Assembly (NCBI GenBank): GCA_963662665.2
Contig: CAXXJS010000019.1
Location: 1 to 64,000 of the forward strand
Source of the DNA: Candidatus Latescibacterota bacterium
Lineage (GTDB): Bacteria > Latescibacterota > UBA2968 > GCA-2709665
Direction of reading: 5' to 3'
Length of the DNA stretch: 64,000 nt
The position numbers and the translations under genes were made by a program. Positions 1-64,000 of this stretch are shown in pieces. The notes under the pieces were generated by a model. The model ran no database searches and was not told the origin of the DNA. It saw only the letters and a program-made list of their open reading frames with translations. Within the stretch, counting starts at the first letter, position 1, and every line of letters begins with the position of its first letter.

Positions 1-3000
1 TCACACCCAGATCGAATGGCGCCAGCCAGAGGGTCGTATCGATGGCGTACCTCTTTTTATTGCCGTGTCCCTTGCCGAACAAATGGGCTCCGTCCGTATA
101 AAAGGCTCCCATCGCTTCGCCACTGTGGGATTGGAAGTAATCGGCGAGAAACACGCTTAGTCCGATTACCTCGGCGCCGCCGACCGTGAATGGAAATTCA
201 AACCGCCAGTCGTCGCCGTCCGGCTCCGGAAGTTTCCATCGGCGGGAAACGTCCGGTACGGCCATCAGAGAGGCCTGCCGGGCCGGATAGACGGTGGACA
301 GAATGACGACGGCCATGACCAGAGCGGACGAGGCGACGGCGGATCGGGCGGAATAGTTGAGCGTGACGCCGGAGAGCCAGTCCTGCCACAGGAGCAGTTT
401 GGCGACGCCCTGGCCCATCATGTAGCCGCTCACCGTGCCGAGGACGGCATAGACGCAGGCTTCCGCAATAAAAAGAAAAGCGACGTGGACGGGCGCCAGC
501 CCCACCGCGGAATAGACCCCGATTTCCCGAAATCGTTCGTACACGGATCCCATCATCGTATTCAGTACGATCAGCGAGGCGATGAGGATGGGGATGAAGA
601 GATTGCTCAATCCGCGACTCGACGTGTCGCCCAGCGAGCTGAAAACGGAGACGTTGATGCGCCCGTCCGCGCCCGGAAGGCCGGCAAACAGCACAACCGA
701 AAGCCTGGAAAGGAGTTCCTCGACGTAACCCTCCACGTTCGATCCGGAGTCAAAGCGCAGCGCAACCGATTGGAGTGGGCTGCCCACCTGTCGCAGGAAC
801 CTGTAGGGTACGATCATGATATCGTCAGGGTTGATGTGTTCGAAGGGCATTATTTCGACTTCAGGCTGTTCCAGGCCCTGTTTTTCCCGTGTTTCCTGAG
901 TGGTCATCTGTTCGATGGCTTCCTCGTCGGTAAGCTTGAAATCAGCGGGACTGAGGGGTTCCTCATCCAGGTCCTTGAGCTCGCTGAATGCCGCGGCGTC
1001 GATCAGGCCGATCACCGGCAGCGATTCGCCGAATACACGGACGCGCGACGCCTCGAGGCGGCCCGGGTCCACTGCGAGGAGTTCTGCAATCTTTTCGGGG
1101 AGGATACAGGCGGATTCGCCCGGCCGGAACCACCTGCCGGCCTTCAGTGTTTTGTGGACGCCGGTGACGTCCGCCTCCTGGGGCGTCATACCCAGGACGC
1201 CGAGCACGTGCGTCGAGCGGGCTTCGGACTCAACGGGGATGATCTTCTTCTCACGCGTGTAGTACCAGCTCCGGGGGGCCGTTACGGCGGATTCACCGAA
1301 GTGGGTGACGGCGTAGTCGTAGACGACGTCTTCGAGCGGACCCCAGAATTTGCTGCGGATGAGCATTCCCGGATATGGACCCTCCGTGCCTTTGGGAATC
1401 CGGTGGAATTCGAGAGCCGTTTTGATGGACGTGAACGAGAGAACTGTAAAAGTGAGGAGGAGGAGCGTGGTGAACGTAAGCACCGTGCGCAGTTTTCGGC
1501 GTTTCATATTTGCAATGCCGAGTTGAAAGGCGGCCAGGGAGGCGGAGACTCGACCCACGTCGGTCTCATGCAGGAGCACTTCCGGCACCCGTAACCGGCG
1601 CATGGTTTCGTTGAATCGGGTAAAGACAAGAGAAATCACAAACGCCGCAAGCGCCAGAATGATAAAAGCGAGCAGCACCACAAGGGGATTGGAGATCTCG
1701 AACGCCGGATGCACGTTCGAAAGGAAAAGCCAGATGAGCACAAAAATCCCTGTGAATCCAACGATCTGTCTCCGGATATCCACGGCGGTAAAGATGAGGC
1801 GTTCGGTGAAAAACGCGCACGGGATGACCAGTACCATGAAGAAAACGACGCCGCGCACCACGTCGTTCTGAGTGTCTTTTACGTCCGGATAGGCGCGCGA
1901 TTCGATGCCGAGAGCCGCGCGGGTATGTTTCATGAAAACGTCCCAGCGTTTTTCGGACATCGCTGCTTCGGCCCTGTCCAGGTGGTTGCGGGTCTGGCTG
2001 TGCAGCTGGTTCAGGCGCTGGTTTTCGATGGCGTATTTCTGCATCTCCCGTTTCCGGGCTTCGTTCAGGATCCACATATCCCGTGCCGCCAGAAACGACG
2101 TGCGCGCAAACGACCCGTGGGTCAGCGTGGGGTAACCCGTGCCCCTGGCGATTTCTTCGCTCTCGGCGCTGGTCGCATTCAGCAGCAGGAACCGGACGCC
2201 AATGTCGCCCGAGCCCGCGGCGACGCCTCCGGCGCGCATGGCAATTTTGACCCTCTCTCCCGGGCGCGTGAACAGCGTGCCCACGGGTTCCGTCGGGCCG
2301 AACCCGATAGCATACCCGTATTCCTGCGGCGTGATATTGCCGCTTCCGTAGACGCTGATCTGAGAGAGTTTGGTAAGATAACGTGGATCCACGGTATCGT
2401 AAAAATCGGTGGCGATGCATGGGAACAGGATGATGTTTCGTTTCGAGATCCACCAGTCCATGTCAAAATCGCCGCGGTAGATGCGCGCCTGCTGCCCGTA
2501 GTTAGGCGCGTAGGTAATTTCGCCGGTTTCCGGGTCCTGAAAGTAGGCGCTGACGGAGACGCGGCGTTCGGCAATTCCGGGCATGTAGAATTCACCGTTT
2601 TCGTCGGCCAGGTCGTAATAGATGCGCCGCACGCCCTTGATCGACTTGTCGATGCCCATCCGGAGCGCGGCGATGGCGCCGGCCTTGGGCCGGTCGGGTA
2701 CGATGCTGCGCCTTGGAAAGGTCCGAACGAACCCCTTCAAGCCGCGCATACGGTCGTCCGGATTGAGTCGATAGTCAGGAATGAGCGTGGGGTCGTTCAG
2801 GGAAATGTCCAGTACACCCGTAATCAGCCGGACCTGTTTTGCGAGATTTTCCAAGTTTACCGCTTCCGGCCGGTCCAGGGGCGTATCGACACGGAAGCGG
2901 GCATCGTTCAGCGTGACCAGGGACAGGGCGAGCGTGCCCGCTTCAAGAACGACCTCGCCGTCGGTCTTCAGGTTCGCGCCGGGGATGAACATATCCCAGG

Positions 3001-4294
3001 TCATTCCGCCCGTGGGATTGATGCCGTCAAGCAGCGCCTGATCGGGGTCCAGGCCGAAAGCGGGTGCGATCGCTTGCGAGATGCGAACGAATTTCTTGCC
3101 GAACGGTGTGAAGAACCGGTTGTAGTAGAAGTTGCGCGTGCTGTTCCAGACGCCAATTTGAGAAGTCTGGCTAGACAGGTCCAGGCCGATGAAGAGCCGG
3201 ATGTCGATGGGGTCGGTCATCAGGGCCGCGAAGTGCCTTTCCTTTCTGGCGTGGCGGCCCAGAAAATCGCAGATGCCGCGAAAGCCCAGATGGTGGGCCG
3301 AAGTGGCAAGAAAGAGTACCGTGCGCCGTGGCGGATATCGCTTGAAGTAATTGACCAGTTCCAGCAGAGCGACGGCGCCGCTGGCCATCTCGGCGCCGGG
3401 GGCCAGTGCCGGGACGACGGACATGGCGTCGTAGTACGCGTTGATCACGACGATCTGTTCCTTGAGGTCCGGGTCCGTGCCGGGAAGGAATCCCAGGATA
3501 TTGTGTGCGGTGTGTTTCTCCCACTCCATTCTCGCCTTCAGTACGATATCCAGTTCGCCGCGTCGTTCAAGAAGTGTCTTTAGAGCCTGCCCCGAACTCT
3601 TGTCGATCCAGAATCGTTCCACGCTGTTGGGCACCTGCAGGAATTTCTGTTCGGCTTCGGTGTAGAAAGTTGAATCCGGTTCAATGAAGATGATCTGCCC
3701 CGCCCCCAGGGTGGCCGCGTTCAGCCAGTGGTTCCGGGTGTTGAATTCCATAAGAACGGCCGCACCTTCGAGCGCATGACCGTTGAAGTCGGCAAATTCT
3801 CCGGTGGCGCCGTAAATCAATCGCGTGCGAACGCCCGCTCGCGGCAGGGTGGAGGTCTTAACCAGGTTCGGCCAGATCGCGTGGATGGGAAACGTGACGT
3901 TTTCGCCCGGGAGGATCAGGCTGCCGCCCTTGTCGACGGGGGAGGTTACGTCGAACGGCTCGGCGCGGACGTCCTGGAGACCGGCGCTCTGGAAACTGCG
4001 CCGGATGTGTTCCGCGGCAGCGGCGTGTCCGGGGTATCCGGGAACTCTGGATCGGTGCTCCGTAAAACGGGCAAGGTGCGCCCGTACGCTTGCGTCCGAC
4101 ACGGTATCGAGTACACGAACGGAAGTAGCGTTTGCTTCCGGAACGGACGCGGGCGGCGGGGATTCAGGCGCCCGCAGGCCCAGAAGGGCGGCAAGGTAGG
4201 GGTTGACGCGTTCCGGTCCCACCACCAGCCCGGTGAAGGCCGCGGCGGCGAAGATGAGCGTCAGTGCCAGTCCGATGCGTCGGTTGTTTTTCAT
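1..4294 (-). CDS. Very large FtsX-like ABC permease with N-terminal M28-peptidase-like/PA domain (3' end runs off the window)
   Basis: Missing from the ORF track because there is no stop in the window. Hand-translated segments from ATG 4294, in frame at both ends: MKNNRRIGLALTLIFAAAAF..., SRVPGYPGH, IVVINAYYDAMSVVPALAPGAEMASG, FLATSAHHLG, then MKRRKLRTVLTFTTLLLLTF and VLNTMMGSVYERFREIGVYSAVGLAP (FtsX), ...TLWLAPFDLGV at the window edge. Confidence 0.85.
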   Translation of the reverse strand, partial: MKNNRRIGLALTLIFAAAAFTGLVVGPERVNPYLAALLGLRAPESPPPASVPEANATSVRVLDTVSDASVRAHLARFTEHRSRVPGYPGHAAAAEHIRRSFQSAGLQDVRAEPFDVTSPVDKGGSLILPGENVTFPIHAIWPNLVKTSTLPRAGVRTRLIYGATGEFADFNGHALEGAAVLMEFNTRNHWLNAATLGAGQIIFIEPDSTFYTEAEQKFLQVPNSVERFWIDKSSGQALKTLLERRGELDIVLKARMEWEKHTAHNILGFLPGTDPDLKEQIVVINAYYDAMSVVPALAPGAEMASGAVALLELVNYFKRYPPRRTVLFLATSAHHLGFRGICDFLGRHARKERHFAALMTDPIDIRLFIGLDLSSQTSQIGVWNSTRNFYYNRFFTPFGKKFVRISQAIAPAFGLDPDQALLDGINPTGGMTWDMFIPGANLKTDGEVVLEAGTLALSLVTLNDARFRVDTPLDRPEAVNLENLAKQVRLITGVLDISLNDPTLIPDYRLNPDDRMRGLKGFVRTFPRRSIVPDRPKAGAIAALRMGIDKSIKGVRRIYYDLADENGEFYMPGIAERRVSVSAYFQDPETGEITYAPNYGQQARIYRGDFDMDWWISKRNIILFPCIATDFYDTVDPRYLTKLSQISVYGSGNITPQEYGYAIGFGPTEPVGTLFTRPGERVKIAMRAGGVAAGSGDIGVRFLLLNATSAESEEIARGTGYPTLTHGSFARTSFLAARDMWILNEARKREMQKYAIENQRLNQLHSQTRNHLDRAEAAMSEKRWDVFMKHTRAALGIESRAYPDVKDTQNDVVRGVVFFMVLVIPCAFFTERLIFTAVDIRRQIVGFTGIFVLIWLFLSNVHPAFEISNPLVVLLAFIILALAAFVISLVFTRFNETMRRLRVPEVLLHETDVGRVSASLAAFQLGIANMKRRKLRTVLTFTTLLLLTFTVLSFTSIKTALEFHRIPKGTEGPYPGMLIRSKFWGPLEDVVYDYAVTHFGESAVTAPRSWYYTREKKIIPVESEARSTHVLGVLGMTPQEADVTGVHKTLKAGRWFRPGESACILPEKIAELLAVDPGRLEASRVRVFGESLPVIGLIDAAAFSELKDLDEEPLSPADFKLTDEEAIEQMTTQETREKQGLEQPEVEIMPFEHINPDDIMIVPYRFLRQVGSPLQSVALRFDSGSNVEGYVEELLSRLSVVLFAGLPGADGRINVSVFSSLGDTSSRGLSNLFIPILIASLIVLNTMMGSVYERFREIGVYSAVGLAPVHVAFLFIAEACVYAVLGTVSGYMMGQGVAKLLLWQDWLSGVTLNYSARSAVASSALVMAVVILSTVYPARQASLMAVPDVSRRWKLPEPDGDDWRFEFPFTVGGAEVIGLSVFLADYFQSHSGEAMGAFYTDGAHLFGKGHGNKKRYAIDTTLWLAPFDLGV

Positions 4295-4400
4295 TGAAAT
4301 ATCCGGAAGACGGTTCCGGCCGACCCGTGTTCTGTTGAGGGTGTTGGAGTTACGGTCCCGGCCGCGGAACGGACAGGGACCGGATCAGGACGCCTGCCGA

Positions 4401-6407
4401 TCAGAAGCGATGTACGCTGTGGCCGCGCTCCGGGAACCAGATGACGTCGATGAAGGCGGAGAGCGCGACTCCAAGCACGTAGCCGACGAGCAATCCGATG
4501 AACAGGGGGCGGGATTTCCTGTATACGGCAGGTCCGCCCGTTTTCAACATGACCAATTTGACAAGCCAGGCCAACAGTATCGTCAAGCTGGTCCGCCGGG
4601 CAAGGTACGATCCCGATATGGCCAATCCAACCGGATGCAGCGGCCACCAGACGAAGCGATGCCGGAGGAAGATCAGCAGAAGCGTGGCCAGGCCGCCCAG
4701 GCCGAAAAACACCACGTAGTCCGGATGTTCACGATAGACGGGAGGATCTGGCTTTTCCGCGAGAAAGTTCTTGACGGACGTCGCGGTTCCTTCAAAATGT
4801 TTGGGCCCGGCCCGTACGATTTCCCAGGAGTTGAAATTGTAGGCGCCGTCCCGATACCCCAGTTGGATCGTGAGCAGCACGCTCGCGAAAAAACTGACCA
4901 AAAAGGCCAGTCCAACGGCATATATAAGACTTCGCCGGCCGCCCCGGATACCCTCCGCAATGCGTCCGGCGTGTGCAAGGGCCGGCAGGAATAGCCCTTT
5001 GAAGTGTGACGTGATTCTGGATGCAAACCGTAGAGCGACCCGCGTATTTTCGTTGACAGCCGATGACCCGAGGAAAGGCGCCACGAGGCCCCAGGGTCCG
5101 GCTGGTACGTTCGTGTACGGCATGCCGGTTTCGGAGAGAATCTTGGCCATGCCCACGTAGGTGACGATCACTGCCGGAAGGAGCAGGGCGGCCAGGAGCG
5201 GATCGAACCCGATGCGCACGAGCCAGAGCCACATGAAGCCAAGACCCGCGAACGCCGCGATGACTGCGGTCCGATAGGAGAGCGGTTCGTCCTTGTCGTC
5301 CAGAGGATCCTGCCCGCGCCAGGCGTTACGGAAAACGTCCCTGATGTGCCGTCTGGCAACCCAGAAAACCGACGCGGACAGCATGGCAAACGCGCCCTTC
5401 GTCTGCCAATAATAGACGCCCCGGTAATAGTACGGCGAAATGGCCGTAAACCCTTGCCGGTGCAGCCAGCCGCCTTCGAAGACGAATAACAGGTCGAAGA
5501 ACCAGATGCTGAACAGAACGTCAAGGCTGGCGAAATAGGAAAAGAAGATGGTGAACAGACCGACGAAAAAATAGCCTGGCGGATGCTGACGGTCGATCCA
5601 GAGCCACCTTCCGCGATAGACCGGAAACCGCGGAAAGCCGGGCAGGAAGTAATTGATGCAGTTCCATGCGATCATACCGAAGGCCAGCCCGAAGCCGATC
5701 CAGAACAGGTAATTCTTCGTGAAATCCGGAAGCGCGGACCTTCCACTGCCGGGTTCTTCCGCCATGTGAATCAGGGGCGCCATGGCCGGAAAGGCCAGTC
5801 GCTCGTTCTGCACCCATTGTCTGCGAAAAACGACGGCGACACAGGCCAGGACCACAAATGCCGCCGTGATGAACGTCGCCCACCAGAGGAGGGGAAGCAG
5901 CCATGCGTCCCAGGGGATCTGCGCGCCCCTGGGAGCGCCCTCGAAGAACCAGGTGACCGCATTGCTTTCGTCCGAGGGTATGAGCCACGGACTGATGTAC
6001 GGATGCAGGTAGATGTTCCATTCGTTGACCTCGGTAGCAAAGTAGTACGGTGTGGCAATGTAACCGAGCAGATATCCGCTCAGACCGAAGCCGGGTACCG
6101 CGGCGCCGACAATGCCCATGGCCAGAATGGTGTGCCATTCCGCCGGTGAGAGCTTCCACCGGGTAAAACGTGCGATGAGCGCGCCGATGACGATCATCAG
6201 CGTAAACACGATGAGCATGGCCATGGGTACATGGCTGTAGGTCATCAGGGAGCCATGCACCACGTAACGGAGGTGGATCGCCAGGGCATCCAGACCGACG
6301 ACAAGAACCAGGCCCCATATGACGGACCGGACGGTAACGCCGCCGGCAGTCTTGTCGGAGGCAGCGTCTGTTTGAAGGGGTTCGGCTGTTCGTTCGATGC
6401 CGGTCAT
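4401..6407 (-). CDS. DUF6785/DUF6784-like polytopic membrane protein (OPT-like putative transporter)
   Basis: 668 aa, many TM segments; motifs RRQWVQNERLAFP, WWPLHPVGLA, YRKSRPLFIGLLVG. Confidence 0.75.
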   Translation of the reverse strand: MTGIERTAEPLQTDAASDKTAGGVTVRSVIWGLVLVVGLDALAIHLRYVVHGSLMTYSHVPMAMLIVFTLMIVIGALIARFTRWKLSPAEWHTILAMGIVGAAVPGFGLSGYLLGYIATPYYFATEVNEWNIYLHPYISPWLIPSDESNAVTWFFEGAPRGAQIPWDAWLLPLLWWATFITAAFVVLACVAVVFRRQWVQNERLAFPAMAPLIHMAEEPGSGRSALPDFTKNYLFWIGFGLAFGMIAWNCINYFLPGFPRFPVYRGRWLWIDRQHPPGYFFVGLFTIFFSYFASLDVLFSIWFFDLLFVFEGGWLHRQGFTAISPYYYRGVYYWQTKGAFAMLSASVFWVARRHIRDVFRNAWRGQDPLDDKDEPLSYRTAVIAAFAGLGFMWLWLVRIGFDPLLAALLLPAVIVTYVGMAKILSETGMPYTNVPAGPWGLVAPFLGSSAVNENTRVALRFASRITSHFKGLFLPALAHAGRIAEGIRGGRRSLIYAVGLAFLVSFFASVLLTIQLGYRDGAYNFNSWEIVRAGPKHFEGTATSVKNFLAEKPDPPVYREHPDYVVFFGLGGLATLLLIFLRHRFVWWPLHPVGLAISGSYLARRTSLTILLAWLVKLVMLKTGGPAVYRKSRPLFIGLLVGYVLGVALSAFIDVIWFPERGHSVHRF

Positions 6408-6570
6408 TTTTTGCAGTTCGAATTCAGAGATCGGAAGAAATTTCCGGTTGTGTGGGAATCAAACCGGGTTTTCCACGTCGTTCTCCGCACAGGAGTCCCG
6501 TTTCAAGGCAGATTCACCCTGTGGCAGGAATTGTCAGGCCGCCTGCACGTCGAAAGCGGACGTAAGAGTC

Positions 6571-6599
6571 TTGACATCCACGGTAGGTTTTGTTAGATT
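6571..6599 (+). promoter_or_regulatory. sigma70-type promoter for tRNA-Phe
   Basis: TTGACA-17 bp-TAGATT. Confidence 0.7.
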
Positions 6600-6648
6600 T
6601 CCGCGCTTGTCGCGCAACGGATATGTTGCGTTTTTCCATGGGTATGGA

Positions 6649-6724
<76 letters not shown>

Positions 6725-6850
6725 CTTTCTCCTGCATGAATTTCCGGCCGGCCTTCCATTTTTCAGGGCAATCAGGCTCCAGGGAGGCTCCGGCCATAGG
6801 GGCCGCCGGTAGATCCGAGGGGCAAGTCGGTTTCCGCGGACCGGAGGACG

Positions 6851-7033
6851 ATGATGGCCGTACCCGAACACATCGTGAGCCGCGACCGCCTGATCGAGCT
6901 GGTTCGAGATGGCCGAACGCCGCTTGAGATTGCCGAATTGTTCCGCGTCGACGTCGCCGTCATTCGCGATATGATCCGGCGATTGGAGCAGAACGGATAT
7001 TACGACTTGCTTTATGAAAAGAAAAGAAAATAG
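6851..7033 (+). CDS. Small putative HTH protein (60 aa)
   Basis: GGAGGA RBS; GRTPLEIAELFRVDVAVIRDMIRRLEQ resembles an HTH. Confidence 0.6.
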   Translation: MMAVPEHIVSRDRLIELVRDGRTPLEIAELFRVDVAVIRDMIRRLEQNGYYDLLYEKKRK

Positions 7034-7110
7034 CAACCTGCCGTCACCCGGGTAGACCGGAAGACTCCCGAAATCGCGGCTGGAGGCGCAGCCATAATGA
7101 ACGGGATATA

Positions 7111-7147
7111 GGAATAGGCGTTCGTCTTTCCGACGGACGCCTATTCT
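7111..7147. terminator. Hairpin between convergent genes
   Basis: GGAATAGGCGTTCGTC-tttcc-GACGGACGCCTATTCT inverted repeat. Confidence 0.6.
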
Positions 7148-7168
7148 TGTGGTATTTCCTGCCAGGTA

Positions 7169-7957
7169 TCAGTTGCTCAGTTCTTCGATATCCAGCCCTT
7201 CGATCCGTCCTTCCTGAATGTCGATTTCGTCCCGCCTCCGCACCAGTTCCACCTGCCCGTCGCGCAGGTCCACAACGCGGTCGGACGCGACCAGCATCTT
7301 GTGGTCGTGTGTGTTTGTGACGATGGTGACGCCGCTTTCAGACTGCAGCCGTTGCAGCAACTCGATGATTTCCTGGCCGGTCTTGAGGTCCAGGTTGCCC
7401 GTGGGTTCGTCCGCCAGAACCAGGTCGGGGTCGTTGGCGATGGCGCGTGCGATGGCCACCCGCTGCTGCTGGCCTCCCGAGAGTTCGTACGGATTGTGGT
7501 GAAGGCGCTCGCCAAGTCCGACCATTGTGAGTTTGTGAGCGGCTTTGTCTTCGTATTCCGACTTCTTCATTCCCGAAAAAACCATTGGCAGCGCGACGTT
7601 ATCCAGGGCGGTCATCACGGGTATAAGGTTGAAGCTCTGGAAGATATAACCGATATTGTGGCACCGCAGGTAGGCGATCTGCGCCTGGCTCAGCGTGCCC
7701 ATTTCAATCGCGTTGACCACGACCGTGCCTTTGGAGGGGCGATCCAGTGCGCCAACCATGTTGAACAACGTCGTCTTTCCGGAGCCGGAAGGGCCCATAA
7801 TGGAGAGGTATTCGCCCCGGATGACGTTCAGGGAGACGCCGCGCAGCGCATGGACTTCCTGGTCTCCCATTGCATAGGTTTTCCAGACTTCATGCACCTC
7901 GATGATATGATCTTCGCTTTCGGGATCCGCGGGTCCGGCATTGGGCTCCAACGCCAT
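7169..7957 (-). CDS. ABC transporter ATP-binding protein, LolD/MacB-type
   Basis: GPSGSGKTT Walker A, LSGGQQQRVAIARA signature, LADEPTGNLD Walker B, THD switch; AGGAGA RBS. Confidence 0.93.
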   Translation of the reverse strand: MALEPNAGPADPESEDHIIEVHEVWKTYAMGDQEVHALRGVSLNVIRGEYLSIMGPSGSGKTTLFNMVGALDRPSKGTVVVNAIEMGTLSQAQIAYLRCHNIGYIFQSFNLIPVMTALDNVALPMVFSGMKKSEYEDKAAHKLTMVGLGERLHHNPYELSGGQQQRVAIARAIANDPDLVLADEPTGNLDLKTGQEIIELLQRLQSESGVTIVTNTHDHKMLVASDRVVDLRDGQVELVRRRDEIDIQEGRIEGLDIEELSN

Positions 7958-8005
7958 AGTGGCTTCTCCTGAACGTTTTTCTTGGAATTTGAAGATAGCC
8001 CGCTT

Positions 8006-8034
8006 ATGTTAGAGAAAACAGGGGCTTCTGTCAA
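8006..8034 (-). promoter_or_regulatory. sigma70-type promoter for the ABC ATPase
   Basis: Minus strand TTGACA-17 bp-TAACAT. Confidence 0.6.
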
Positions 8035-8265
8035 GGTTTTTGTAAGACCCCGGCCTATGTGGTTTCCATCCGCGTCGCATATTGACGGTTTGCATTCTTT
8101 AGATGCGCGTACGGATCGGTTGTCCGATCCTGCACTGACGTTAGCGGCATTCGACGGGAGAAGCGTTTCGCCCGTTTGCGGGGCCGGTAACGACAGATTG
8201 CAGTGTGAGGTCACGGCGGCCGTTTTTGGCCGGAAATACCGGGCGAACGCCAGGAGGTATCGGCT

Positions 8266-9093
8266 ATGAAGTTTGCGGTCTGCAATGAGTTCTTCGAAGG
8301 CTGGGAGATCGAGCGGGTGTTCGATTATGCCGCGTCGATCGGATGTGACGGTGTGGAAATAGCGCCGTTCACCCTGGCGGAGTCGGTCCACGACATTGAT
8401 TCCGGCCGGAGGCTGGACGTTCGCAGGGCTGCGGAAGCGGCTGGCGTGGAGATTGTCGGGCTGCACTGGTTGCTCGTAAAACCCTCGGGTTTGTACATAA
8501 ACCATCCGGACCGTCAGGTCTGGCAACGCACTCAGGACTACGTAAAGGAACTGATTGATTTCTGCGGCGACCTCGGGGGAAGCGTGATGATTCACGGCTC
8601 GCCGCAACAGCGGAATATTCAGGAAGGATGGGACGCAGGCGACTGTTTTGCCAGGGCGGCTGAATTGTTTTCAGGATGCGTGGACCTGATGGCTGATCGG
8701 GGGGTAACGTACTGCATAGAGCCGCTCACCGGCCAGGAGACCAATTTCGTGACCAATGTGGCCGAAGCCCTGAAGCTGGTTGAGGCGGTGGGCCATCCGA
8801 ATTTCCAGACGATGGTGGACTGCAGGGCCGCGGCCACGGAGCTGAAATCGCATCCCGAGATAATCGCCCTGGCAGGAGAGGCCATGCGCCACGTGCACGT
8901 AAACGATCCGAATCTGCGCGGGCCCGGATTTGGTGAGCTTCAATTTGCGCCTATCCTCAAGACGCTTCAGCATCTGCGTTACAACGGATATGTATCGGTG
9001 GAAGTGTTCGATTTCGAGCCTGATCCGGAGACGATCGCGTCACGAAGTATAGGTTACCTGAAGGGCATTCTGGAGGGCCTTGCCTCGGGCTGA
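8266..9093 (+). CDS. Sugar phosphate isomerase/epimerase (AP endonuclease 2 TIM barrel, psicose/tagatose epimerase-like)
   Basis: IEPL, MVD, HVHVND, GYVSVEVF metal motifs; AGGAGG RBS. Confidence 0.85.
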   Translation: MKFAVCNEFFEGWEIERVFDYAASIGCDGVEIAPFTLAESVHDIDSGRRLDVRRAAEAAGVEIVGLHWLLVKPSGLYINHPDRQVWQRTQDYVKELIDFCGDLGGSVMIHGSPQQRNIQEGWDAGDCFARAAELFSGCVDLMADRGVTYCIEPLTGQETNFVTNVAEALKLVEAVGHPNFQTMVDCRAAATELKSHPEIIALAGEAMRHVHVNDPNLRGPGFGELQFAPILKTLQHLRYNGYVSVEVFDFEPDPETIASRSIGYLKGILEGLASG

Positions 9094-9109
9094 GGCGCCG
9101 GGTGCGGGA

Positions 9110-10537
9110 TCAGAATTCGCCCGTTTCGTCTTTCACAATCGGGGTGAGGCGCAGTACGGTTCCGGGGTTGTTCAGCACGACGTAGATGGCCCCGTCCGGC
9201 CCGCTCGCCACGTCGCGCACGCGGCCGGCATTCTTGAGGATGGTTTCCTGGTAGATCACCCGCTCGTTTTCAACCGTGAGGAGTCGGACCTCCTCAAACG
9301 CGAGGGCGCCAACGAGCAGACGGTTCTTCCACCTCGGGAAGAGGTCGCCGCGATAGAAATCGATACCGCACACGGCGATGGAGGGCCGCCAGAACAGAAC
9401 CGGTTGTTCCAGGCCGGGTTTGCGCTCGAATGCCGAGACGGGCGTCCCGTTGTAGTTTCGGCCATAGGTGATTACCGGCCAGCCGTAGTTTTTCCCCGCC
9501 CGGATGAGGTTGATTTCATCGCCCCCCATGGGTCCGTGCTCGCTTTCCCATAAAGTCCCGGTAACCGGATGAACCGCCAGGCCCTGCGGGTTGCGCTGGC
9601 CAAAGCTGAATACCGTGGCGAGGGCCCCTTTCCGCGCCAGGAAAGGGTTGTCATGGGGAACCCGGCCGTCGCGGTGGATGCGGTGTATTTTGCCGGCCGG
9701 CCGGCTCAGGTCCTGCGCGTGCCGGGGAATCCCGCGGTCTCCCACCGGGAAGTAGAGATAGCCCGCCGGATCGAAAACGATGCGGCACCCGTAGTGGTAC
9801 CGGGTCGTGCCGTAGGTCCCGTGCGGGGCCTCGTAGATGACCTGCTGATCGGTCCAGGCGTTGTTTTTCAGGCGGCCCCGTACTAGGCGGGTCATGGCGG
9901 GAGGACGGTTGCTGTTCGCGGTATCCTTCAACGCATGGCTGTATGACAGGTAGATCCAGCCGTTTTTCGAATAGGCCGGATCGACTGCCACGTCCAAAAG
10001 CCCGCCCTGTCCCTGGTGCAGGACCTCCGGCGTATCCGACGCCGGATCGGGCAGAAGCACGCCGTTCCTCACCACGCGAAGCCGTCCCGGACGCTCGGTG
10101 ATGAGTGCGGTGGCGGCGTCCGGGAAGTCTATCGACCACGGAATCCGCAAGCCTTCCACCCAGCGTTCAACACGGATCCGATAGTCGTACGTGTCGAGGC
10201 TGTCCGGAATGGGTGGTTTGGTGGCGCCGGCGGATTTTTCGGCCTCCCGGATATATGCCGAGATTGCGTTGATCTGCCCGCGCGTGAGCACCTCTCCGAA
10301 CGCCGGCATTCCCTGCTGGACGATGCCGAATATGATGTTTCGAGCGATGTTCCCGCGTCCTCCGTAGATCCAGACGCCGTCGATCAGACTCGGCGCGCTG
10401 ATGCCCTGCAGGTTCTGCCCGTGGCAGGCCGCGCAATACTGTTCATATAGGGGCTGGCCGTCTGAGGACGGTTGACCGCCCGCAATCGGGGGGTTGCAGA
10501 GGGCGCACAGCAGGAAGAAGCCTGACACAAGTCGCAT
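9110..10537 (-). CDS. PQQ-dependent sugar dehydrogenase (GSDH) with N-terminal cytochrome c
   Basis: Signal peptide, CAACH heme motif, GQGGLLDVAVDP, RNPQGL, EHGPMGGDEIN, NYGWP, GRVRDV. Confidence 0.9.
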   Translation of the reverse strand: MRLVSGFFLLCALCNPPIAGGQPSSDGQPLYEQYCAACHGQNLQGISAPSLIDGVWIYGGRGNIARNIIFGIVQQGMPAFGEVLTRGQINAISAYIREAEKSAGATKPPIPDSLDTYDYRIRVERWVEGLRIPWSIDFPDAATALITERPGRLRVVRNGVLLPDPASDTPEVLHQGQGGLLDVAVDPAYSKNGWIYLSYSHALKDTANSNRPPAMTRLVRGRLKNNAWTDQQVIYEAPHGTYGTTRYHYGCRIVFDPAGYLYFPVGDRGIPRHAQDLSRPAGKIHRIHRDGRVPHDNPFLARKGALATVFSFGQRNPQGLAVHPVTGTLWESEHGPMGGDEINLIRAGKNYGWPVITYGRNYNGTPVSAFERKPGLEQPVLFWRPSIAVCGIDFYRGDLFPRWKNRLLVGALAFEEVRLLTVENERVIYQETILKNAGRVRDVASGPDGAIYVVLNNPGTVLRLTPIVKDETGEF

Positions 10538-10629
10538 GAATTCTCCTTTGAAACCGTGGAAACGGCCCGTTGAAACATCCTCGTTCCATCACCCCCGTGT
10601 AACGGGCCCTACAGAAATCCGAGGAATCC

Positions 10630-11658
10630 ATGGCAGAACCGCTTCAACCCGTGGGCGTGGCCGTTATCGGCCCGGGCAGGATGGGCGGTCTTTACGCTCG
10701 AATCCTCAAACAGTCGGCGCTGACGAGGCTGGTTGCCGTTTGCGGCCAGGGCGAGGTGACCGCTCGAAGGGTGGCGGCTGAAATGGGAGTACCGGTCTAT
10801 ACGGGGGCCCGATACCGCGACATGCTCACTGACCATCCGCAGATCGAAGCGGTCGTTGTAGCCACCTCCGAATGGGCGCACGCGGACCCCGTTGCGGCCT
10901 GTCTGGAGTGCGGGAAACACGTCCTTGTGGAAAAGCCGATGGCGACGTCTCCTTCAGACGCCGCAGGCATGGTACACGAAGCGGACCGGAATAACGTGAA
11001 TCTCATGGTATGTCACAGCCTGCGTTTCGACCCCCGGTTCGCCGCCATGCGGGAGGCGGTCGACAGGGGCGAAATCGGCGAGGTCCTCCACGTTTACAGT
11101 CGCAGGTCCTCGCAACCCGCCGCCGTGGACCGGGTACTCGGCCAATTTCCGCTGGCCTATTGGTTGCTGCCGCACGATATCGATCTGGCGCTCTGGACGT
11201 CCCGAAGCGCGGTTGTGCGGGTGATGGCCTACGCGCGATCCGGCGGGCGGGGCAGGCAGGACCTGATCGTTGTCGTCCTGACCTTCGACTGCGGCGCGGT
11301 CGCCGTTCTGGAAAACGTATGGGGTTCTCCAGCGGGTGGCGGACGGCCTCAGAACCAACTCTTCACCGTACGCGGCTCGGAAGGGGCCGTGGAGGTCCTT
11401 CCGTACGAGAACGGTCTCGCGGTTTACGGCGCCGACGGCGTGGCGTACCCCGATACGTCCGTCGCCCCAGACGTTCACGGCCATACCGAGGGGACGTCTC
11501 GTTCGCTCATCCGGCACTTCGCGGGGGTGGTGCGGAACCTGTGGAAGCCGCTGATCACGTCCCGCGACGGGCTGGCGGTTGTCCGGGTCGCCTCCGCGGT
11601 CGATGCCTCGCTGAAGGAGGCGCGGGAAGTTACCATTCAACCGATGGGGGAGGTATGA
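10630..11658 (+). CDS. Gfo/Idh/MocA family oxidoreductase
   Basis: VIGPGRMG, GKHVLVEKPMA, HDID. Confidence 0.9.
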   Translation: MAEPLQPVGVAVIGPGRMGGLYARILKQSALTRLVAVCGQGEVTARRVAAEMGVPVYTGARYRDMLTDHPQIEAVVVATSEWAHADPVAACLECGKHVLVEKPMATSPSDAAGMVHEADRNNVNLMVCHSLRFDPRFAAMREAVDRGEIGEVLHVYSRRSSQPAAVDRVLGQFPLAYWLLPHDIDLALWTSRSAVVRVMAYARSGGRGRQDLIVVVLTFDCGAVAVLENVWGSPAGGGRPQNQLFTVRGSEGAVEVLPYENGLAVYGADGVAYPDTSVAPDVHGHTEGTSRSLIRHFAGVVRNLWKPLITSRDGLAVVRVASAVDASLKEAREVTIQPMGEV

Positions 11659-12038
11659 TCCGATCGATCGAACACATCGCGATTGTCGCCGCCGATTCCA
11701 ACGCACTCGCCCGCTGGTACTGCGACGTCCTGGGTTTCGAGATGATCCTTGAAAATGAAGAGAGCCGGACCTATTTCGTGCGTCTTCAGGGCGGGGGCAT
11801 CCTCGAGTTCCTGCCGTCGAACAACCGGTCGCCCGCGGACTGCGCCGCCGACGACGCGGGTATCCGGCATATTGCGTTGGCCGTGGATGACTTCGATTCG
11901 GCACGCCGGATGCTGGAGGACCGTGGCGCCGCATTCGTGGGGCCGTACCGTGAAACACCTGCCGGGACCCGATTCAACTTCCTGGCGGATCCGGAAGGAA
12001 ATCTGTTGCAGATTGTCTACCGTCCTGAGCCGTTATGA
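11655..12038 (+). CDS. VOC/glyoxalase family protein
   Basis: ATGA overlap with the upstream gene; IEHIAI, WYCDVLGF, HIALAVDD, FLADPEGNLLQI. Confidence 0.88.
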   Translation: MIRSIEHIAIVAADSNALARWYCDVLGFEMILENEESRTYFVRLQGGGILEFLPSNNRSPADCAADDAGIRHIALAVDDFDSARRMLEDRGAAFVGPYRETPAGTRFNFLADPEGNLLQIVYRPEPL

Positions 12039-12086
12039 CCGGAAGTCCCGCCGTATCTGCGGATGTGCCGGAACCCCTTTGGGACC

Positions 12087-13163
12087 TTATCGCTGGTATT
12101 TCGGCTCTCGCGGCGGCCTGTTTCGTTGCAGCCGGAACCTGCTCCCGGTCAGCGGCAATTCCATCCTCGCCCCTCCCCTGACGTGCGATTCGACAAACGC
12201 GAAGATGAGTTCGGTGTTGGCGCGCGCCGTCCTGACACCGCCACGCGGCGGTTCGCCGGTGTCCAGCGAACGGACGAGGTCTTCGATCAGCCGTACGGTT
12301 GAACTGGCGGGTTCGAAGTCCGGAAATTCCCGTGGTACCAACTGGGGCCGGCCCCGGTGGTCCTCGGCGCCTTGTTCGCGTACGTGCCATTCGATTCCGT
12401 TGCGCATCCCAGTAACCACGCCCCGGTCGCCGATCGCCTCCACTTCCATACCCCGTCCCGAATTCAGTGCGTATGCGGTCACGCCGTTTTCAAATTGCAG
12501 GATGCCGTGGCCCACCGGGTCCTCGGTCAGACGTTCGCCGTCGATTACCTGATCCCCGTTCGGAAGATGGGCCTGAACCCACGTTACGGGGTTGTCGCTG
12601 TTGAGCCACGTGAGTACGTCGAAGCTGTGACTGGCTCCGTTGAAGAGCGGGCCGGTCTGATGCACGATCAGCGACCGCAGCCGGCCTATCCTTCCGCTGT
12701 CGATCAGATCCTTCATTGTGTCGTATCCGGGATCCCAGCGGCGGTTGGTGCCCAGGTTGAAAATGGCGCCGTTACGCTCGAGAGCCGCCACCATCGCGTC
12801 GGCTTCGCCGAGCGATGCGGCCATGGCCTTTTCCCCGTAGATCGCCCTTACCCCCCGTTCGGTCGCATCGACGACGATTTGCGCGCGCTGTTCGGGCTGT
12901 GTGGCGACGCTGACGATATCCGGTCGTTCACGTTCAATCATCTCCCGGTAGTCGAAGTACTGCTTGTCGCCGGGCACACCATAGCGGAGTCCGACCTGGT
13001 TCATGGCTTCACCGCGCAGATCCGAGCAGGCGATCATTTCCGTACGTTCGCAGGCCTCGTATCCCGCCGCATGCGAATAGGCGCTCCAGGAATCCGGTAC
13101 CTCGTTGTCAATGAAAGCGCCCATTCGGCTGCAGCCGATCAGTGCGGCTTTATAGATTTCCAT
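12087..13163 (-). CDS. Gfo/Idh/MocA family oxidoreductase
   Basis: AALIGCSRMG, IYGEKAMA; start placed at MEIYK after a GAGGA RBS. Confidence 0.85.
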   Translation of the reverse strand: MEIYKAALIGCSRMGAFIDNEVPDSWSAYSHAAGYEACERTEMIACSDLRGEAMNQVGLRYGVPGDKQYFDYREMIERERPDIVSVATQPEQRAQIVVDATERGVRAIYGEKAMAASLGEADAMVAALERNGAIFNLGTNRRWDPGYDTMKDLIDSGRIGRLRSLIVHQTGPLFNGASHSFDVLTWLNSDNPVTWVQAHLPNGDQVIDGERLTEDPVGHGILQFENGVTAYALNSGRGMEVEAIGDRGVVTGMRNGIEWHVREQGAEDHRGRPQLVPREFPDFEPASSTVRLIEDLVRSLDTGEPPRGGVRTARANTELIFAFVESHVRGGARMELPLTGSRFRLQRNRPPREPKYQR

Positions 13164-13372
13164 CGAATTTTCAATCCTCATATAAACGGTTTTTCCCAGC
13201 CGCGAGGGACGATGCCGGCCGCACCGTCTCCGAGCCAGCGTCGCCTCGGACGCTCCGAATATTCTATTGTGCGTTTTAAGGCGCGGAATCGATAATATTC
13301 GCCCAACTGACGGAGATGTCAAGGCCAAACGTCTTTAAGGAACCGTCGCACGGAATGGTTACCTCATTAAAC

Positions 13373-13401
13373 TTGACTTCGCCCGAAATTTCGTATAGAT
13401 T
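13373..13401 (+). promoter_or_regulatory. sigma70-type promoter for tRNA-Val
   Basis: TTGACT-17 bp-TAGATT. Confidence 0.6.
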
Positions 13402-13534
13402 TCCCGTCCGGAATTGCGCATTGGATGGCGCCTTCGTTACGAACTTGCGCCCAGCCTGCAGGTGCAATTCCAGCCGCCCCGTAGTTGATTGTCGCCGGTT
13501 TCCGGGTGTTCAACGTGACGGGTTTCTAATGGAT

Positions 13535-13611
13535 GGGCGATTAGCTCAGGTGGTTAGAGTGCTTGCTTGACATGCAAGAGGTCACTGGTTCGAGTCCAGT
13601 ATCGCCCACCA
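13535..13611 (+). tRNA. tRNA-Val(GAC)
   Basis: GGGCGAT/ATCGCCC acceptor stem, CTTGC-TTGACAT-GCAAG anticodon arm, GGTTCGAGTCC, encoded CCA. Confidence 0.97.
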
Positions 13612-13629
13612 TTTTATATTAATAAAAAT

Positions 13630-13663
13630 AAAGGACTTACGACATAAACGTCGTAAGTCCTTT
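13630..13663 (+). terminator. Perfect 14-bp hairpin downstream of tRNA-Val
   Basis: AAAGGACTTACGAC-ataaac-GTCGTAAGTCCTTT followed by T-rich sequence. Confidence 0.7.
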
Positions 13664-13909
13664 CTCGTTTTTGTCGGCGGTGCCGCAATATTCCGGTTCG
13701 GATGAGCCATCGTAGCGACGACCAGGCATGCATCCGTCGCAACAGGAGTATCGGCCAGCGTTCGGCACCCGCACCGTTGGTAGGCACCGGGCGTTTTTCA
13801 TCGTTGTTCTTGCTTTGTGCGCTGCATTTCAGTACCATACCGCACCAGCCGTCGAAGCGCCGGCTTAACGTGAAAATCCGTAGACACCGCGGCAGGAGGA
13901 ACAGATCCC

Positions 13910-15070
13910 GTGCAGGAAACAGGCCACCAGGGAACGCGGTATACCGAAGACCTGGCGGCGTCGCCGTCGGGCTATGGAAGCGCGGTTTTCAACAGGTGTA
14001 AGTTCGTTCAGGTACTCAACGATATCCACGGTCAGACGGACGTGGATGCACTACGCAAGAGAACGTTGAGTGTTCGTAACGTCGTGGAATCTCCCGGTCG
14101 CATCTCCGGGTGTTTATCGGAGCAGAACCCGGGGCGCGATACCGTTTCGTTGCGAAGGGACGTACTGATTTCGGAGCTGAATCAGATCCTTGAGGCGCAA
14201 ACGGTCGAACGCGCCAGGTACTACGTCAGACGGCTGCGCGACGGCGTCCACAAGGTCAGGAAGACGGAACTCAACGACATCAATCTTCTGCGTTGGAAGG
14301 AGTACGAGGACGTCATCACGGACAGCCTGTGGGTCGTGGGCCGGCGGGACTCATCGGGCGGTCATCTTGGATGGTATTGGGGGAACTTTATCCCACAGAT
14401 ACCGCAACAGATGATGCTGCGGTACACGCGGCGGCAAGACTGGGTGATTGACGCTTTCTCGGGCAGCGGGACGACGCTGATCGAATGCAGGCGGCTTGGG
14501 CGCAACGGCATTGGCCTGGAACTCAACAGCGAAATCGCGACGGAAGCGAACAAGCTGATTGAGGCAATACCCAATTGCGACCGGGTGACAACGGAAGTCG
14601 TGGTTGGCGACAGCCGGAAGATCGACGTTCGCGCCGCTCTGGAGAAGAATCGCGTCAAGCAGGTGCAGCTACTGATCATGCATCCCCCCTATCACGACAT
14701 CATTCGATTTTCCGATGACAGCGATGATCTTTCCAATGCAGGAAGCACGGAACGATTTCTTCAAATGTTCGGTCAGACGGTGGACAACCTGACACCGTTT
14801 CTGGAGACCGATCGATACTTTGCTCTCGTCGTAGGCGACAAATATTCCAATGGCGAGTGGCTACCGCTCGGGTTTTATTGTATGAATGAAGTGCTCAGTC
14901 GACACTATGCGTTGAAGAGCATCGTCGTTAAGAATTACGACGAAACGAGATCCAAGCGGCGGCAGGCGGAACTCTGGCGTTACCGGGCTCTTGCCGGGGG
15001 TTTCTACGTCTTCAAGCACGAGTACATATTTATCTTCAGGAAGACCGGCGACCCCACAACCGTTGTCTGA
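13910..15070 (+). CDS. Orphan amino-group (N4C/N6A-type) nucleic-acid methyltransferase
   Basis: GNFIPQIP, DAFSGSGTT SAM motif, IMHPPY catalytic motif, KHEYIFIFRK. Confidence 0.8.
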   Translation: MQETGHQGTRYTEDLAASPSGYGSAVFNRCKFVQVLNDIHGQTDVDALRKRTLSVRNVVESPGRISGCLSEQNPGRDTVSLRRDVLISELNQILEAQTVERARYYVRRLRDGVHKVRKTELNDINLLRWKEYEDVITDSLWVVGRRDSSGGHLGWYWGNFIPQIPQQMMLRYTRRQDWVIDAFSGSGTTLIECRRLGRNGIGLELNSEIATEANKLIEAIPNCDRVTTEVVVGDSRKIDVRAALEKNRVKQVQLLIMHPPYHDIIRFSDDSDDLSNAGSTERFLQMFGQTVDNLTPFLETDRYFALVVGDKYSNGEWLPLGFYCMNEVLSRHYALKSIVVKNYDETRSKRRQAELWRYRALAGGFYVFKHEYIFIFRKTGDPTTVV

Positions 15071-15199
15071 TTCCTTCCCGAGCCGGCTCAGGCATTGGGA
15101 GTCCGGCCGTCTCTTTAGATACGTACGGTAGCAGAAAGTACCTTAAATAACCGTACGACACCGTCGGTGGCATTCTGATTCCGGGCGAAAGGGAAAACA

Positions 15200-17464
15200 G
15201 TGATTCCGAACCCAACCGCCGCAACTGAGGGCGGCACGTCCCCGGCTTCCCAGCGAGGACACGGATTCGGCACGGCGCCGGTCTTTCTCGCGTCGGTAAG
15301 CACGATCCTCGGTGCCATCCTGTTCCTTCGATTCGGTTACGCCGTTGCGCATGCCGGACTCTGGGGCAGTCTGATGATCATCGTTCTGGGACACCTGGTG
15401 ACCATTCCCACGGTCCTGGCGGTCTCCGAGATCGCAACCAACCGTCGCGTGGCCGGCGGGGGCGCCTATTTCATCATCAGCCGCTCGTTCGGAACGAGTA
15501 TCGGCGGCTCGATCGGCATCGCACTCTACCTTTCCCAGGCGATATCGGTTGCATTCTATCTGGTCGCGTTCGCGGAGGCGTTCCAGCCGGTCTATGAATG
15601 GGCTTCCGCGACACATCAGGTGAACGCCGACCCCCGATGGGTGAGCCTGTCGACGACGGTCCTGCTTATCTTGTTGATGCTCGTGAAAGGCGCCGGCGTG
15701 GGCGTCGGCGCGCTGTGGGTCGTCAGCGCGATACTGGGGGTGTCCATCGTCTCATTCCTTTTCGGACAGGGACCCGAATGCATCCGCCCCGACGCGCTGC
15801 ACCTGACCGACAGTATTGAAGATGCGGACTCGTTTGGAATCATATTCGCCACGTGCTTTCCGGCCTTCACCGGCATGATCGCCGGCCTGGGACTCTCAGG
15901 GGACCTGAAGAACCCCCAGCGGAGCATCCCTGTTGGAATTATCGCGGCGACACTGGTAGGTATGGTCGTTTACTCGCTGGTCGCGATCAAGCTCGCACAG
16001 AGTGCGACACCCGAGGCCCTGAACGGCGATCAGTTCATCATGGCGCAGATCGCGATCTGGGGTCCGGCGATTTATCTTGGACTGGGCGCAGCGGCCATCT
16101 CATCGGCCCTTGGTTCGATCCTCGTCGCTCCAAGAACGCTGCAGGCGCTCGCCAGGGACAAAGTGTTCCCCATACCAAAATTGAACGGCCTGCTTGCGAA
16201 GGGCGTGGGCAGGGCGCAGGAGCCGGTATACGCGACCTGCGTTTCAAGCGCGATTGCGGTGGTATTCGTCTTTCTGGGAGATATTGACTTCATTGCGCAG
16301 ATTCTCAGCATGTTCTTCATGGTAACCTACGGCGCCCTTTGTTCGGTCTCGTTTCTCGAATACTTCGCGGGGAATCCGTCCTACCGGCCCACGTTTCATT
16401 CGCGCTGGTACGTGTCTCTGATCGGTGCGTTCATGTGCGCACTGATGATGATCCAGATGAGTTTCCAGTACTCCCTTATCTCCATCGCTCTCATGGCCGC
16501 GATATACTTAGGGCTGCGGCGCACGCGAAAAGGAGAACGCGACCTCACGGCGATCTTTCAGGGGACGATGTTTCAGTTGACGCGCCGCCTTCAGATCACG
16601 CTGCAGAAGAACCACGTAGAGAAGTACGACGGCGGGTGGCGACCCTCGATTGTCGCGGTGACCCGATTCGGCGACCGGCGTCTGGGGCATTTCGACGTGT
16701 TGCGGTGGATCAGCCACAGGCACGGATTCGGGCATTTTGTCCAGTATTTTCAAGGCGAATACTCGTACGACGACGAGGAGCAAGCCCGTTCTCAGGTTGA
16801 TAAACTCATCGAACGGGTGGATGTCAGCGGGGCCGGCATTTTCGTCGATTCTCTGATCTGTCCGTCGTTCCGGCAGGCGCTGGCGCAGACGCTTCAGATG
16901 CCCGGCATCTCGGGCCTGCCCAACAACTGCATCCTGTTTGAGTTCGACAAGGACCATCCGGAGGAAATCGACGAAACGGCCGAGGGCGCGCGACTCGCGG
17001 CCCAGTCGATGTTCAATGTCCTGGTCCTGCGTTCCACAAACTACCGGTTCGGTTACAGATCTTCCATTCATCTGTGGGTGACGGAGGACAATCTTTCGAA
17101 TGCTCCGCTGATGCTCCTGCTGGCTTACATCGTCGTGGGCCATCGCGACTGGCGGCGGGCTGAGATCCGTCTCTTCGCCTGCCATTCATCGGGAGACCCG
17201 GAACGCGAGACGCAAAGGCTCGCCAGCCTGATGTCGGACGGGCGGTTGCCTATTTCGATGCAGAATGTGACCTCCGTTGAATGCGCGACCGGTGAGTCCG
17301 TGGAGGAGGAGGTCTCCCGCCGGTCTTCCGAGGCCGACCTGGTGGTCGCCGGCCTGACCGAAGGCGAAATCCAGTCTGACCAGTTGGAAGACGCGCTGGG
17401 GCGCTACGCCGGTGCGAATGACGTTCTATTCGTCCATGCGAGAGAGAAAATAGTAATCGAATGA
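15200..17464 (+). CDS. SLC12/cation-chloride cotransporter-like APC permease
   Basis: TILGAILFLRFG, SEIATN, GGGAYFIISRSFG, FPAFTGMIAG..LSGDLKNP, YRPTF and a WRPSI C-terminal soluble domain. Confidence 0.85.
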   Translation: MIPNPTAATEGGTSPASQRGHGFGTAPVFLASVSTILGAILFLRFGYAVAHAGLWGSLMIIVLGHLVTIPTVLAVSEIATNRRVAGGGAYFIISRSFGTSIGGSIGIALYLSQAISVAFYLVAFAEAFQPVYEWASATHQVNADPRWVSLSTTVLLILLMLVKGAGVGVGALWVVSAILGVSIVSFLFGQGPECIRPDALHLTDSIEDADSFGIIFATCFPAFTGMIAGLGLSGDLKNPQRSIPVGIIAATLVGMVVYSLVAIKLAQSATPEALNGDQFIMAQIAIWGPAIYLGLGAAAISSALGSILVAPRTLQALARDKVFPIPKLNGLLAKGVGRAQEPVYATCVSSAIAVVFVFLGDIDFIAQILSMFFMVTYGALCSVSFLEYFAGNPSYRPTFHSRWYVSLIGAFMCALMMIQMSFQYSLISIALMAAIYLGLRRTRKGERDLTAIFQGTMFQLTRRLQITLQKNHVEKYDGGWRPSIVAVTRFGDRRLGHFDVLRWISHRHGFGHFVQYFQGEYSYDDEEQARSQVDKLIERVDVSGAGIFVDSLICPSFRQALAQTLQMPGISGLPNNCILFEFDKDHPEEIDETAEGARLAAQSMFNVLVLRSTNYRFGYRSSIHLWVTEDNLSNAPLMLLLAYIVVGHRDWRRAEIRLFACHSSGDPERETQRLASLMSDGRLPISMQNVTSVECATGESVEEEVSRRSSEADLVVAGLTEGEIQSDQLEDALGRYAGANDVLFVHAREKIVIE

Positions 17465-17507
17465 TCTGCCTTCGCCAACCCGCCCGTTTCCGTGAGGAGC
17501 GTCTGCA

Positions 17508-18323
17508 ATGAAAACCACGAACGGACACACGGACGTAGAGGGACCCGTCGAATCCCCTCCGATCCATCCCATGACGGAATACGAAAAATTCCTCTTCGAC
17601 CTGAAGGGTTTTTTCATTGTACCCGGCGTGCTCACTGACGATGAAGTAAAAAGTGTTCGCGAGCACGTCGACATCTATATGAAAAATCCGGAAAGCCTGC
17701 CGGATCACCACCGGGCGCCCATTGCCGGCCCCGCGGAATACCTGATCGATCACCCCAGAGTCATGGGCATCCTGCAGGAGGTGATACACCCGGAACGCGA
17801 CCGCATCCGTCTGGAAAGCGTCTTTGTTTCGGGCCGATCTGCCCGGACAACCCAGAACCAGTGGCGGCCCCACGTGGGCGGTACGAATCTCGATCCGTCC
17901 CTGTCCTATCGCTTTCACAATGGGCGAATCTACAGCGGGATGACACGCATCGTATGGGAACTGAACGAAGTCAGGAAAGGGCAGGGCGGCACCTGCCTGG
18001 TGCCCGGGTCTCACAAAGCCAATCTGGTTTCGGCTCAGGACGGGACCTGGCCGGAACAGGCCGACGACCCCGAATCGGGACTCTGGGAGACCTACGGGTG
18101 TCCGCCGGGGAGTCTTGTCGTATTCTCCGAGGGGGTGCGGCATACCGGATCAGCCTGGACGAACGCGGACAATCCCCGCTGTGCCATTCTGATCGCTTAC
18201 AACTACGTCACGGTCCGGTTCCACGAACCCAAACCCTGCATGAATCCCGTGGTAATCGGTGGAATGGCCGAAGTACGCCAGAGGTTTTTCAGGGACGTAT
18301 GGATCCTGCCGAACAGGAGATAG
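17508..18323 (+). CDS. Phytanoyl-CoA dioxygenase (PhyH)-fold Fe(II)/2OG enzyme with HxG motif
   Basis: FDLKGFFIVPGVL, PHVGG, VPGSHK, PGSLVVFSEGVRHTG; GAGGAG RBS. Confidence 0.85.
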   Translation: MKTTNGHTDVEGPVESPPIHPMTEYEKFLFDLKGFFIVPGVLTDDEVKSVREHVDIYMKNPESLPDHHRAPIAGPAEYLIDHPRVMGILQEVIHPERDRIRLESVFVSGRSARTTQNQWRPHVGGTNLDPSLSYRFHNGRIYSGMTRIVWELNEVRKGQGGTCLVPGSHKANLVSAQDGTWPEQADDPESGLWETYGCPPGSLVVFSEGVRHTGSAWTNADNPRCAILIAYNYVTVRFHEPKPCMNPVVIGGMAEVRQRFFRDVWILPNRR

Positions 18324-18350
18324 CCGGCAGGATATCCATGGCTCGAAAGG

Positions 18351-18387
18351 AAAAAAGCCCGGCCAAACCAATGGCTTCGGGCTTTTT
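18351..18387. terminator. Bidirectional intrinsic terminator
   Basis: AAAAAAGCCCGG...TTCGGGCTTTTT between convergent genes. Confidence 0.7.
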
Positions 18388-18422
18388 CGGTTTCTGAGTT
18401 TTAATTCGGAATTCGGCGCGGG

Positions 18423-19295
18423 TCAGCCCTCCCACCGCCCCGGATCGATTGCGCGCGCGTCGTTCTTCATGCCCTTCGGTTTGTGCGGCTGGTTCCAGTC
18501 CAGACCGGTTGTGTTGGGGCTTTGAAGAAAACGCCTCGTTTCCGCAGGGGCCGCCGCCACGAGTTCAGGGTCCCATTCCGGCATCGGTTGAATCGGCCCC
18601 GCCCAGGCCGGGCGGTACCCCAGCTGAACCAGCGTCCGTTGGGTAGGCGACCTGTTCGGATGGGTGCCGTGGAACAGGTTGATGGGGATAACCAGCGCCG
18701 TACCTGCATTGACGCAGAGGGTAACCTCGCCCGGATGGTATTTGTAACGCACGTAGGGGTTGGCTTCGGCGTGAAACGACAGATGGGAGCGGGGGACGAG
18801 CCGGAATGGCGCCCGCTCCGGAGTCAGGTCGTCAAGGTAGTACAGCACGCGGAGCAGACGCGGGGAACTTCCTTCGTATCCGAAGATGGACGAGCCGAAC
18901 GGCTGGCCGTCGGTGTGCAGCGAAATGGGTGGCGAACCCGATAGTGTCCTCGTGAAGAGTCCCCGGGTGAATACGATGTCGTCGCCGAGCAACGTTTCCA
19001 GGATCGCGATCATTGGCGGATGTGCGATCAGTTCGGCCATGGCCCGGCTGCGCCACTGCGGCTCCAGACAAAACGTCTGCGCGTCGCTGTAATCTTTCGT
19101 CTGCATCGGCGCATCGGCCATTTCGCGTTGGATCCGGTCCATGTGATCCGCGTCGAGGATGTCCGGAAGAACGACGTAACCCTCCACCTCGAGGTGGCGG
19201 ATCTGTTCTCCCGTCGAAAGGCTGCTGAAGTCGGTTTCGTCCAGGTTCATGAAACCGATCTCTTCGTCAGGGTCGATTCGTACGTCTGTTTGCAT
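18423..19295 (-). CDS. Phytanoyl-CoA dioxygenase family protein (canonical HxD)
   Basis: EGYVVLPDIL, LHTDG, VPRSH, LFHGTHPN; start MQTDV after AGGAGA. Confidence 0.87.
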   Translation of the reverse strand: MQTDVRIDPDEEIGFMNLDETDFSSLSTGEQIRHLEVEGYVVLPDILDADHMDRIQREMADAPMQTKDYSDAQTFCLEPQWRSRAMAELIAHPPMIAILETLLGDDIVFTRGLFTRTLSGSPPISLHTDGQPFGSSIFGYEGSSPRLLRVLYYLDDLTPERAPFRLVPRSHLSFHAEANPYVRYKYHPGEVTLCVNAGTALVIPINLFHGTHPNRSPTQRTLVQLGYRPAWAGPIQPMPEWDPELVAAAPAETRRFLQSPNTTGLDWNQPHKPKGMKNDARAIDPGRWEG

Positions 19296-19629
19296 GGTGG
19301 TTCTCCTTTTTCCGGCCGCCCCGGTGGCCGCAGAAACCCCGTGCGGGATGTTTCGTTTGTCTTTTTCGTGTAGACCGAGAGGCGTGGATTTCGCGAGGAC
19401 GACGGCAATCGTGAGTTTCGGCGATGGAACGACTATGGGATGCCGCGTCAAAGGCATTGACCGCGAGGGGCGCGAACTCACCGTGGAGACAACGGATGAT
19501 CCCGGATTCTCGATCGACAGCGGCGGGATGCGACATTTGTTCTTTCCGCTGCGTGCGATCAAGGGTCCGGTGACCTGCCGCATCCGGACGTCGGCTTTTG
19601 TGTGGTTGGACGGGTAAGGATCCGGGCGT

Positions 19630-20790
19630 TCAGCGTTCACACGCGTCTGAAGCGGCGCGGTAGACCTCGAGAATAGGGACGTTCCTCTCTCTCGCGATAC
19701 GTGCGCAGTCTTCGTATTCCGGCGCAACACGCGTCCTGTCGTCAAAGCTGGCAATTTTAACGCTTACGGGACCGAATGCGGTCTCAACGACTTCCGCCCG
19801 CCGGGAGACGGTCTGTCGCTCGACGCGGCGGAGCCGGACGCCGAGCGTCGTGGTTTCCCGGAAAATCAGGTCCGTGGCGGACTGAGCAAGGTCCGGATCG
19901 GCGAGAACGCTGAGCATCACTCCCGGCCGTCCCTTTTTCATAATGAGAGGCGTGAGATATGCGTCTCTGGCGCCATTATCCATCAGGCGGTCGACCAGGT
20001 AGCCGTAGATTTCAGGCGACATATCATCAATGTTGGTTTCTATAAGGGTGAGTACGTCCGTCTGCGGGAAGGACTCGGACTCTCCGATTTCCAGACGGAG
20101 CAGGTTCGGTACCTGATCCAGGTCCCGGCTGCCTGCCCCGTAACCGATCCGGCGCGTTCGAAAGCGTGGACTGGCGCCGATCTGCTCCGCCAGCGTGGTA
20201 AGAATTGCGGCGCCGGTAGGTGTAACCAGTTCGAACGGTATGTCGGTGCGTTCGGCCGGAACATCCCTGCAAAGGGCGAGTACAGCGGGAACCGGAACGG
20301 GGAGAACGCCGTGTGAACTCCGTGTTGTCCCACGGCCAAACCGAAGGGGTGAGGCGTAGATGCTTTCGACGCCAAGTTGCTCCAGGCCGATAACCGCGCC
20401 GGCGATATCCGCGATGGCGTCTGCCGCACCTACTTCGTGAAAGTGGACCCGGTCGACTGAAACGCCATGTACTTCGGCTTCGGCTTCGGCCAGGCGCCGG
20501 AAAATGGCGCAGGTCTGTCGTTTGGTTCTGTTCGAGACGTCTGCGGCCTCGATGATTCCCAACACGTCCTCCAGGTGTCGGTGTACCTGCCCTTCACCGG
20601 TAACGACGTCGACTTTCGTCGCGGCGATGCCGTGCCTGTGAACCCGTCCGGCCCGAAGCCGCATCCCCTCCAGGTGGAGTTTGTCGAGCTCTCGCTGCAA
20701 CGTCTCGATACACAGGCCCGCATCCACCAGCGCGCCCAGTATCATGTCGCCGCTTACGCCGGCGTGGCAGTCGAAGTACGCAAGTCTCAC
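19630..20790 (-). CDS. larC: Nickel pincer cofactor biosynthesis protein LarC
   Basis: YFDCHAGVSGDMILGAL, HFHEVGAADAI, ELVTPTGAAI, ETNIDD, MKKGRPG, PEYEDC. Confidence 0.93.
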   Translation of the reverse strand: MRLAYFDCHAGVSGDMILGALVDAGLCIETLQRELDKLHLEGMRLRAGRVHRHGIAATKVDVVTGEGQVHRHLEDVLGIIEAADVSNRTKRQTCAIFRRLAEAEAEVHGVSVDRVHFHEVGAADAIADIAGAVIGLEQLGVESIYASPLRFGRGTTRSSHGVLPVPVPAVLALCRDVPAERTDIPFELVTPTGAAILTTLAEQIGASPRFRTRRIGYGAGSRDLDQVPNLLRLEIGESESFPQTDVLTLIETNIDDMSPEIYGYLVDRLMDNGARDAYLTPLIMKKGRPGVMLSVLADPDLAQSATDLIFRETTTLGVRLRRVERQTVSRRAEVVETAFGPVSVKIASFDDRTRVAPEYEDCARIARERNVPILEVYRAASDACER

Positions 20791-20969
20791 GATTTCACCT
20801 TTATCTGGCAGTGCGACCCGTCGGGCACAGGTGAAACCCGACTGAGTCCCGAGACGGGCTATATTTCGATCTTACCCTTGAATATCGATCGAATGGAAAC
20901 GGGGTACAATCGCAGCCGTGGCTGCAGAGAACGAGAGTCTCTTTATCGGGCGCCTCGCTCGTGAGATCG

Positions 20970-22379
20970 TCAAGGCTGCTGGCTGGCTATCCTGCGGCGA
21001 GGCTCGGGTGAGGGGATTTGCGGCGAGGTCTGCAGGTTGGTCACAATGGACGCCGCCGGATCGTCGAACAGCGCCAGCAGGCGGTCGCGCTGTTGTCTGA
21101 AGCCGGCCAGCTGATCCGGAGACAGCTGTCTGGCCCCGGAGCGATTGGCAATTCGGGTCGGGTTTACGAGGCGATATCGCTTGCCGTTTCTGACAAAGAA
21201 GTTGTAATGAAGGTGCGGTCCGGTGGAGCGGCCCGTCGATCCGACAAAACCGATTGTCTGCTTCTGTTTGACGTGCGTACCCTTCTTCAACCCGCGCGAG
21301 AACTTGCTCAGGTGGCCGTAGCCGGTCTTATAGCCGTTTGGATGCCGGATTTCGATGTAGTTGCCGAGAGCGCCCTTCCAGCCCCTGAAGACGACGACGC
21401 CCGGGGCGGTGGCCCAGACCGGTGTGCCGTACCCGGCGGCATAGTCGATGCCGTGGTGAGGGAGGTACTTCTTCAGGATGGGATGGAACCGTCGGTTGGA
21501 ATAACCGGAACTGATTCGCCGGTAATTGAGAGGAGATTTGAGAAACAGGCCGCGCAGTGACTTTCCGTTCGAATCGTAATAAATGACATGGCCGTCCTCG
21601 GTTTCGAACAAAAAGGCCTGATGGTTCTTACTGGCCGACTGATATTCGGCGGAAAGGATATCTCCATACCGAAGGAACCGGGCATCATTGAAGAATTTCT
21701 CAATCGCCAGGGTAAACCGGTCTCCAACACGGCAATCCACCATAAAGTCGATGTCGTATTCGAAAATCCTGGTCATCTTGCCGCTCAGAACGTCGGCGTT
21801 TTCACCGGTTTCCAGCAGGGAGTTCCGTAGGGAATTTCGGATTGTGCCGGTTACAACGGCGACCCGGCGCTCCAGGGGTATCTGCTCCTTGTGCGCGGTC
21901 AGCCTGCCGTCCTTCCGCGTTACGATATAAAGGGTCTCGACGGCTCCTCGTTTGATGAATTCAAAGGACTGAATGGTTCCCAGGCTGTCTATGCCCAGTT
22001 CGAAGCTGTCTCCCCTCTGGACGATTCTGGGATTGAATTCCGCCGTGGGGATCCCTTTTTTCAACGCGTTCAGCAATTCAAAGATCTGGGACCGCGGGAC
22101 GTCCTTCCGAATCAATGCGTCCCAGAATGATTCTCTATGTCGGATGTGTCCGGCGATTTCCGAGAATTGCGGTTCGGGAATGGCCGCAATAGTGGCAGCA
22201 ACCTGGTTGACTTCCTCGGCATCTCCGGATTCCTGCACTGTTTGGGGACCGGGCGGTCGAGCGGCCGCCATCCAGATCAGTGCAGCGGCGGACAGGACAA
22301 AAAGAGCAAACTCTGCCGGCCTGAACCGGCGACCGGATCGTGGAGGCTGGTTCGTGCGATCACGATTACGAATAAGCAT
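20970..22379 (-). CDS. M23 peptidoglycan DD-endopeptidase (MepM-like)
   Basis: HHGIDYAA, YGHLS, STGRSTGPHLHY; N-terminal TM; start uncertain. Confidence 0.88.
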   Translation of the reverse strand: MLIRNRDRTNQPPRSGRRFRPAEFALFVLSAAALIWMAAARPPGPQTVQESGDAEEVNQVAATIAAIPEPQFSEIAGHIRHRESFWDALIRKDVPRSQIFELLNALKKGIPTAEFNPRIVQRGDSFELGIDSLGTIQSFEFIKRGAVETLYIVTRKDGRLTAHKEQIPLERRVAVVTGTIRNSLRNSLLETGENADVLSGKMTRIFEYDIDFMVDCRVGDRFTLAIEKFFNDARFLRYGDILSAEYQSASKNHQAFLFETEDGHVIYYDSNGKSLRGLFLKSPLNYRRISSGYSNRRFHPILKKYLPHHGIDYAAGYGTPVWATAPGVVVFRGWKGALGNYIEIRHPNGYKTGYGHLSKFSRGLKKGTHVKQKQTIGFVGSTGRSTGPHLHYNFFVRNGKRYRLVNPTRIANRSGARQLSPDQLAGFRQQRDRLLALFDDPAASIVTNLQTSPQIPSPEPRRRIASQQP

Positions 22380-22490
22380 ATTGAGATTTGCCTGGAATGC
22401 CGATAAGGGTACGGAGATTTTGAGTCGACCCGGCGGCAACAAGCGGAAGTACCAATGTAACCCATTGTTCTGAGGAAAGAACGACTTTTC

Positions 22491-22562
22491 AAGATAGGTC
22501 AAAATGAATTTTGTGTCAACCCCGAATTTTTACTTGCGTACGGTTCGCCGCACCGTTAATCT
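22491..22562. promoter_or_regulatory. Divergent sigma70-type promoters (M23 gene / rlmN)
   Basis: Minus: TTGACA-17-TATCTT (22519-22491); plus: TTGCGT-17-TAATCT (22534-22562). Confidence 0.5.
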
Positions 22563-22593
22563 CATGTCAACCGCGAAAACAGGGAGATGCGAT

Positions 22594-23676
22594 ATGGCGG
22601 GCGTTTCTGAAACAAGCGACCGGGTTTGTCTGAAGGGATTCTATCCCGAGGAACTTGAGGCATTTGTGGCTACCCTCGGTCTGGAGCCCTATCGCGCCAG
22701 GCAGATCGCGTTGTGGATCTACAATCGGGGCGCCACCGACTTCGCTGAGATGACCGACCTCACCAAGGCGGTTCGCGCAACGCTTAGTGAACGTGCGTCG
22801 ATTTTGAGTCTGAAGGCCGCGGCAAGGGTGGGCGCGGATGCCGGTGATACGGTGAAGTATCTGTTCGAACTGCCGGACGGCAAGCGCGTGGAAAGCGTCC
22901 TGATGCGCGACGGCAGGCGCCGTACGCTGTGCGTTTCGTCGCAGGTGGGATGTCCGCTGGATTGCACGTTCTGTGCAACCGGGCGGATGGGGCTGCTCCG
23001 TAACCTGTCCGCGGGTGAAATTCTGGATCAACTGGTTTACGTCCGGCGTGAACTGAGAGCACGCGATGACGATCTGACAAATGTGGTGATGATGGGGATG
23101 GGGGAGCCGCTGTTGAATTACGGGAATGTCATTCGTGCGATCCGACTGATGAATCTGGATTACGGGCTGGCAATAGGAATCCGCAGGATTACCCTTTCGA
23201 CAGTCGGATACGTGCCGGGAATATTGAGGTTGGCCGGCGAGGGATTGAAGCTGGGCCTGGCGGTTTCCCTGAATGCGACAAACGATGCGCAACGTTCGCG
23301 AATTATGTCGATCAACCGGCGCTGGCCGATCGCCGATCTACTTGCCGCAGTCAGGGCGTATAGGCGGCGGATAGACCGGAGGGTGACGTTCGAGTACGTG
23401 CTGCTGCACGGGTTTAACGATTCGAGCGATGACGCCGGACGTTTGGTAGCGCTTGTCCGGGGCATACCGTGCAAAATCAACGTAATACCATGGAATCCAA
23501 TCGATGGCGCACCCTTTGAACGGCCACCCCAGGACGCCGTAAACCGGTTTGTGGAGATCCTGAGGAACGCGCACCTGACAACAACCGTGCGGTACAGCAG
23601 GGGCGTGGATATTGCGGCAGGATGCGGGCAGCTCTATATCCATCCCGATGTGGTTCTGACGGCGCCCGAAGTCTGA
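22594..23676 (+). CDS. rlmN: Dual-specificity RNA methyltransferase RlmN
   Basis: CVSSQVGCPLDCTFCATG, MGMGEPL, IAAGCGQL; start uncertain. Confidence 0.95.
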   Translation: MAGVSETSDRVCLKGFYPEELEAFVATLGLEPYRARQIALWIYNRGATDFAEMTDLTKAVRATLSERASILSLKAAARVGADAGDTVKYLFELPDGKRVESVLMRDGRRRTLCVSSQVGCPLDCTFCATGRMGLLRNLSAGEILDQLVYVRRELRARDDDLTNVVMMGMGEPLLNYGNVIRAIRLMNLDYGLAIGIRRITLSTVGYVPGILRLAGEGLKLGLAVSLNATNDAQRSRIMSINRRWPIADLLAAVRAYRRRIDRRVTFEYVLLHGFNDSSDDAGRLVALVRGIPCKINVIPWNPIDGAPFERPPQDAVNRFVEILRNAHLTTTVRYSRGVDIAAGCGQLYIHPDVVLTAPEV

Positions 23677-23742
23677 ATGGCCGGGCACGCGGAGGTCGGG
23701 GTCCTGTCGCAGACGACCCGGTCGGCTGCGGCGAAAATTCCC

Positions 23743-23771
23743 TTGATTTTTCTCTAAAGATATGTTATAAT
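23743..23771 (+). promoter_or_regulatory. sigma70-type promoter for murA
   Basis: TTGATT-17 bp-TATAAT with extended -10 TG. Confidence 0.7.
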
Positions 23772-23838
23772 GTAACTTATATAGATGTATACACGTTATC
23801 CGTTCTCCTGATCGAGCGTCATCGGAGCGCGCGTTTTT

Positions 23839-25131
23839 ATGGAACAATTCGTAATTGAAGGCGGGTTTCCACTCTCCGGAACAATCACGCCTTTCGGAAA
23901 CAAGAATGCCGCGCTCACACTCCTTGCGGCAACGCTCTTGACGGACGAGACGGTGGTCTTGAAGAACGCCCCGCCCATCGGAGACGTACTTACCCTCATC
24001 AAACTCCTGCAGGACCTGGGTGTCTCGGTTCAACACACGAGCAGGGCCGAACTGACCGCGTCCGCCGCTTCCCTTAGCAAGACCGCGCTAAATCCGGAGT
24101 TGTGCGGAAAGGCCCGGGGGAGCATTCTGCTTGCGGGGCCCCTCCTGGCGCGACACGGCCGTGCGACAACGCCCAGGCCCGGGGGAGACAAGATCGGCCG
24201 GCGGCGCCTGGATACCCATCTACGGGCTCTGGAGGCCCTCGGCGCCCGTATCCACACCAATCATGTATACGAAATGCGGGCGCCGGACGGATTGAGGGGC
24301 GCAGACATTTTTCTGGATGAGCGGAGCGTGACCGGCACGGAGAACGTGATCATGGCTTCCACGTTGGCGGAAGGCACAACCGTCATCCGGAACGCGGCCT
24401 GTGAACCACACGTGCAGGAGTTGTGCCATCTGCTCAACGCCATGGGCGCCCGGATTTCAGGCGTGGGCACGAATGAGCTCACCATTGAAGGTGTAACGAC
24501 GCTAGGTGGCGGCGAACACACCATCGGCCCGGATTACATGGAAGTGGGGAGCTTCATCGGCCTCGCGGCGGTAACCAACGGGGAGGTGCGGATCAGAGAC
24601 GCCGCGCCGCATCATATGCGGCGTAGTCTGATGGTTTTCGAGCGGCTGGGCGTGGATGTGGTAGTTGACGGCGAGGACATTCTGGTTCCCGACAATCAAA
24701 GGCTGGAAATCGTCCGGGACGTTGGAGACGCGATCCCGAAGATTTTCGACGATCCCTGGCCCGGTTTTCCCGCAGACCTGATGAGCATCGCGATTGTGGT
24801 GGCCACGCAGGCCCGGGGAACCGTCCTGTTTTTCGAAAAAATGTATGAGAGCCGGCTGTTCTGGCTGGATCGGTTAATTGAGATGGGAGCCGAGATTATC
24901 CTGTGCGACCCTCACCGGGCGGTTATCGTGGGGCCGTCGAAGCTATACGGTGAGCGGATAACGAGTCCCGATATCAGGGCCGGAATGGCGTTGCTGATTG
25001 CCAGCCTGTGCGCCGAAGGCCAGAGCGTTATCCGGAACATCGAGCAGATAGATCGCGGGTACGATTCCATCGACGAGCGTCTTCGCGCGCTGGGCGCCCG
25101 GATCGAACGGGTTCCCGTTCCCCTGGAATAA
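23839..25131 (+). CDS. murA: UDP-N-acetylglucosamine 1-carboxyvinyltransferase
   Basis: [47 protein letters not shown]. Confidence 0.95.
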
Positions 25132-25136
25132 ACGCA

Positions 25137-26504
25137 ATGGCATCTGCTCGCGATACGGCAATCGAAGTGGTTCGACGCCTCCACGCGCGGGGATTCCGGG
25201 CGTTGCTGGCCGGCGGGTGCGTCAGGGATATCCTGCTGGGGCTCGAACCCCGGGACTACGACGTCGCGACCGATGCCGATCCCCAGCAGGTGATCGGCAT
25301 TTTTCAGCGCGCCCGGCCCGTTGGAGCGCACTTCGGTGTGGTTGAGGTGCGGCTGGGGGGACACGCCTTCGAGGTGGCACGTTTCCGGCGCGACCTGGGC
25401 TACAGTGACGGGCGTCATCCCGATGCGGTCGAATTTGCGGACGAAACCGAGGATGCCCGGCGTCGTGATTTTACCGTGAACGGAATGTTCTGGGACCCCC
25501 TTTCGGACCGGGTGCTGGATTACGTGGGCGGACAGGCGGATTTGAAGGATAAAGTGATCCGGACTATTGGCGCGCCCGAGGACCGGTTCACGGAAGACCG
25601 CCTGCGAATGATGAGGGCGTTGCGGTTCGGCTGCCGCTTCCAATGGCGGATCGACGGCGACACGTTTGCGGCGATTGGGCGTCTGAGTGAAAATCTCGAG
25701 GAGGTCAGCAAAGAACGCGTCCGGGACGAATTTGTGAACATCCTGACCGAGGGTGGCGCGCCTCTGGGGGTGCGGTGGCTGATTGATTCCGGGTTGATGA
25801 ACGAGGTCGTACCAGAGGTGCTGGCGCTCGATTGCGTCGCCCAGCCGCCTGAGTTTCATCCCGAAGGCGACGTGCTGACCCACACGTTGATTATGCTGGG
25901 ACTGATGCGCAGGCCGTCCCCGGAATTGGCCATGGCGGTGCTTCTGCACGACGTGGGCAAGCCGAGTACGTTTAAATCAGCGGACCGTATTCGATTTGAC
26001 AACCACGTCCGCGTGGGCGCCGAGATGACACAAGAGATATGTCACAGGTTGCGGTTTTCAGGGGAGGCGAGCCGTCACATCGTTCGACTGGTGGCGGACC
26101 ATCACCGCTTTATGCACGTTCGGCAGATGCGGAGGAGCAAATTGAAGCGCTTTCTGCGCGTGGAACGATTCGACGAACACCTGGAACTGCATCGGGTCGA
26201 CTGTTTGTCAAGCCACGGGAATCTGGACAATTACCGGTTCTGCCGGGAAGCCCTGGAAACATTGGAGCCCGAGGAGATTCGTCCGGAGCCGTTGATTACC
26301 GGCCGGGACCTTATCGCACTCGGGTACCCGCCCGGGCCGGCTTTCAAGACCGCGCTGAGGGCGGTGGAAGACGGCCAGCTGGAAGGCCGCGTGAGAGACA
26401 GGGAAGGTGCGTTGCTGTTCGCCCGGAATCTGTTTGAACGTGGCGCGACCTCCGAGTGCGCCAGGCCCGCCGAAAACGGATCCGCTGCACAACAGACGGG
26501 ATAG
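25137..26504 (+). CDS. cca: CCA tRNA nucleotidyltransferase (HD domain)
   Basis: AGGCVRDILLG, DYDVAT, RRDFTVN, EDRLRMMRALRF, HPEGDV, LLHDVGK. Confidence 0.88.
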   Translation: MASARDTAIEVVRRLHARGFRALLAGGCVRDILLGLEPRDYDVATDADPQQVIGIFQRARPVGAHFGVVEVRLGGHAFEVARFRRDLGYSDGRHPDAVEFADETEDARRRDFTVNGMFWDPLSDRVLDYVGGQADLKDKVIRTIGAPEDRFTEDRLRMMRALRFGCRFQWRIDGDTFAAIGRLSENLEEVSKERVRDEFVNILTEGGAPLGVRWLIDSGLMNEVVPEVLALDCVAQPPEFHPEGDVLTHTLIMLGLMRRPSPELAMAVLLHDVGKPSTFKSADRIRFDNHVRVGAEMTQEICHRLRFSGEASRHIVRLVADHHRFMHVRQMRRSKLKRFLRVERFDEHLELHRVDCLSSHGNLDNYRFCREALETLEPEEIRPEPLITGRDLIALGYPPGPAFKTALRAVEDGQLEGRVRDREGALLFARNLFERGATSECARPAENGSAAQQTG

Positions 26505-26665
26505 CGGCCCCTGGAGGCAAAAAACCGAAGGGTGTGGCCTCCTGGCTGGCACACGATTTGTCGCGTCGGCCGGCACGTTGGGAACCATTGCCGGGCAGGG
26601 GCGTTTCCAGATTGAGAGGCCCGATGCAATTACCCGTTTCGCACCCACTTCTATACAGGTGTCCG

Positions 26666-27241
26666 ATGCCAGGTCTGATCCGATCCGTTTTGACCATTGC
26701 AATTGTGTCCGTCTGGTCTGCGCAGCTTCAGGCGACAACTGTGGTGCGGTTCGCATTCGACTCGCTGTGTGAAAAAGCGGAGACGATCGCCCACGTTCAG
26801 TGTGTTTCTCGCAACAGCTTTATGGATGACGGCCGTGGAGAAATTGTAACCCGGCACCGTTTCAGGGTAATCACACCCGTCAAGGGCAGTCCGGGCGGCG
26901 AGATCGTCCTCACGCTTCCGGGTGGCACCGTCGACGGCCGTCGGCTTTACATACCGGGCATTCCCGAGTTCGAATTAGATGAAGAGGTCGTTCTATTTCT
27001 TACTTCCCCTGACAGGCATGGATCGGCATGGCCCCTGGGACTCGGACAGGGCTGCTATCGCGTACCCGAAACACACGAGGGCCCCGCACAGGTCAGGATG
27101 CAGCCAGGTACCACGCCTCTGCCCGCGGGGGCACTGTTCAAGCCTGCGCTCAACAGACCCTCCCGACCCTTCAATGTGCCGCTCCAGCGGTTCCTCCATC
27201 AGATTCTGCTGACGATTCCGGAATCATCCGACGAACGGTGA
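26666..27241 (+). CDS. Hypothetical exported protein
   Basis: Signal-peptide-like N-terminus, LPGGTVDG...IPGIPEF...EEVVLFL...GLGQG. Confidence 0.65.
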   Translation: MPGLIRSVLTIAIVSVWSAQLQATTVVRFAFDSLCEKAETIAHVQCVSRNSFMDDGRGEIVTRHRFRVITPVKGSPGGEIVLTLPGGTVDGRRLYIPGIPEFELDEEVVLFLTSPDRHGSAWPLGLGQGCYRVPETHEGPAQVRMQPGTTPLPAGALFKPALNRPSRPFNVPLQRFLHQILLTIPESSDER

Positions 27242-27558
27242 ACTGCCGAAGACGGTCCATCGTCGTTTCAAGGATTGCCGAAACCCGTACCGGAGAGCGA
27301 CATCCGAATTCGCTGGAAGTTTTTTGAGATAGACGATTATCACGGGATCCAGGGAGAGAATCCTCGTCTTCCACTTCGGATCCTTTTTTATTTCTCTTGA
27401 CTTTGATCCGGCATTTTTGCATCATATTTGCGTCGTTTATGTGCACGATGTTGCGCGTGTAAGATTATGAATTTAAGTGACTTTGGTACTTTTGGCATGC
27501 TTCGAGGGCGGCGTAATGCCCTTTTTTTATTGGATTCGAACCGCAAGGAGGGGTCGTC

Positions 27559-28752
27559 ATGTTCAAGTTGCATTTTGACATTCGGGATATCTTTCGGGTG
27601 GTTCGGCTCGGATGGTCCGGCAAGAAGATCTGGGTGGGCTTGTGCGGCACCCTGATCGCCTATGCCGGATATTCCATCCTGGCCATCGCCGACCACCTTC
27701 TGGCCGGGGCCACGATGGGAGAGCTCTGGCAACGGTACGGACTTTTCCCGGCGCCTGCTCCGTTTCCTGCCACACTGTCGGGTGCGGCCATCGACGTGGT
27801 TGCGATGCTTTACGCCTGGGTTGTGGTTTTTTTAACGGTGTGCATGATCTGCAAGATCACCTACCAGCAACTGAAGGGTGACGATTTTTATTCGTCGGGC
27901 GACGCATTCGCTTTCATCAGACAGAACTGGAGCGGCGTCGTATGGGGGCCGGTAGCCACGCTGGCGCTGTTGATATTCTTTATAATAGCCGGCATTGTTC
28001 TCGGATGGCTGGCAGGGATGATTCCCTGGGCGGGAGAATTGGCATTCGGGATTTTCTTCATTCCGATCTTCTTTGCCGCGCTGGTTGCTGTCTTTATATC
28101 CATCGCGTTTGTCGTGTCCGTTACCATGTCACCGGCGGTCGTGGGAACAGTGGGCGAGGACGCGCTCGAGGTGGCCATCCAGTCCTTTTCATTGGCCTGG
28201 AGCCAACCCTGGCGGCTGGTATTGTACATGCTTTGGATGAAGATTTCCGTCTTTGCAGGTTCTGTTTTGCTGGGATTTTTTATGGCGTCCGCCATGGGGT
28301 TGGTCACCTGGGCCTGCGGCCTGTTCATGAAGGAAAAGCTTGCCAATCTGGTCTACGTGGCGGGCCAATACGTTCCGTTTGATTTCACCCGGTTTGATTG
28401 GTTGTTCACGGACATTACGGTTTTTCTGCCGCCGGCAGGCACCCCTTCCGCTTCCGAACTGCTGGCTGGCGGAATTCTTGGCGTAATGTTGATTCTACTC
28501 ACTGTAGTCTTCAGTTCTTACGTGTTGTCCGCCTATGCTTCGGGAATCAGCCTGATTTACGTAATTCTTCGGAAACGCAAGGACGACGAGAATTTGCTCG
28601 AGTGGGACGATGACGAGGCGGAAGAAGATGAGGAACACCCAGCAGAAGCGGAGGCGCCGGGGAACGGAGGAGAGGAGACCGGCGAGGGCGCGTCCGTGGA
28701 ATCGGAGAACGGAGACGGTGAGTCGTCGGACACGCAAGCCAAACAGGAATGA
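27559..28752 (+). CDS. Hypothetical multi-pass membrane protein with acidic C-terminal tail
   Basis: AAGGAGG RBS, about 7 hydrophobic segments, YVILRKRKDDENLL followed by a D/E-rich tail. Confidence 0.8.
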   Translation: MFKLHFDIRDIFRVVRLGWSGKKIWVGLCGTLIAYAGYSILAIADHLLAGATMGELWQRYGLFPAPAPFPATLSGAAIDVVAMLYAWVVVFLTVCMICKITYQQLKGDDFYSSGDAFAFIRQNWSGVVWGPVATLALLIFFIIAGIVLGWLAGMIPWAGELAFGIFFIPIFFAALVAVFISIAFVVSVTMSPAVVGTVGEDALEVAIQSFSLAWSQPWRLVLYMLWMKISVFAGSVLLGFFMASAMGLVTWACGLFMKEKLANLVYVAGQYVPFDFTRFDWLFTDITVFLPPAGTPSASELLAGGILGVMLILLTVVFSSYVLSAYASGISLIYVILRKRKDDENLLEWDDDEAEEDEEHPAEAEAPGNGGEETGEGASVESENGDGESSDTQAKQE

Positions 28753-28783
28753 AAACCGGCATACCGGAAATGTAATTGCCGAT

Positions 28784-29767
28784 GTGGCGGCCGATGCGCG
28801 CCTGGCCGAAGGTCCGGAAGGCGTTCGTCGTATCTTGAGAGCCATTTACCGTGCGGGAACGCTGCCGATTCGCGACCTGTCGCGGCAGACGGGTCTGCCG
28901 GTTCCGGTGGTGGCGGCGGTTCGAGGCGAGTTGGAAACAAGGGGTTGGGTGGAGAGGCGAGGGGGCGCTGTGCTGTCCATCGCCGGTCGGAATGCGGTTG
29001 AAAAACAGTTGGGTCTGGGTTGCCGGCGGCGTTTCGAGAGGCCCGTCTTTCCCATGCTGGACGACGAGATGCGGGCGTTGCGCTCTCGGATGGAGGCATT
29101 TGGTACACAAAGGCCTGCTGTCGACGTTCGGCTGGATCAATCCCATGCCACGGCGGAAACCGCGTTGCGGCGCGCCGTATATCTGTATGAAAACGACGGG
29201 CTTGAAGGCCGCGACATCCTGATTCTCGGTGACGACGACCTGACTTCTCTGGCAATCGGGCTTCTGGCGGACTTCCTGGGGATTTCAGTTCGCAGCGTGG
29301 TGGTGCTCGAATGCGACCCGCGTCTGGTGGTCTATCTGAACGCCGCGTCGCGACAAACGGGACAGGCCGTCGAAGCTCTCGAACACGATTTGAGGTCGGA
29401 ACTGCCCTGCGATCTGTCCGCCGGTTTCGATCTGTTTTTCACCGATCCACCCTATACGCTTGCGGGATTGTCCCTGTTCGTGTCCCGAGGCGCATCCGGG
29501 CTTCGGCCGGAGGTGGGCAAGCAGGGATTTATCTGCTTCGGAAACCGCAGGCCCGAGGAGACTGCAGCGGCCGTGAGTACAATCACGGACACCGGACTGG
29601 CGCCCGTCGAGATCGTTCCGGATTTCAATCGGTACGTTGGCGCGCAGATGCTGGCCGGTGTCAGTCACATGATTCGTACGGTGGCGACGGCACGGCTGAC
29701 CCCCCGTGTCCGTGGTTTCTATGAGGGTACGCTTTACACGGCCGACCGAACACGGAAGACGGGATGA
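28784..29767 (+). CDS. BpsA/DUF43-like (bis-aminopropyl spermidine synthase family) protein
   Basis: LDQSHATAETALRRA, ILGDDDLTSLAI, HDLR, FFTDPPYT; N-terminal HTH-like segment; start (GTG) uncertain. Confidence 0.8.
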   Translation: MAADARLAEGPEGVRRILRAIYRAGTLPIRDLSRQTGLPVPVVAAVRGELETRGWVERRGGAVLSIAGRNAVEKQLGLGCRRRFERPVFPMLDDEMRALRSRMEAFGTQRPAVDVRLDQSHATAETALRRAVYLYENDGLEGRDILILGDDDLTSLAIGLLADFLGISVRSVVVLECDPRLVVYLNAASRQTGQAVEALEHDLRSELPCDLSAGFDLFFTDPPYTLAGLSLFVSRGASGLRPEVGKQGFICFGNRRPEETAAAVSTITDTGLAPVEIVPDFNRYVGAQMLAGVSHMIRTVATARLTPRVRGFYEGTLYTADRTRKTG

Positions 29768-30672
29768 ACCTGCCGTTCGAAGCCGAACCCATTCACCCGC
29801 GGCATACGCGCCGATTGCAGGAGATATTCGCGTCCGCCCTGAAGAACGCGTGGTGTTACTACGCCCCCTTTCTTTGTTGTTTCAGCCTGCCTCCGGCACG
29901 GGAGGTGTTCGTGGCGGAACACGGAGGCGCGCTTTGGCTTCCCGTGCGTCGCGCCGCCGGAAATGGCCGCGTCTGGTTCGATCTGGTCGTACCTCCAATT
30001 CCAATGTCGCCTGAACCACTCGCTTCGATGCTGGACGAAATGCGTTTAATAAACGGCGGCCGTTGTCCGCGCATTTTGTGGCTTGATGATGCGGACAGAC
30101 GGCGCCTGCCGCCGGGCCGGCTGGAGGTCCGGATCAAGTCGCACGAATATCTGTACGATCCCTTGAAGGTCGTGGCGGCCACTGGACGGCCGTACCGGGA
30201 CCTGCGCAAGAAACTGAGGCGATTCCGACGGGAGGCGGATCCGCATTTTCGGGAGATGACGCCAGCCGACGTCCCGGCATGTCAGGCGCTTCTGCGACAT
30301 TGGCGGAAACGGCAGGGGCGCAGGAGGGATTTCCTCCTGGACTGGGGATATACCCGGTCGGCGTTATCGATGTACGGACACTGGACTTCCGAGGAACTTC
30401 AGGGCTGGTGCGTGGCGTTGGAGGATCAGGTCGCGGCATTTGCAATCGCCGGGCGGATGCACGCGGGGATGGCCAACTTCTTTATCGCGAAGACCGACCC
30501 CGACGTCCCCGGATTGTCGGAATATTTGCGAACGGAGGTCTATCGGGCCTTGATGGATTACGATTGTGTCAATGACGCCGGTGACCTGGGGCTGCCGGGG
30601 TTGCGTCAGCACAAACGAAAATTCCGGCCCGTCGAGCGGATTCCGGTATACAGCGCGTCGTTTTCGGATTGA
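29764..30672 (+). CDS. DUF2156-like (aaPG-synthase C-terminal/GNAT-fold) protein
   Basis: HEYLYD..VAATGRPYRDLRKKLRRF, AKTDPDVPGLSEYL, VNDAGDLGLPGLRQHKRKFRP; ATGA overlap. Confidence 0.7.
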   Translation: MNLPFEAEPIHPRHTRRLQEIFASALKNAWCYYAPFLCCFSLPPAREVFVAEHGGALWLPVRRAAGNGRVWFDLVVPPIPMSPEPLASMLDEMRLINGGRCPRILWLDDADRRRLPPGRLEVRIKSHEYLYDPLKVVAATGRPYRDLRKKLRRFRREADPHFREMTPADVPACQALLRHWRKRQGRRRDFLLDWGYTRSALSMYGHWTSEELQGWCVALEDQVAAFAIAGRMHAGMANFFIAKTDPDVPGLSEYLRTEVYRALMDYDCVNDAGDLGLPGLRQHKRKFRPVERIPVYSASFSD

Positions 30673-30764
30673 CGGCCGTTTTTGCGCCAGTCCACGCTGG
30701 CCGGATCGAGCGCCGGCAAAACCGGCAGGTTGCATTAAACCTTTCCGAATCAAGGAGGCGGTTC

Positions 30765-31394
30765 TTGAAGGCAGCGAAAGCAACCAATATTGTGTGGCAT
30801 GAAGGCCATGTGAGTCGCCCGGAGCGGGAGCGTCTGTTGGCGCAGGCGGGGTGCCTGGTGTGGTTAACCGGTCTGCCTTCCTCCGGGAAAAGCACCATTG
30901 CGTTTACGGTTGAGCACGCGCTGATTGCGAGAGGACGGATGGCATATGTGCTGGATGGAGACAATATCCGGCACGGGCTCAACAGGAACCTGGGTTTTTC
31001 GGCCGAGGACAGGGCCGAGAATATACGCCGTATCGGCGAGGTCGGAAAACTCTTTGTGGACGCCGGAATCCTTACGATAAGCAGTTTCGTGAGTCCGTAC
31101 AGGAAAGACAGGGACGGCGTTCGCGGAATGCTGGACCCGGGAGACTTCCTGGAAGTTTTCATCGATACGCCGATCGAGGTCTGCGAAGAAAGGGACCCCA
31201 AGGGACTCTACAAAAAGGCGCGGGCCGGCGAGATACCGGATTTCACCGGGGTCTCGGACCCGTACGAGCCGCCGGAGAATCCTGAACTCGTTATAATGGC
31301 TGCCGAGTGTTCTCCCCGGGCGGCGGCACGGCAGATTCTCGATCTGCTTGCGTCGCATGGCAGGATTTCGAAGTCGGCCGGGCGCGAGCCGTGA
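30765..31394 (+). CDS. cysC: Adenylyl-sulfate kinase
   Basis: WLTGLPSSGKSTIA, LDGDNIRHGL, RDPKGLYKKARAG; TTG start after AGGAGG. Confidence 0.95.
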   Translation: MKAAKATNIVWHEGHVSRPERERLLAQAGCLVWLTGLPSSGKSTIAFTVEHALIARGRMAYVLDGDNIRHGLNRNLGFSAEDRAENIRRIGEVGKLFVDAGILTISSFVSPYRKDRDGVRGMLDPGDFLEVFIDTPIEVCEERDPKGLYKKARAGEIPDFTGVSDPYEPPENPELVIMAAECSPRAAARQILDLLASHGRISKSAGREP

Positions 31395-32767
31395 CGTCGC
31401 TCGAAGGGCGCCGTGTGCTCGTCATGGGCCTGGGGTTGTTCGGCGGCGGCGTCGGTGCGGTGCGGTTTCTGTGCAGCGAGGGAGCGCGGGTGACCGTAAC
31501 CGATCTACGACCCGCAGAGGCGCTGCGGGAGTCGCTTTCGGCACTGGAGTCGCTGCCAGTTGTCTACCGCCTGGGCGGACACGAGGCGTCGGACTTCGGG
31601 GAGGCGGATCTTGTCGTGGCCAATCCCGGCGTTCCCCGGACATCCCGGTTCCTGAGTATAGCCAGGGAAAAGGGAATCCCCGTAACAACGGAGATATGCC
31701 TCTTTATCGAACGTTGTAGAGCGCCGGTCGTTGGGGTTACGGGCAGCAGCGGAAAGACAACGACCACGTCGCTTGTCGGAGAGATGATGCGATGCAAGAC
31801 GCCGGCGACGATGGTAGGCGGAAATATCGGGGGGTCCCTGCTGGATCGGCTGGAGGAGATCACCCCGGACACTCGGGTTGTCCTTGAATTGTCCAGCTTT
31901 CAACTCGACCGTCTGACCGAACTGAAATGGAGTCCGCAAACTGCCGTCATAACGAATTTTGCCCCCAATCACCTGGATATCCACGGTTCATTGGAGGCCT
32001 ACAAACAGGCGAAACGGCAGATCATCGCCCATCAGGGAGCGGATGACGTCGTGGTATTGAATGGAGACGACCCGGAAATCCGGCAGTGGTCAGGGGGCGG
32101 GCGCCGTATCGTCTTCAGCACGAAACGGACGTTGGGGTGCGACGTCTACCTGGACGACGGGGATTTAAAACACAGGGTTGGCCATTCCGAAAAAACCGTC
32201 TGTCCGGCCGATGCGTTGGCATTGCCAGGCCGGCATAATCTTGCGAACGCGATGGCCGCCTGCGGCGCGGCGCTTTACAACGGCGTGCCGGAAGCTGATA
32301 TTGCAACCGTCCTCCGTACGTTCAATGGTATGCCGCACCGGCTTGAGCGTGTGGCGGAAATCGGAGGTGTCACGTATTATAACGATTCGATTGCGACGAG
32401 TCCGGATCGCACGCAGGTGGCGCTTGCGGCCCTGCCCCCGGGTGTGGTGTTGATCGCGGGGGGATACGACAAGGGTCTCGCATACGACGCGCTTGGTTCC
32501 GATATTGGACGCAGAGTGTCGTATCTGATCCTGACGGGCCGGTCGTCGGACGCGATAGCGGCTTCGGTACCGGCCGGATCCCCAACCCGTGTCGTGCGGG
32601 TGGATTCACTGGACGACGCCGTGTCTGCCGCGGCGCGGAGGTCAGGGTCGGGCAATACCGTGTTGTTCTCTCCGGCGTCTGCCAGCTATGACCGCTTCAG
32701 GAATTTCGAAGAGCGAGGTGACCGGTTCAGAACGCTCGTTATGGATATGAGGGGTTCCGATGTCTGA
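31391..32767 (+). CDS. murD: UDP-N-acetylmuramoyl-L-alanine--D-glutamate ligase
   Basis: GVTGSSGKTTT, ELSSFQL, NHLD, HRLE, NDSIAT, SPASASYDRFRNFEERG. Confidence 0.95.
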   Translation: MTSLEGRRVLVMGLGLFGGGVGAVRFLCSEGARVTVTDLRPAEALRESLSALESLPVVYRLGGHEASDFGEADLVVANPGVPRTSRFLSIAREKGIPVTTEICLFIERCRAPVVGVTGSSGKTTTTSLVGEMMRCKTPATMVGGNIGGSLLDRLEEITPDTRVVLELSSFQLDRLTELKWSPQTAVITNFAPNHLDIHGSLEAYKQAKRQIIAHQGADDVVVLNGDDPEIRQWSGGGRRIVFSTKRTLGCDVYLDDGDLKHRVGHSEKTVCPADALALPGRHNLANAMAACGAALYNGVPEADIATVLRTFNGMPHRLERVAEIGGVTYYNDSIATSPDRTQVALAALPPGVVLIAGGYDKGLAYDALGSDIGRRVSYLILTGRSSDAIAASVPAGSPTRVVRVDSLDDAVSAAARRSGSGNTVLFSPASASYDRFRNFEERGDRFRTLVMDMRGSDV

Positions 32768-33599
32768 AATAATCGACCTGCGGTCCGTCGCACCAACCGT
32801 TGCCCGTGTACTCAACGTGCCCCCGCCCGGCGGCGCGGAGGCTGCGCCAATTGCGGAAGTCGTGGAGACACTGCATGCCGCCGACAGGCTCGCGTTGGTG
32901 GTGGTTGACGGTTTCGGCTCGTCGTTGTGGGCGTATGTACGCGACGCCGTTCCGATATTGAACCGGATTGCCGAGCTTCGGCACCTCGAGATCCAATCCG
33001 TGCTGCCGTCGATGACCTATATCTGCATATCGACGATGTTGACCGGCGTGTCTCCATCCTCGCACGGCGTCACGGATTTACAGTCCATGATCCTCGCCAC
33101 GCGTTCCGCCGATCCGGATACCGTCTTCAACCGGGTGAGAGACGCTGGCGGACAAACGTTGATGGCCGTGCACAAGCGGGACGTGGAGGGGCTGGATATA
33201 GAGCGATTCGCCGACCGAACGGTACTGGCCGAAGAGCGGAACGATCTGGAGATATATGGCAGGGTTCCAGGTTTAATCGTTGAAAACTCGCCCACGTTCG
33301 CGTTTGTACACCTGCTGGACATCGACGAAGCCGGTCACAGATACGGTCCTTACACGCCGGAGGTCCGGCAGTCCGCCATAGAGATGGACCGGCATCTGAA
33401 GGGCCTGCTGGCCTGTCTTGCAACCGCCGGATACGCAACAATGATCCTGGCGGATCACGGAATGCACGAGTCTCCTCGGGGAGCTTCCGATGCGGAGGGG
33501 AATCGGGGAATGCACGATGGTTCGGTTCCTGAGGACTTGCTCATTCCACTGCTGTGGGCGACGGCGGAAGAACTGGGTGATATTGTTAATGGCGGTTAG
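32760..33599 (+). CDS. Alkaline phosphatase superfamily (nucleotide pyrophosphatase-like) protein
   Basis: VVVDGFG, PSMTY, DIDEAGH, ILADHG, GMH. Confidence 0.8.
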   Translation: MSEIIDLRSVAPTVARVLNVPPPGGAEAAPIAEVVETLHAADRLALVVVDGFGSSLWAYVRDAVPILNRIAELRHLEIQSVLPSMTYICISTMLTGVSPSSHGVTDLQSMILATRSADPDTVFNRVRDAGGQTLMAVHKRDVEGLDIERFADRTVLAEERNDLEIYGRVPGLIVENSPTFAFVHLLDIDEAGHRYGPYTPEVRQSAIEMDRHLKGLLACLATAGYATMILADHGMHESPRGASDAEGNRGMHDGSVPEDLLIPLLWATAEELGDIVNGG

Positions 33600-33667
33600 T
33601 TATGAGATTGAGGCCGGACGTTCCACCCGTCCGGCCTCAAGTTTCCTGCCCGTTGTACGGTCTCTGT

Positions 33668-34531
33668 TCACGCGCCGTCGGAAAAGGGCATAAGTTTACG
33701 CCCTCTGGTGGGATGTCGGAGCTTTCGGAGCGCCTTTTCCTTGATCTGGCGGATGCGTTCACGGGTAAGCCTGAACCGGATGCCGATTTCTTCAAGTGTC
33801 ATTTCGGCATCGCCGCCCAGGCCGAAATAGAGTCGAATGACTTCGCGTTCCCTTTCTTCCAGTGTTTCCAGCGCCGCGAAGATCTCATCTTCAAGTGAAT
33901 TCTGCAGGAGAAGACGGTCGGGCGATTCCTGATTTTCATCCGTCATGATTTCGAGCAGGCTGTTTTCCTCGTCTTCGCCGAAGGTCATGTCGAGCGAAAG
34001 GACGCGCTGCCCGCTGGCGAGGGTATCGACGACCTGTTCGACCGAGATGTCCAGTTCCTCCGCGATTTCTTCTTCGGGAGGTCGCCCGGACGTCTCCTGC
34101 TGCCGGTTGTTCACATAGCGGGAGATGCGCCGCAGAAGGTCCACCCGGTTGAGCGGAAGACGCACGACCCTGGAATGTTCCGCCAGGGTCTGGAGGATAG
34201 ACTGGCGAATCCACCAGACCGCGTAGGAAATAAACTTGAACCCCCTGGTCTCGTCGAACCGTTCCGCCGCCGTGATGAGCCCCAGGTTGCCCGCACTGAT
34301 TAAATCCGCAAGCGGTACGCCCTGGTTCTGATACTCGCGGGCCACGGTAATGACAAAACGAAGATTGGCCTCGACAAGCTTCCTGCGTGCTTCGAGGTCT
34401 CCCTTCTTGATGCGGCGGGCGAGAAAGACTTCCTCCTGGGCCGTCAGGGGCTCGGACGAGGCAACGTCTTCCAGATAGCGGTGCAATGAATCTTTCGACC
34501 CATCGCGGTAGATTCCGCTCTTTCCGGCCAC
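33668..34531 (-). CDS. RNA polymerase sigma70 factor, RpoD/SigA family (short, no region 1.1)
   Basis: LVEANLRFV, FKFISYAVWWIRQSI, MTLEEIG..LTRERIRQIKEKALRKLR; GTG start after GAGGTG. Confidence 0.92.
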   Translation of the reverse strand: MAGKSGIYRDGSKDSLHRYLEDVASSEPLTAQEEVFLARRIKKGDLEARRKLVEANLRFVITVAREYQNQGVPLADLISAGNLGLITAAERFDETRGFKFISYAVWWIRQSILQTLAEHSRVVRLPLNRVDLLRRISRYVNNRQQETSGRPPEEEIAEELDISVEQVVDTLASGQRVLSLDMTFGEDEENSLLEIMTDENQESPDRLLLQNSLEDEIFAALETLEEREREVIRLYFGLGGDAEMTLEEIGIRFRLTRERIRQIKEKALRKLRHPTRGRKLMPFSDGA

Positions 34532-34931
34532 GATGATCACCTCGAATGGATGCGCGATTGGTGGATGGGATTCTGAAACCGGCGGGAGGATGTATGGCAT
34601 GATACCAAAATTAAATATTTGGCGTTTCCGTTGAGTTGTCAAGCGAAATTTCCGATGCGTACTGCGGACTTCCTCTTCTGACTCAATGCGGCCCTTCCGC
34701 CGGCGCCAGACGGCGTAATTTCCCGTTCGCTACGTTGCCGTTTCAGCTCGTTCCATTGCCGGAGCCAGCCGCAATACAGGCGGTACGGCCGGGCCTGGAC
34801 TGACTGCGAATTTCGTCTGGTGTAAATTACGCTCTCCCGTTTCAGATCACTGTTTCCAATTACGTCACATGTGTTTCGTCCGATTCCGCACTGCGCTGCG
34901 CGGCGGATGACGGCGCGTGGAGGCATACCAA

Positions 34932-35990
34932 ATGGACGTGCCAATTGATGGTTCCCGTTTATTGAAGTTGCTGGAAAAACTCCTGATGGCCCATGCCCCC
35001 CCGGGGGCCGAAGGCGAAGTCGACGCCATTGTGATGGATGAGGTGGGATCCCTGACGGCGTCGGTCTGGCAGGATGCGGCAGAGAGCATCGTGGTTCATT
35101 TCAAGGGCCGCGGGGATGGCGCGCCGGTTGCCGTCACCGCCCATAAGGACGAGATCGGCCTTATGGTCAAGCGCGTACAGGACGACGGGCGTCTGCGCGT
35201 CCGTCCGCTGGGCGGGCTCCATCCATGGGCGGTGGGCGAGGGGCCGGTCGACGTCTTGACCGAAGGCGATACGGTGGCTGGCATCCTGTCCGTAGGTTCC
35301 AAGCATGTTTCCGAAGAGAGTCCGGCTGGTTCACTGAAAGCGGGCAAGGCGATAAAATGGGAGACGTTCTGGATCGAGACCAAACGTTCCGCCGGGGATC
35401 TGCGGGATCTGGGTGTGCATCGGGGCAGTAAGGCCGTCCTGGCGCGGTCGCGAAAACAACCCGTGTTCATGGGGGATTTCATTTGCGGATACAATCTCGA
35501 TTGCAGGGCCGGGCTGGCCGTCCTGCTCGAGGCGGCAAGGCAACTGGCCGAAACGCCGCCGCCGCGCGATGTGTATCTTATCGCAAGTTCCGAGGAGGAG
35601 ATCGGCGCGCAGGGCGCCGCCTTTTCGATCGGACAACTGCCCGCTCAAACGGCGATCGCGCTGGATATCGCACCGGTGGCCGAAGAATACCAGCTTGAGA
35701 ATTGCGCTGATCCGGTTCTGCTTTGGGGGGATGCATCGGGGGTTTACCACGAACGCACGTTGCGTCACCTGGACGGGCTGGCGTCCCGCATGGGTTTCGA
35801 AACGCAGCCGGCGGTCGTGACTTCCTACGGGAGCGACGCAAGTATTTCGAAGCGGACCGGGTCGGCCGGCCGGTCGGCCTGCATTGCGTATCCCGGCGAG
35901 AATACCCACGGGTACGAGATCTGTTCGGTGGAAGGGATTCTGAATTCGGCGCGGCTGCTGATTGCGTATCTGATGCATCCGCTGGATTGA
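34932..35990 (+). CDS. M42 family metallopeptidase
   Basis: TAHKDEIG, NLDCRAG, SEEEIG, LDIA, NTHGYE. Confidence 0.85.
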   Translation: MDVPIDGSRLLKLLEKLLMAHAPPGAEGEVDAIVMDEVGSLTASVWQDAAESIVVHFKGRGDGAPVAVTAHKDEIGLMVKRVQDDGRLRVRPLGGLHPWAVGEGPVDVLTEGDTVAGILSVGSKHVSEESPAGSLKAGKAIKWETFWIETKRSAGDLRDLGVHRGSKAVLARSRKQPVFMGDFICGYNLDCRAGLAVLLEAARQLAETPPPRDVYLIASSEEEIGAQGAAFSIGQLPAQTAIALDIAPVAEEYQLENCADPVLLWGDASGVYHERTLRHLDGLASRMGFETQPAVVTSYGSDASISKRTGSAGRSACIAYPGENTHGYEICSVEGILNSARLLIAYLMHPLD

Positions 35991-36039
35991 GTATCGACAC
36001 GCGGGCGGAAGGAGAGCCGGGTCATCGGTAAAATTAACT

Positions 36040-36789
36040 ATGCTTTTTGAGAATAAAAAAGGTCAATATCGATTCCTGAAGGGAATAGATCCATATTCAT
36101 GCGGCGTCGTTTCCGTCCCCGGTTACGAGGTCATCCACGCGACGTTCGAGGACGCGCAGCCATGGCGTGACGGGTTTGAAAGGGTGGACGCACATCTGCG
36201 TGAACGGGGCCGCGAGAGGCATGCGCTGTGCGGAGTGGTACTGCGCTGCCCGAAACCGCATCCGATGGAAGGGTTTATAAGGTTCAACGAAGCCTATTGC
36301 GGTCTCTTGAGATCCTGGTCCCTGCATGTGGACGGGATGAACCCGGTGGCGCGAACCAATGTTGCACCGCTGTACGGTCCGCCGGGAGAGACGGTGATGC
36401 ACGGGTTTTCATACACCAGGCCTTGCCGCGAAGAAAACGGCCGTACGTTCGTTATTGCGGGCGCGGGTGAGCTGTTTGAAGGCGAATTGGTTAACGACGG
36501 CATCGTGAGGCGGGGCGAGACTGGCGCGGACGCGATGCGGGAGAAGGCGGCATACGTGGTGCAGGTGATGGCGGATCGGCTGGCGGGTCTGGGGGCGACC
36601 TGGGATCAGGTGACAACCGTGGATGTTTACACGGCGCACCGGTTGGGCCGTGGGCTGGACGAGGTCGTTTTGTCTGGCGTTGGAGCGGCGCAGCGTCACG
36701 GCCTCAGGTTGTATCGGGCGCGACCGCCCGTGCTCGGGATTGAATTCGAGATGGATATACGGGGCGTCAGGCGTGAAATCCGCATTTGA
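36040..36789 (+). CDS. CnbZ-like (2-amino-5-chloromuconate deaminase-like) protein
   Basis: YRFLKGIDPYSCGV, NPVARTNVAP, TFVIAGAGE, RPPVLGIEFEMD recalled as typical of the family. Confidence 0.6.
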   Translation: MLFENKKGQYRFLKGIDPYSCGVVSVPGYEVIHATFEDAQPWRDGFERVDAHLRERGRERHALCGVVLRCPKPHPMEGFIRFNEAYCGLLRSWSLHVDGMNPVARTNVAPLYGPPGETVMHGFSYTRPCREENGRTFVIAGAGELFEGELVNDGIVRRGETGADAMREKAAYVVQVMADRLAGLGATWDQVTTVDVYTAHRLGRGLDEVVLSGVGAAQRHGLRLYRARPPVLGIEFEMDIRGVRREIRI

Positions 36790-36845
36790 GGTCGCCTGCC
36801 GGCCAGGGCTCCGGGCCTCCTCAGGGGTGCGATTCGCCAGCATTC

Positions 36846-36902
36846 ACGAGACGGGATGAATCGGCGGTCGAATGGTGAGGAATTTTTGGGACAGAACACT
36901 AA
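36846..36902 (-). mobile_element. Truncated copy of MITE family B
   Basis: Reverse complement TAGTGTTCTGTCCCAAAAATTCCTCACCATTCGACCGCCGATTCATCCCGTCTCG aligns with 46274-46328. Confidence 0.75.
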
Positions 36903-37867
36903 GGGATCAGGAGTACCTTTCCCTTCGTTCGCCTGCCTTCAAGTAGCAGGTGGGCTTCCCGGGCATCCGAAAGGGGCAGCGTACGGTCGATCCGCAGATT
37001 GAGCTTCCCGGATTGAATCCAGCCAAGCACTTCCCCGGCGCGAAGTTCCAATTCCTCCCGGCTCGCAGTGTAGTCGACGAGGGTCGGGCGCGTCATGAAG
37101 ATTGAACCGAGACGGCTAAGCAGCAGCGGATCGACCGGCGGCACCGGACCGCTGGCATTGCCGAAAAGCACGAGGTAGCCCCTGGGACTCAGGCAATTCA
37201 TGCTCTTTTCCCACGTGGTTTTCCCCACCGAGTCGTATGCGACGTGTACGCCCCGGCCGCCCGTGAGCCGTTTGACTTCGGCTTCGAAATCCTGTTCGGT
37301 GTATCTTATGATTTCATCCGCTCCGGCGTCCCGGGCCAGTTGCGCCTTTTCTTCCGTCGACACCGTCCCGATGACGCGCGCGCCCCGCATTTTCGCCATC
37401 TGAACCAGAATGAGTCCCACGCCCCCCGCGGCTGCGTGGATAAGAACGGTGTCTCCTTCCAAAACGACGCACGTACTGTGAACGAGATAGTGGGATGTCA
37501 TCCCCTGGAGCATTGCGGCCGCTCCGGCGGCGGCATCCACGCCATCAGGAAGTTTGACGAGGCTCTTCTGTGGAGCGGCCACGAATTCGGCATATGAGCC
37601 GGGAACGCTGGCGTAGGCTACGCGGTCACCCGGCTGGAAGTCGGTGACTCCCGAACCCGGCGCCGCCACCGTGCCGGCGGCCTCGAGGCCGGGGATAAAT
37701 GGCAAGTCGAGCGGATAGAGGCCGGTGCGGTGGTAGGTGTCTATATAATTCAGACCGATCGCTTCGATTTCGACCAGGACCTCACCCGGGCCGGGTTCAG
37801 GAGTCGGCACTTCAATGTAGTTCAGTACTTCAGGTCCGCCGGTGCGGGAAACTTGAATCGCTTTCAT
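36899..37867 (-). CDS. qor: NADPH:quinone oxidoreductase (zeta-crystallin type)
   Basis: NYIDTYHRTGLYP, IHAAAGGVG, FGNASG, RRTKGKVLL. Confidence 0.92.
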   Translation of the reverse strand: MKAIQVSRTGGPEVLNYIEVPTPEPGPGEVLVEIEAIGLNYIDTYHRTGLYPLDLPFIPGLEAAGTVAAPGSGVTDFQPGDRVAYASVPGSYAEFVAAPQKSLVKLPDGVDAAAGAAAMLQGMTSHYLVHSTCVVLEGDTVLIHAAAGGVGLILVQMAKMRGARVIGTVSTEEKAQLARDAGADEIIRYTEQDFEAEVKRLTGGRGVHVAYDSVGKTTWEKSMNCLSPRGYLVLFGNASGPVPPVDPLLLSRLGSIFMTRPTLVDYTASREELELRAGEVLGWIQSGKLNLRIDRTLPLSDAREAHLLLEGRRTKGKVLLIP

Positions 37868-37886
37868 GGAAGTCTCCTTACTGTGT

Positions 37887-40100
37887 TCAGTGCGTGGCCG
37901 TTATGCCGAGAGAGATGCGTCTGGGAGACGCCAGATTTCGTTCGACAACGGCGTAATTGTAAGCCAGGGCGTTATGTGCCTTCAGTACCACCTGGACCTG
38001 TCCCAGCGCGTATGCGGCCGAGAGGTCGAGCAGATAAACCGGTATGAGATCACGGTTCCCTTCGGGCAGGAGTCCGGACGCTCGCAGGATTCGGCTTCTG
38101 AACCTGAACCGGCCTTCCAGGGTGAGCCGACGGAACGAGGTCTGCAATCCGGCGGAGGCAACGTGCCGGGGGCGATAGGGCAGCGGCATGTCGCCCCCGG
38201 GCAGATTCTCGGTCGCGCTGATGAAGGTATAGTTCCCTTCGAGGCGCACCGGATCCACCGCTGCTGCCAGGCTCGTCTCGAGGCCGGCGGTTCGGCCCCT
38301 GCCGACGTTCCTGAAACTGACGCGTCCCGTTGCGTCCGGCCGGGCTTCGACAAGCTCGTGAAAGCGGCTCCAGAATACTGCGGCACTGACGTGTGACCAT
38401 GATGTCGGACGGTGATCGAGGGCGACTTCCGTGGAGATGCTTCTTTCCGCCACAAGGCCGGTATTGGGAACGATTGGAATGGCGGAGAAGGTGGCGTTGG
38501 TGTAGATTTCCGCGATCGAGGGGCCTCTGAACCCCCATCCGAAAGTCGAGCGCAACGTGGTACGCCTGGACGTGCGATAGGAGAAACCCAGCTTGGGGCT
38601 GAGACGATTTTCGGCGTCCCGGTCGTCGGTGCGATACCGGTCGAAGCGGCTGCCCGCTGACAGCGTAACCCGATCCGCGGCATCGATTTCCGCCTGGGCA
38701 TAGGCGGCCAGATTTAGCCCGGTGTGATTGCCGAAGAGGTGGTCCGAAGAATGTACGACGTCGTAAATCCACTGCGTTCCAACGGTTAACGCCACCTTGC
38801 CGGCGGGCTGGAGGTCCAGCTGGAGTTCCTGGCCGAGCTTGTACGCTTCCGACGACGTTCGACGGCCGATTTCGTTGTCGAATTCCGTGCGATACACAAA
38901 CGACTTGAGCCTGTAGCCCGAATGCGGGTTGAGCAGGTGATAAAAGTCGACGTTCAGGTTCAACTTCTGGGATATGGTTTTATCGTTTTTTGCACTGTCA
39001 GGCACTTCCAGGGGCTCGTTCCGGTCTTTCCACAGGACGAAGGTTCCGTGATCGTCAAGGGCCCAGTTGCAGGTTGCGGTGAACGTTGCCGCGGCCTCGA
39101 AGCGATGCCTGAGTTTACCGAAGAGTTTATATCTCCTGTGCCACGCGTTTTCTCTGAATCCGTTGGTCCACTTCTGGCCTGCGCCAAGAATGAAGCCGGT
39201 GTTGCCGGACCGCCTGGAGTGGCTGACGTCAGTGCCCTCGAAGTACCGCCCGGTCGACGACCATCGCCACTCCGGATGGCCGGGTTCGCTGTATCGCCCT
39301 CCCAGAAACCGGAAGGTCGTCTCCGGCTCGGGCGACGGATTTCTGGTGATGACGTTGATGATGCCGCCGAGCGCGCCGGTGCCGTATAGAGCGGACCCGG
39401 CCCCCTTGATGATTTCAACCCGGGCGATCTGATCGATAGGGATGGCGTCCCACTTGACGTCGGCGTTGTCTGCAGATAGCGCCGGAAAGCCGTCGATCAG
39501 CATAAGCACGCGGCTTCCCGTTCCCCTGGAATAACCGCTGGACCCCCTGATATTAACCTGCCCTCCCACCATATTTACACCGGGCACATATTCCAGGGAT
39601 TCGTTCAGAGTGACGGAATTGTCCGACTGGAGTTCCTCGGCGCCGATGAGCGATACGCTGGTCGGCGCGTCGACGACGTTTCGCGCTCGCTTGCTGGCGG
39701 AGACCACGATGGCGGGGATCTGTATAGGTGTGGACGCGAGTCGGACGGACAGCCGGAGGGTTTCCTCCGCGGTTACCAGAACGTCTTTGGATACATGCGG
39801 TGCATATCCCAGCAACGAGACGGACACGGTGTAGACGCCCGGCGGCAGACCGGTCAGGCTGAACCCGCCGGAGACGTCGGTTTCCGTTCCGATGCCGGTG
39901 CCGAGCAAAACGATGCTGGCGCCCGGCAGCGGTTCACCGGTTTTCTCGTCGGTTGTTCGTCCGACCATCGTACCGGTGGTTTCCGCCCGCAGCGCTGAGC
40001 CCGGAAAGAGAAGGCAGAGGAGGCAGAAAACCCGTGCAAATGTGCCGGTCAGGCCGATCGGCGCCCTGCACGAGGTCGAAATAGGTTTGAATGTCGACAT
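37887..40100 (-). CDS. TonB-dependent receptor with carboxypeptidase-regulatory-like N-domain
   Basis: DEKTGEPLPGASI, VVSASK, IRGSSG, IARVEIIKGAGSALYG..ALGGIINVIT; start uncertain. Confidence 0.9.
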   Translation of the reverse strand: MSTFKPISTSCRAPIGLTGTFARVFCLLCLLFPGSALRAETTGTMVGRTTDEKTGEPLPGASIVLLGTGIGTETDVSGGFSLTGLPPGVYTVSVSLLGYAPHVSKDVLVTAEETLRLSVRLASTPIQIPAIVVSASKRARNVVDAPTSVSLIGAEELQSDNSVTLNESLEYVPGVNMVGGQVNIRGSSGYSRGTGSRVLMLIDGFPALSADNADVKWDAIPIDQIARVEIIKGAGSALYGTGALGGIINVITRNPSPEPETTFRFLGGRYSEPGHPEWRWSSTGRYFEGTDVSHSRRSGNTGFILGAGQKWTNGFRENAWHRRYKLFGKLRHRFEAAATFTATCNWALDDHGTFVLWKDRNEPLEVPDSAKNDKTISQKLNLNVDFYHLLNPHSGYRLKSFVYRTEFDNEIGRRTSSEAYKLGQELQLDLQPAGKVALTVGTQWIYDVVHSSDHLFGNHTGLNLAAYAQAEIDAADRVTLSAGSRFDRYRTDDRDAENRLSPKLGFSYRTSRRTTLRSTFGWGFRGPSIAEIYTNATFSAIPIVPNTGLVAERSISTEVALDHRPTSWSHVSAAVFWSRFHELVEARPDATGRVSFRNVGRGRTAGLETSLAAAVDPVRLEGNYTFISATENLPGGDMPLPYRPRHVASAGLQTSFRRLTLEGRFRFRSRILRASGLLPEGNRDLIPVYLLDLSAAYALGQVQVVLKAHNALAYNYAVVERNLASPRRISLGITATH

Positions 40101-40500
40101 TTTTCGTGGTTTCACCCAGTTGAACCCGAACCGGTGTGGGCAGGGTGTCGTTGCCAACGTGGTAACAGCCGAGCAGGGAGTCGAAATTCCAGAAGCCGCC
40201 ATCGGGACGCCAGGCCACCACAATCCACTCGTAAGCGCCGGGCTCTTCAAGGGGAACGAAATATTCGTAACGCACCGCGCCGATGGTCACGGTCGTGTCC
40301 CAGCCCGCGATACTAAAGAAATCGGCCAGGGTCTGCGGGCGGCGCCTGTAGACCGCCACGGCGACGTCGGCGGTCTCCGGCGGCCATTCGCCATTAAAAA
40401 TCAGGGTTCCCTTGATGCCCGTACCGTCGGGAGGCCCCGGACCCAGGCCGCCGCCACAGGCGGTCAGCACGAGAAGGACCATTGGAATGAAGCGTTTCAT
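39934..40500 (-). CDS. Hypothetical lipoprotein
   Basis: MKRFIPMVLLVLTAC lipobox; upstream of the TonB receptor. Confidence 0.7.
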   Translation of the reverse strand: MKRFIPMVLLVLTACGGGLGPGPPDGTGIKGTLIFNGEWPPETADVAVAVYRRRPQTLADFFSIAGWDTTVTIGAVRYEYFVPLEEPGAYEWIVVAWRPDGGFWNFDSLLGCYHVGNDTLPTPVRVQLGETTKNVDIQTYFDLVQGADRPDRHICTGFLPPLPSLSGLSAAGGNHRYDGRTNNRRENR

Positions 40501-40648
40501 GTCGGATACGCGGCCGGCTGGCGGCGTTTCAGAATTCGTGCGGAATGGTTGCCGCCACGCTGGTTTTCCTTGACATGGCCCGGGGTTCAAAATAAGTTTC
40601 ATCAGGATGTCAACGTGTCTGTTCGGCGTTCAATCGGGAGGTCGCTCA

Positions 40649-41743
40649 ATGACAATTTCAGCGCTTCGGGCAGCCAAACTGGCGGCGGGCGCGGTTTTCG
40701 AACGGATTGACGGCACGGAGACGGCAGCTCACTACGGCGATGCCGCATCCGAGTACGCTTCGGTTCGAGAAGCCGCGGGTCTGGTCGATCGGTGCGACAG
40801 GGGCCATCTGTTCGTTACCGGCACGGACCGTGCGCGTTTTTTGCATGGGATGTTGAGCAATACGGTCGAAGGGCTGGCAGCGGGAGAGGGAAACTATGCG
40901 ACGATGACGACACCTCGGGGCCAGACATTGACCGACGTATGGGTCTATCGGAACGCGGAAGGGTTCCTGCTGGAGACGGAGCCCGGTTTGCAGGTGAAGC
41001 TGATGGCGTCCCTGGATAAATACCTTATTGCGGATGACGTCGATATAAAGGACGTTACAGGGGAACTGGCGATATTGGGCGTACACGGCCCCGGCGCCCG
41101 CGCGCTCATTGTGCCTTTGGTGGGTGATGTGCCCACCGGACTTGCGGATTGCCATACCGTCGTCCACATGATGGATGGCGTGGATGTGTCCGTGACCGCG
41201 CGCTCCTATACGGGAGAGCCCGGCTACGATCTCCGGGTAATGGCTGACAAGGCCCCGCGGCTGTGGAATGCCCTGATGTCTGCGGGCGCACGCCCCATTG
41301 GGTTTCAGGCAATGGAAGCGTTGCGAATAGAGTCCGGAATTCCACGTTACGGAGCGGACGTGGACGAGCGGGTTGTACCGCTGGAAGCAGGCCTCCATCA
41401 TGCGGTCGATTTCACAAAGGGATGTTTTATTGGCCAGGAAACTATCGCCAAGATGCAGAATCTGGGCAAACCCAGACGGTATCTGGTCGGCCTGCGCCTT
41501 GAGACAGAGAAAGTTCCGCCGGCTGAGACACCCCTCCGTGACGGCGAAAAACAGGTCGGGTGGATTACGAGCAGCATTCGTTCCCCTGCCACGGGGCGGA
41601 CGGTTTCGCTCGCCTCCGTCCGCCGCGGATACGAACAGCCCGGCCGATCTCTGTCTGTCGATGGGGAAGGTCGGGCCGAAGTCGTCGAACTGCCGTTTTT
41701 TCGTCGACACGAAGCACGACCCGGACCCGATCCATCAACCTAG
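40649..41743 (+). CDS. Folate-binding GcvT/YgfZ family aminomethyltransferase-like protein
   Basis: GTDRARFLHG, ALRIESGIP, KGCFIGQETIAK; GGGAGG RBS. Confidence 0.88.
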   Translation: MTISALRAAKLAAGAVFERIDGTETAAHYGDAASEYASVREAAGLVDRCDRGHLFVTGTDRARFLHGMLSNTVEGLAAGEGNYATMTTPRGQTLTDVWVYRNAEGFLLETEPGLQVKLMASLDKYLIADDVDIKDVTGELAILGVHGPGARALIVPLVGDVPTGLADCHTVVHMMDGVDVSVTARSYTGEPGYDLRVMADKAPRLWNALMSAGARPIGFQAMEALRIESGIPRYGADVDERVVPLEAGLHHAVDFTKGCFIGQETIAKMQNLGKPRRYLVGLRLETEKVPPAETPLRDGEKQVGWITSSIRSPATGRTVSLASVRRGYEQPGRSLSVDGEGRAEVVELPFFRRHEARPGPDPST

Positions 41744-41836
41744 GATAAAGGTGGAATTCGGCGATGTCAAGGTCTTTCTGTCAAAACAGGCCCCAACTGC
41801 AGGTGGCGGCCTTTTTGGCCGGAATCCAGAGGGTTG

Positions 41837-41865
41837 TTGACTCTGCACATTTGTTCATTTATATT
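41837..41865 (+). promoter_or_regulatory. sigma70-type promoter for the folB operon
   Basis: TTGACT-17 bp-TATATT. Confidence 0.65.
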
Positions 41866-41980
41866 GATTATTGATAGCGGGACGAGAGTGGCGCCTCCCC
41901 GACGGCGCCGGTATCGTAACATGAGGCAATTTGAGACGTGCAAGGTAGCCGGCATCCGCTGGTGATGGCTGAGATTGGCA

Positions 41981-42337
41981 ATGGGAAACGACGTGTTGCG
42001 CCTGAGAAATATGAAGTTTTTCGCCTACCATGGGCTATTTCCCGAAGAGGCGAAATTGGGGCAGTGGTTTGAGGTGGACGTGGAAGTCTTCGCGGACTTT
42101 CGGGGATATGCCCGCGACGGCGCCGCTGCAGCCGTCGACTATTCGCGGATCTACGAAACGACGCAGGCGGTTGTAACGGGGGAACGCTTCGGTCTGGTGG
42201 AGGCCCTGGCCGACCGCATCGCGGAGGTGCTGCAGTCGAACCTTCAGCTGAAGCGCCTGCGGGTACGGGTTCGCAAACCCAATCCGCCCATACAGGCGGT
42301 ATTCGATGGCGTGGAAGTCGAAGTGGAGCGGGGATGA
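41981..42337 (+). CDS. folB: Dihydroneopterin aldolase
   Basis: FFAYHGLFPEEAKLGQ, VDYS, LVEALA, RKPNPP. Confidence 0.93.
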   Translation: MGNDVLRLRNMKFFAYHGLFPEEAKLGQWFEVDVEVFADFRGYARDGAAAAVDYSRIYETTQAVVTGERFGLVEALADRIAEVLQSNLQLKRLRVRVRKPNPPIQAVFDGVEVEVERG

Positions 42338-42342
42338 CCTGT

Positions 42343-42487
42343 CAGCCCGTTGATAAAGTCCATCCGGGCTGCGTCCGGACCTTGTGACCGAATCACTGCG
42401 TTGCACACCCTCGCCGAATCCCCGATTCGACGCGGTCGCACGCCTTGTCTTCGGGCTCGCCTGCCGTGCGACTTTTTCAACGGACCG
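42343..42487. mobile_element. MITE family A, copy 1
   Basis: 18-bp TIRs CAGCCCGTTGATAAAGTC / GACTTTTTCAACGGACCG (15/18), flanks CTGT/CTAT, homologous to 52932-53089. Confidence 0.85.
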
Positions 42488-42489
42488 CT

Positions 42490-43002
42490 ATGGCGCTCGC
42501 TTACATCGGTGTGGGGGCGAATCTTGAAGACCGTGCGGCCGCGTTACGCAGGGCGACGGCCACGTTGGACGCGCACGATAGACTTGAAGTGAGAGGCGCC
42601 TCTCCGGTTTATGAAACTGCGCCTGTCGGGGTAACCGAACAGCCGATGTTTCTGAACGCGGTGCTTGCCCTGGAAACAGACCTCGACGCGCATTCACTGC
42701 TGGAATGTCTGATGGATGTGGAAAGGCGGTTCGGAAGAATCCGCCGGCTGAGGTGGGGTCCGCGGATCCTGGACCTGGATATCCTTCTCTACGGTAATGA
42801 GTTAATCCGGAGTCAAGGTTTGCAGATACCCCATCCGAGGTTACACAAGCGGGCTTTCGTTCTGGTACCGCTTTGCGACTTGACGCCGGAAGGTCGTCAT
42901 CCCGTGTTCGGCAAGACCTTCGCGGACCTGGCCGAATCGATCGGTCCCTCGCAGGTTGTTCGAAGACTGGATGGAGTTTCGCTGTTATCTGTTTGCACAT
43001 AA
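42490..43002 (+). CDS. folK: 2-amino-4-hydroxy-6-hydroxymethyldihydropteridine diphosphokinase
   Basis: AYIGVGANL, FLNAV, RWGPRILDLDIL, PHPRLHKRAFVLVPL. Confidence 0.95.
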   Translation: MALAYIGVGANLEDRAAALRRATATLDAHDRLEVRGASPVYETAPVGVTEQPMFLNAVLALETDLDAHSLLECLMDVERRFGRIRRLRWGPRILDLDILLYGNELIRSQGLQIPHPRLHKRAFVLVPLCDLTPEGRHPVFGKTFADLAESIGPSQVVRRLDGVSLLSVCT

Positions 43003-43013
43003 AGGCGCAATTA

Positions 43014-43655
43014 GTGGCCGTACGCTATCTCGCAATCGAAGGGCCCCCTTGCGTGGGCAAGACCGAACTTGCCCGCCTGCTCGGAAGGTCCATGCAGGCG
43101 CGCCTGGTTCTCGAAGAGGCGGAAGAGAATCCTTTTCTGCCCCTTTTTTACGAAAATCCCGAACACTACGGGTTTCAGACGCAGGTCTTCTTCATGCTCC
43201 ACCGGTACCGGCAGCAGCAGGACTTGCACCAGATGGACCTGTTCGAATCCACGGTGGTCAGCAACTACCTGTTCGCCCGGAGCGGCATTTACGCCCATGT
43301 GTGCCTGAACGACGCTGAGCTGTCCCTGTACGAGCGGATGGCAGAGACGCTTCAGGAGAAGGTACCGAATCCCGACCTGGTAATATACCTCCACAATTCG
43401 ACCGAGGATCTTCTGCAGCGAGTTCGAAAGCAGACGCCGGCGTACGAACGCCTGATGACCGAAGCCTACCTTGCGCGGCTTGTCGAGGCGTACACCCATT
43501 TCTTCTTTCACTATACCGAGTCGCCGTTGCTCATCATCAACGTGTCACAGGTCGACCTCGTACGGAATCCGGAGGGCCTGGAGGCATTGCTGCAGCAAGT
43601 GAAGGCGCCACCTGCCGGCACCCGCTACTACAGTCCGTTTCAAATTGAGGCCTGA
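43014..43655 (+). CDS. Deoxynucleoside kinase
   Basis: AIEGPPCVGKT, NPFLPLFY, PDLVIYL. Confidence 0.88.
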   Translation: MAVRYLAIEGPPCVGKTELARLLGRSMQARLVLEEAEENPFLPLFYENPEHYGFQTQVFFMLHRYRQQQDLHQMDLFESTVVSNYLFARSGIYAHVCLNDAELSLYERMAETLQEKVPNPDLVIYLHNSTEDLLQRVRKQTPAYERLMTEAYLARLVEAYTHFFFHYTESPLLIINVSQVDLVRNPEGLEALLQQVKAPPAGTRYYSPFQIEA

Positions 43656-43670
43656 AGGCGGCATGCGGTT

Positions 43671-44549
43671 ATGGAACTGGGATTTACAGATAAGGGAGTT
43701 CGAAGCGTGTCCGACGAGGAAATGCGTACAGTCCCAGGTTTTCTGGTGGAGATGAAGAGGAGGGGCGAACCGATCGCCATGCTGACGTGCTACGATTTTC
43801 CAACCGCCATCCTGCAGGATGCATCCGAAGTGGATGTCATCCTTGTCGGCGATTCGTTGGGGATCAATGTACTGGGTTACGAGAGTCCCCAACAGGTTAC
43901 CATGGCGGATATGCTTCACCATACCCGCGCGGTAAAACGAGGCGTTCAGAGGGCAATCCTGTTGGCGGATCTGCCTTACCGGTCCTATGAGACAGATTCC
44001 CAGGCCGTCAGCAACGCCCGGCTGATGGAGGACGCGGGGGCCGATATGGTAAAACTCGAAGGCGCCGAGGACGTGGCCGGACGGATCGCGGCGATTACGG
44101 CCGAAGGCATTCCGGTGGTCGGCCACGTAGGCCATTTGCCTCAGACCTGGAAGGGAAACCGGCATGTCTACGGAGACCGTGCGGACGAGGCAGCGCTTGT
44201 CCTCGAGGGCGCGCTCGCCCTCGAGGCCGCTGGCGCGGTCGCCGTGGTGCTGGAATGTGTTCCCGAGCAGGTGGCCGGCGTTGTTTCGCGCGCATTAAAC
44301 ATTCCCACGATTGGTATCGGATCGGGTCGACGGTGCGACGGGCAGGTACTCGTGGCGCCGGATCTGCTGGGCCTGAATGACTTATCATTCCGCTATTCCA
44401 AACGGTACGCGGAACTGGGAAGCGCCATTCGCAAGGCCTTTTCTACGTACGTCGAGGATGTAAAGGCGAAGCGGTATCCTGCCGGGGAGCATCGTTATCG
44501 AATCAGGAACGAAGAGTTGCGGAAGTTCAAGGCCCTCGCGGAGGACTGA
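43671..44549 (+). CDS. panB: 3-methyl-2-oxobutanoate hydroxymethyltransferase
   Basis: MLTCYD, ILVGDSLG, VKLEG, PTIGIGSG..CDGQVLV. Confidence 0.95.
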   Translation: MELGFTDKGVRSVSDEEMRTVPGFLVEMKRRGEPIAMLTCYDFPTAILQDASEVDVILVGDSLGINVLGYESPQQVTMADMLHHTRAVKRGVQRAILLADLPYRSYETDSQAVSNARLMEDAGADMVKLEGAEDVAGRIAAITAEGIPVVGHVGHLPQTWKGNRHVYGDRADEAALVLEGALALEAAGAVAVVLECVPEQVAGVVSRALNIPTIGIGSGRRCDGQVLVAPDLLGLNDLSFRYSKRYAELGSAIRKAFSTYVEDVKAKRYPAGEHRYRIRNEELRKFKALAED

Positions 44550-44639
44550 ACACATCGTCCATGCATTCAGCGACAATCCGGCGGGGCGGGGATCTCTCGC
44601 ACCGCCATTTATTTTTCCGTGAAAGGCAGGCGGCGGAGC

Positions 44640-45497
44640 ATGGGAACGGTCGGGGTCATACGGACGGTGGTGGAAATGCACGGCGTTGCAGACGAGATGC
44701 GGCGCGAAGGTTTGCGGATCGGGCTGGTTCCGACCATGGGCTATCTGCACGCTGGTCACTCGAGTCTGATACGCCAGGTACGGAGGATGTCCGACCGGAC
44801 GGTCGTCAGTATATTCGTCAATCCGGAGCAATTCGGTCCGGATGAGGATTTCGCGACCTATCCGCGCGATTTCGAACGAGACCGGGAAATCGTGAGGGGA
44901 GAGGGCGGCGACCTGATCTTCGCGCCTTTTCCGGATGAGATGTACCCTGACGGTTATGCGTCGTACGTCGAGACGGAACGGCTGGCGGACCACCTGTGCG
45001 GGGCATCACGACCGGGTCATTTCAGGGGTGTGGCCACTGTGGTGACGAAGCTCTTCGCGGCCGTCAAACCGCACGTGGCCATATTCGGACAGAAAGACGC
45101 CCAGCAGGCAGGCGTCGTCCGCCGGCTGGTGAGGGATCTGAATCTCGACGTGGACGTCCTGATAGCGCCGACGGTGAGAGAGGCGGACGGGTTGGCCAGA
45201 AGCTCCCGGAACGTCTACCTGACGCCCTGCCATCGCCTCTGCGCCACGGTGCTTTACACGGCCCTGCAGGAAGGAAGGGATATGGCGCTGGCGGGCGAAC
45301 GGCGCGCGTCCGTGGTCGTTGACGCCATGTCCCGCCGAATACGCCGGAGAACGGGCGCGGAGGTCCATTACGTCGCGGCGGTCGACGCCGAGGATTTTCA
45401 GCCCGTAGTCAGGATGGAAGGCAGGATACTTCTGGCGGTGGCCGTGCGGTTCGGTCAATCCCGACTCATCGACAATATCGTAGTGGAAACCGAATGA
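44640..45497 (+). CDS. panC: Pantoate--beta-alanine ligase
   Basis: VPTMGYLHAGH, SIFVNP, SRPGHFRGV, FGQKDAQQ, SSRN, RLIDN. Confidence 0.96.
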   Translation: MGTVGVIRTVVEMHGVADEMRREGLRIGLVPTMGYLHAGHSSLIRQVRRMSDRTVVSIFVNPEQFGPDEDFATYPRDFERDREIVRGEGGDLIFAPFPDEMYPDGYASYVETERLADHLCGASRPGHFRGVATVVTKLFAAVKPHVAIFGQKDAQQAGVVRRLVRDLNLDVDVLIAPTVREADGLARSSRNVYLTPCHRLCATVLYTALQEGRDMALAGERRASVVVDAMSRRIRRRTGAEVHYVAAVDAEDFQPVVRMEGRILLAVAVRFGQSRLIDNIVVETE

Positions 45498-45561
45498 ACG
45501 GCGGTACGTGAAATAAGATAAGTGTAAGTTTTTGTTATAAGTAAGTGGGGATGGAAATCGC

Positions 45562-45612
45562 TTGACCTTGCGCCTGGAGTTCGTTATATTTTGTCCCCAA
45601 TCATTACGATTG
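45562..45612 (+). promoter_or_regulatory. sodA promoter with downstream palindrome
   Basis: TTGACC-17 bp-TATATT, then CAATC-attac-GATTG. Confidence 0.6.
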
Positions 45613-45661
45613 TATAGTCTGGATCCTTCGTCCATCCTCATTCAACTAAGGAGTGTACTCA

Positions 45662-46276
45662 ATGGCCTATTCACTGCCCGATCTGCCGTACGGTTATGAT
45701 GCGCTGGAACCTCATATCGACGCCCGGACAATGGAGATTCACCACAGCAGGCATCATAACACCTATATCACGAATTTGAATAACGCACTCGAGGGGCACG
45801 CCGGTCTGGCCGACCAGAGCGTTGAAGATCTCGTCGGCAATCTTGACAGTGTTCCGGAGGCCATTCGAACGGCGGTCCGGAACAATGGCGGCGGTCACGC
45901 CAATCACAGTCTTTTCTGGACGGTGATGTCGCCCGGTGGCGGCGGAGACCCCTCCGGAGACCTGGCTGACGCGATCAACGACGCGTTTGGAAGCCTCGAT
46001 GGGGCGCGCGATCAGTTCGCCCAGGCGGCTACCACCCGTTTCGGCAGCGGATGGGCCTGGGTGGTCGTGAATGACGGTAAACTGGAAATCCTCAGCACCG
46101 CGAACCAGGACAGCCCGCTGATGACCGGAGAAGGGACGCCCATACTCGGGCTGGACGTCTGGGAGCACGCCTACTATCTGAATTATCAGAACCGGCGCCC
46201 CGATTATATCGAGGCGTGGGGCAACGTTATCAACTGGGACGCCGTTGCCGCCCGATTCGCGGACGCGACTTCCTAG
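45662..46276 (+). CDS. sodA: Superoxide dismutase, Mn-type signature
   Basis: [30 protein letters not shown]; AAGGAG RBS. Confidence 0.95.
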
Positions 46277-46440
46277 TGTCCTTTCCCAAAAATACCTTAC
46301 CATTCTTCCGCAGATTCATCCCGTCTCGCTGCGTTGCCATCGCTCGCCGACCGTGGCAGGTCGCCTGCGCTTTGGCGCCATGCGTGCCGGGCGACTCTGC
46401 GGCCGAATTCAGGCAACTTATTTCCGGGACAGAACACTAG
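46273..46440. mobile_element. MITE family B, complete copy
   Basis: Ends CTAGTGTCCTTTCCCAAAAATA / TATTTCCGGGACAGAACACTAG (18/22 inverted match), CTAG at both ends. Confidence 0.82.
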
Positions 46441-46539
46441 CACGTTTCACCGGAACCAGGCGCCGGGTTCAAGTTTACAGGTGCGGTCGTACCTGGTATC
46501 AAGGGCCGGAATTCCGGATTTTCACGAAAGGATCATCCG

Positions 46540-47016
46540 ATGGGGCTGAATGTAGGCGATCAGGCGCCGGACTTCACGTTGAAGAGCAAACGCGGCGACC
46601 TGGAAGATGTTACGTTGAGCAGTTTCAGGGGAAACAAGAACGTCGTGTTGCTGTTTTTTCCATTGGCGTATACTTCGGTATGTACAGACGAAATGTGTTC
46701 GGTGAGCGGAGGTCTGTCGGATTACGATGACCTCACTGCGCAGGTGCTGGGCATTAGCGTGGACAGCCCGTTCGCGCAGGAGGCCTGGGCGGACCAGAAC
46801 AACCTGTCTTTTCAACTGCTGAGCGATTTCAACAAAGAGGTGAGTGCCGCCTATGGAGCTCAATATCAGGACTTATTGGGTTTCAAGGGTGTCGCGAAAC
46901 GCGCGGCGTTCGTTGTAGACAGAGAAGGGATTATCCGGTACGCGGAAGTATCGGAAGACGCTACCGTATTGCCTGACTTCGACGCTGTAAAACGCTGTCT
47001 TTCGACAATCGGCTGA
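46540..47016 (+). CDS. Peroxiredoxin (AhpC/TSA family, AhpE-like)
   Basis: [34 protein letters not shown]. Confidence 0.9.
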
Positions 47017-47056
47017 ACGGAGGCCCATACAGGTCTTCCGGAAGATTGAGGGCACA

Positions 47057-47380
47057 ATGGTTACGGTTACCGAGGCTGCGGCGATAAAGATCAGAGACCT
47101 GCTGGAACGTGAAGGCGTTCCAGAGTCCGGTCTCCGCATGAAGGTGGTCGGAGGCGGATGTTCCGGGTTGCAGTACCAGTTGGGATTCGAAGGCGGTCCC
47201 CGCGAAGATGACGACACCATCGAATGCAACGGCGTCAGGGTATTTGTGGACATGAAGAGTGCGCTCTATCTCGCGGGGTCCGAACTGGATTACGACGATG
47301 GGCTGATGGGCGCGGGCTTCCGGGTAGTGAATCCCAATGCCACGAATCAGTGTGGCTGTGGGGAGTCATTTGGTGTATAA
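47057..47380 (+). CDS. A-type Fe-S carrier (IscA/ErpA, HesB family)
   Basis: GGGCSG, NPNA..CGCGESF. Confidence 0.94.
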   Translation: MVTVTEAAAIKIRDLLEREGVPESGLRMKVVGGGCSGLQYQLGFEGGPREDDDTIECNGVRVFVDMKSALYLAGSELDYDDGLMGAGFRVVNPNATNQCGCGESFGV

Positions 47381-47382
47381 TC

Positions 47383-47422
47383 AAACAAACCGGCTTGTTT
47401 TGCTGCAGCGGTCGGTTTGTTT
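47383..47422 (+). terminator. Hairpin terminator after the IscA-like gene
   Basis: AAACAAACCGGC...GGTCGGTTTGTTT. Confidence 0.55.
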
Positions 47423-47685
47423 CAGGATAACGGGAGGGAGGGGTCCGGGTCGGATGCCTCCCTTTGTTGTCCGATCGACCAGTTGAACCGGAGCGCTATG
47501 TTGTTTTTGTTGCACATTGCAAGCCTGCTCCCGTACGGGTGCCGGCAGCAATTGGCTCTAATTCGGAATTCCGGAGAACCGGCGTCGCATTGCCGCGAGG
47601 TGCAAGAGCGACAATTCCCTGTGGGGCCAAATGTGCGTAAATCGAACGACCTGGATCTGGATTTTTTCGAACACGGGAGGCTTCA

Positions 47686-49485
47686 ATGGCGCTGGATGCA
47701 TACTCAGTTTGTCTTGCCATTGCATGCGCGTTTCTCCTCTTCGCTGCCGGGTGGTTATTGTGCGCGAGGCTCAAAGCCCGCAAGATTCAGGAAATTGAAC
47801 ACCACACCGAGCGTCGGATTTCAAAAATGGTTGAGAAGGCGGGCCGGGAGCGCAGAGCGATATTTCTCGAAGAGAAGAACAAGTGGTACGACGCCAAGAC
47901 GACGTTCGAGCGGGAACTGGATAGCAAGAAGCGCGAAATGGAGCGGCGGGATGAGGAACTCGATGAAAAAGTAAACGGCATACAGGAGAAGCACGAAAAC
48001 CTCAAACAGCGAAACAAGGAACTGAATCGCTGGGAGCGGGACGTCCGGCAGCGCGCGGTACGTCTGGATCAGAATCAGCAGGAACTCGAACAGGTGCTGT
48101 CCGAGCAGCGCGCCCAACTGGAACGCATATCCGGCATGAATGTGGATCGTGCCCGGGAAATGCTTCTGGAAAATATCGAGACCGATCTCCGGCATACGGC
48201 AACCGCGATGGGTATGGAGATCATAGACCAGGCCAGGGAGCGGTCCGAACGGGAGTCGAAAAAGATCATTGCTCAGGCGATCGAGCGTTGTTCAACGGAT
48301 CAGACCGTACAATCTTCAATTTCGGTGGTGGCGCTGCCCGACGATGATATCAAGGGCCGGATCGTGGGCAAAGAGGGGCGGAATATAATCTCATTCGAGG
48401 CTGCGACCGGTGTTAAAGTGATCGTCAACGATACGCCGGAAGCCGTTGTGCTCTCCAGCTTCGATCCGGTAAAGCGGGATGTGGCCAGGTTGGCAATGGA
48501 GCAGTTGGTCAAGGAGGGACGAATCAATCCCGGCAGGGTGGAAGAGGTCGTGGCCGATTGTGAGAATCGTATCGAGGCCCTTGTCGAAGAGGAGGGCCGG
48601 CGTGCGGTCAAAGAAGTGGGTATCGACAATATGCGCCCGGAGCTGATCACGACGTTGGGACGCCTGAAGTATCGCACCAGTTACGGGCAAAGCGTGTTGG
48701 GACATTCCAAGGAGGTTGCGTTCCTGGCAGGCGCAATGGCCGCGGAACTGCGGATGGACGAAATGTTGGCGCGGCGGGCCGGATTGCTGCACGACATCGG
48801 TAAGGCGGTCGATCAGGAACAGGAAGGGACGCACACCGACATCGGCGTGGCTATGGTGCGCCAGCACGGTGAAGGACCCGAGGTGGGCAATGCGATACTC
48901 TATCACCATGGCGACGCCGAAGCCAGTTCTCCAATTTCCTTCCTGGTGAAGGCTGCGGACGCCATTTCGTCCTCCCGTCCGGGCGCCCGCAGGGACGACG
49001 CGGAAGGGTATGTTCGAAGGGTGCGCGATCTGGAGGATATCGCGAGGGGCTTTCATGGGGTACGCGACGCATATGCCATCAATGCCGGCAGGGAAATACG
49101 GGTGATGGTGAATGCGGGCCGGGTGGACGATGAACGCGCCAGGAGCCTGTCATTCGAAATTGCACAGCGCATCCGGGAGGGAATGACTTATCCCGGCGAG
49201 ATTCAAGTTACAATTATAAGACAGACAGTCGCTACCCAGTGGGCGGGACGTTCCAATAAACGGCGGAAAGGCAGATCCCGAAACAGGAGAGGAGAACGTC
49301 GACATGAAAAAGGTCGGTCACGAAATGACACTGACCGAAAAAATGTACCTTCCGGCAATCACGAAGGGTCTGTCTCTGACCTTCAGGCATCTGCTCGGCA
49401 AGAAGATCACGATGCAGTATCCGGAAGAAACATGGACAAAACCCAGCGGGTACCGAGGGCTGCACAAGCTAACGAAGGACGATAG
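47686..49485 (+). CDS. rny: Ribonuclease Y (with long C-terminal extension)
   Basis: N-terminal TM, coiled coil, KH KGRIVGKEGRNI, HD LLHDIGK, ADAISSSRPGAR, YPGEIQVTIIR. Confidence 0.93.
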   Translation: MALDAYSVCLAIACAFLLFAAGWLLCARLKARKIQEIEHHTERRISKMVEKAGRERRAIFLEEKNKWYDAKTTFERELDSKKREMERRDEELDEKVNGIQEKHENLKQRNKELNRWERDVRQRAVRLDQNQQELEQVLSEQRAQLERISGMNVDRAREMLLENIETDLRHTATAMGMEIIDQARERSERESKKIIAQAIERCSTDQTVQSSISVVALPDDDIKGRIVGKEGRNIISFEAATGVKVIVNDTPEAVVLSSFDPVKRDVARLAMEQLVKEGRINPGRVEEVVADCENRIEALVEEEGRRAVKEVGIDNMRPELITTLGRLKYRTSYGQSVLGHSKEVAFLAGAMAAELRMDEMLARRAGLLHDIGKAVDQEQEGTHTDIGVAMVRQHGEGPEVGNAILYHHGDAEASSPISFLVKAADAISSSRPGARRDDAEGYVRRVRDLEDIARGFHGVRDAYAINAGREIRVMVNAGRVDDERARSLSFEIAQRIREGMTYPGEIQVTIIRQTVATQWAGRSNKRRKGRSRNRRGERRHEKGRSRNDTDRKNVPSGNHEGSVSDLQASARQEDHDAVSGRNMDKTQRVPRAAQANEGR

Positions 49486-49801
49486 GGGTCGTCCGAAATG
49501 CGTCGCATGCTACATGTGCGCCACGGCCTGTCCGGCGAAATGCATCGTCATCGAGGCCGAGGAAGCGCCGTGGGAGGATCGGGAGAAACAACCCAGGCGG
49601 TTCGATATCGATATGCTGCGGTGCATTTTCTGCGGCATGTGCGTCGAGGCCTGTCCCGAAGACGCGATCGTAATGACAGAGCGGACCGAACTTGCAGCGG
49701 AGAGCCGCGCTGAACTGATCTATACCAAAGAACAGCTGCTGGCCGTGGAAGACCGGGTGACGCTTACGCCGCCTCGAAGGCCGCTTGAAAACACACGATG
49801 A
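49304..49801 (+). CDS. nuoI: NADH-quinone oxidoreductase subunit I-like 2x[4Fe-4S] protein
   Basis: TMQYPEE, YRGLH, CVACYMCATACP, CIFCGMCVEACP; AGGAGA RBS. Confidence 0.9.
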   Translation: MKKVGHEMTLTEKMYLPAITKGLSLTFRHLLGKKITMQYPEETWTKPSGYRGLHKLTKDDRGRPKCVACYMCATACPAKCIVIEAEEAPWEDREKQPRRFDIDMLRCIFCGMCVEACPEDAIVMTERTELAAESRAELIYTKEQLLAVEDRVTLTPPRRPLENTR

Positions 49802-49822
49802 GCCGACGGGTGGTTGGGCCCC

Positions 49823-50203
49823 ATGGCTGAGATCTATAGCGAAATTGCCCTCGATCATTTCAAGAATCCGCGCAATTCCGGCACCATGCACGATGCGGAC
49901 GCCGTCGGCTCCGTCGAGAATCCGGCATCGGGAGCGGTGGTTTCGCTTCAATTGAAAATCGTCGATGAGCGGATTGTCGGGGCGGTGTTTCAGGCCCAGG
50001 GTTGTACGGCCACCATCGCCGCCGCGTCCGTATTAACGGAAATGGTGGCGGGCCTGTCGGTTTCGGCAGCGGAGGCGATCAACCGGGCGGACGTGGAGGC
50101 CGGGTTGGGCGGGCTGCCGCCAACAAGAAAACATGCGGCCGCGCTGGCCAGCGATGCGGTCAGGGCGGCAGTTGCGGATTTCAGAGCCCGGGTGAGGGCC
50201 TGA
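49823..50203 (+). CDS. IscU/NifU-N-like scaffold protein, degenerate
   Basis: YSEIALDHFKNPRNSG, GCTATIAAAS, LGGLPP; only one Cys. Confidence 0.82.
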   Translation: MAEIYSEIALDHFKNPRNSGTMHDADAVGSVENPASGAVVSLQLKIVDERIVGAVFQAQGCTATIAAASVLTEMVAGLSVSAAEAINRADVEAGLGGLPPTRKHAAALASDAVRAAVADFRARVRA

Positions 50204-50226
50204 TGGCGTTGATGTTGTTGAACAGT

Positions 50227-50259
50227 AAAGGACAGGGTACGTCCGTTCCCTGTCCTTTT
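50227..50259 (+). terminator. Intrinsic terminator
   Basis: AAAGGACAGGG-tacgtccgtt-CCCTGTCCTTTT. Confidence 0.7.
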
Positions 50260-50282
50260 GGGCGTATTTGGCGGCCATAGCG

Positions 50283-51527
50283 ATGGATCCTGAAGCCGAA
50301 AAGCGCAAATTGACCGCGCAAATCAAGCGCAAGGCGGGGGGGATGGGTTTCAATCCCGTCGGGTTTGCGCCCGCGGGGCCGCCGGAGCACCTGGGATTTT
50401 ACCTGGACTGGCTGGCGCGGGGGTATGCAGGCCAGATGGCTTATCTTGGCCGGAATCTCGAACGCAGGTCGGATCCGAGGCAGGTACTCCCGGGCGCCAG
50501 AACGGTCCTGTGTGTGGGGATGAATTACAATCAGGGGGCTGGCACGCCCCGTGCGGACGGGGTGCCGCGGGGAAAGGTCTCCCGGTATGCCAGGGGCGAC
50601 GACTATCACGACCTGATGAACGACCGCCTGAAGCGTCTGCTGGCGTGGATCCAACGTCTGCGGCCGGAGGTGAACGGACGGGTATACGTGGATACCGGGC
50701 CTGTGCTGGAACGTGATTTCGCCGCCCTGGCCGGTCTTGGGTGGTTCGGCAAACACACAAACCTTATCAATAAGCGCAGAGGGTCGTGGTTTTTCCTCGG
50801 AGAAATTCTGCTGACGATACCCCTGGTCTACGACCGTCCCGTTGCCGACCATTGCGGGTCCTGCACGCTGTGTATGGATGCCTGTCCGACCGAAGCGATT
50901 CCACAGCCATACGTGCTGGATTCCAATCGTTGTATCTCGTACCTGACGATTGAGTTGAAAGGCGCGATTCCCAGGCCTTACCGGGAAAAAATCGGTGATT
51001 GGGTATACGGATGCGATATATGCCAGGAGGTCTGCCCGTGGAACCTGAAACATGCCAGGCCGACCGACGAGCCGACGCTGAAGGCCCGCGACGGCATGGA
51101 CGGGCCCGACCTCTCCCGATTACTGGCCATGGACCAGCCGACATTCAGCCGGAGGTTTCGCGGAAGCCCCATAAAACGCGCCAAGCGGCGCGGGATGTTG
51201 CGGAACGCAGCCGTGGCTCTGGGCAATAGCGGTACGGCGGCAGATATTCCCGCTCTATCGGCCGCGCTAACCGATCATGAACCCCTTGTCCGCGGTCATG
51301 CGGCCTGGGCGCTGGGCCGCATCGGCGGGCCGGATGCGCGTCGAGTGCTTTCGGTAGCCCTTGGTACCGAGACGGACGCCGACGTCATCGAGGAAATCGG
51401 CCTGGCGATAAACGAGATCGACTCCGGGCGCGATTCGAGACCGTTCCGCGAAGTGAAGCGGAAATCTCTAAAATCACCGAAGACCGACACTCATTCTGGA
51501 GAACCGCATGCGGCTTCTGGAAATTGA
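50283..51527 (+). CDS. queG: Epoxyqueuosine reductase
   Basis: YARGDDYH, VDTGPVLER, CGSCTLCMDACPT, CISYLTIE, GCDICQEVCPWN. Confidence 0.95.
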   Translation: MDPEAEKRKLTAQIKRKAGGMGFNPVGFAPAGPPEHLGFYLDWLARGYAGQMAYLGRNLERRSDPRQVLPGARTVLCVGMNYNQGAGTPRADGVPRGKVSRYARGDDYHDLMNDRLKRLLAWIQRLRPEVNGRVYVDTGPVLERDFAALAGLGWFGKHTNLINKRRGSWFFLGEILLTIPLVYDRPVADHCGSCTLCMDACPTEAIPQPYVLDSNRCISYLTIELKGAIPRPYREKIGDWVYGCDICQEVCPWNLKHARPTDEPTLKARDGMDGPDLSRLLAMDQPTFSRRFRGSPIKRAKRRGMLRNAAVALGNSGTAADIPALSAALTDHEPLVRGHAAWALGRIGGPDARRVLSVALGTETDADVIEEIGLAINEIDSGRDSRPFREVKRKSLKSPKTDTHSGEPHAASGN

Positions 51528-52884
51528 ACGACAGTCGGGCATTTCCGTTACGGATGAAGTGAACCTGCCCGTTTCCGGCGCAGCGCGCAAGGTCTATATA
51601 GAAACCTATGGCTGCCAGATGAACGTATCGGATACCGAACTTATGATGGGTGTACTTAATAAAGCCGGATTCCGTCGGGCACGCGGCTTCGATGACGCGG
51701 ACGTGGTGCTGTTGAACACGTGCGCCATTCGAGAGCGGGCCGAGGAGCGGGTGGTGGGCCGACTTTCTCAGCTGAGCCATGCGAAGCGGGCCCGCCCCGA
51801 CCTCGTACTCGGCGTGAGCGGATGCATGGCCAAGCACCTTTCCGAGCAACTTCTGAACGAGTTGCCGTACGTCGATCTCGTGGTCGGCCCCGATTCCTAT
51901 CGTCGCCTGCCCGAACTGATCGAAGAGGCGGCCGGAAATCCCGCACTGGACGTACGGCTCGACCGTCACGAGGATTATCTGGAACTCGATCCCGTTCGGC
52001 AGGAAGGTACAAACGCCTGGATTACAATTATGCGCGGCTGCGACAAGTTCTGCACTTTTTGCATTGTCCCCTACGTGCGGGGTCGGGAGCGGAGTGTTCC
52101 CGCCGGCAACCTGTTGCGGCAGGTCCGGATGGCTGCGTCGGAAGGATTCCGGGAGGTGACCCTGCTAGGGCAGACGGTGAATTCCTACTGCGACGGAAAA
52201 GCGGATTTCGCAGATCTCCTGAAGATGGTGGCAGGCGTGGACGGTATACGGCGGATTCGCTTCACGTCGCCGCATCCCAGCGATTTCTCGGAGAAACTGA
52301 TCGGTACAATGGCGGAAGAGCGCAAGATCTGCCGTTTCATTCATCTGCCGGTGCAGTCCGGTTCAGACGCGGTCTTGAAGTCCATGAAGCGAACCTATTC
52401 CGCGGAACAGTACCTGAACCTGGTCGCGCGCCTGCGAATGGCCCTGCCGGGGCTTTGTCTCTCCACGGATGTCATCGTGGGTTTCCCGGGAGAGACACAG
52501 TCCGATTTCGAGTTGACATTGAAGCTTATGCGGCACGTCCGGTACGATTCCGCGTTTATGTTCAAATACTCGCCCAGAAAGGGTACCGTAGCCTACCGGG
52601 AGATTCCCGATACGGTTTCGGAAACCGAAAAGGCACGGCGTCTCGAGTCCGTAATTGTCCAGCAGACGAAAATATCGGGCGAGATCAACCGGGGCTACGT
52701 CGGACGGTTGCAGGAGGTGCTTGTGGAGGGCGACGCGAGGCGGGGACAAGGACAGGCTATAGGAAAATCGGACGGATTCAAAACCGTCGTGTTTCCGAGG
52801 AACGGAGTCAGAACCAATGCATTCGTTAACGTCCGAATCACGGATGCAACGTCACACACGTTGCTAGGTCAATCGGTATACTGA
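51508..52884 (+). CDS. miaB: tRNA-2-methylthio-N6-dimethylallyladenosine synthase
   Basis: TYGCQMN, NTCAIRE, GCDKFCTFCIVP, RFTSPHP, TRAM domain. Confidence 0.96.
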   Translation: MRLLEIERQSGISVTDEVNLPVSGAARKVYIETYGCQMNVSDTELMMGVLNKAGFRRARGFDDADVVLLNTCAIRERAEERVVGRLSQLSHAKRARPDLVLGVSGCMAKHLSEQLLNELPYVDLVVGPDSYRRLPELIEEAAGNPALDVRLDRHEDYLELDPVRQEGTNAWITIMRGCDKFCTFCIVPYVRGRERSVPAGNLLRQVRMAASEGFREVTLLGQTVNSYCDGKADFADLLKMVAGVDGIRRIRFTSPHPSDFSEKLIGTMAEERKICRFIHLPVQSGSDAVLKSMKRTYSAEQYLNLVARLRMALPGLCLSTDVIVGFPGETQSDFELTLKLMRHVRYDSAFMFKYSPRKGTVAYREIPDTVSETEKARRLESVIVQQTKISGEINRGYVGRLQEVLVEGDARRGQGQAIGKSDGFKTVVFPRNGVRTNAFVNVRITDATSHTLLGQSVY

Positions 52885-52931
52885 GCGGTTGTGCGCGACT
52901 TTACAAGAGATCGTGCGTCGGCAGGCCTTAT

Positions 52932-53089
52932 CAACCCGAGAAAAAAGTCCATCCGGGCTGCGTCCGGCCCTTGTGGCCGAATTACCGCGATGCGCTCCCC
53001 CCCGAATCCCCGATTCGACGTGGTCGCGCGCCTTGTCTTCGGCCACAATGACACGGCCTCGCCTGCAGAGCGACTTTCTCGACGGACTG
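52932..53089. mobile_element. MITE family A, copy 2
   Basis: TIRs CAACCCGAGAAAAAAGTC / GACTTTCTCGACGGACTG, exact 4-bp TSD TTAT, internal similarity to 42343-42487. Confidence 0.85.
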
Positions 53090-53091
53090 TT

Positions 53092-53979
53092 ATGGTGTTA
53101 CAAATCGAAAACCAGAACCCGAAGAAAAACCGGCGGTTGCCGGACTGGTTCCGGGTACCCGCGCCCGGAAATGCCGCGTACCGGGAATTGAAACGCCTCC
53201 TGCGGCAACTGGATCTGCACACCGTTTGCGAGAGCGCCAGGTGTCCGAATATTGGAGAATGCTGGCAGGCCGGCACGGCCACGTTCATGATTCTGGGAGA
53301 CATCTGTACCCGAAGTTGCGGGTTTTGCGCGGTCAAGACCGGGAGGCCCGAAGGCCTCGACGTGGACGAGCCCGGCCGGGTCGCCGAGGCCGTCCGGCGG
53401 CTGGGGCTGGGACACGCCGTTGTGACATCTGTGAACCGGGACGAGTTGCCGGATGGTGGAGCGTCGATATTTGCAGCCACTATCCGGACGATCAGGAGGC
53501 TGAGTCCGGAGACCCGGGTGGAAGTGTTGATTCCCGATTTTCGCGGAAACTGGCGGGCGTTGCAGACGGTGATGTCCGCCTGTCCGGACATTCTGAACCA
53601 CAACGTGGAAACGCCGCCACGGCTGTATCGCCTGATGCGTCCCCAGGCGAATTATGCGCAGTCACTGGAATTGCTGCGCAGAGCAGGGATGGCCAGCACC
53701 GGCATCACAACGAAGTCCGGCATAATGGTTGGCGCGGGCGAGACCCTGGAAGAGGTTTACCAGACCATCGGCGACATTGCCCAACAGGGAACTGACATTC
53801 TCACGGTTGGTCAGTATCTGCAGCCATCGCCGGCCCACGTTTCCATTGCCAGATTCTACCATCCGGAAGAATTCGAAAAAATCCGGATCTTCGCGGAAAT
53901 GCGCGGATTCCGTCACGTGGAGTCGGGTCCGCTGGTACGGAGTTCCTACCACGCCGCAAACCACGTGGTTGCAAGGTGA
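53092..53979 (+). CDS. lipA: Lipoyl synthase
   Basis: [30 protein letters not shown]. Confidence 0.96.
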
Positions 53980-53983
53980 GACC

Positions 53984-54376
53984 GTGTTCAAGTTGAATCG
54001 ATGGCGTCCGCAACGCGAGTGCCGGGCCGGTCAGTCCTCACCTGGCGGCTCAGGGCGAGGCCAGCGATTTTTTCGTGTGGCTTCGATGCATGAAATTCCG
54101 CCCGGTACCGGCAAGCTGGTGATGATGATGGGCCGCGAAATCGGGCTCTTCAACGTTGGCGGCAGCATTGAGGCAATTGACAACATCTGTCCGCACAACC
54201 AGCGACCCATCGGAATAGATGGGATCATGGGCGGCACAGTGACGTGTTTCTGGCACAACCTGAGGTTCGATCTCGTATCCGGCGCTTGTCCTGAAGCGCC
54301 GCATTTCAGAGTCATAAAATACCCGGTGCGTATCCAGGAGGATGAGATTTTCGTTTCTCCCGACGCTGGGATCTGA
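53984..54376 (+). CDS. Rieske [2Fe-2S] ferredoxin
   Basis: NICPHN...VTCFWH; start uncertain. Confidence 0.82.
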   Translation: MFKLNRWRPQRECRAGQSSPGGSGRGQRFFRVASMHEIPPGTGKLVMMMGREIGLFNVGGSIEAIDNICPHNQRPIGIDGIMGGTVTCFWHNLRFDLVSGACPEAPHFRVIKYPVRIQEDEIFVSPDAGI

Positions 54377-54514
54377 GGGGTTGCCGGGTGCTTTGGAGTT
54401 GACTTGAATGTTGGAGTTCAATACATTGCCTGTTTCCGCCCGGCGTGGAACGTTCTCCGCCCGCAGTCTATTTCCGGCCGTCAAAAGCATCAACCAATCT
54501 CGGAGACCCTGGAA

Positions 54515-55891
54515 ATGAGAAACACGAAACGCATTTGGATGGGCGTCCTGTTGTTTGCGGGCGCTTCGTTCTGGTTCACGCAGGGGCACTGCGAGGAGAC
54601 GCAGCGCGTGGACCTGCCGATGATGGGGGAAGGAGATCTGGCATTTTTCACAGATACTGCCGGATTCCAGGCGTCAGACGGATATACCCGCCAGGAATTA
54701 TACATACTTCTGGACGCGAGTCAGTTGAAATTCAGACGAAAGAGAAAGCGGTATGAGGCTGAAATGGAATTGGCTGTCTCTCTGGCCGATTCGGGGGGGG
54801 GCATCGTCAGCGAAGAGACCTGGAAGCGAAAGGTCTGGGTGGAAAACGCCGATGACGTTGAAGGCGCGGGTCTGCCTTTTCGCGATATGATCGGCTTCGA
54901 CTTGAAGCCGGGTCCCTATCGGATGAAACTCTCCGTTCGAGACCTCAAGCAGGATTATAAGGCTGTGGCGGAAGGGGTTTTGGAGGTCCGGAATTTCGAG
55001 AGGCAGGCCTTGAAATCCAGCGATCTCCTGTTCGCATCCGGGCTGTCCAGAGCGGAAAAGGAAAGCAGGTTTTCGAGATACGGCTGGCTGGTGACCCCTA
55101 ACGTGACGCGGACCTATCCCGCCGGCGGAGATATCGAAGTCTATTTCGAGATCTATAACCTGTCACCCCCCGTGGAGGGAGCAGACAACACATTCATCCT
55201 GGGTTACAGCGTGCTGGATACAGCCGGTGCCACGCTGATGACTTTCGACCACCAGCGGCTGCTGAAGCCAGGTACAAGTGCCGTAAAGACAGACGTCTTC
55301 GGTGCCGGGGACCTGCCGCCGGGCTCCTATTACCTTCAAGTGGAGGTACTTGACCGGGGCAACCGGGCGGTCCACAGGGCGAGACGGATGGTTTCGCTGG
55401 CCCGAAAGCAGAAGGTTGTTGAGTTGACGCAGGAGGAACGGGACAATGTTCGCTATTACAAAGACATTCGATACGTCGCCGCGGGTTCCAGGTTCAAGGA
55501 ATACAGGAAACTGAAGAATAGACAGGACCAGATGGCGTATTTGAAGACATTCTGGAAGGATATGGATCCGACGCCGGCAACCGACGAGAACGAACGCCTG
55601 ATCCAGCATATCCAGCGAATGCGGTTTGCCGACAACAACTACGCGGCCGGCCGGGGTAAGCGTGGATCGGATACGGACAAGGGTCGAATCTACGTCAAGT
55701 TCGGGGAGCCGAGCGACATTCAGTACAACTTGGCGGCTTCCAATGAGAAACCCTTTGAAGTCTGGACTTACGAAAATCAGAGGGGTGTCCGGTTCATCTT
55801 CATGGATCGGCGCGGCGCGGGTGTGTTTGAACTGGTACACTCCACGCATCCAGCCGAAACGTACAACCCGCATTGGCGGCTGATCGAGTAG
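54515..55891 (+). CDS. GWxTD domain-containing protein
   Basis: FWKDMDPTPATDENE, RMRFAD, GSDTDKGRIYVKFGEP, EVWTY; signal-peptide-like N-terminus. Confidence 0.82.
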   Translation: MRNTKRIWMGVLLFAGASFWFTQGHCEETQRVDLPMMGEGDLAFFTDTAGFQASDGYTRQELYILLDASQLKFRRKRKRYEAEMELAVSLADSGGGIVSEETWKRKVWVENADDVEGAGLPFRDMIGFDLKPGPYRMKLSVRDLKQDYKAVAEGVLEVRNFERQALKSSDLLFASGLSRAEKESRFSRYGWLVTPNVTRTYPAGGDIEVYFEIYNLSPPVEGADNTFILGYSVLDTAGATLMTFDHQRLLKPGTSAVKTDVFGAGDLPPGSYYLQVEVLDRGNRAVHRARRMVSLARKQKVVELTQEERDNVRYYKDIRYVAAGSRFKEYRKLKNRQDQMAYLKTFWKDMDPTPATDENERLIQHIQRMRFADNNYAAGRGKRGSDTDKGRIYVKFGEPSDIQYNLAASNEKPFEVWTYENQRGVRFIFMDRRGAGVFELVHSTHPAETYNPHWRLIE

Positions 55892-55987
55892 GGCTCGGAC
55901 CCGGACCGGGAAGCCCGATGGCGGTACGGTTCCGGGTTTGCGGTAAAATTTCGTGGTCGAGCGGTCACCCACCCTAAGGAAATCACT

Positions 55988-58900
55988 GTGGATCCGAGAT
56001 TTCTCCTGGAAGATGGCGTTGGGATCTTTACCGGCAATGAGCTCATTGTCAAAGGCGGGCTGGAGCACCGCATGGGTATGCTGACCGGGTATCCCGGTTC
56101 TCCGGTCGCGGAAGTCTTCGATGCTGCGGAACGAATCCGGGAACTGCTGGTTGACAAGGGTGTGGTGGTGCAGATCGCCAACAACGAAGCGCTCAGCGCC
56201 GCGCGGTTGAACGGTACCCAGATGACGCCCGTCCGCGCGATGGCGGTAATGAAGAGTGTGGGTGTACACGTTGCGTCCGACGGGCTTGCGCTGGGAAATA
56301 TGGCGGGTACGGCGCCCGGCGGGGCGGCGGTGGCGGTTTTCGGCGACGATACGTGGTCCGAAGGCACCCAGGTACCGGCCGATTCCCGGTTTATCGCCAG
56401 GCATCTTTTCATGCCCATCCTGGAGCCCAGTACGTTCCAGGAAATAAAAGACTGGATCGGAGTCGCGTTCGATCTTTCAGAAAAAACCCGCCTCTATGTT
56501 GCCTTTCTCATTACCTCCAACCAGGCGGATGGGGGCGGCACCGTTACGGTCGGGCCGAATCGTTTCCCGGACCTGACGGCGCAAACGCCCGTTACCATCG
56601 ACACCAGCTCGATTCCCCTCGACGACCGGGTGATCATTCCGCCCAGCACGGCCGTCAAAGAAGAGGATGTACTTCATCGACGGATGCCGGCGATGCTCGA
56701 ATACGCCCGCGAATACAATCTCAACCGGATTCTGTATCCGCCTGTTTCGGGGAAGAAGCGTATCGGATTCATCAGTTCCAGCCTCGCCTACTGCTACCTG
56801 GAACACGTGATGAATATGGTGGGCCTGGAAGGCAGCATTCCCATTTTGAAATATGGTCTGACGCATCCCGTGGACCCTGAAATTCTAAAGGCCTTCGTAT
56901 CTCTGGTCGACGATATATACGTGGTTGAAGAGAAGCGCGGGTTTCTGGAAGGGCAGGTCACGGGTGCTTTGCAGGGATTGCATCAGGATGGCGAGATCGG
57001 CCCGTTCCGCATCTGGGGGAAGCGCTTTCCAAAGGGTCAACCGGGTTTTCCGGACAGCAAGGGTATGAATCCATCCATACTGCTCCAGGCGTTGGCGCCC
57101 ATACTGTTGGACCTGGACGACGCCACAGTGCCAATCGACCGGGAGCGGATTGCGAGGGAGGTCGATCTCGTTAACGAAACGGCCGACTACCAGGTGCAGG
57201 CGGCCGTTCGCACCCCCTCCTTCTGCCCGGGCTGCCCGCATCGGGATTCGGCCAGTGTGTTGAATCGGGTCATCGACGATTTCGGCAGTACGGATTATAT
57301 GCGGAAACACCATCAGAGAGACCCCGCCGACCTGGTGTTTCATGGAGATATCGGCTGTTATTCCCTGTTGAAATACAAGCCCTTTGACCGGCTCATGCAC
57401 AATTTGTCCGGGATGGGGCTGGGCGGGGGGTACCGGCGCCGGTATCGATCCGTATATCGACAACAAGCAGCTTGTCTTTATGGGAGACTCGACCTTCTTT
57501 CACAGCGGAATGGCGGCGATTTCCGATTCGATAAAACACGGCCAGGACATTACCTACGTCATCCTGGACAACAAGACAACGGCAATGACAGGCCACCAGC
57601 CCACGCCGGGAGTAGACGTGGATATCCTGGGCAAGCCGACATTCGCCCAGGATATCGAACAAGTTGTACGCGGCATGGCCGGCACGGGGGACAGCGTGTA
57701 TATTGCGCGTATGAATCCGGCGGAACGGACGTCCTACCGGCAGACACTGGAGAGCGCGCTATTGAAGGACGGCGTTAAGATCGTTATCGCCGACAAGGAG
57801 TGTGGAATCACGTTCCACCGCAGGCAGCGCTCATTGCAGAACGAGATTGTGCGCCATAAGGGATATCTTCCCGAGGAACGGCATATCAACGTCACGCCGG
57901 AGGTCTGCGAATATTGCCTCGAGTGCACGCGTGCAACCGGCTGCAGCGGATTGACGGTCGAGGAGACGTTGCACGGGCCGAAGATCGCCACGGATCTCTC
58001 CCTGTGTGTGGCGGACGGAGCATGCACCAGGGTGACCGTTTCAAATGGCGATGGCACCTGCCCGTCGTTTGAGGAGGTCATTATAAAACGTACCAGGCCG
58101 GCGCAAAGAGAGACGGAAGCCGTCGACCTTTCGAATTTGCCTGCGCCGGAAGTGAAAGCATTCAACGCCACCTGGTACGCGTACATTGCCGGGGTGGGCG
58201 GCATGGGCATCAATACCATCGCCGCGATTCTCTCCGTAGCCGGCGCACGGCAGGGTTATACCGTTCGGTTTACCAATAAGAAGGGGCTGGCCATCCGAAA
58301 CGGGGCAGTGTATTCACATGTGAGTTTTGCGAAGGGCGACCGCGTGATTTCTCAAATCACGCCGTATGGGCATGCCGATCTGCTACTCGGCCTGGATATC
58401 CTCGAGGCTGTGCGCGGGCTGGAATCCATGGGTAACGGGCGAGTGGCCAGCCCGGGACATACGACCGCGGTGGTGGAGACAGGCAAGCGGCACACGGTAC
58501 TGACACTTACGGGCCAGGACGAATTTGACACGTCCGAACTGGAGGACGTGCTGAAGCGGCACACGAAGTCCGACGGGTATTTCGGGATGGCACTGGGGGA
58601 GGTTTCGGAGCGTTTCCTGGGCAACAAGATCTATGCCAACAGCATCCTTCTCGGTGTTGCCTTTCAGCGGGGCGTATTGCCGCTGGAACTGGAACACATA
58701 AAATGGTCGATGGAGCGTAACATCAAACGCAGCGATCTCGAGCCCAATCTGAAAGCGTTCGACCTCGGGCGTAAAATCGCCGTCGATCCGGAAGCCGTGG
58801 CACAGGAGAAACCAGCACTTTCCTGCGGGGAATTGATCGAAGACAAGGCTGGCATTCTCGAACGCGGAAAGGGCAGGAGCGCGCGCGCCGCTTTTCTTGA

Positions 58901-59594
58901 ATTGGCGTCCACGGTGGAGCTATTGCCTCTGGATGAAGAGGACCGCCTGCAGTTTGCCCTTGGCGTATACGATCTGATGCAGTGGGACGGAGCGGACTAC
59001 GCCAGGTCTTACGTACGACGGGTGCGGAAGGTGTTCAAGTGCGACCGGCCGGAGGAGGGGTACGAGGCAACCCGGGCGGTCATCAGGTACCTGCCTCGCG
59101 TAATGGCTTACAAAGATGAAGTGTACGTCGCGCATCTGCTGACGAGCGAAGAGAAATACCGGCGCGATTGCGAGCGATACAAAGTGTGCGCCGAGCGCGG
59201 AGACCGGATTGCGTACCGCCACTTCAACAGAGGTAATTTCAACATTCTGGGATTCAACGTCTACCTCAAACTGACAACCCGGGATTGGATGCTGAAGCTG
59301 ATGAAACGCATGAAGTTTCTGCGCAAATTGCTGCCGTCGTGGCATAAGGAGGAGAAAGCTTACCGCGATTGGTACGTCGAGTTCGTCGATCGGTTCGAAT
59401 TCGATCACGAGGAACGGTACGGGGAATATGTCCGCGTGTTCCGGGTGCCGGACGAGGTGCGCGGCTATCGCGAGGTGATCCGTCCCAAAATCGAGGCCGC
59501 GTATCAGGCGGCATCGGCGATGATGGACGGCAACGGACGTCCCCCGGTTACCGAACCCTATCTTTCCATCGAGCCAGTCGCTGAACGGGTCTGA
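55988..59594 (+). pseudogene. Fused indolepyruvate:ferredoxin oxidoreductase (alpha+beta), frameshifted near 57425-57431
   Basis: GYPGSP, NEA, FCPGCPH, GDIGC in the first frame; GTGAG, GDSTFFHSG, CEYCLEC, GVGGMG, YKDEVYVAHLL in the next frame; one extra G in a G6 run. Confidence 0.85.
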
Positions 59595-59615
59595 AACGGA
59601 AGCCGGGACAGAGTT

Positions 59616-60665
59616 ATGTTGAACGTAGGGGTGGCTGGTTTGAGACGCGGGCGAAGCCTCGCAAATACGTTTCAGAACCATCGTGAAACGCGCCTGGCGG
59701 CAATCTGCGAACCGGATACCGAACGGCGGGAACAGGCGTCCGAAGCATTCGGCGTCGATCTGGCGTACGCCGATTTCGACGGATTTCTTGCGGCAGACCT
59801 GGATGTGATTGTCGTCGCGACTCCGGCGCCCCTGCATGCGAAACAATCCATTCGTGCAATGGAGGCCGGAGCACATGTTCTGAGCGAGGTGCCTGCAGCA
59901 TGGACTTTGGAGGAGTGTGACGCGCTGGCCGCGACCGTTCGCAGCACCGGGCGGATCTACATGATGGCGGAGAATATGAACTTCTACCATTATGTCCAGG
60001 ACTGGAAGACAAGAATTCAGTCGGGTGCGATCGGACGTGTCTTCTACGCGGAAGCGGAGTATATACACGATTGCCGGAAACTGATGCGCGGCCAGGGAGG
60101 GCAACTGACCTGGCGGGCGTCGATGCCGCCCATCTACTATTGTACGCATAGCCTGGGTCCGGTGTTGGATATCCTGGACGATCGTTGCGTATCCGCCGTG
60201 GGCATGTCAACCGGCACGCATACCGCACCTGAGATCGGGTCGATTGACATGGAGGTGGGTTTGTTTCGGACGGAGAAGGGATGCGTTATCAAGATCCTTT
60301 GCGGATTTACCGTGACCCGGGAGCCTGCGATGCACTGGCAGGTCTTCTACGGAACCGAGGGAACCCTGGAGAATCGACGGGCGCCGTGGGAAGAGGCTAA
60401 GATTTCCCTTGCGGGGGAGGGGCCGATGGCGACAATCCCGGCTGAAGACTCGGACCCCAACGCGCCCGATGAGGCGCTGGCGGGCGGGCACGGTACCTCT
60501 GAATATTTCATGGTGGACCGGTTCGTGCGGGCCGTAACCGGTCGAGGGCCCGTACCGATAGACGTTTACCGGTCGCTTGACTTTTCAATACCGGGTCTGT
60601 GCGCGCATCTGTCCGCCGAGCGGGGAAGCGTGCCGGTTGACGTGCCGGATTACTGGGTCCATTGA
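59616..60665 (+). CDS. Gfo/Idh/MocA family oxidoreductase
   Basis: VGVAGLRRG, HVLSEVPA, MMAEN, YCTHSLGP, GGHG. Confidence 0.9.
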   Translation: MLNVGVAGLRRGRSLANTFQNHRETRLAAICEPDTERREQASEAFGVDLAYADFDGFLAADLDVIVVATPAPLHAKQSIRAMEAGAHVLSEVPAAWTLEECDALAATVRSTGRIYMMAENMNFYHYVQDWKTRIQSGAIGRVFYAEAEYIHDCRKLMRGQGGQLTWRASMPPIYYCTHSLGPVLDILDDRCVSAVGMSTGTHTAPEIGSIDMEVGLFRTEKGCVIKILCGFTVTREPAMHWQVFYGTEGTLENRRAPWEEAKISLAGEGPMATIPAEDSDPNAPDEALAGGHGTSEYFMVDRFVRAVTGRGPVPIDVYRSLDFSIPGLCAHLSAERGSVPVDVPDYWVH

Positions 60666-60741
60666 GTCCTGCCTGATACAAGACGCCAGGCGACGGAACA
60701 GGCGGGCGAACGCACCGTATTTCGGGTCCTCGTTTGCATTC

Positions 60742-60770
60742 TTGAATCGGTCGACCCGATTGTGTATATT
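60742..60770 (+). promoter_or_regulatory. sigma70-type promoter with palindrome in the spacer
   Basis: TTGAAT-17 bp-TATATT; AATCGG-tcgac-CCGATT overlaps the spacer. Confidence 0.55.
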
Positions 60771-60870
60771 CGACGGGTAATCAGGGGGGAAATTCTGAGA
60801 CGGGTCCGGTCGAAGCCACCGGGGGCCGACAGAATCGAACCCTGTTTTCCAATTTCAAGGAGGGCGTGTT

Positions 60871-62016
60871 TTGGCTGCTAAAGAGTGGACGACGTTCAAT
60901 GCTTCGGGGAGTCTGCGCGTGGTGGGCACCAAGGAGCTTCCTGGCGACCGCTGGCTGAAGATTCTGGAACAGGCGGACTGTTGCGTTGAATACAGTACCT
61001 CCACCCGGATATTGCAGGTGAATGAAATCGAGGCGGCAATCGGCGACAGGTGCGACGCCGTGATCGGGCAGCTTACAGAAGATTGGGGCGAGCCCCTCTT
61101 TTCCGCACTGAAAGCGGCCGGCGGCAGGGCGTACAGCAACTATGCGGTTGGTTACAACAATGTGGACGTGGATGCGGCCACACGGAATGGAATTCCGGTA
61201 GGAAATACGCCCGGCGTATTGACGGAAACCACGGCGGAGATGGCGGTCGCCCTTACGTTTTCGGCCGCGCGCCGCGTGGTAGAGGCCGATGAATATATGC
61301 GCGGCGGCAGGTACGAGGGATGGTTGCCTACCCTGTTCCTCGGGCAGTTGCTGAACCGGAAGACCGTTGGCGTGATCGGCGCAGGACGGATCGGCGCGAC
61401 GTACGCGCGAATGATGGTCGAAGGGTTCAAGATGAACTTTATATATTACGATCCCTATCCCAACGAGTGGCTTGAGAACTACATTCGGAATTACGCGGCG
61501 TTTCTTGAGGGGCAGGGTGAAGAACCGGTAAGCGTTACCCGGGCGCACTCCGTGGCCGAGGTGTTGCGCGAGGCAGACGTGGTCAGCCTGCATCCGCTTC
61601 TCGATCCGTCGACCCACCACCTGATGAACGAGGAAACACTCAACCAGATGAAGCCTGATGCGATTCTCGTGAATGCCAGCCGGGGTCCGGTCATCGACGA
61701 AACCGCGCTCGTGGCGCATTGCGGAAAAAATCCCGACTTCCGTGTAGGTCTCGATGTCTTCGAAGACGAGCCGGAAATGAAACCCGGATTGAATGACTTG
61801 AACAACGTGGTGATTGTTCCCCATATTGCATCGGCAACGAGCTGGACCCGCGAAGGCATGGCAACACTCGCCGCCAGCAACGTGGCCGGCATTCTGAGGG
61901 GCCTTCCCACGTGGGCGGACCAGAACGACATTCTCCCGTTTTTGGGCGACGACGCGCCAAACGCGTGTCCGAGTATTGTGAATGCCGAGGAATTGGGACT
62001 GCCGGTCGCCGGGTAG
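60871..62016 (+). CDS. Hydroxypyruvate reductase / D-glycerate dehydrogenase, plant HPR1-like
   Basis: VIGQLTEDWG, AVGYNNVD, GAGRIG, NASRGPVIDE, PHIASA; TTG start after AAGGAGG. Confidence 0.9.
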   Translation: MAAKEWTTFNASGSLRVVGTKELPGDRWLKILEQADCCVEYSTSTRILQVNEIEAAIGDRCDAVIGQLTEDWGEPLFSALKAAGGRAYSNYAVGYNNVDVDAATRNGIPVGNTPGVLTETTAEMAVALTFSAARRVVEADEYMRGGRYEGWLPTLFLGQLLNRKTVGVIGAGRIGATYARMMVEGFKMNFIYYDPYPNEWLENYIRNYAAFLEGQGEEPVSVTRAHSVAEVLREADVVSLHPLLDPSTHHLMNEETLNQMKPDAILVNASRGPVIDETALVAHCGKNPDFRVGLDVFEDEPEMKPGLNDLNNVVIVPHIASATSWTREGMATLAASNVAGILRGLPTWADQNDILPFLGDDAPNACPSIVNAEELGLPVAG

Positions 62017-62118
62017 AAGAGCAAGTCCAAATGCGGAATATCAGGAATGCAGCGGCGGGGTTCTGCGCAAACCAGGCGTGAAATCCCGCCGCTTCGGTTT
62101 ATTGAGGCACGCCGTCGG

Positions 62119-62976
62119 TCACGCCGTTATCTTTGCGATTGCAATTCCGGATTCACCTGCAACCGAGTAGAGGAGATAGCAGTCGGGCCCCTCGCGGAAG
62201 ATCCCGGGATCACGAAGCTGGCGCACCCGCTCCGGGGACCAGCCGCGCTTCGAGGGTTGCAGAGGCAGGTCGGCGCCTTCGTAGACGGTTTCAGGTTCGA
62301 GGACGACCTCAGCCTTTGACGCCCGCCAGTTCATCCAGTCCGACGTCAGGTCGATTCTGGACACCAGAATGCGTTCGGGGCAGTCGTGCGCGTTGGAATA
62401 GAAGACCGAGAGTGTGCTGTCGTCCAGTTTCAGGGCGGTGTGTCGCTGGTCTTCGGAGAATAGCGAGGGACCTTCGCGGAAGTCCGTGAGGCCATCCCGC
62501 GATCGATAGAAGATGCCGGGCATTCCAAGCGCGTACGTCGCGCGCTGCCACTGGAAGACCCGGAAATAGGAATTGCCGAGGTCTTCCGGGCGAGCGGTGA
62601 AGTGAATCCCGTCGGCAGACCGCGCAACCTTCGACTGTTGGCCGCGGCCCGGTACCGGACCGTGATAGTACATCCTGAATTCACGATTCCCGTCGTCCAC
62701 GTGGACGTCCGGCGAGGCGAGATGGCCCGTCGTGTAGCCGTCGTTCAGGTGCAGTACACCGGGTTCGTACGTCTTCCACGGGCCGGTTAGGCGGTCTGAA
62801 TAGGCGAGGCGGATATACTCGCCTCTATGGTGTGCAAAATAGAGGTAGTATTTCCCGAGGGGATCCGGAAGCCAGTCGGGCGCCAGGACGAGCGACGGGC
62901 CGTTGACGTTGGCTCCCATCCGGGAGTCCATATGCGGGCGGATGATGGGGTTGTTCGGAAGGCGTTCAACGCGCAT
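62119..62976 (-). CDS. Hypothetical protein, five-bladed beta-propeller glycosidase-like
   Basis: NPII, NGPS, YYLYFAHH, HLASPDV, QLRDPGIF, LYSVAGESGIAIA. Confidence 0.7.
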   Translation of the reverse strand: MRVERLPNNPIIRPHMDSRMGANVNGPSLVLAPDWLPDPLGKYYLYFAHHRGEYIRLAYSDRLTGPWKTYEPGVLHLNDGYTTGHLASPDVHVDDGNREFRMYYHGPVPGRGQQSKVARSADGIHFTARPEDLGNSYFRVFQWQRATYALGMPGIFYRSRDGLTDFREGPSLFSEDQRHTALKLDDSTLSVFYSNAHDCPERILVSRIDLTSDWMNWRASKAEVVLEPETVYEGADLPLQPSKRGWSPERVRQLRDPGIFREGPDCYLLYSVAGESGIAIAKITA

Positions 62977-63080
62977 TGGCAATATCTCCCTGAGATCTGC
63001 GGCGAAAACCGACTGTCGCGGCTTACCGGACGGGCGGGGGTTCACCTGAACCGGGGTCTGAAGGCATCGAGAACAGAATC

Positions 63081-64000
63081 AACAGACGCCTGTCGGTTGC
63101 GCCAATGATGGATTGGACGGACAGGCACGAGCGATATTTCCTCAGGTTGTTTTCACGGAACATCCTGCTCTATACCGAGATGATTACCGTGGATGCCGTC
63201 CTTCGCGGTCGACGTGAGCAGCTTCTGAAACATCATCGTCGGGAGCATCCGGTCGCGCTTCAACTGGGAGGGTGCGACCCGGCGGCGCTGGCGCGCTGTG
63301 CGCGGATCGGCGAAGAATTCCAGTATGACGAGGTCAATCTGAACGTCGGATGCCCGAGCGACCGCGTTCAGGCCGGCCGGTTCGGCGCGTGCCTCATGGC
63401 GGAGCCCGAACTGGTCGCCCGGTGCGTGGCGGCGATGCGCGAAGCAGTTGGTGTTCCGGTAACCGTCAAGACAAGGATTGGAATTGATGGCCGGGATACA
63501 TACGCCGACCTCGTCAATTTCGTACGCACCGTTTCCGAAGGCGGATGCCGGACCTTTGTCATCCACGCCAGAAAGGCCTGGCTTCAGGGATTGAGTCCAA
63601 GGCAGAACCGCGAAATCCCGCCATTGCGATACAACGTCGTATATCGGATGAAACAGGACTTCCCGGACCTCGAGGTTATTCTGAACGGAGGAATTACGAC
63701 CCTGGAACAACTGCGCCGGCACCTCGATAACGTCGATGGCGTGATGATCGGGCGCGAGGCCTATCAGAATCCCTATTTTCTGGCTTCCATGGATCAGATG
63801 TTCTACGGCGATACCCGTCCGGTGCCCGGGCGTCGGGAGATTCTGGACCGTTTTTGCGATTACGTCGAAGATCAGTTGCAACAGGGGATGCCGCTGGCTG
63901 GCATGACGCGGCACATCCAGGGCCTTTTCCAGGGAGTGCCGGGGGCTCGAGCCTGGCGCCGCCATCTGAGCGAGAACGCGCACAGGCCTGGATCGGGCGT
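63081..64000 (+). CDS. dusA: tRNA dihydrouridine(20/20a) synthase DusA (partial, runs off the window)
   Basis: Hand translation: RRLSVAPMMDWTDRH, LYTEM, QLGG, NLNVGCPSDRVQ, IHARKAWLQGLSPRQNREIPPL; start not resolved. Confidence 0.93.

Follow-up and report, generated by a model that had tools for sequence, protein, structure and literature searches.

Among the membrane systems closest to the one described here are the OPT/YSL transporters and the type VII ABC systems (LolCDE, MacAB-TolC, FtsEX, YbbAP-TesA, YtrEF and LolF), and with the latter it shares a LolD-like ATPase and a four-helix FtsX module with an outer domain. Type VII systems are known as exporters, extractors or regulators; OPT-fold proteins are known as ion-driven importers that work alone. 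According to PMC9691689, barley YS1 is a dimeric elevator importer and the characterised OPT/YSL proteins are self-sufficient proton symporters. We found no precedent in the accessible literature for a conserved operon and natural fusions joining both kinds, and the titles and opening lines of abstracts in the openly accessible literature (supplements aside) yielded no paper naming DUF6785 or describing this system.

We analysed a 64,000-nucleotide window that begins at the end of a Candidatus Latescibacterota contig. The three minus-strand genes of the original prediction are present there as open reading frames, encoding a giant membrane protein (2..4294), a polytopic DUF6785/DUF6784 protein with a predicted OPT/YSL transporter fold (4401..6407, 668 aa), and a LolD-like ABC ATPase of the system's own clade (7169..7957, 262 aa; a second, stand-alone copy). 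The DUF6785 gene, one of 22 copies in the source genome, lies 106 bp upstream of the giant's ATG. Because the window begins at the contig end, the giant's reading frame is open at its 3' end, giving 1431 of about 1510 residues; over these it has no internal stop, and the large frame is unbroken. Contigs from three of four public runs cross position 1 and extend 2.2-6.5 kb further, with no indels listed inside the three reading frames in the contigs compared. The missing 3' end is on no other contig of the same assembly; a full-length giant is encoded by a 92%-identical relative (L003:10001-14536). The most constant neighbour of the giant is a second OPT-fold protein (OPT2), encoded downstream, which here falls beyond the contig end.

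From its N-terminus, the giant comprises a membrane anchor predicted by hydropathy (aa 6-30, 4205..4279), a PA and M28-fold head (about aa 60-510, 2765..4117) without the canonical two-zinc peptidase site, and a transthyretin-like or carboxypeptidase-regulatory beta-sandwich (aa 514-626, 2417..2755; AlphaFold2 model pLDDT 92.8), all encoded on the minus strand, as are the remaining domains. In the AlphaFold2 model, the beta-sandwich is followed by a second beta domain and then a three-helix bundle up to aa 811. Hydropathy and the model place an extra three-helix membrane block at aa 810-898 (1601..1867), and beyond it lies an FtsX/MacB-type permease module (269..1492) with TM1 at aa 935-963, an outer domain, and TM2-4 at aa 1226-1342. 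Pfam matches were found to Peptidase_M28 (E 3.4e-6, aa 265-349) and FtsX (E 9.6e-13, aa 1233-1342). The anchor, the PA/M28-like domain, the membrane block and the FtsX/MacB module that had been proposed are all borne out by Pfam and hydropathy. The giant carries an FtsX-type membrane domain of the type VII class: PF02687 scores above cut-off, the outer domain sits between TM1 and TM2 of a four-helix pattern, the module has profile matches to MacB, YtrF, LolC and LolF, and homologues of the giant match MacB_PCD. The frame is cut off within a conserved C-terminal domain, about 160 aa long and predicted to be cytoplasmic, the start of which is encoded at 2..247; searches for a family or a solved relative of this domain found none. 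Two matches of it to designed repeat proteins spanned only 18 positions and were judged spurious.

The head is a member of the M28 fold, with PF04389 above cut-off and a profile match to 2ek8 (E 2.6e-28). Residues Y287, E302, H334, H335, D372 and D470 stand at the positions of H97, D117, E151, E152, D179 and H256 of the Vibrio aminopeptidase; the alignment covers H97 to E152, and the D179 and H256 equivalences come from motif position and Vibrio numbering. Across 98 homologues, the canonical residue is kept at H97 in 7, at D117 in 17 and at D179 in 96, and at E151, E152 and H256 in none. Judged by these residues, the head does not have the full set of five metal ligands and general base of an active M28 enzyme and is not a canonical hydrolase. 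The original prediction had ATP driving a working hydrolase head whose product DUF6785 carries. This is unsupported because catalytic and metal-binding residues are replaced across the family, and we consider it very unlikely, although the pocket is conserved in a pattern of its own (D289 and H334 each in 97/98, D474 in 96/98, D372 in 93/98) and YbbAP-TesA offers a precedent for a hydrolase linked to a type VII system (PMC12646458). In a mostly archaeal set of 117 homologues, 67 keep H97 and 97 keep D179, which makes a single metal site or another chemistry possible; His occupies position 151 in 97 of them. The top single-sequence structure match, 2anp, likewise has His at the general-base position, as in the giant family, which counts against activity; we take this entry to be the weakly active E151H mutant.

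Profile searches lent no support to the idea that the head is especially close to nicalin or nicastrin, with active PA-M28 aminopeptidases matching it far better than nicalin does (E 2.6e-28 and 7e-33, against 1.6e-11 and 1.5e-10). This result bears on another reading, in which DUF6785 and OPT2 are independent carriers driven by ions and the type VII part is an ATP-driven machine for assembly, quality control or sensing, like nicalin-NOMO-TMEM147 (BOS) or like BceAB with its membrane partner. We consider this unlikely but worth serious weight. The head would be an M28-fold pseudo-enzyme, nicalin covers the longest stretch of the bacterial profile (236-560, E 2.4e-11), and the domain after the head shares its fold with the BOS complex chain 9c7v_B (Z 8.2). 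However, the fold of this beta-sandwich is widespread (23 chains reach a Z of at least 8); its VIA-align matches reached Z 10.2-9.3, with r.m.s.d. of 2.0-2.5 Å over 79-81 residues. That BceAB acts with a membrane partner is described in PMC12646458.

The ATPase in the window matches ABC_tran, and its best NCBIfam models are LolD, DarD and FtsE, all below cut-off; ECF ATPase models score far below those of the LolD class. The model stops at aa 236, and therefore the last 26 residues form an extra tail, in keeping with the extended C-terminus that had been noted. This tail is clade-specific and all catalytic motifs are intact. In the ATPase tree, the protein falls in one group with ATPases encoded in giant operons (support 96/99), separate from the other LolD/MacB-type ATPases of the genome and not with an unrelated permease system, making it a cognate LolD/MacB-class ATPase. 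Its constant neighbour is a small FtsX protein, encoded elsewhere in this genome.

The ATPase and DUF6785 genes are separated by 762 bp that hold an opposite-strand unit and a hairpin. On the plus strand, a Sigma-70-like promoter match (6571..6599; consensus match only, with the -35 box kept in 6/6 aligned sequences) precedes a tRNA-Phe(GAA) gene (6649..6724), which is found at the same place in 11/11 close relatives among 16 loci scanned, and a conserved 60-aa HTH-like gene outside the system (6851..7033; HTH_23 E 4e-4, below cut-off). Directly behind the ATPase stop is a conserved hairpin (7107..7151, z -4.0), likely a two-way terminator, and a second Sigma-70-like promoter match, again to the consensus only, lies upstream of the ATPase on the minus strand (8006..8034). 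Because the tRNA gene, the opposite-strand gene and the hairpin intervene, we infer that this ATPase copy is transcribed apart from DUF6785 and the giant. Such separation is common, with the ATPase falling within the fetched flank of a giant in 7/80 metagenome loci (3/18 of those with 6 kb on both sides) and none of seven second-copy ATPase regions holding another part of the system. The proposed dedication of the ATPase to the giant and DUF6785 thus holds in that it belongs to their own clade, but not in the sense of a shared operon in the window.

The 668-aa protein matches DUF6785 (E 9e-100) and DUF6784 (E 6e-22) in Pfam. In Foldseek, its predicted model aligned with barley YS1 (HvYS1) over the whole chain (E 4.5e-8, TM 0.62/0.68, 677 columns, 12% identity), and the only two matches with E below 0.001 were both HvYS1 chains. 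On the strength of this model, DUF6785 has the OPT/YSL fold, the core and scaffold elevator fold, which upholds at the level of predicted structure the earlier description of the protein as OPT-like. PF03169 gave no match at E 0.1 for the 668-aa protein or for six OPT2 proteins scanned, and sequence-profile searches of the PDB with DUF6785 and OPT2 gave no matches; PF03169 is carried by 15-33% of members in the two best OPT2 Atlas clusters, and OPT2 is homologous to DUF6785 (HHalign 95.5%). Within the C-terminal half of DUF6785 (aa 400-650), E426 is the sole conserved acid, compared without residue-level alignment with the proton-coupling D446, D490 and D494 of YS1.

Of the 22 DUF6785 copies in the source genome, 18 lie away from any giant, and one relative has up to 68 candidates. 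Small-molecule enzyme families account for 25 of 41 hand-picked neighbours of the genome's copies, a count made without a random control and for enzymes that are common genome-wide. Giant-adjacent and stand-alone copies interleave on a quick tree built without bootstrap, and the giant and DUF6785 are fused in single reading frames in a 56-member cluster (P0011) and in a further genome (G128).

Intact operons have nine genes, with OPT2, the small FtsX, a PqqD-domain protein and a 330-aa protein among the additions. The three genes predicted to form one machine do belong to one system, but that system is larger. From 14 regions fetched, complete nine-gene operons were found in two genomes and an eight-gene operon in a third (L171, L172 and L173); a further region has seven system genes (L168), and another six plus a nearby DUF6785 (L158). 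OPT2 directly follows the giant in 70/75 metagenome loci with enough flank, and DUF6785 directly precedes it in 25/51. The small FtsX has no outer domain, and in 41/41 genomes its gene is found no more than about 1 kb from that of a clade ATPase. The 330-aa protein has no Pfam family and no solved relative, and falls only into unnamed Atlas clusters. TPR and PqqD domains bind polypeptides, which favours an assembly or sensing machine.

PF05402 (PqqD) scores above cut-off in a gene within the operon, which also favours an exporter, in which PqqD/RRE and 330-aa proteins recruit a peptide or envelope-polymer precursor that leaves through an OPT-fold subunit and is drawn by the type VII motor to the M28-fold head. 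We rate this as distinctly unlikely. Among NCBIfam models, that of the darobactin exporter DarD ranks second for the ATPase, below cut-off, and the characterised type VII systems act outward (PMC12646458). On the other hand, the recurring neighbour families listed from 106 loci (reading frames of at least 70 aa) include no precursor peptide, modification enzyme or outer-membrane channel, nor any LolA, MacA, TolC or EnvC. The characterised OPT-fold member imports, the 18 DUF6785 copies away from motor genes lie in many cases among catabolic enzymes, and the system also occurs in Archaea.

The giant is present in 155/168 Latescibacterota genomes, and further homologues are labelled Bathyarchaeia, Thermoprotei, Ignisphaera, Hodarchaeales and WOR-3. 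We surveyed copy numbers in 58 Latescibacterota genomes, 45 giant-positive and 13 giant-negative. Among the giant-positive genomes, exactly one match was found for the small FtsX in 41 and for the 330-aa protein in 42, and the same 41 genomes with a single small FtsX have one or two ATPases of the clade. OPT2 numbers one to five and DUF6785 one to at least 21, each in 44/45. A 99% complete genome (G008) has one match each for the giant, OPT2, small FtsX, ATPase and 330-aa protein, and at least 21 for DUF6785. All five partner families are absent from 13/13 giant-negative genomes, a co-absence that amounts to one event because all 13 belong to one family. An assembly or sensing machine would account equally for the copy-number pattern and the co-absence, although several giants per genome, each with adjoining carriers, suggest substrate-linked paralogues and not one chaperone.

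The conserved co-occurrence across loci and genomes also bears on whether the three genes are chance neighbours from unrelated systems, which we regard as scarcely credible. The ATPase is set apart by the opposite-strand unit and its orthologues are often far from any giant, but the operons, fusions, ATPase clade and shared presence pattern refute this for the gene families and tie them into one conserved system; chance may at most account for where this ATPase copy lies.

Our leading, still tentative explanation, at a little short of an even chance, is that the nine-gene system works as an ATP-assisted importer of modular build, with many interchangeable OPT-fold carriers served by a type VII ABC motor. 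Two ATPases would bind a permease pair that is asymmetric, with the FtsX module of the giant as one half and the small FtsX, a single-copy protein, as the other, and by analogy with mechanotransmission in LolCDE and YbbAP, ATP binding and hydrolysis would move the giant's outer domain, M28-fold head and extra membrane block. The head would act as a binding or docking domain and not as an enzyme, and its motion might load, gate or reset an elevator-type OPT-fold carrier, with OPT2 as fixed subunit and DUF6785 proteins as exchangeable, substrate-specific ones. Cargo would be small polar solutes, destined for catabolic enzymes whose genes lie next to DUF6785 genes that stand alone; the PqqD-domain and 330-aa proteins, both single-copy, may serve as cytoplasmic motor adaptors, and the window's ATPase would be a second, separately transcribed copy. 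Several points weigh against import. A PqqD/RRE domain would be more at home in peptide handling than in sugar uptake. By precedent a motor is unnecessary, because the characterised OPT/YSL proteins are self-sufficient (PMC9691689), and the four E. coli type VII systems treated in PMC12646458 extract, export or regulate, and none imports. A complex prediction of the L120 giant (aa 786-948 and 1206-1340, C-terminal domain omitted) with OPT2 scored 0.01 against a mark of 0.32, which speaks neither for nor against the importer.

A bolder form of the importer reading, possible but doubtful, is a new class of ABC importer in Bacteria and Archaea, in which the giant, the small FtsX and two ATPases directly power OPT-fold elevator carriers, with one motor per cell and dozens of exchangeable DUF6785 proteins. 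It would be an independent invention of the ECF principle and, for Latescibacterota and several archaeal groups, a main route of nutrient uptake. The Latescibacterota, uncultured heterotrophs, carry greatly expanded sets of DUF6785, and an OPT fold with a shared motor would give a testable route to what such microbes take up. Whether an ABC motor is able to drive an elevator carrier could also be tested directly on this system.

The system resembles type VII ABC systems in having two different permease genes, as in LolC/LolE, and an enzyme-fold outer partner, as in YbbAP-TesA (PMC12646458). It differs from them in its permeases, one of which is fused to a PA/M28-like head and three extra helices in a 1,500-aa protein and the other of which has no outer domain; in its head, which has no catalytic residues; and in its partners, namely OPT-fold membrane proteins, the 330-aa protein and proteins with PqqD and TPR domains. 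Group II ECF transporters combine a low-copy energising module with many scattered substrate-specific membrane subunits. The likeness to them is one of working principle only: the copy-number pattern fits, but the motor class and carrier fold differ, and the operon proteins scanned showed no homology to EcfT or S-components. With the M28-fold pseudo-peptidases (transferrin receptor, nicalin and nicastrin), the giant shares a PA and M28 fold without the two-zinc site on the outer side of a membrane, but its head is fused to an ABC permease and is no closer to them than to active aminopeptidases. With the OPT/YSL family (PF03169; barley YS1, PDB 7WSR/7WST), the DUF6785 model shares its whole-chain fold. 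YS1, as described in PMC9691689, is a stand-alone proton symporter, whereas DUF6785 and OPT2 were always accompanied by the ABC motor in the genomes tested.

The three minus-strand ORFs of the original prediction are present in the window at the places described, with Pfam assigning M28 and FtsX to the giant protein, DUF6785 and DUF6784 to the 668-aa protein, and ABC_tran to the ATPase. The window begins where contig C19 begins (assembly size 4.86 Mb), so the giant ORF (2..4294, minus strand) runs off the contig end and is not closed by a stop codon. Contigs from three of four public runs aligned to the window span position 1, and no indels are listed in the three ORFs. The DUF6785 gene ends 106 bp from the giant, and the ATPase lies 762 bp further upstream. 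On the opposite strand, this 762-bp gap carries a tRNA-Phe (at the same place in all 11 close relatives) and, behind it, a conserved 60-aa HTH-like gene (6851-7033, plus strand) showing third-position variation across six aligned sequences, with a promoter-like site for both; a hairpin (z -4.0) directly follows the ATPase gene. Since this opposite-strand unit and the hairpin separate the genes, the sequence suggests that the window ATPase is most likely a transcription unit of its own. Divergent from the ATPase is a xylose-isomerase-like TIM-barrel gene (8266-9093, plus strand), with a look-alike at the same place in three fetched loci (L071, L073 and L097). The region at 13535-17464 is ordinary, comprising a tRNA-Val and then genes for an N6/N4 DNA methylase and an amino-acid permease/SLC12-like protein.

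From N- to C-terminus, the giant has an anchor (aa 6-30), then a head of PA and M28 fold. A transthyretin-like beta-sandwich and another beta domain lead into a three-helix bundle and three additional membrane helices; after these come the FtsX module, which includes an outer domain, and a C-terminal domain whose family was not recognised. Its nearest relatives (86-93% identity, ~1,510 aa) have record titles naming Candidatus Latescibacterota, Gemmatimonadota or uncultured bacterium. In the AlphaFold2 model of aa 505-905 (pLDDT 92.8), the beta-sandwich matched carboxypeptidase-D-type domains with Z 9.3-10.2 by structure comparison, and Foldseek returned partial beta-sandwich matches only.

Alignment of the head to Vibrio aminopeptidase placed Tyr at H97, Glu at D117, and His at both the general base E151 and E152. 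Among 98 full-length giants (the window protein, that of locus L003 from a close relative, and 96 of the 150 matches listed, of length 1350-1800), E151, E152 and H256 are retained in none and H97 in seven, and His334, Asp289, Asp372 and Asp474 (giant numbering) are almost invariant. Judged from these residues, the head does not qualify as a canonical M28 peptidase. A further 117 homologues, largely archaeal, have His at 151 in 97, H97 in 67 and D179 in 97. The head retains a conserved pocket, which in some archaeal copies may bind a single metal. An active, non-canonical hydrolase is an improbable reading of the head.

The giant family has 663 representatives (50% identity clusters, E up to 1e-30, first 800 residues as query), and source labels, for the homologous proteins alone, include Bathyarchaeia, Thermoprotei, Thermoproteota, Ignisphaera, Hodarchaeales and WOR-3. 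Several giants carry added Ig-like (Big_5) or LysM domains, reaching 3,053 aa, and one giant has a C-terminal WCX domain (proteins P0056, P0089, P0109, P0072 and P0135, and locus L163). Of two others (P0246 and P0279), one is labelled Candidatus Hodarchaeales and another has a precomputed Nicastrin (PF05450) match, which makes them worth noting when asking where the M28 pseudo-peptidases of eukaryotes came from; no special closeness of the giant head to these was seen in profile searches.

The predicted DUF6785 model (pLDDT 90.6) had a sole match with E <0.001, barley YS1 (TM 0.62), described as a dimeric, proton-coupled elevator importer (PMC9691689). In relatives, a second polytopic protein, OPT2, lies 3' of the giant; it has no Pfam match and is homologous to DUF6785 (probability 95.5%, 314 columns). 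The Atlas places OPT2 in 'peptide transporter' clusters; the taxa most frequent in these (Lentisphaerota, Armatimonadota, Thermoproteota and Planctomycetota) are a lead rather than its range. OPT2 has variable insertions of ~140-450 aa near the C-terminus (L003:14919-17339, L126:12415-15762 and L133:6594-9812), and PDZ domains were found in the two longest scanned. Beyond OPT2 in L003 (17913-20829) lie what we take, from the translations, to be two microcompartment-shell-like genes and a DHDPS-type aldolase, which may hint at the cargo of this paralogue of the system.

Among 21 loci of relatives, all 11 close ones keep the order ATPase, DUF6785, giant, OPT2. In 20 regions picked across the class, OPT2 lies 3' of the giant in 16; 12 have a DUF6785 nearby and three the ATPase. 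Among metagenome loci (the best 80 of 540 matches), OPT2 is directly 3' of the giant in 70 of the 75 whose flank is long enough and DUF6785 directly 5' in 25 of 51; the flanks also hold a 330-aa protein (21/80), a PqqD-domain protein (18/80), the ATPase (7/80) and a small FtsX protein (5/80). Clustering of neighbours from 106 loci yielded the 330-aa and PqqD-domain proteins, a TPR protein with a membrane anchor, and a small membrane protein of 60-80 aa. Two genomes (loci L171 and L172) have the full set of nine genes side by side: DUF6785, small membrane protein, TPR, giant, OPT2, 330-aa protein, PqqD, small FtsX, ATPase. The giant and DUF6785 are fused as one ORF in protein P0011 and genome G128. 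With such linkage, adjacency by chance is barely credible. The window's genome disperses the system: other giants are on contigs C14 and C25 and split between C26 and C10, OPT2 is on C10, small FtsX and an ATPase are on C5, and the 330-aa and PqqD proteins are on C34. The PqqD neighbour would suit export of RRE-bound peptides or of envelope material, which we consider unlikely beside carriers whose structural match is an importer. Possible further fusions occur on contig C1 of genome G164, with the 330-aa protein (264244-265236) within a 1706-aa open frame and an OPT2 (964380-966314) within a 1483-aa frame. In region L031 (G000:C25:20832-40531), the C25 giant is flanked by two DUF6785 genes and also by very large proteins (940-1,335 aa), of which one matches beta-propeller and FG-GAP families.

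The window ATPase is LolD-like but below every NCBIfam cut-off, with Walker A, signature, Walker B and H-switch motifs all intact and a 26-residue tail. In a 33-row tree excluding nine near-identical relatives, it forms one clade with the C5 and intact-operon ATPases (support 96/99), apart from the genome's other ABC ATPases; the C-terminal tail is common to the clade. Of 45 giant-positive genomes, 29 have two matches to the clade and 12 have one, 41 in all; none of the 13 giant-negative ones has any. One copy always adjoins small FtsX; near the second, the window's type, no other system part was found in the seven regions fetched for this check.

The giant is present in 155 of 168 Latescibacterota genomes. 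We sampled 58 of the 168 for copy number (all 36 outside the class and 22 picked within it), counting search matches rather than exact genes. Giant-positive genomes have one match each for small FtsX (41/45) and the 330-aa protein (42/45), one to five for OPT2 (44/45), and from one to at least 21 for DUF6785 (44/45); missing matches fall in assemblies 57-91% complete. The 13 giant-less genomes, all of a single family, gave no match to the five queries. The system is real and widespread. The original prediction, a three-gene machine in which ATP drives a periplasmic hydrolase-fold domain and the DUF6785-like protein carries the product, was partly right: a conserved shared system is borne out by the neighbourhoods, ATPase clade and fusions, and a working hydrolase in the head that feeds DUF6785 is not.

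The window's genome has 22 DUF6785 copies, four adjoining a giant, and a quick tree did not separate giant-adjacent from stand-alone copies. Of 41 hand-picked DUF6785 neighbours, without a random control, 25 belong to small-molecule enzyme families (including PhyH, Gfo/Idh/MocA, UxuA, amidohydrolases, aminotransferases and dehydrogenases), eight to other families, and eight had no match. In ECF transporters, one energising module is shared by substrate subunits that can be exchanged. By analogy, the system shows an ECF-like shared-module pattern: its core is single-copy, the few giants each have a fixed neighbour of OPT fold, and many carriers are scattered among catabolic genes. We tentatively favour, at slightly under even chances, an asymmetric type VII motor for import. 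Its stroke would be transmitted by three parts of the giant, the outer domain, the pseudo-peptidase head and the extra helices, and would load or reset elevators of OPT fold. The stand-alone copies and the proton-coupled YS1 match would also suit self-sufficient carriers that the motor assembles or regulates, a rather doubtful reading beside the fixed OPT-fold neighbours. Motor-carrier coupling, if true, would define a new importer class.

No description of the system was found in the literature searched, which covered neither supplements nor subscription papers, and it is apparently undescribed. By sequence the motor fits the type VII ABC systems, and the carriers fold like OPT proteins but lack that family's PF03169 profile; the giant head lacks the full active-site set of active M28 peptidases. 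The nearest described case of an enzyme-fold partner is YbbAP-TesA (PMC12646458), in which TesA is a separate, active protein and there is no carrier. As it stands, the system is apparently a variant of the type VII class not yet described.
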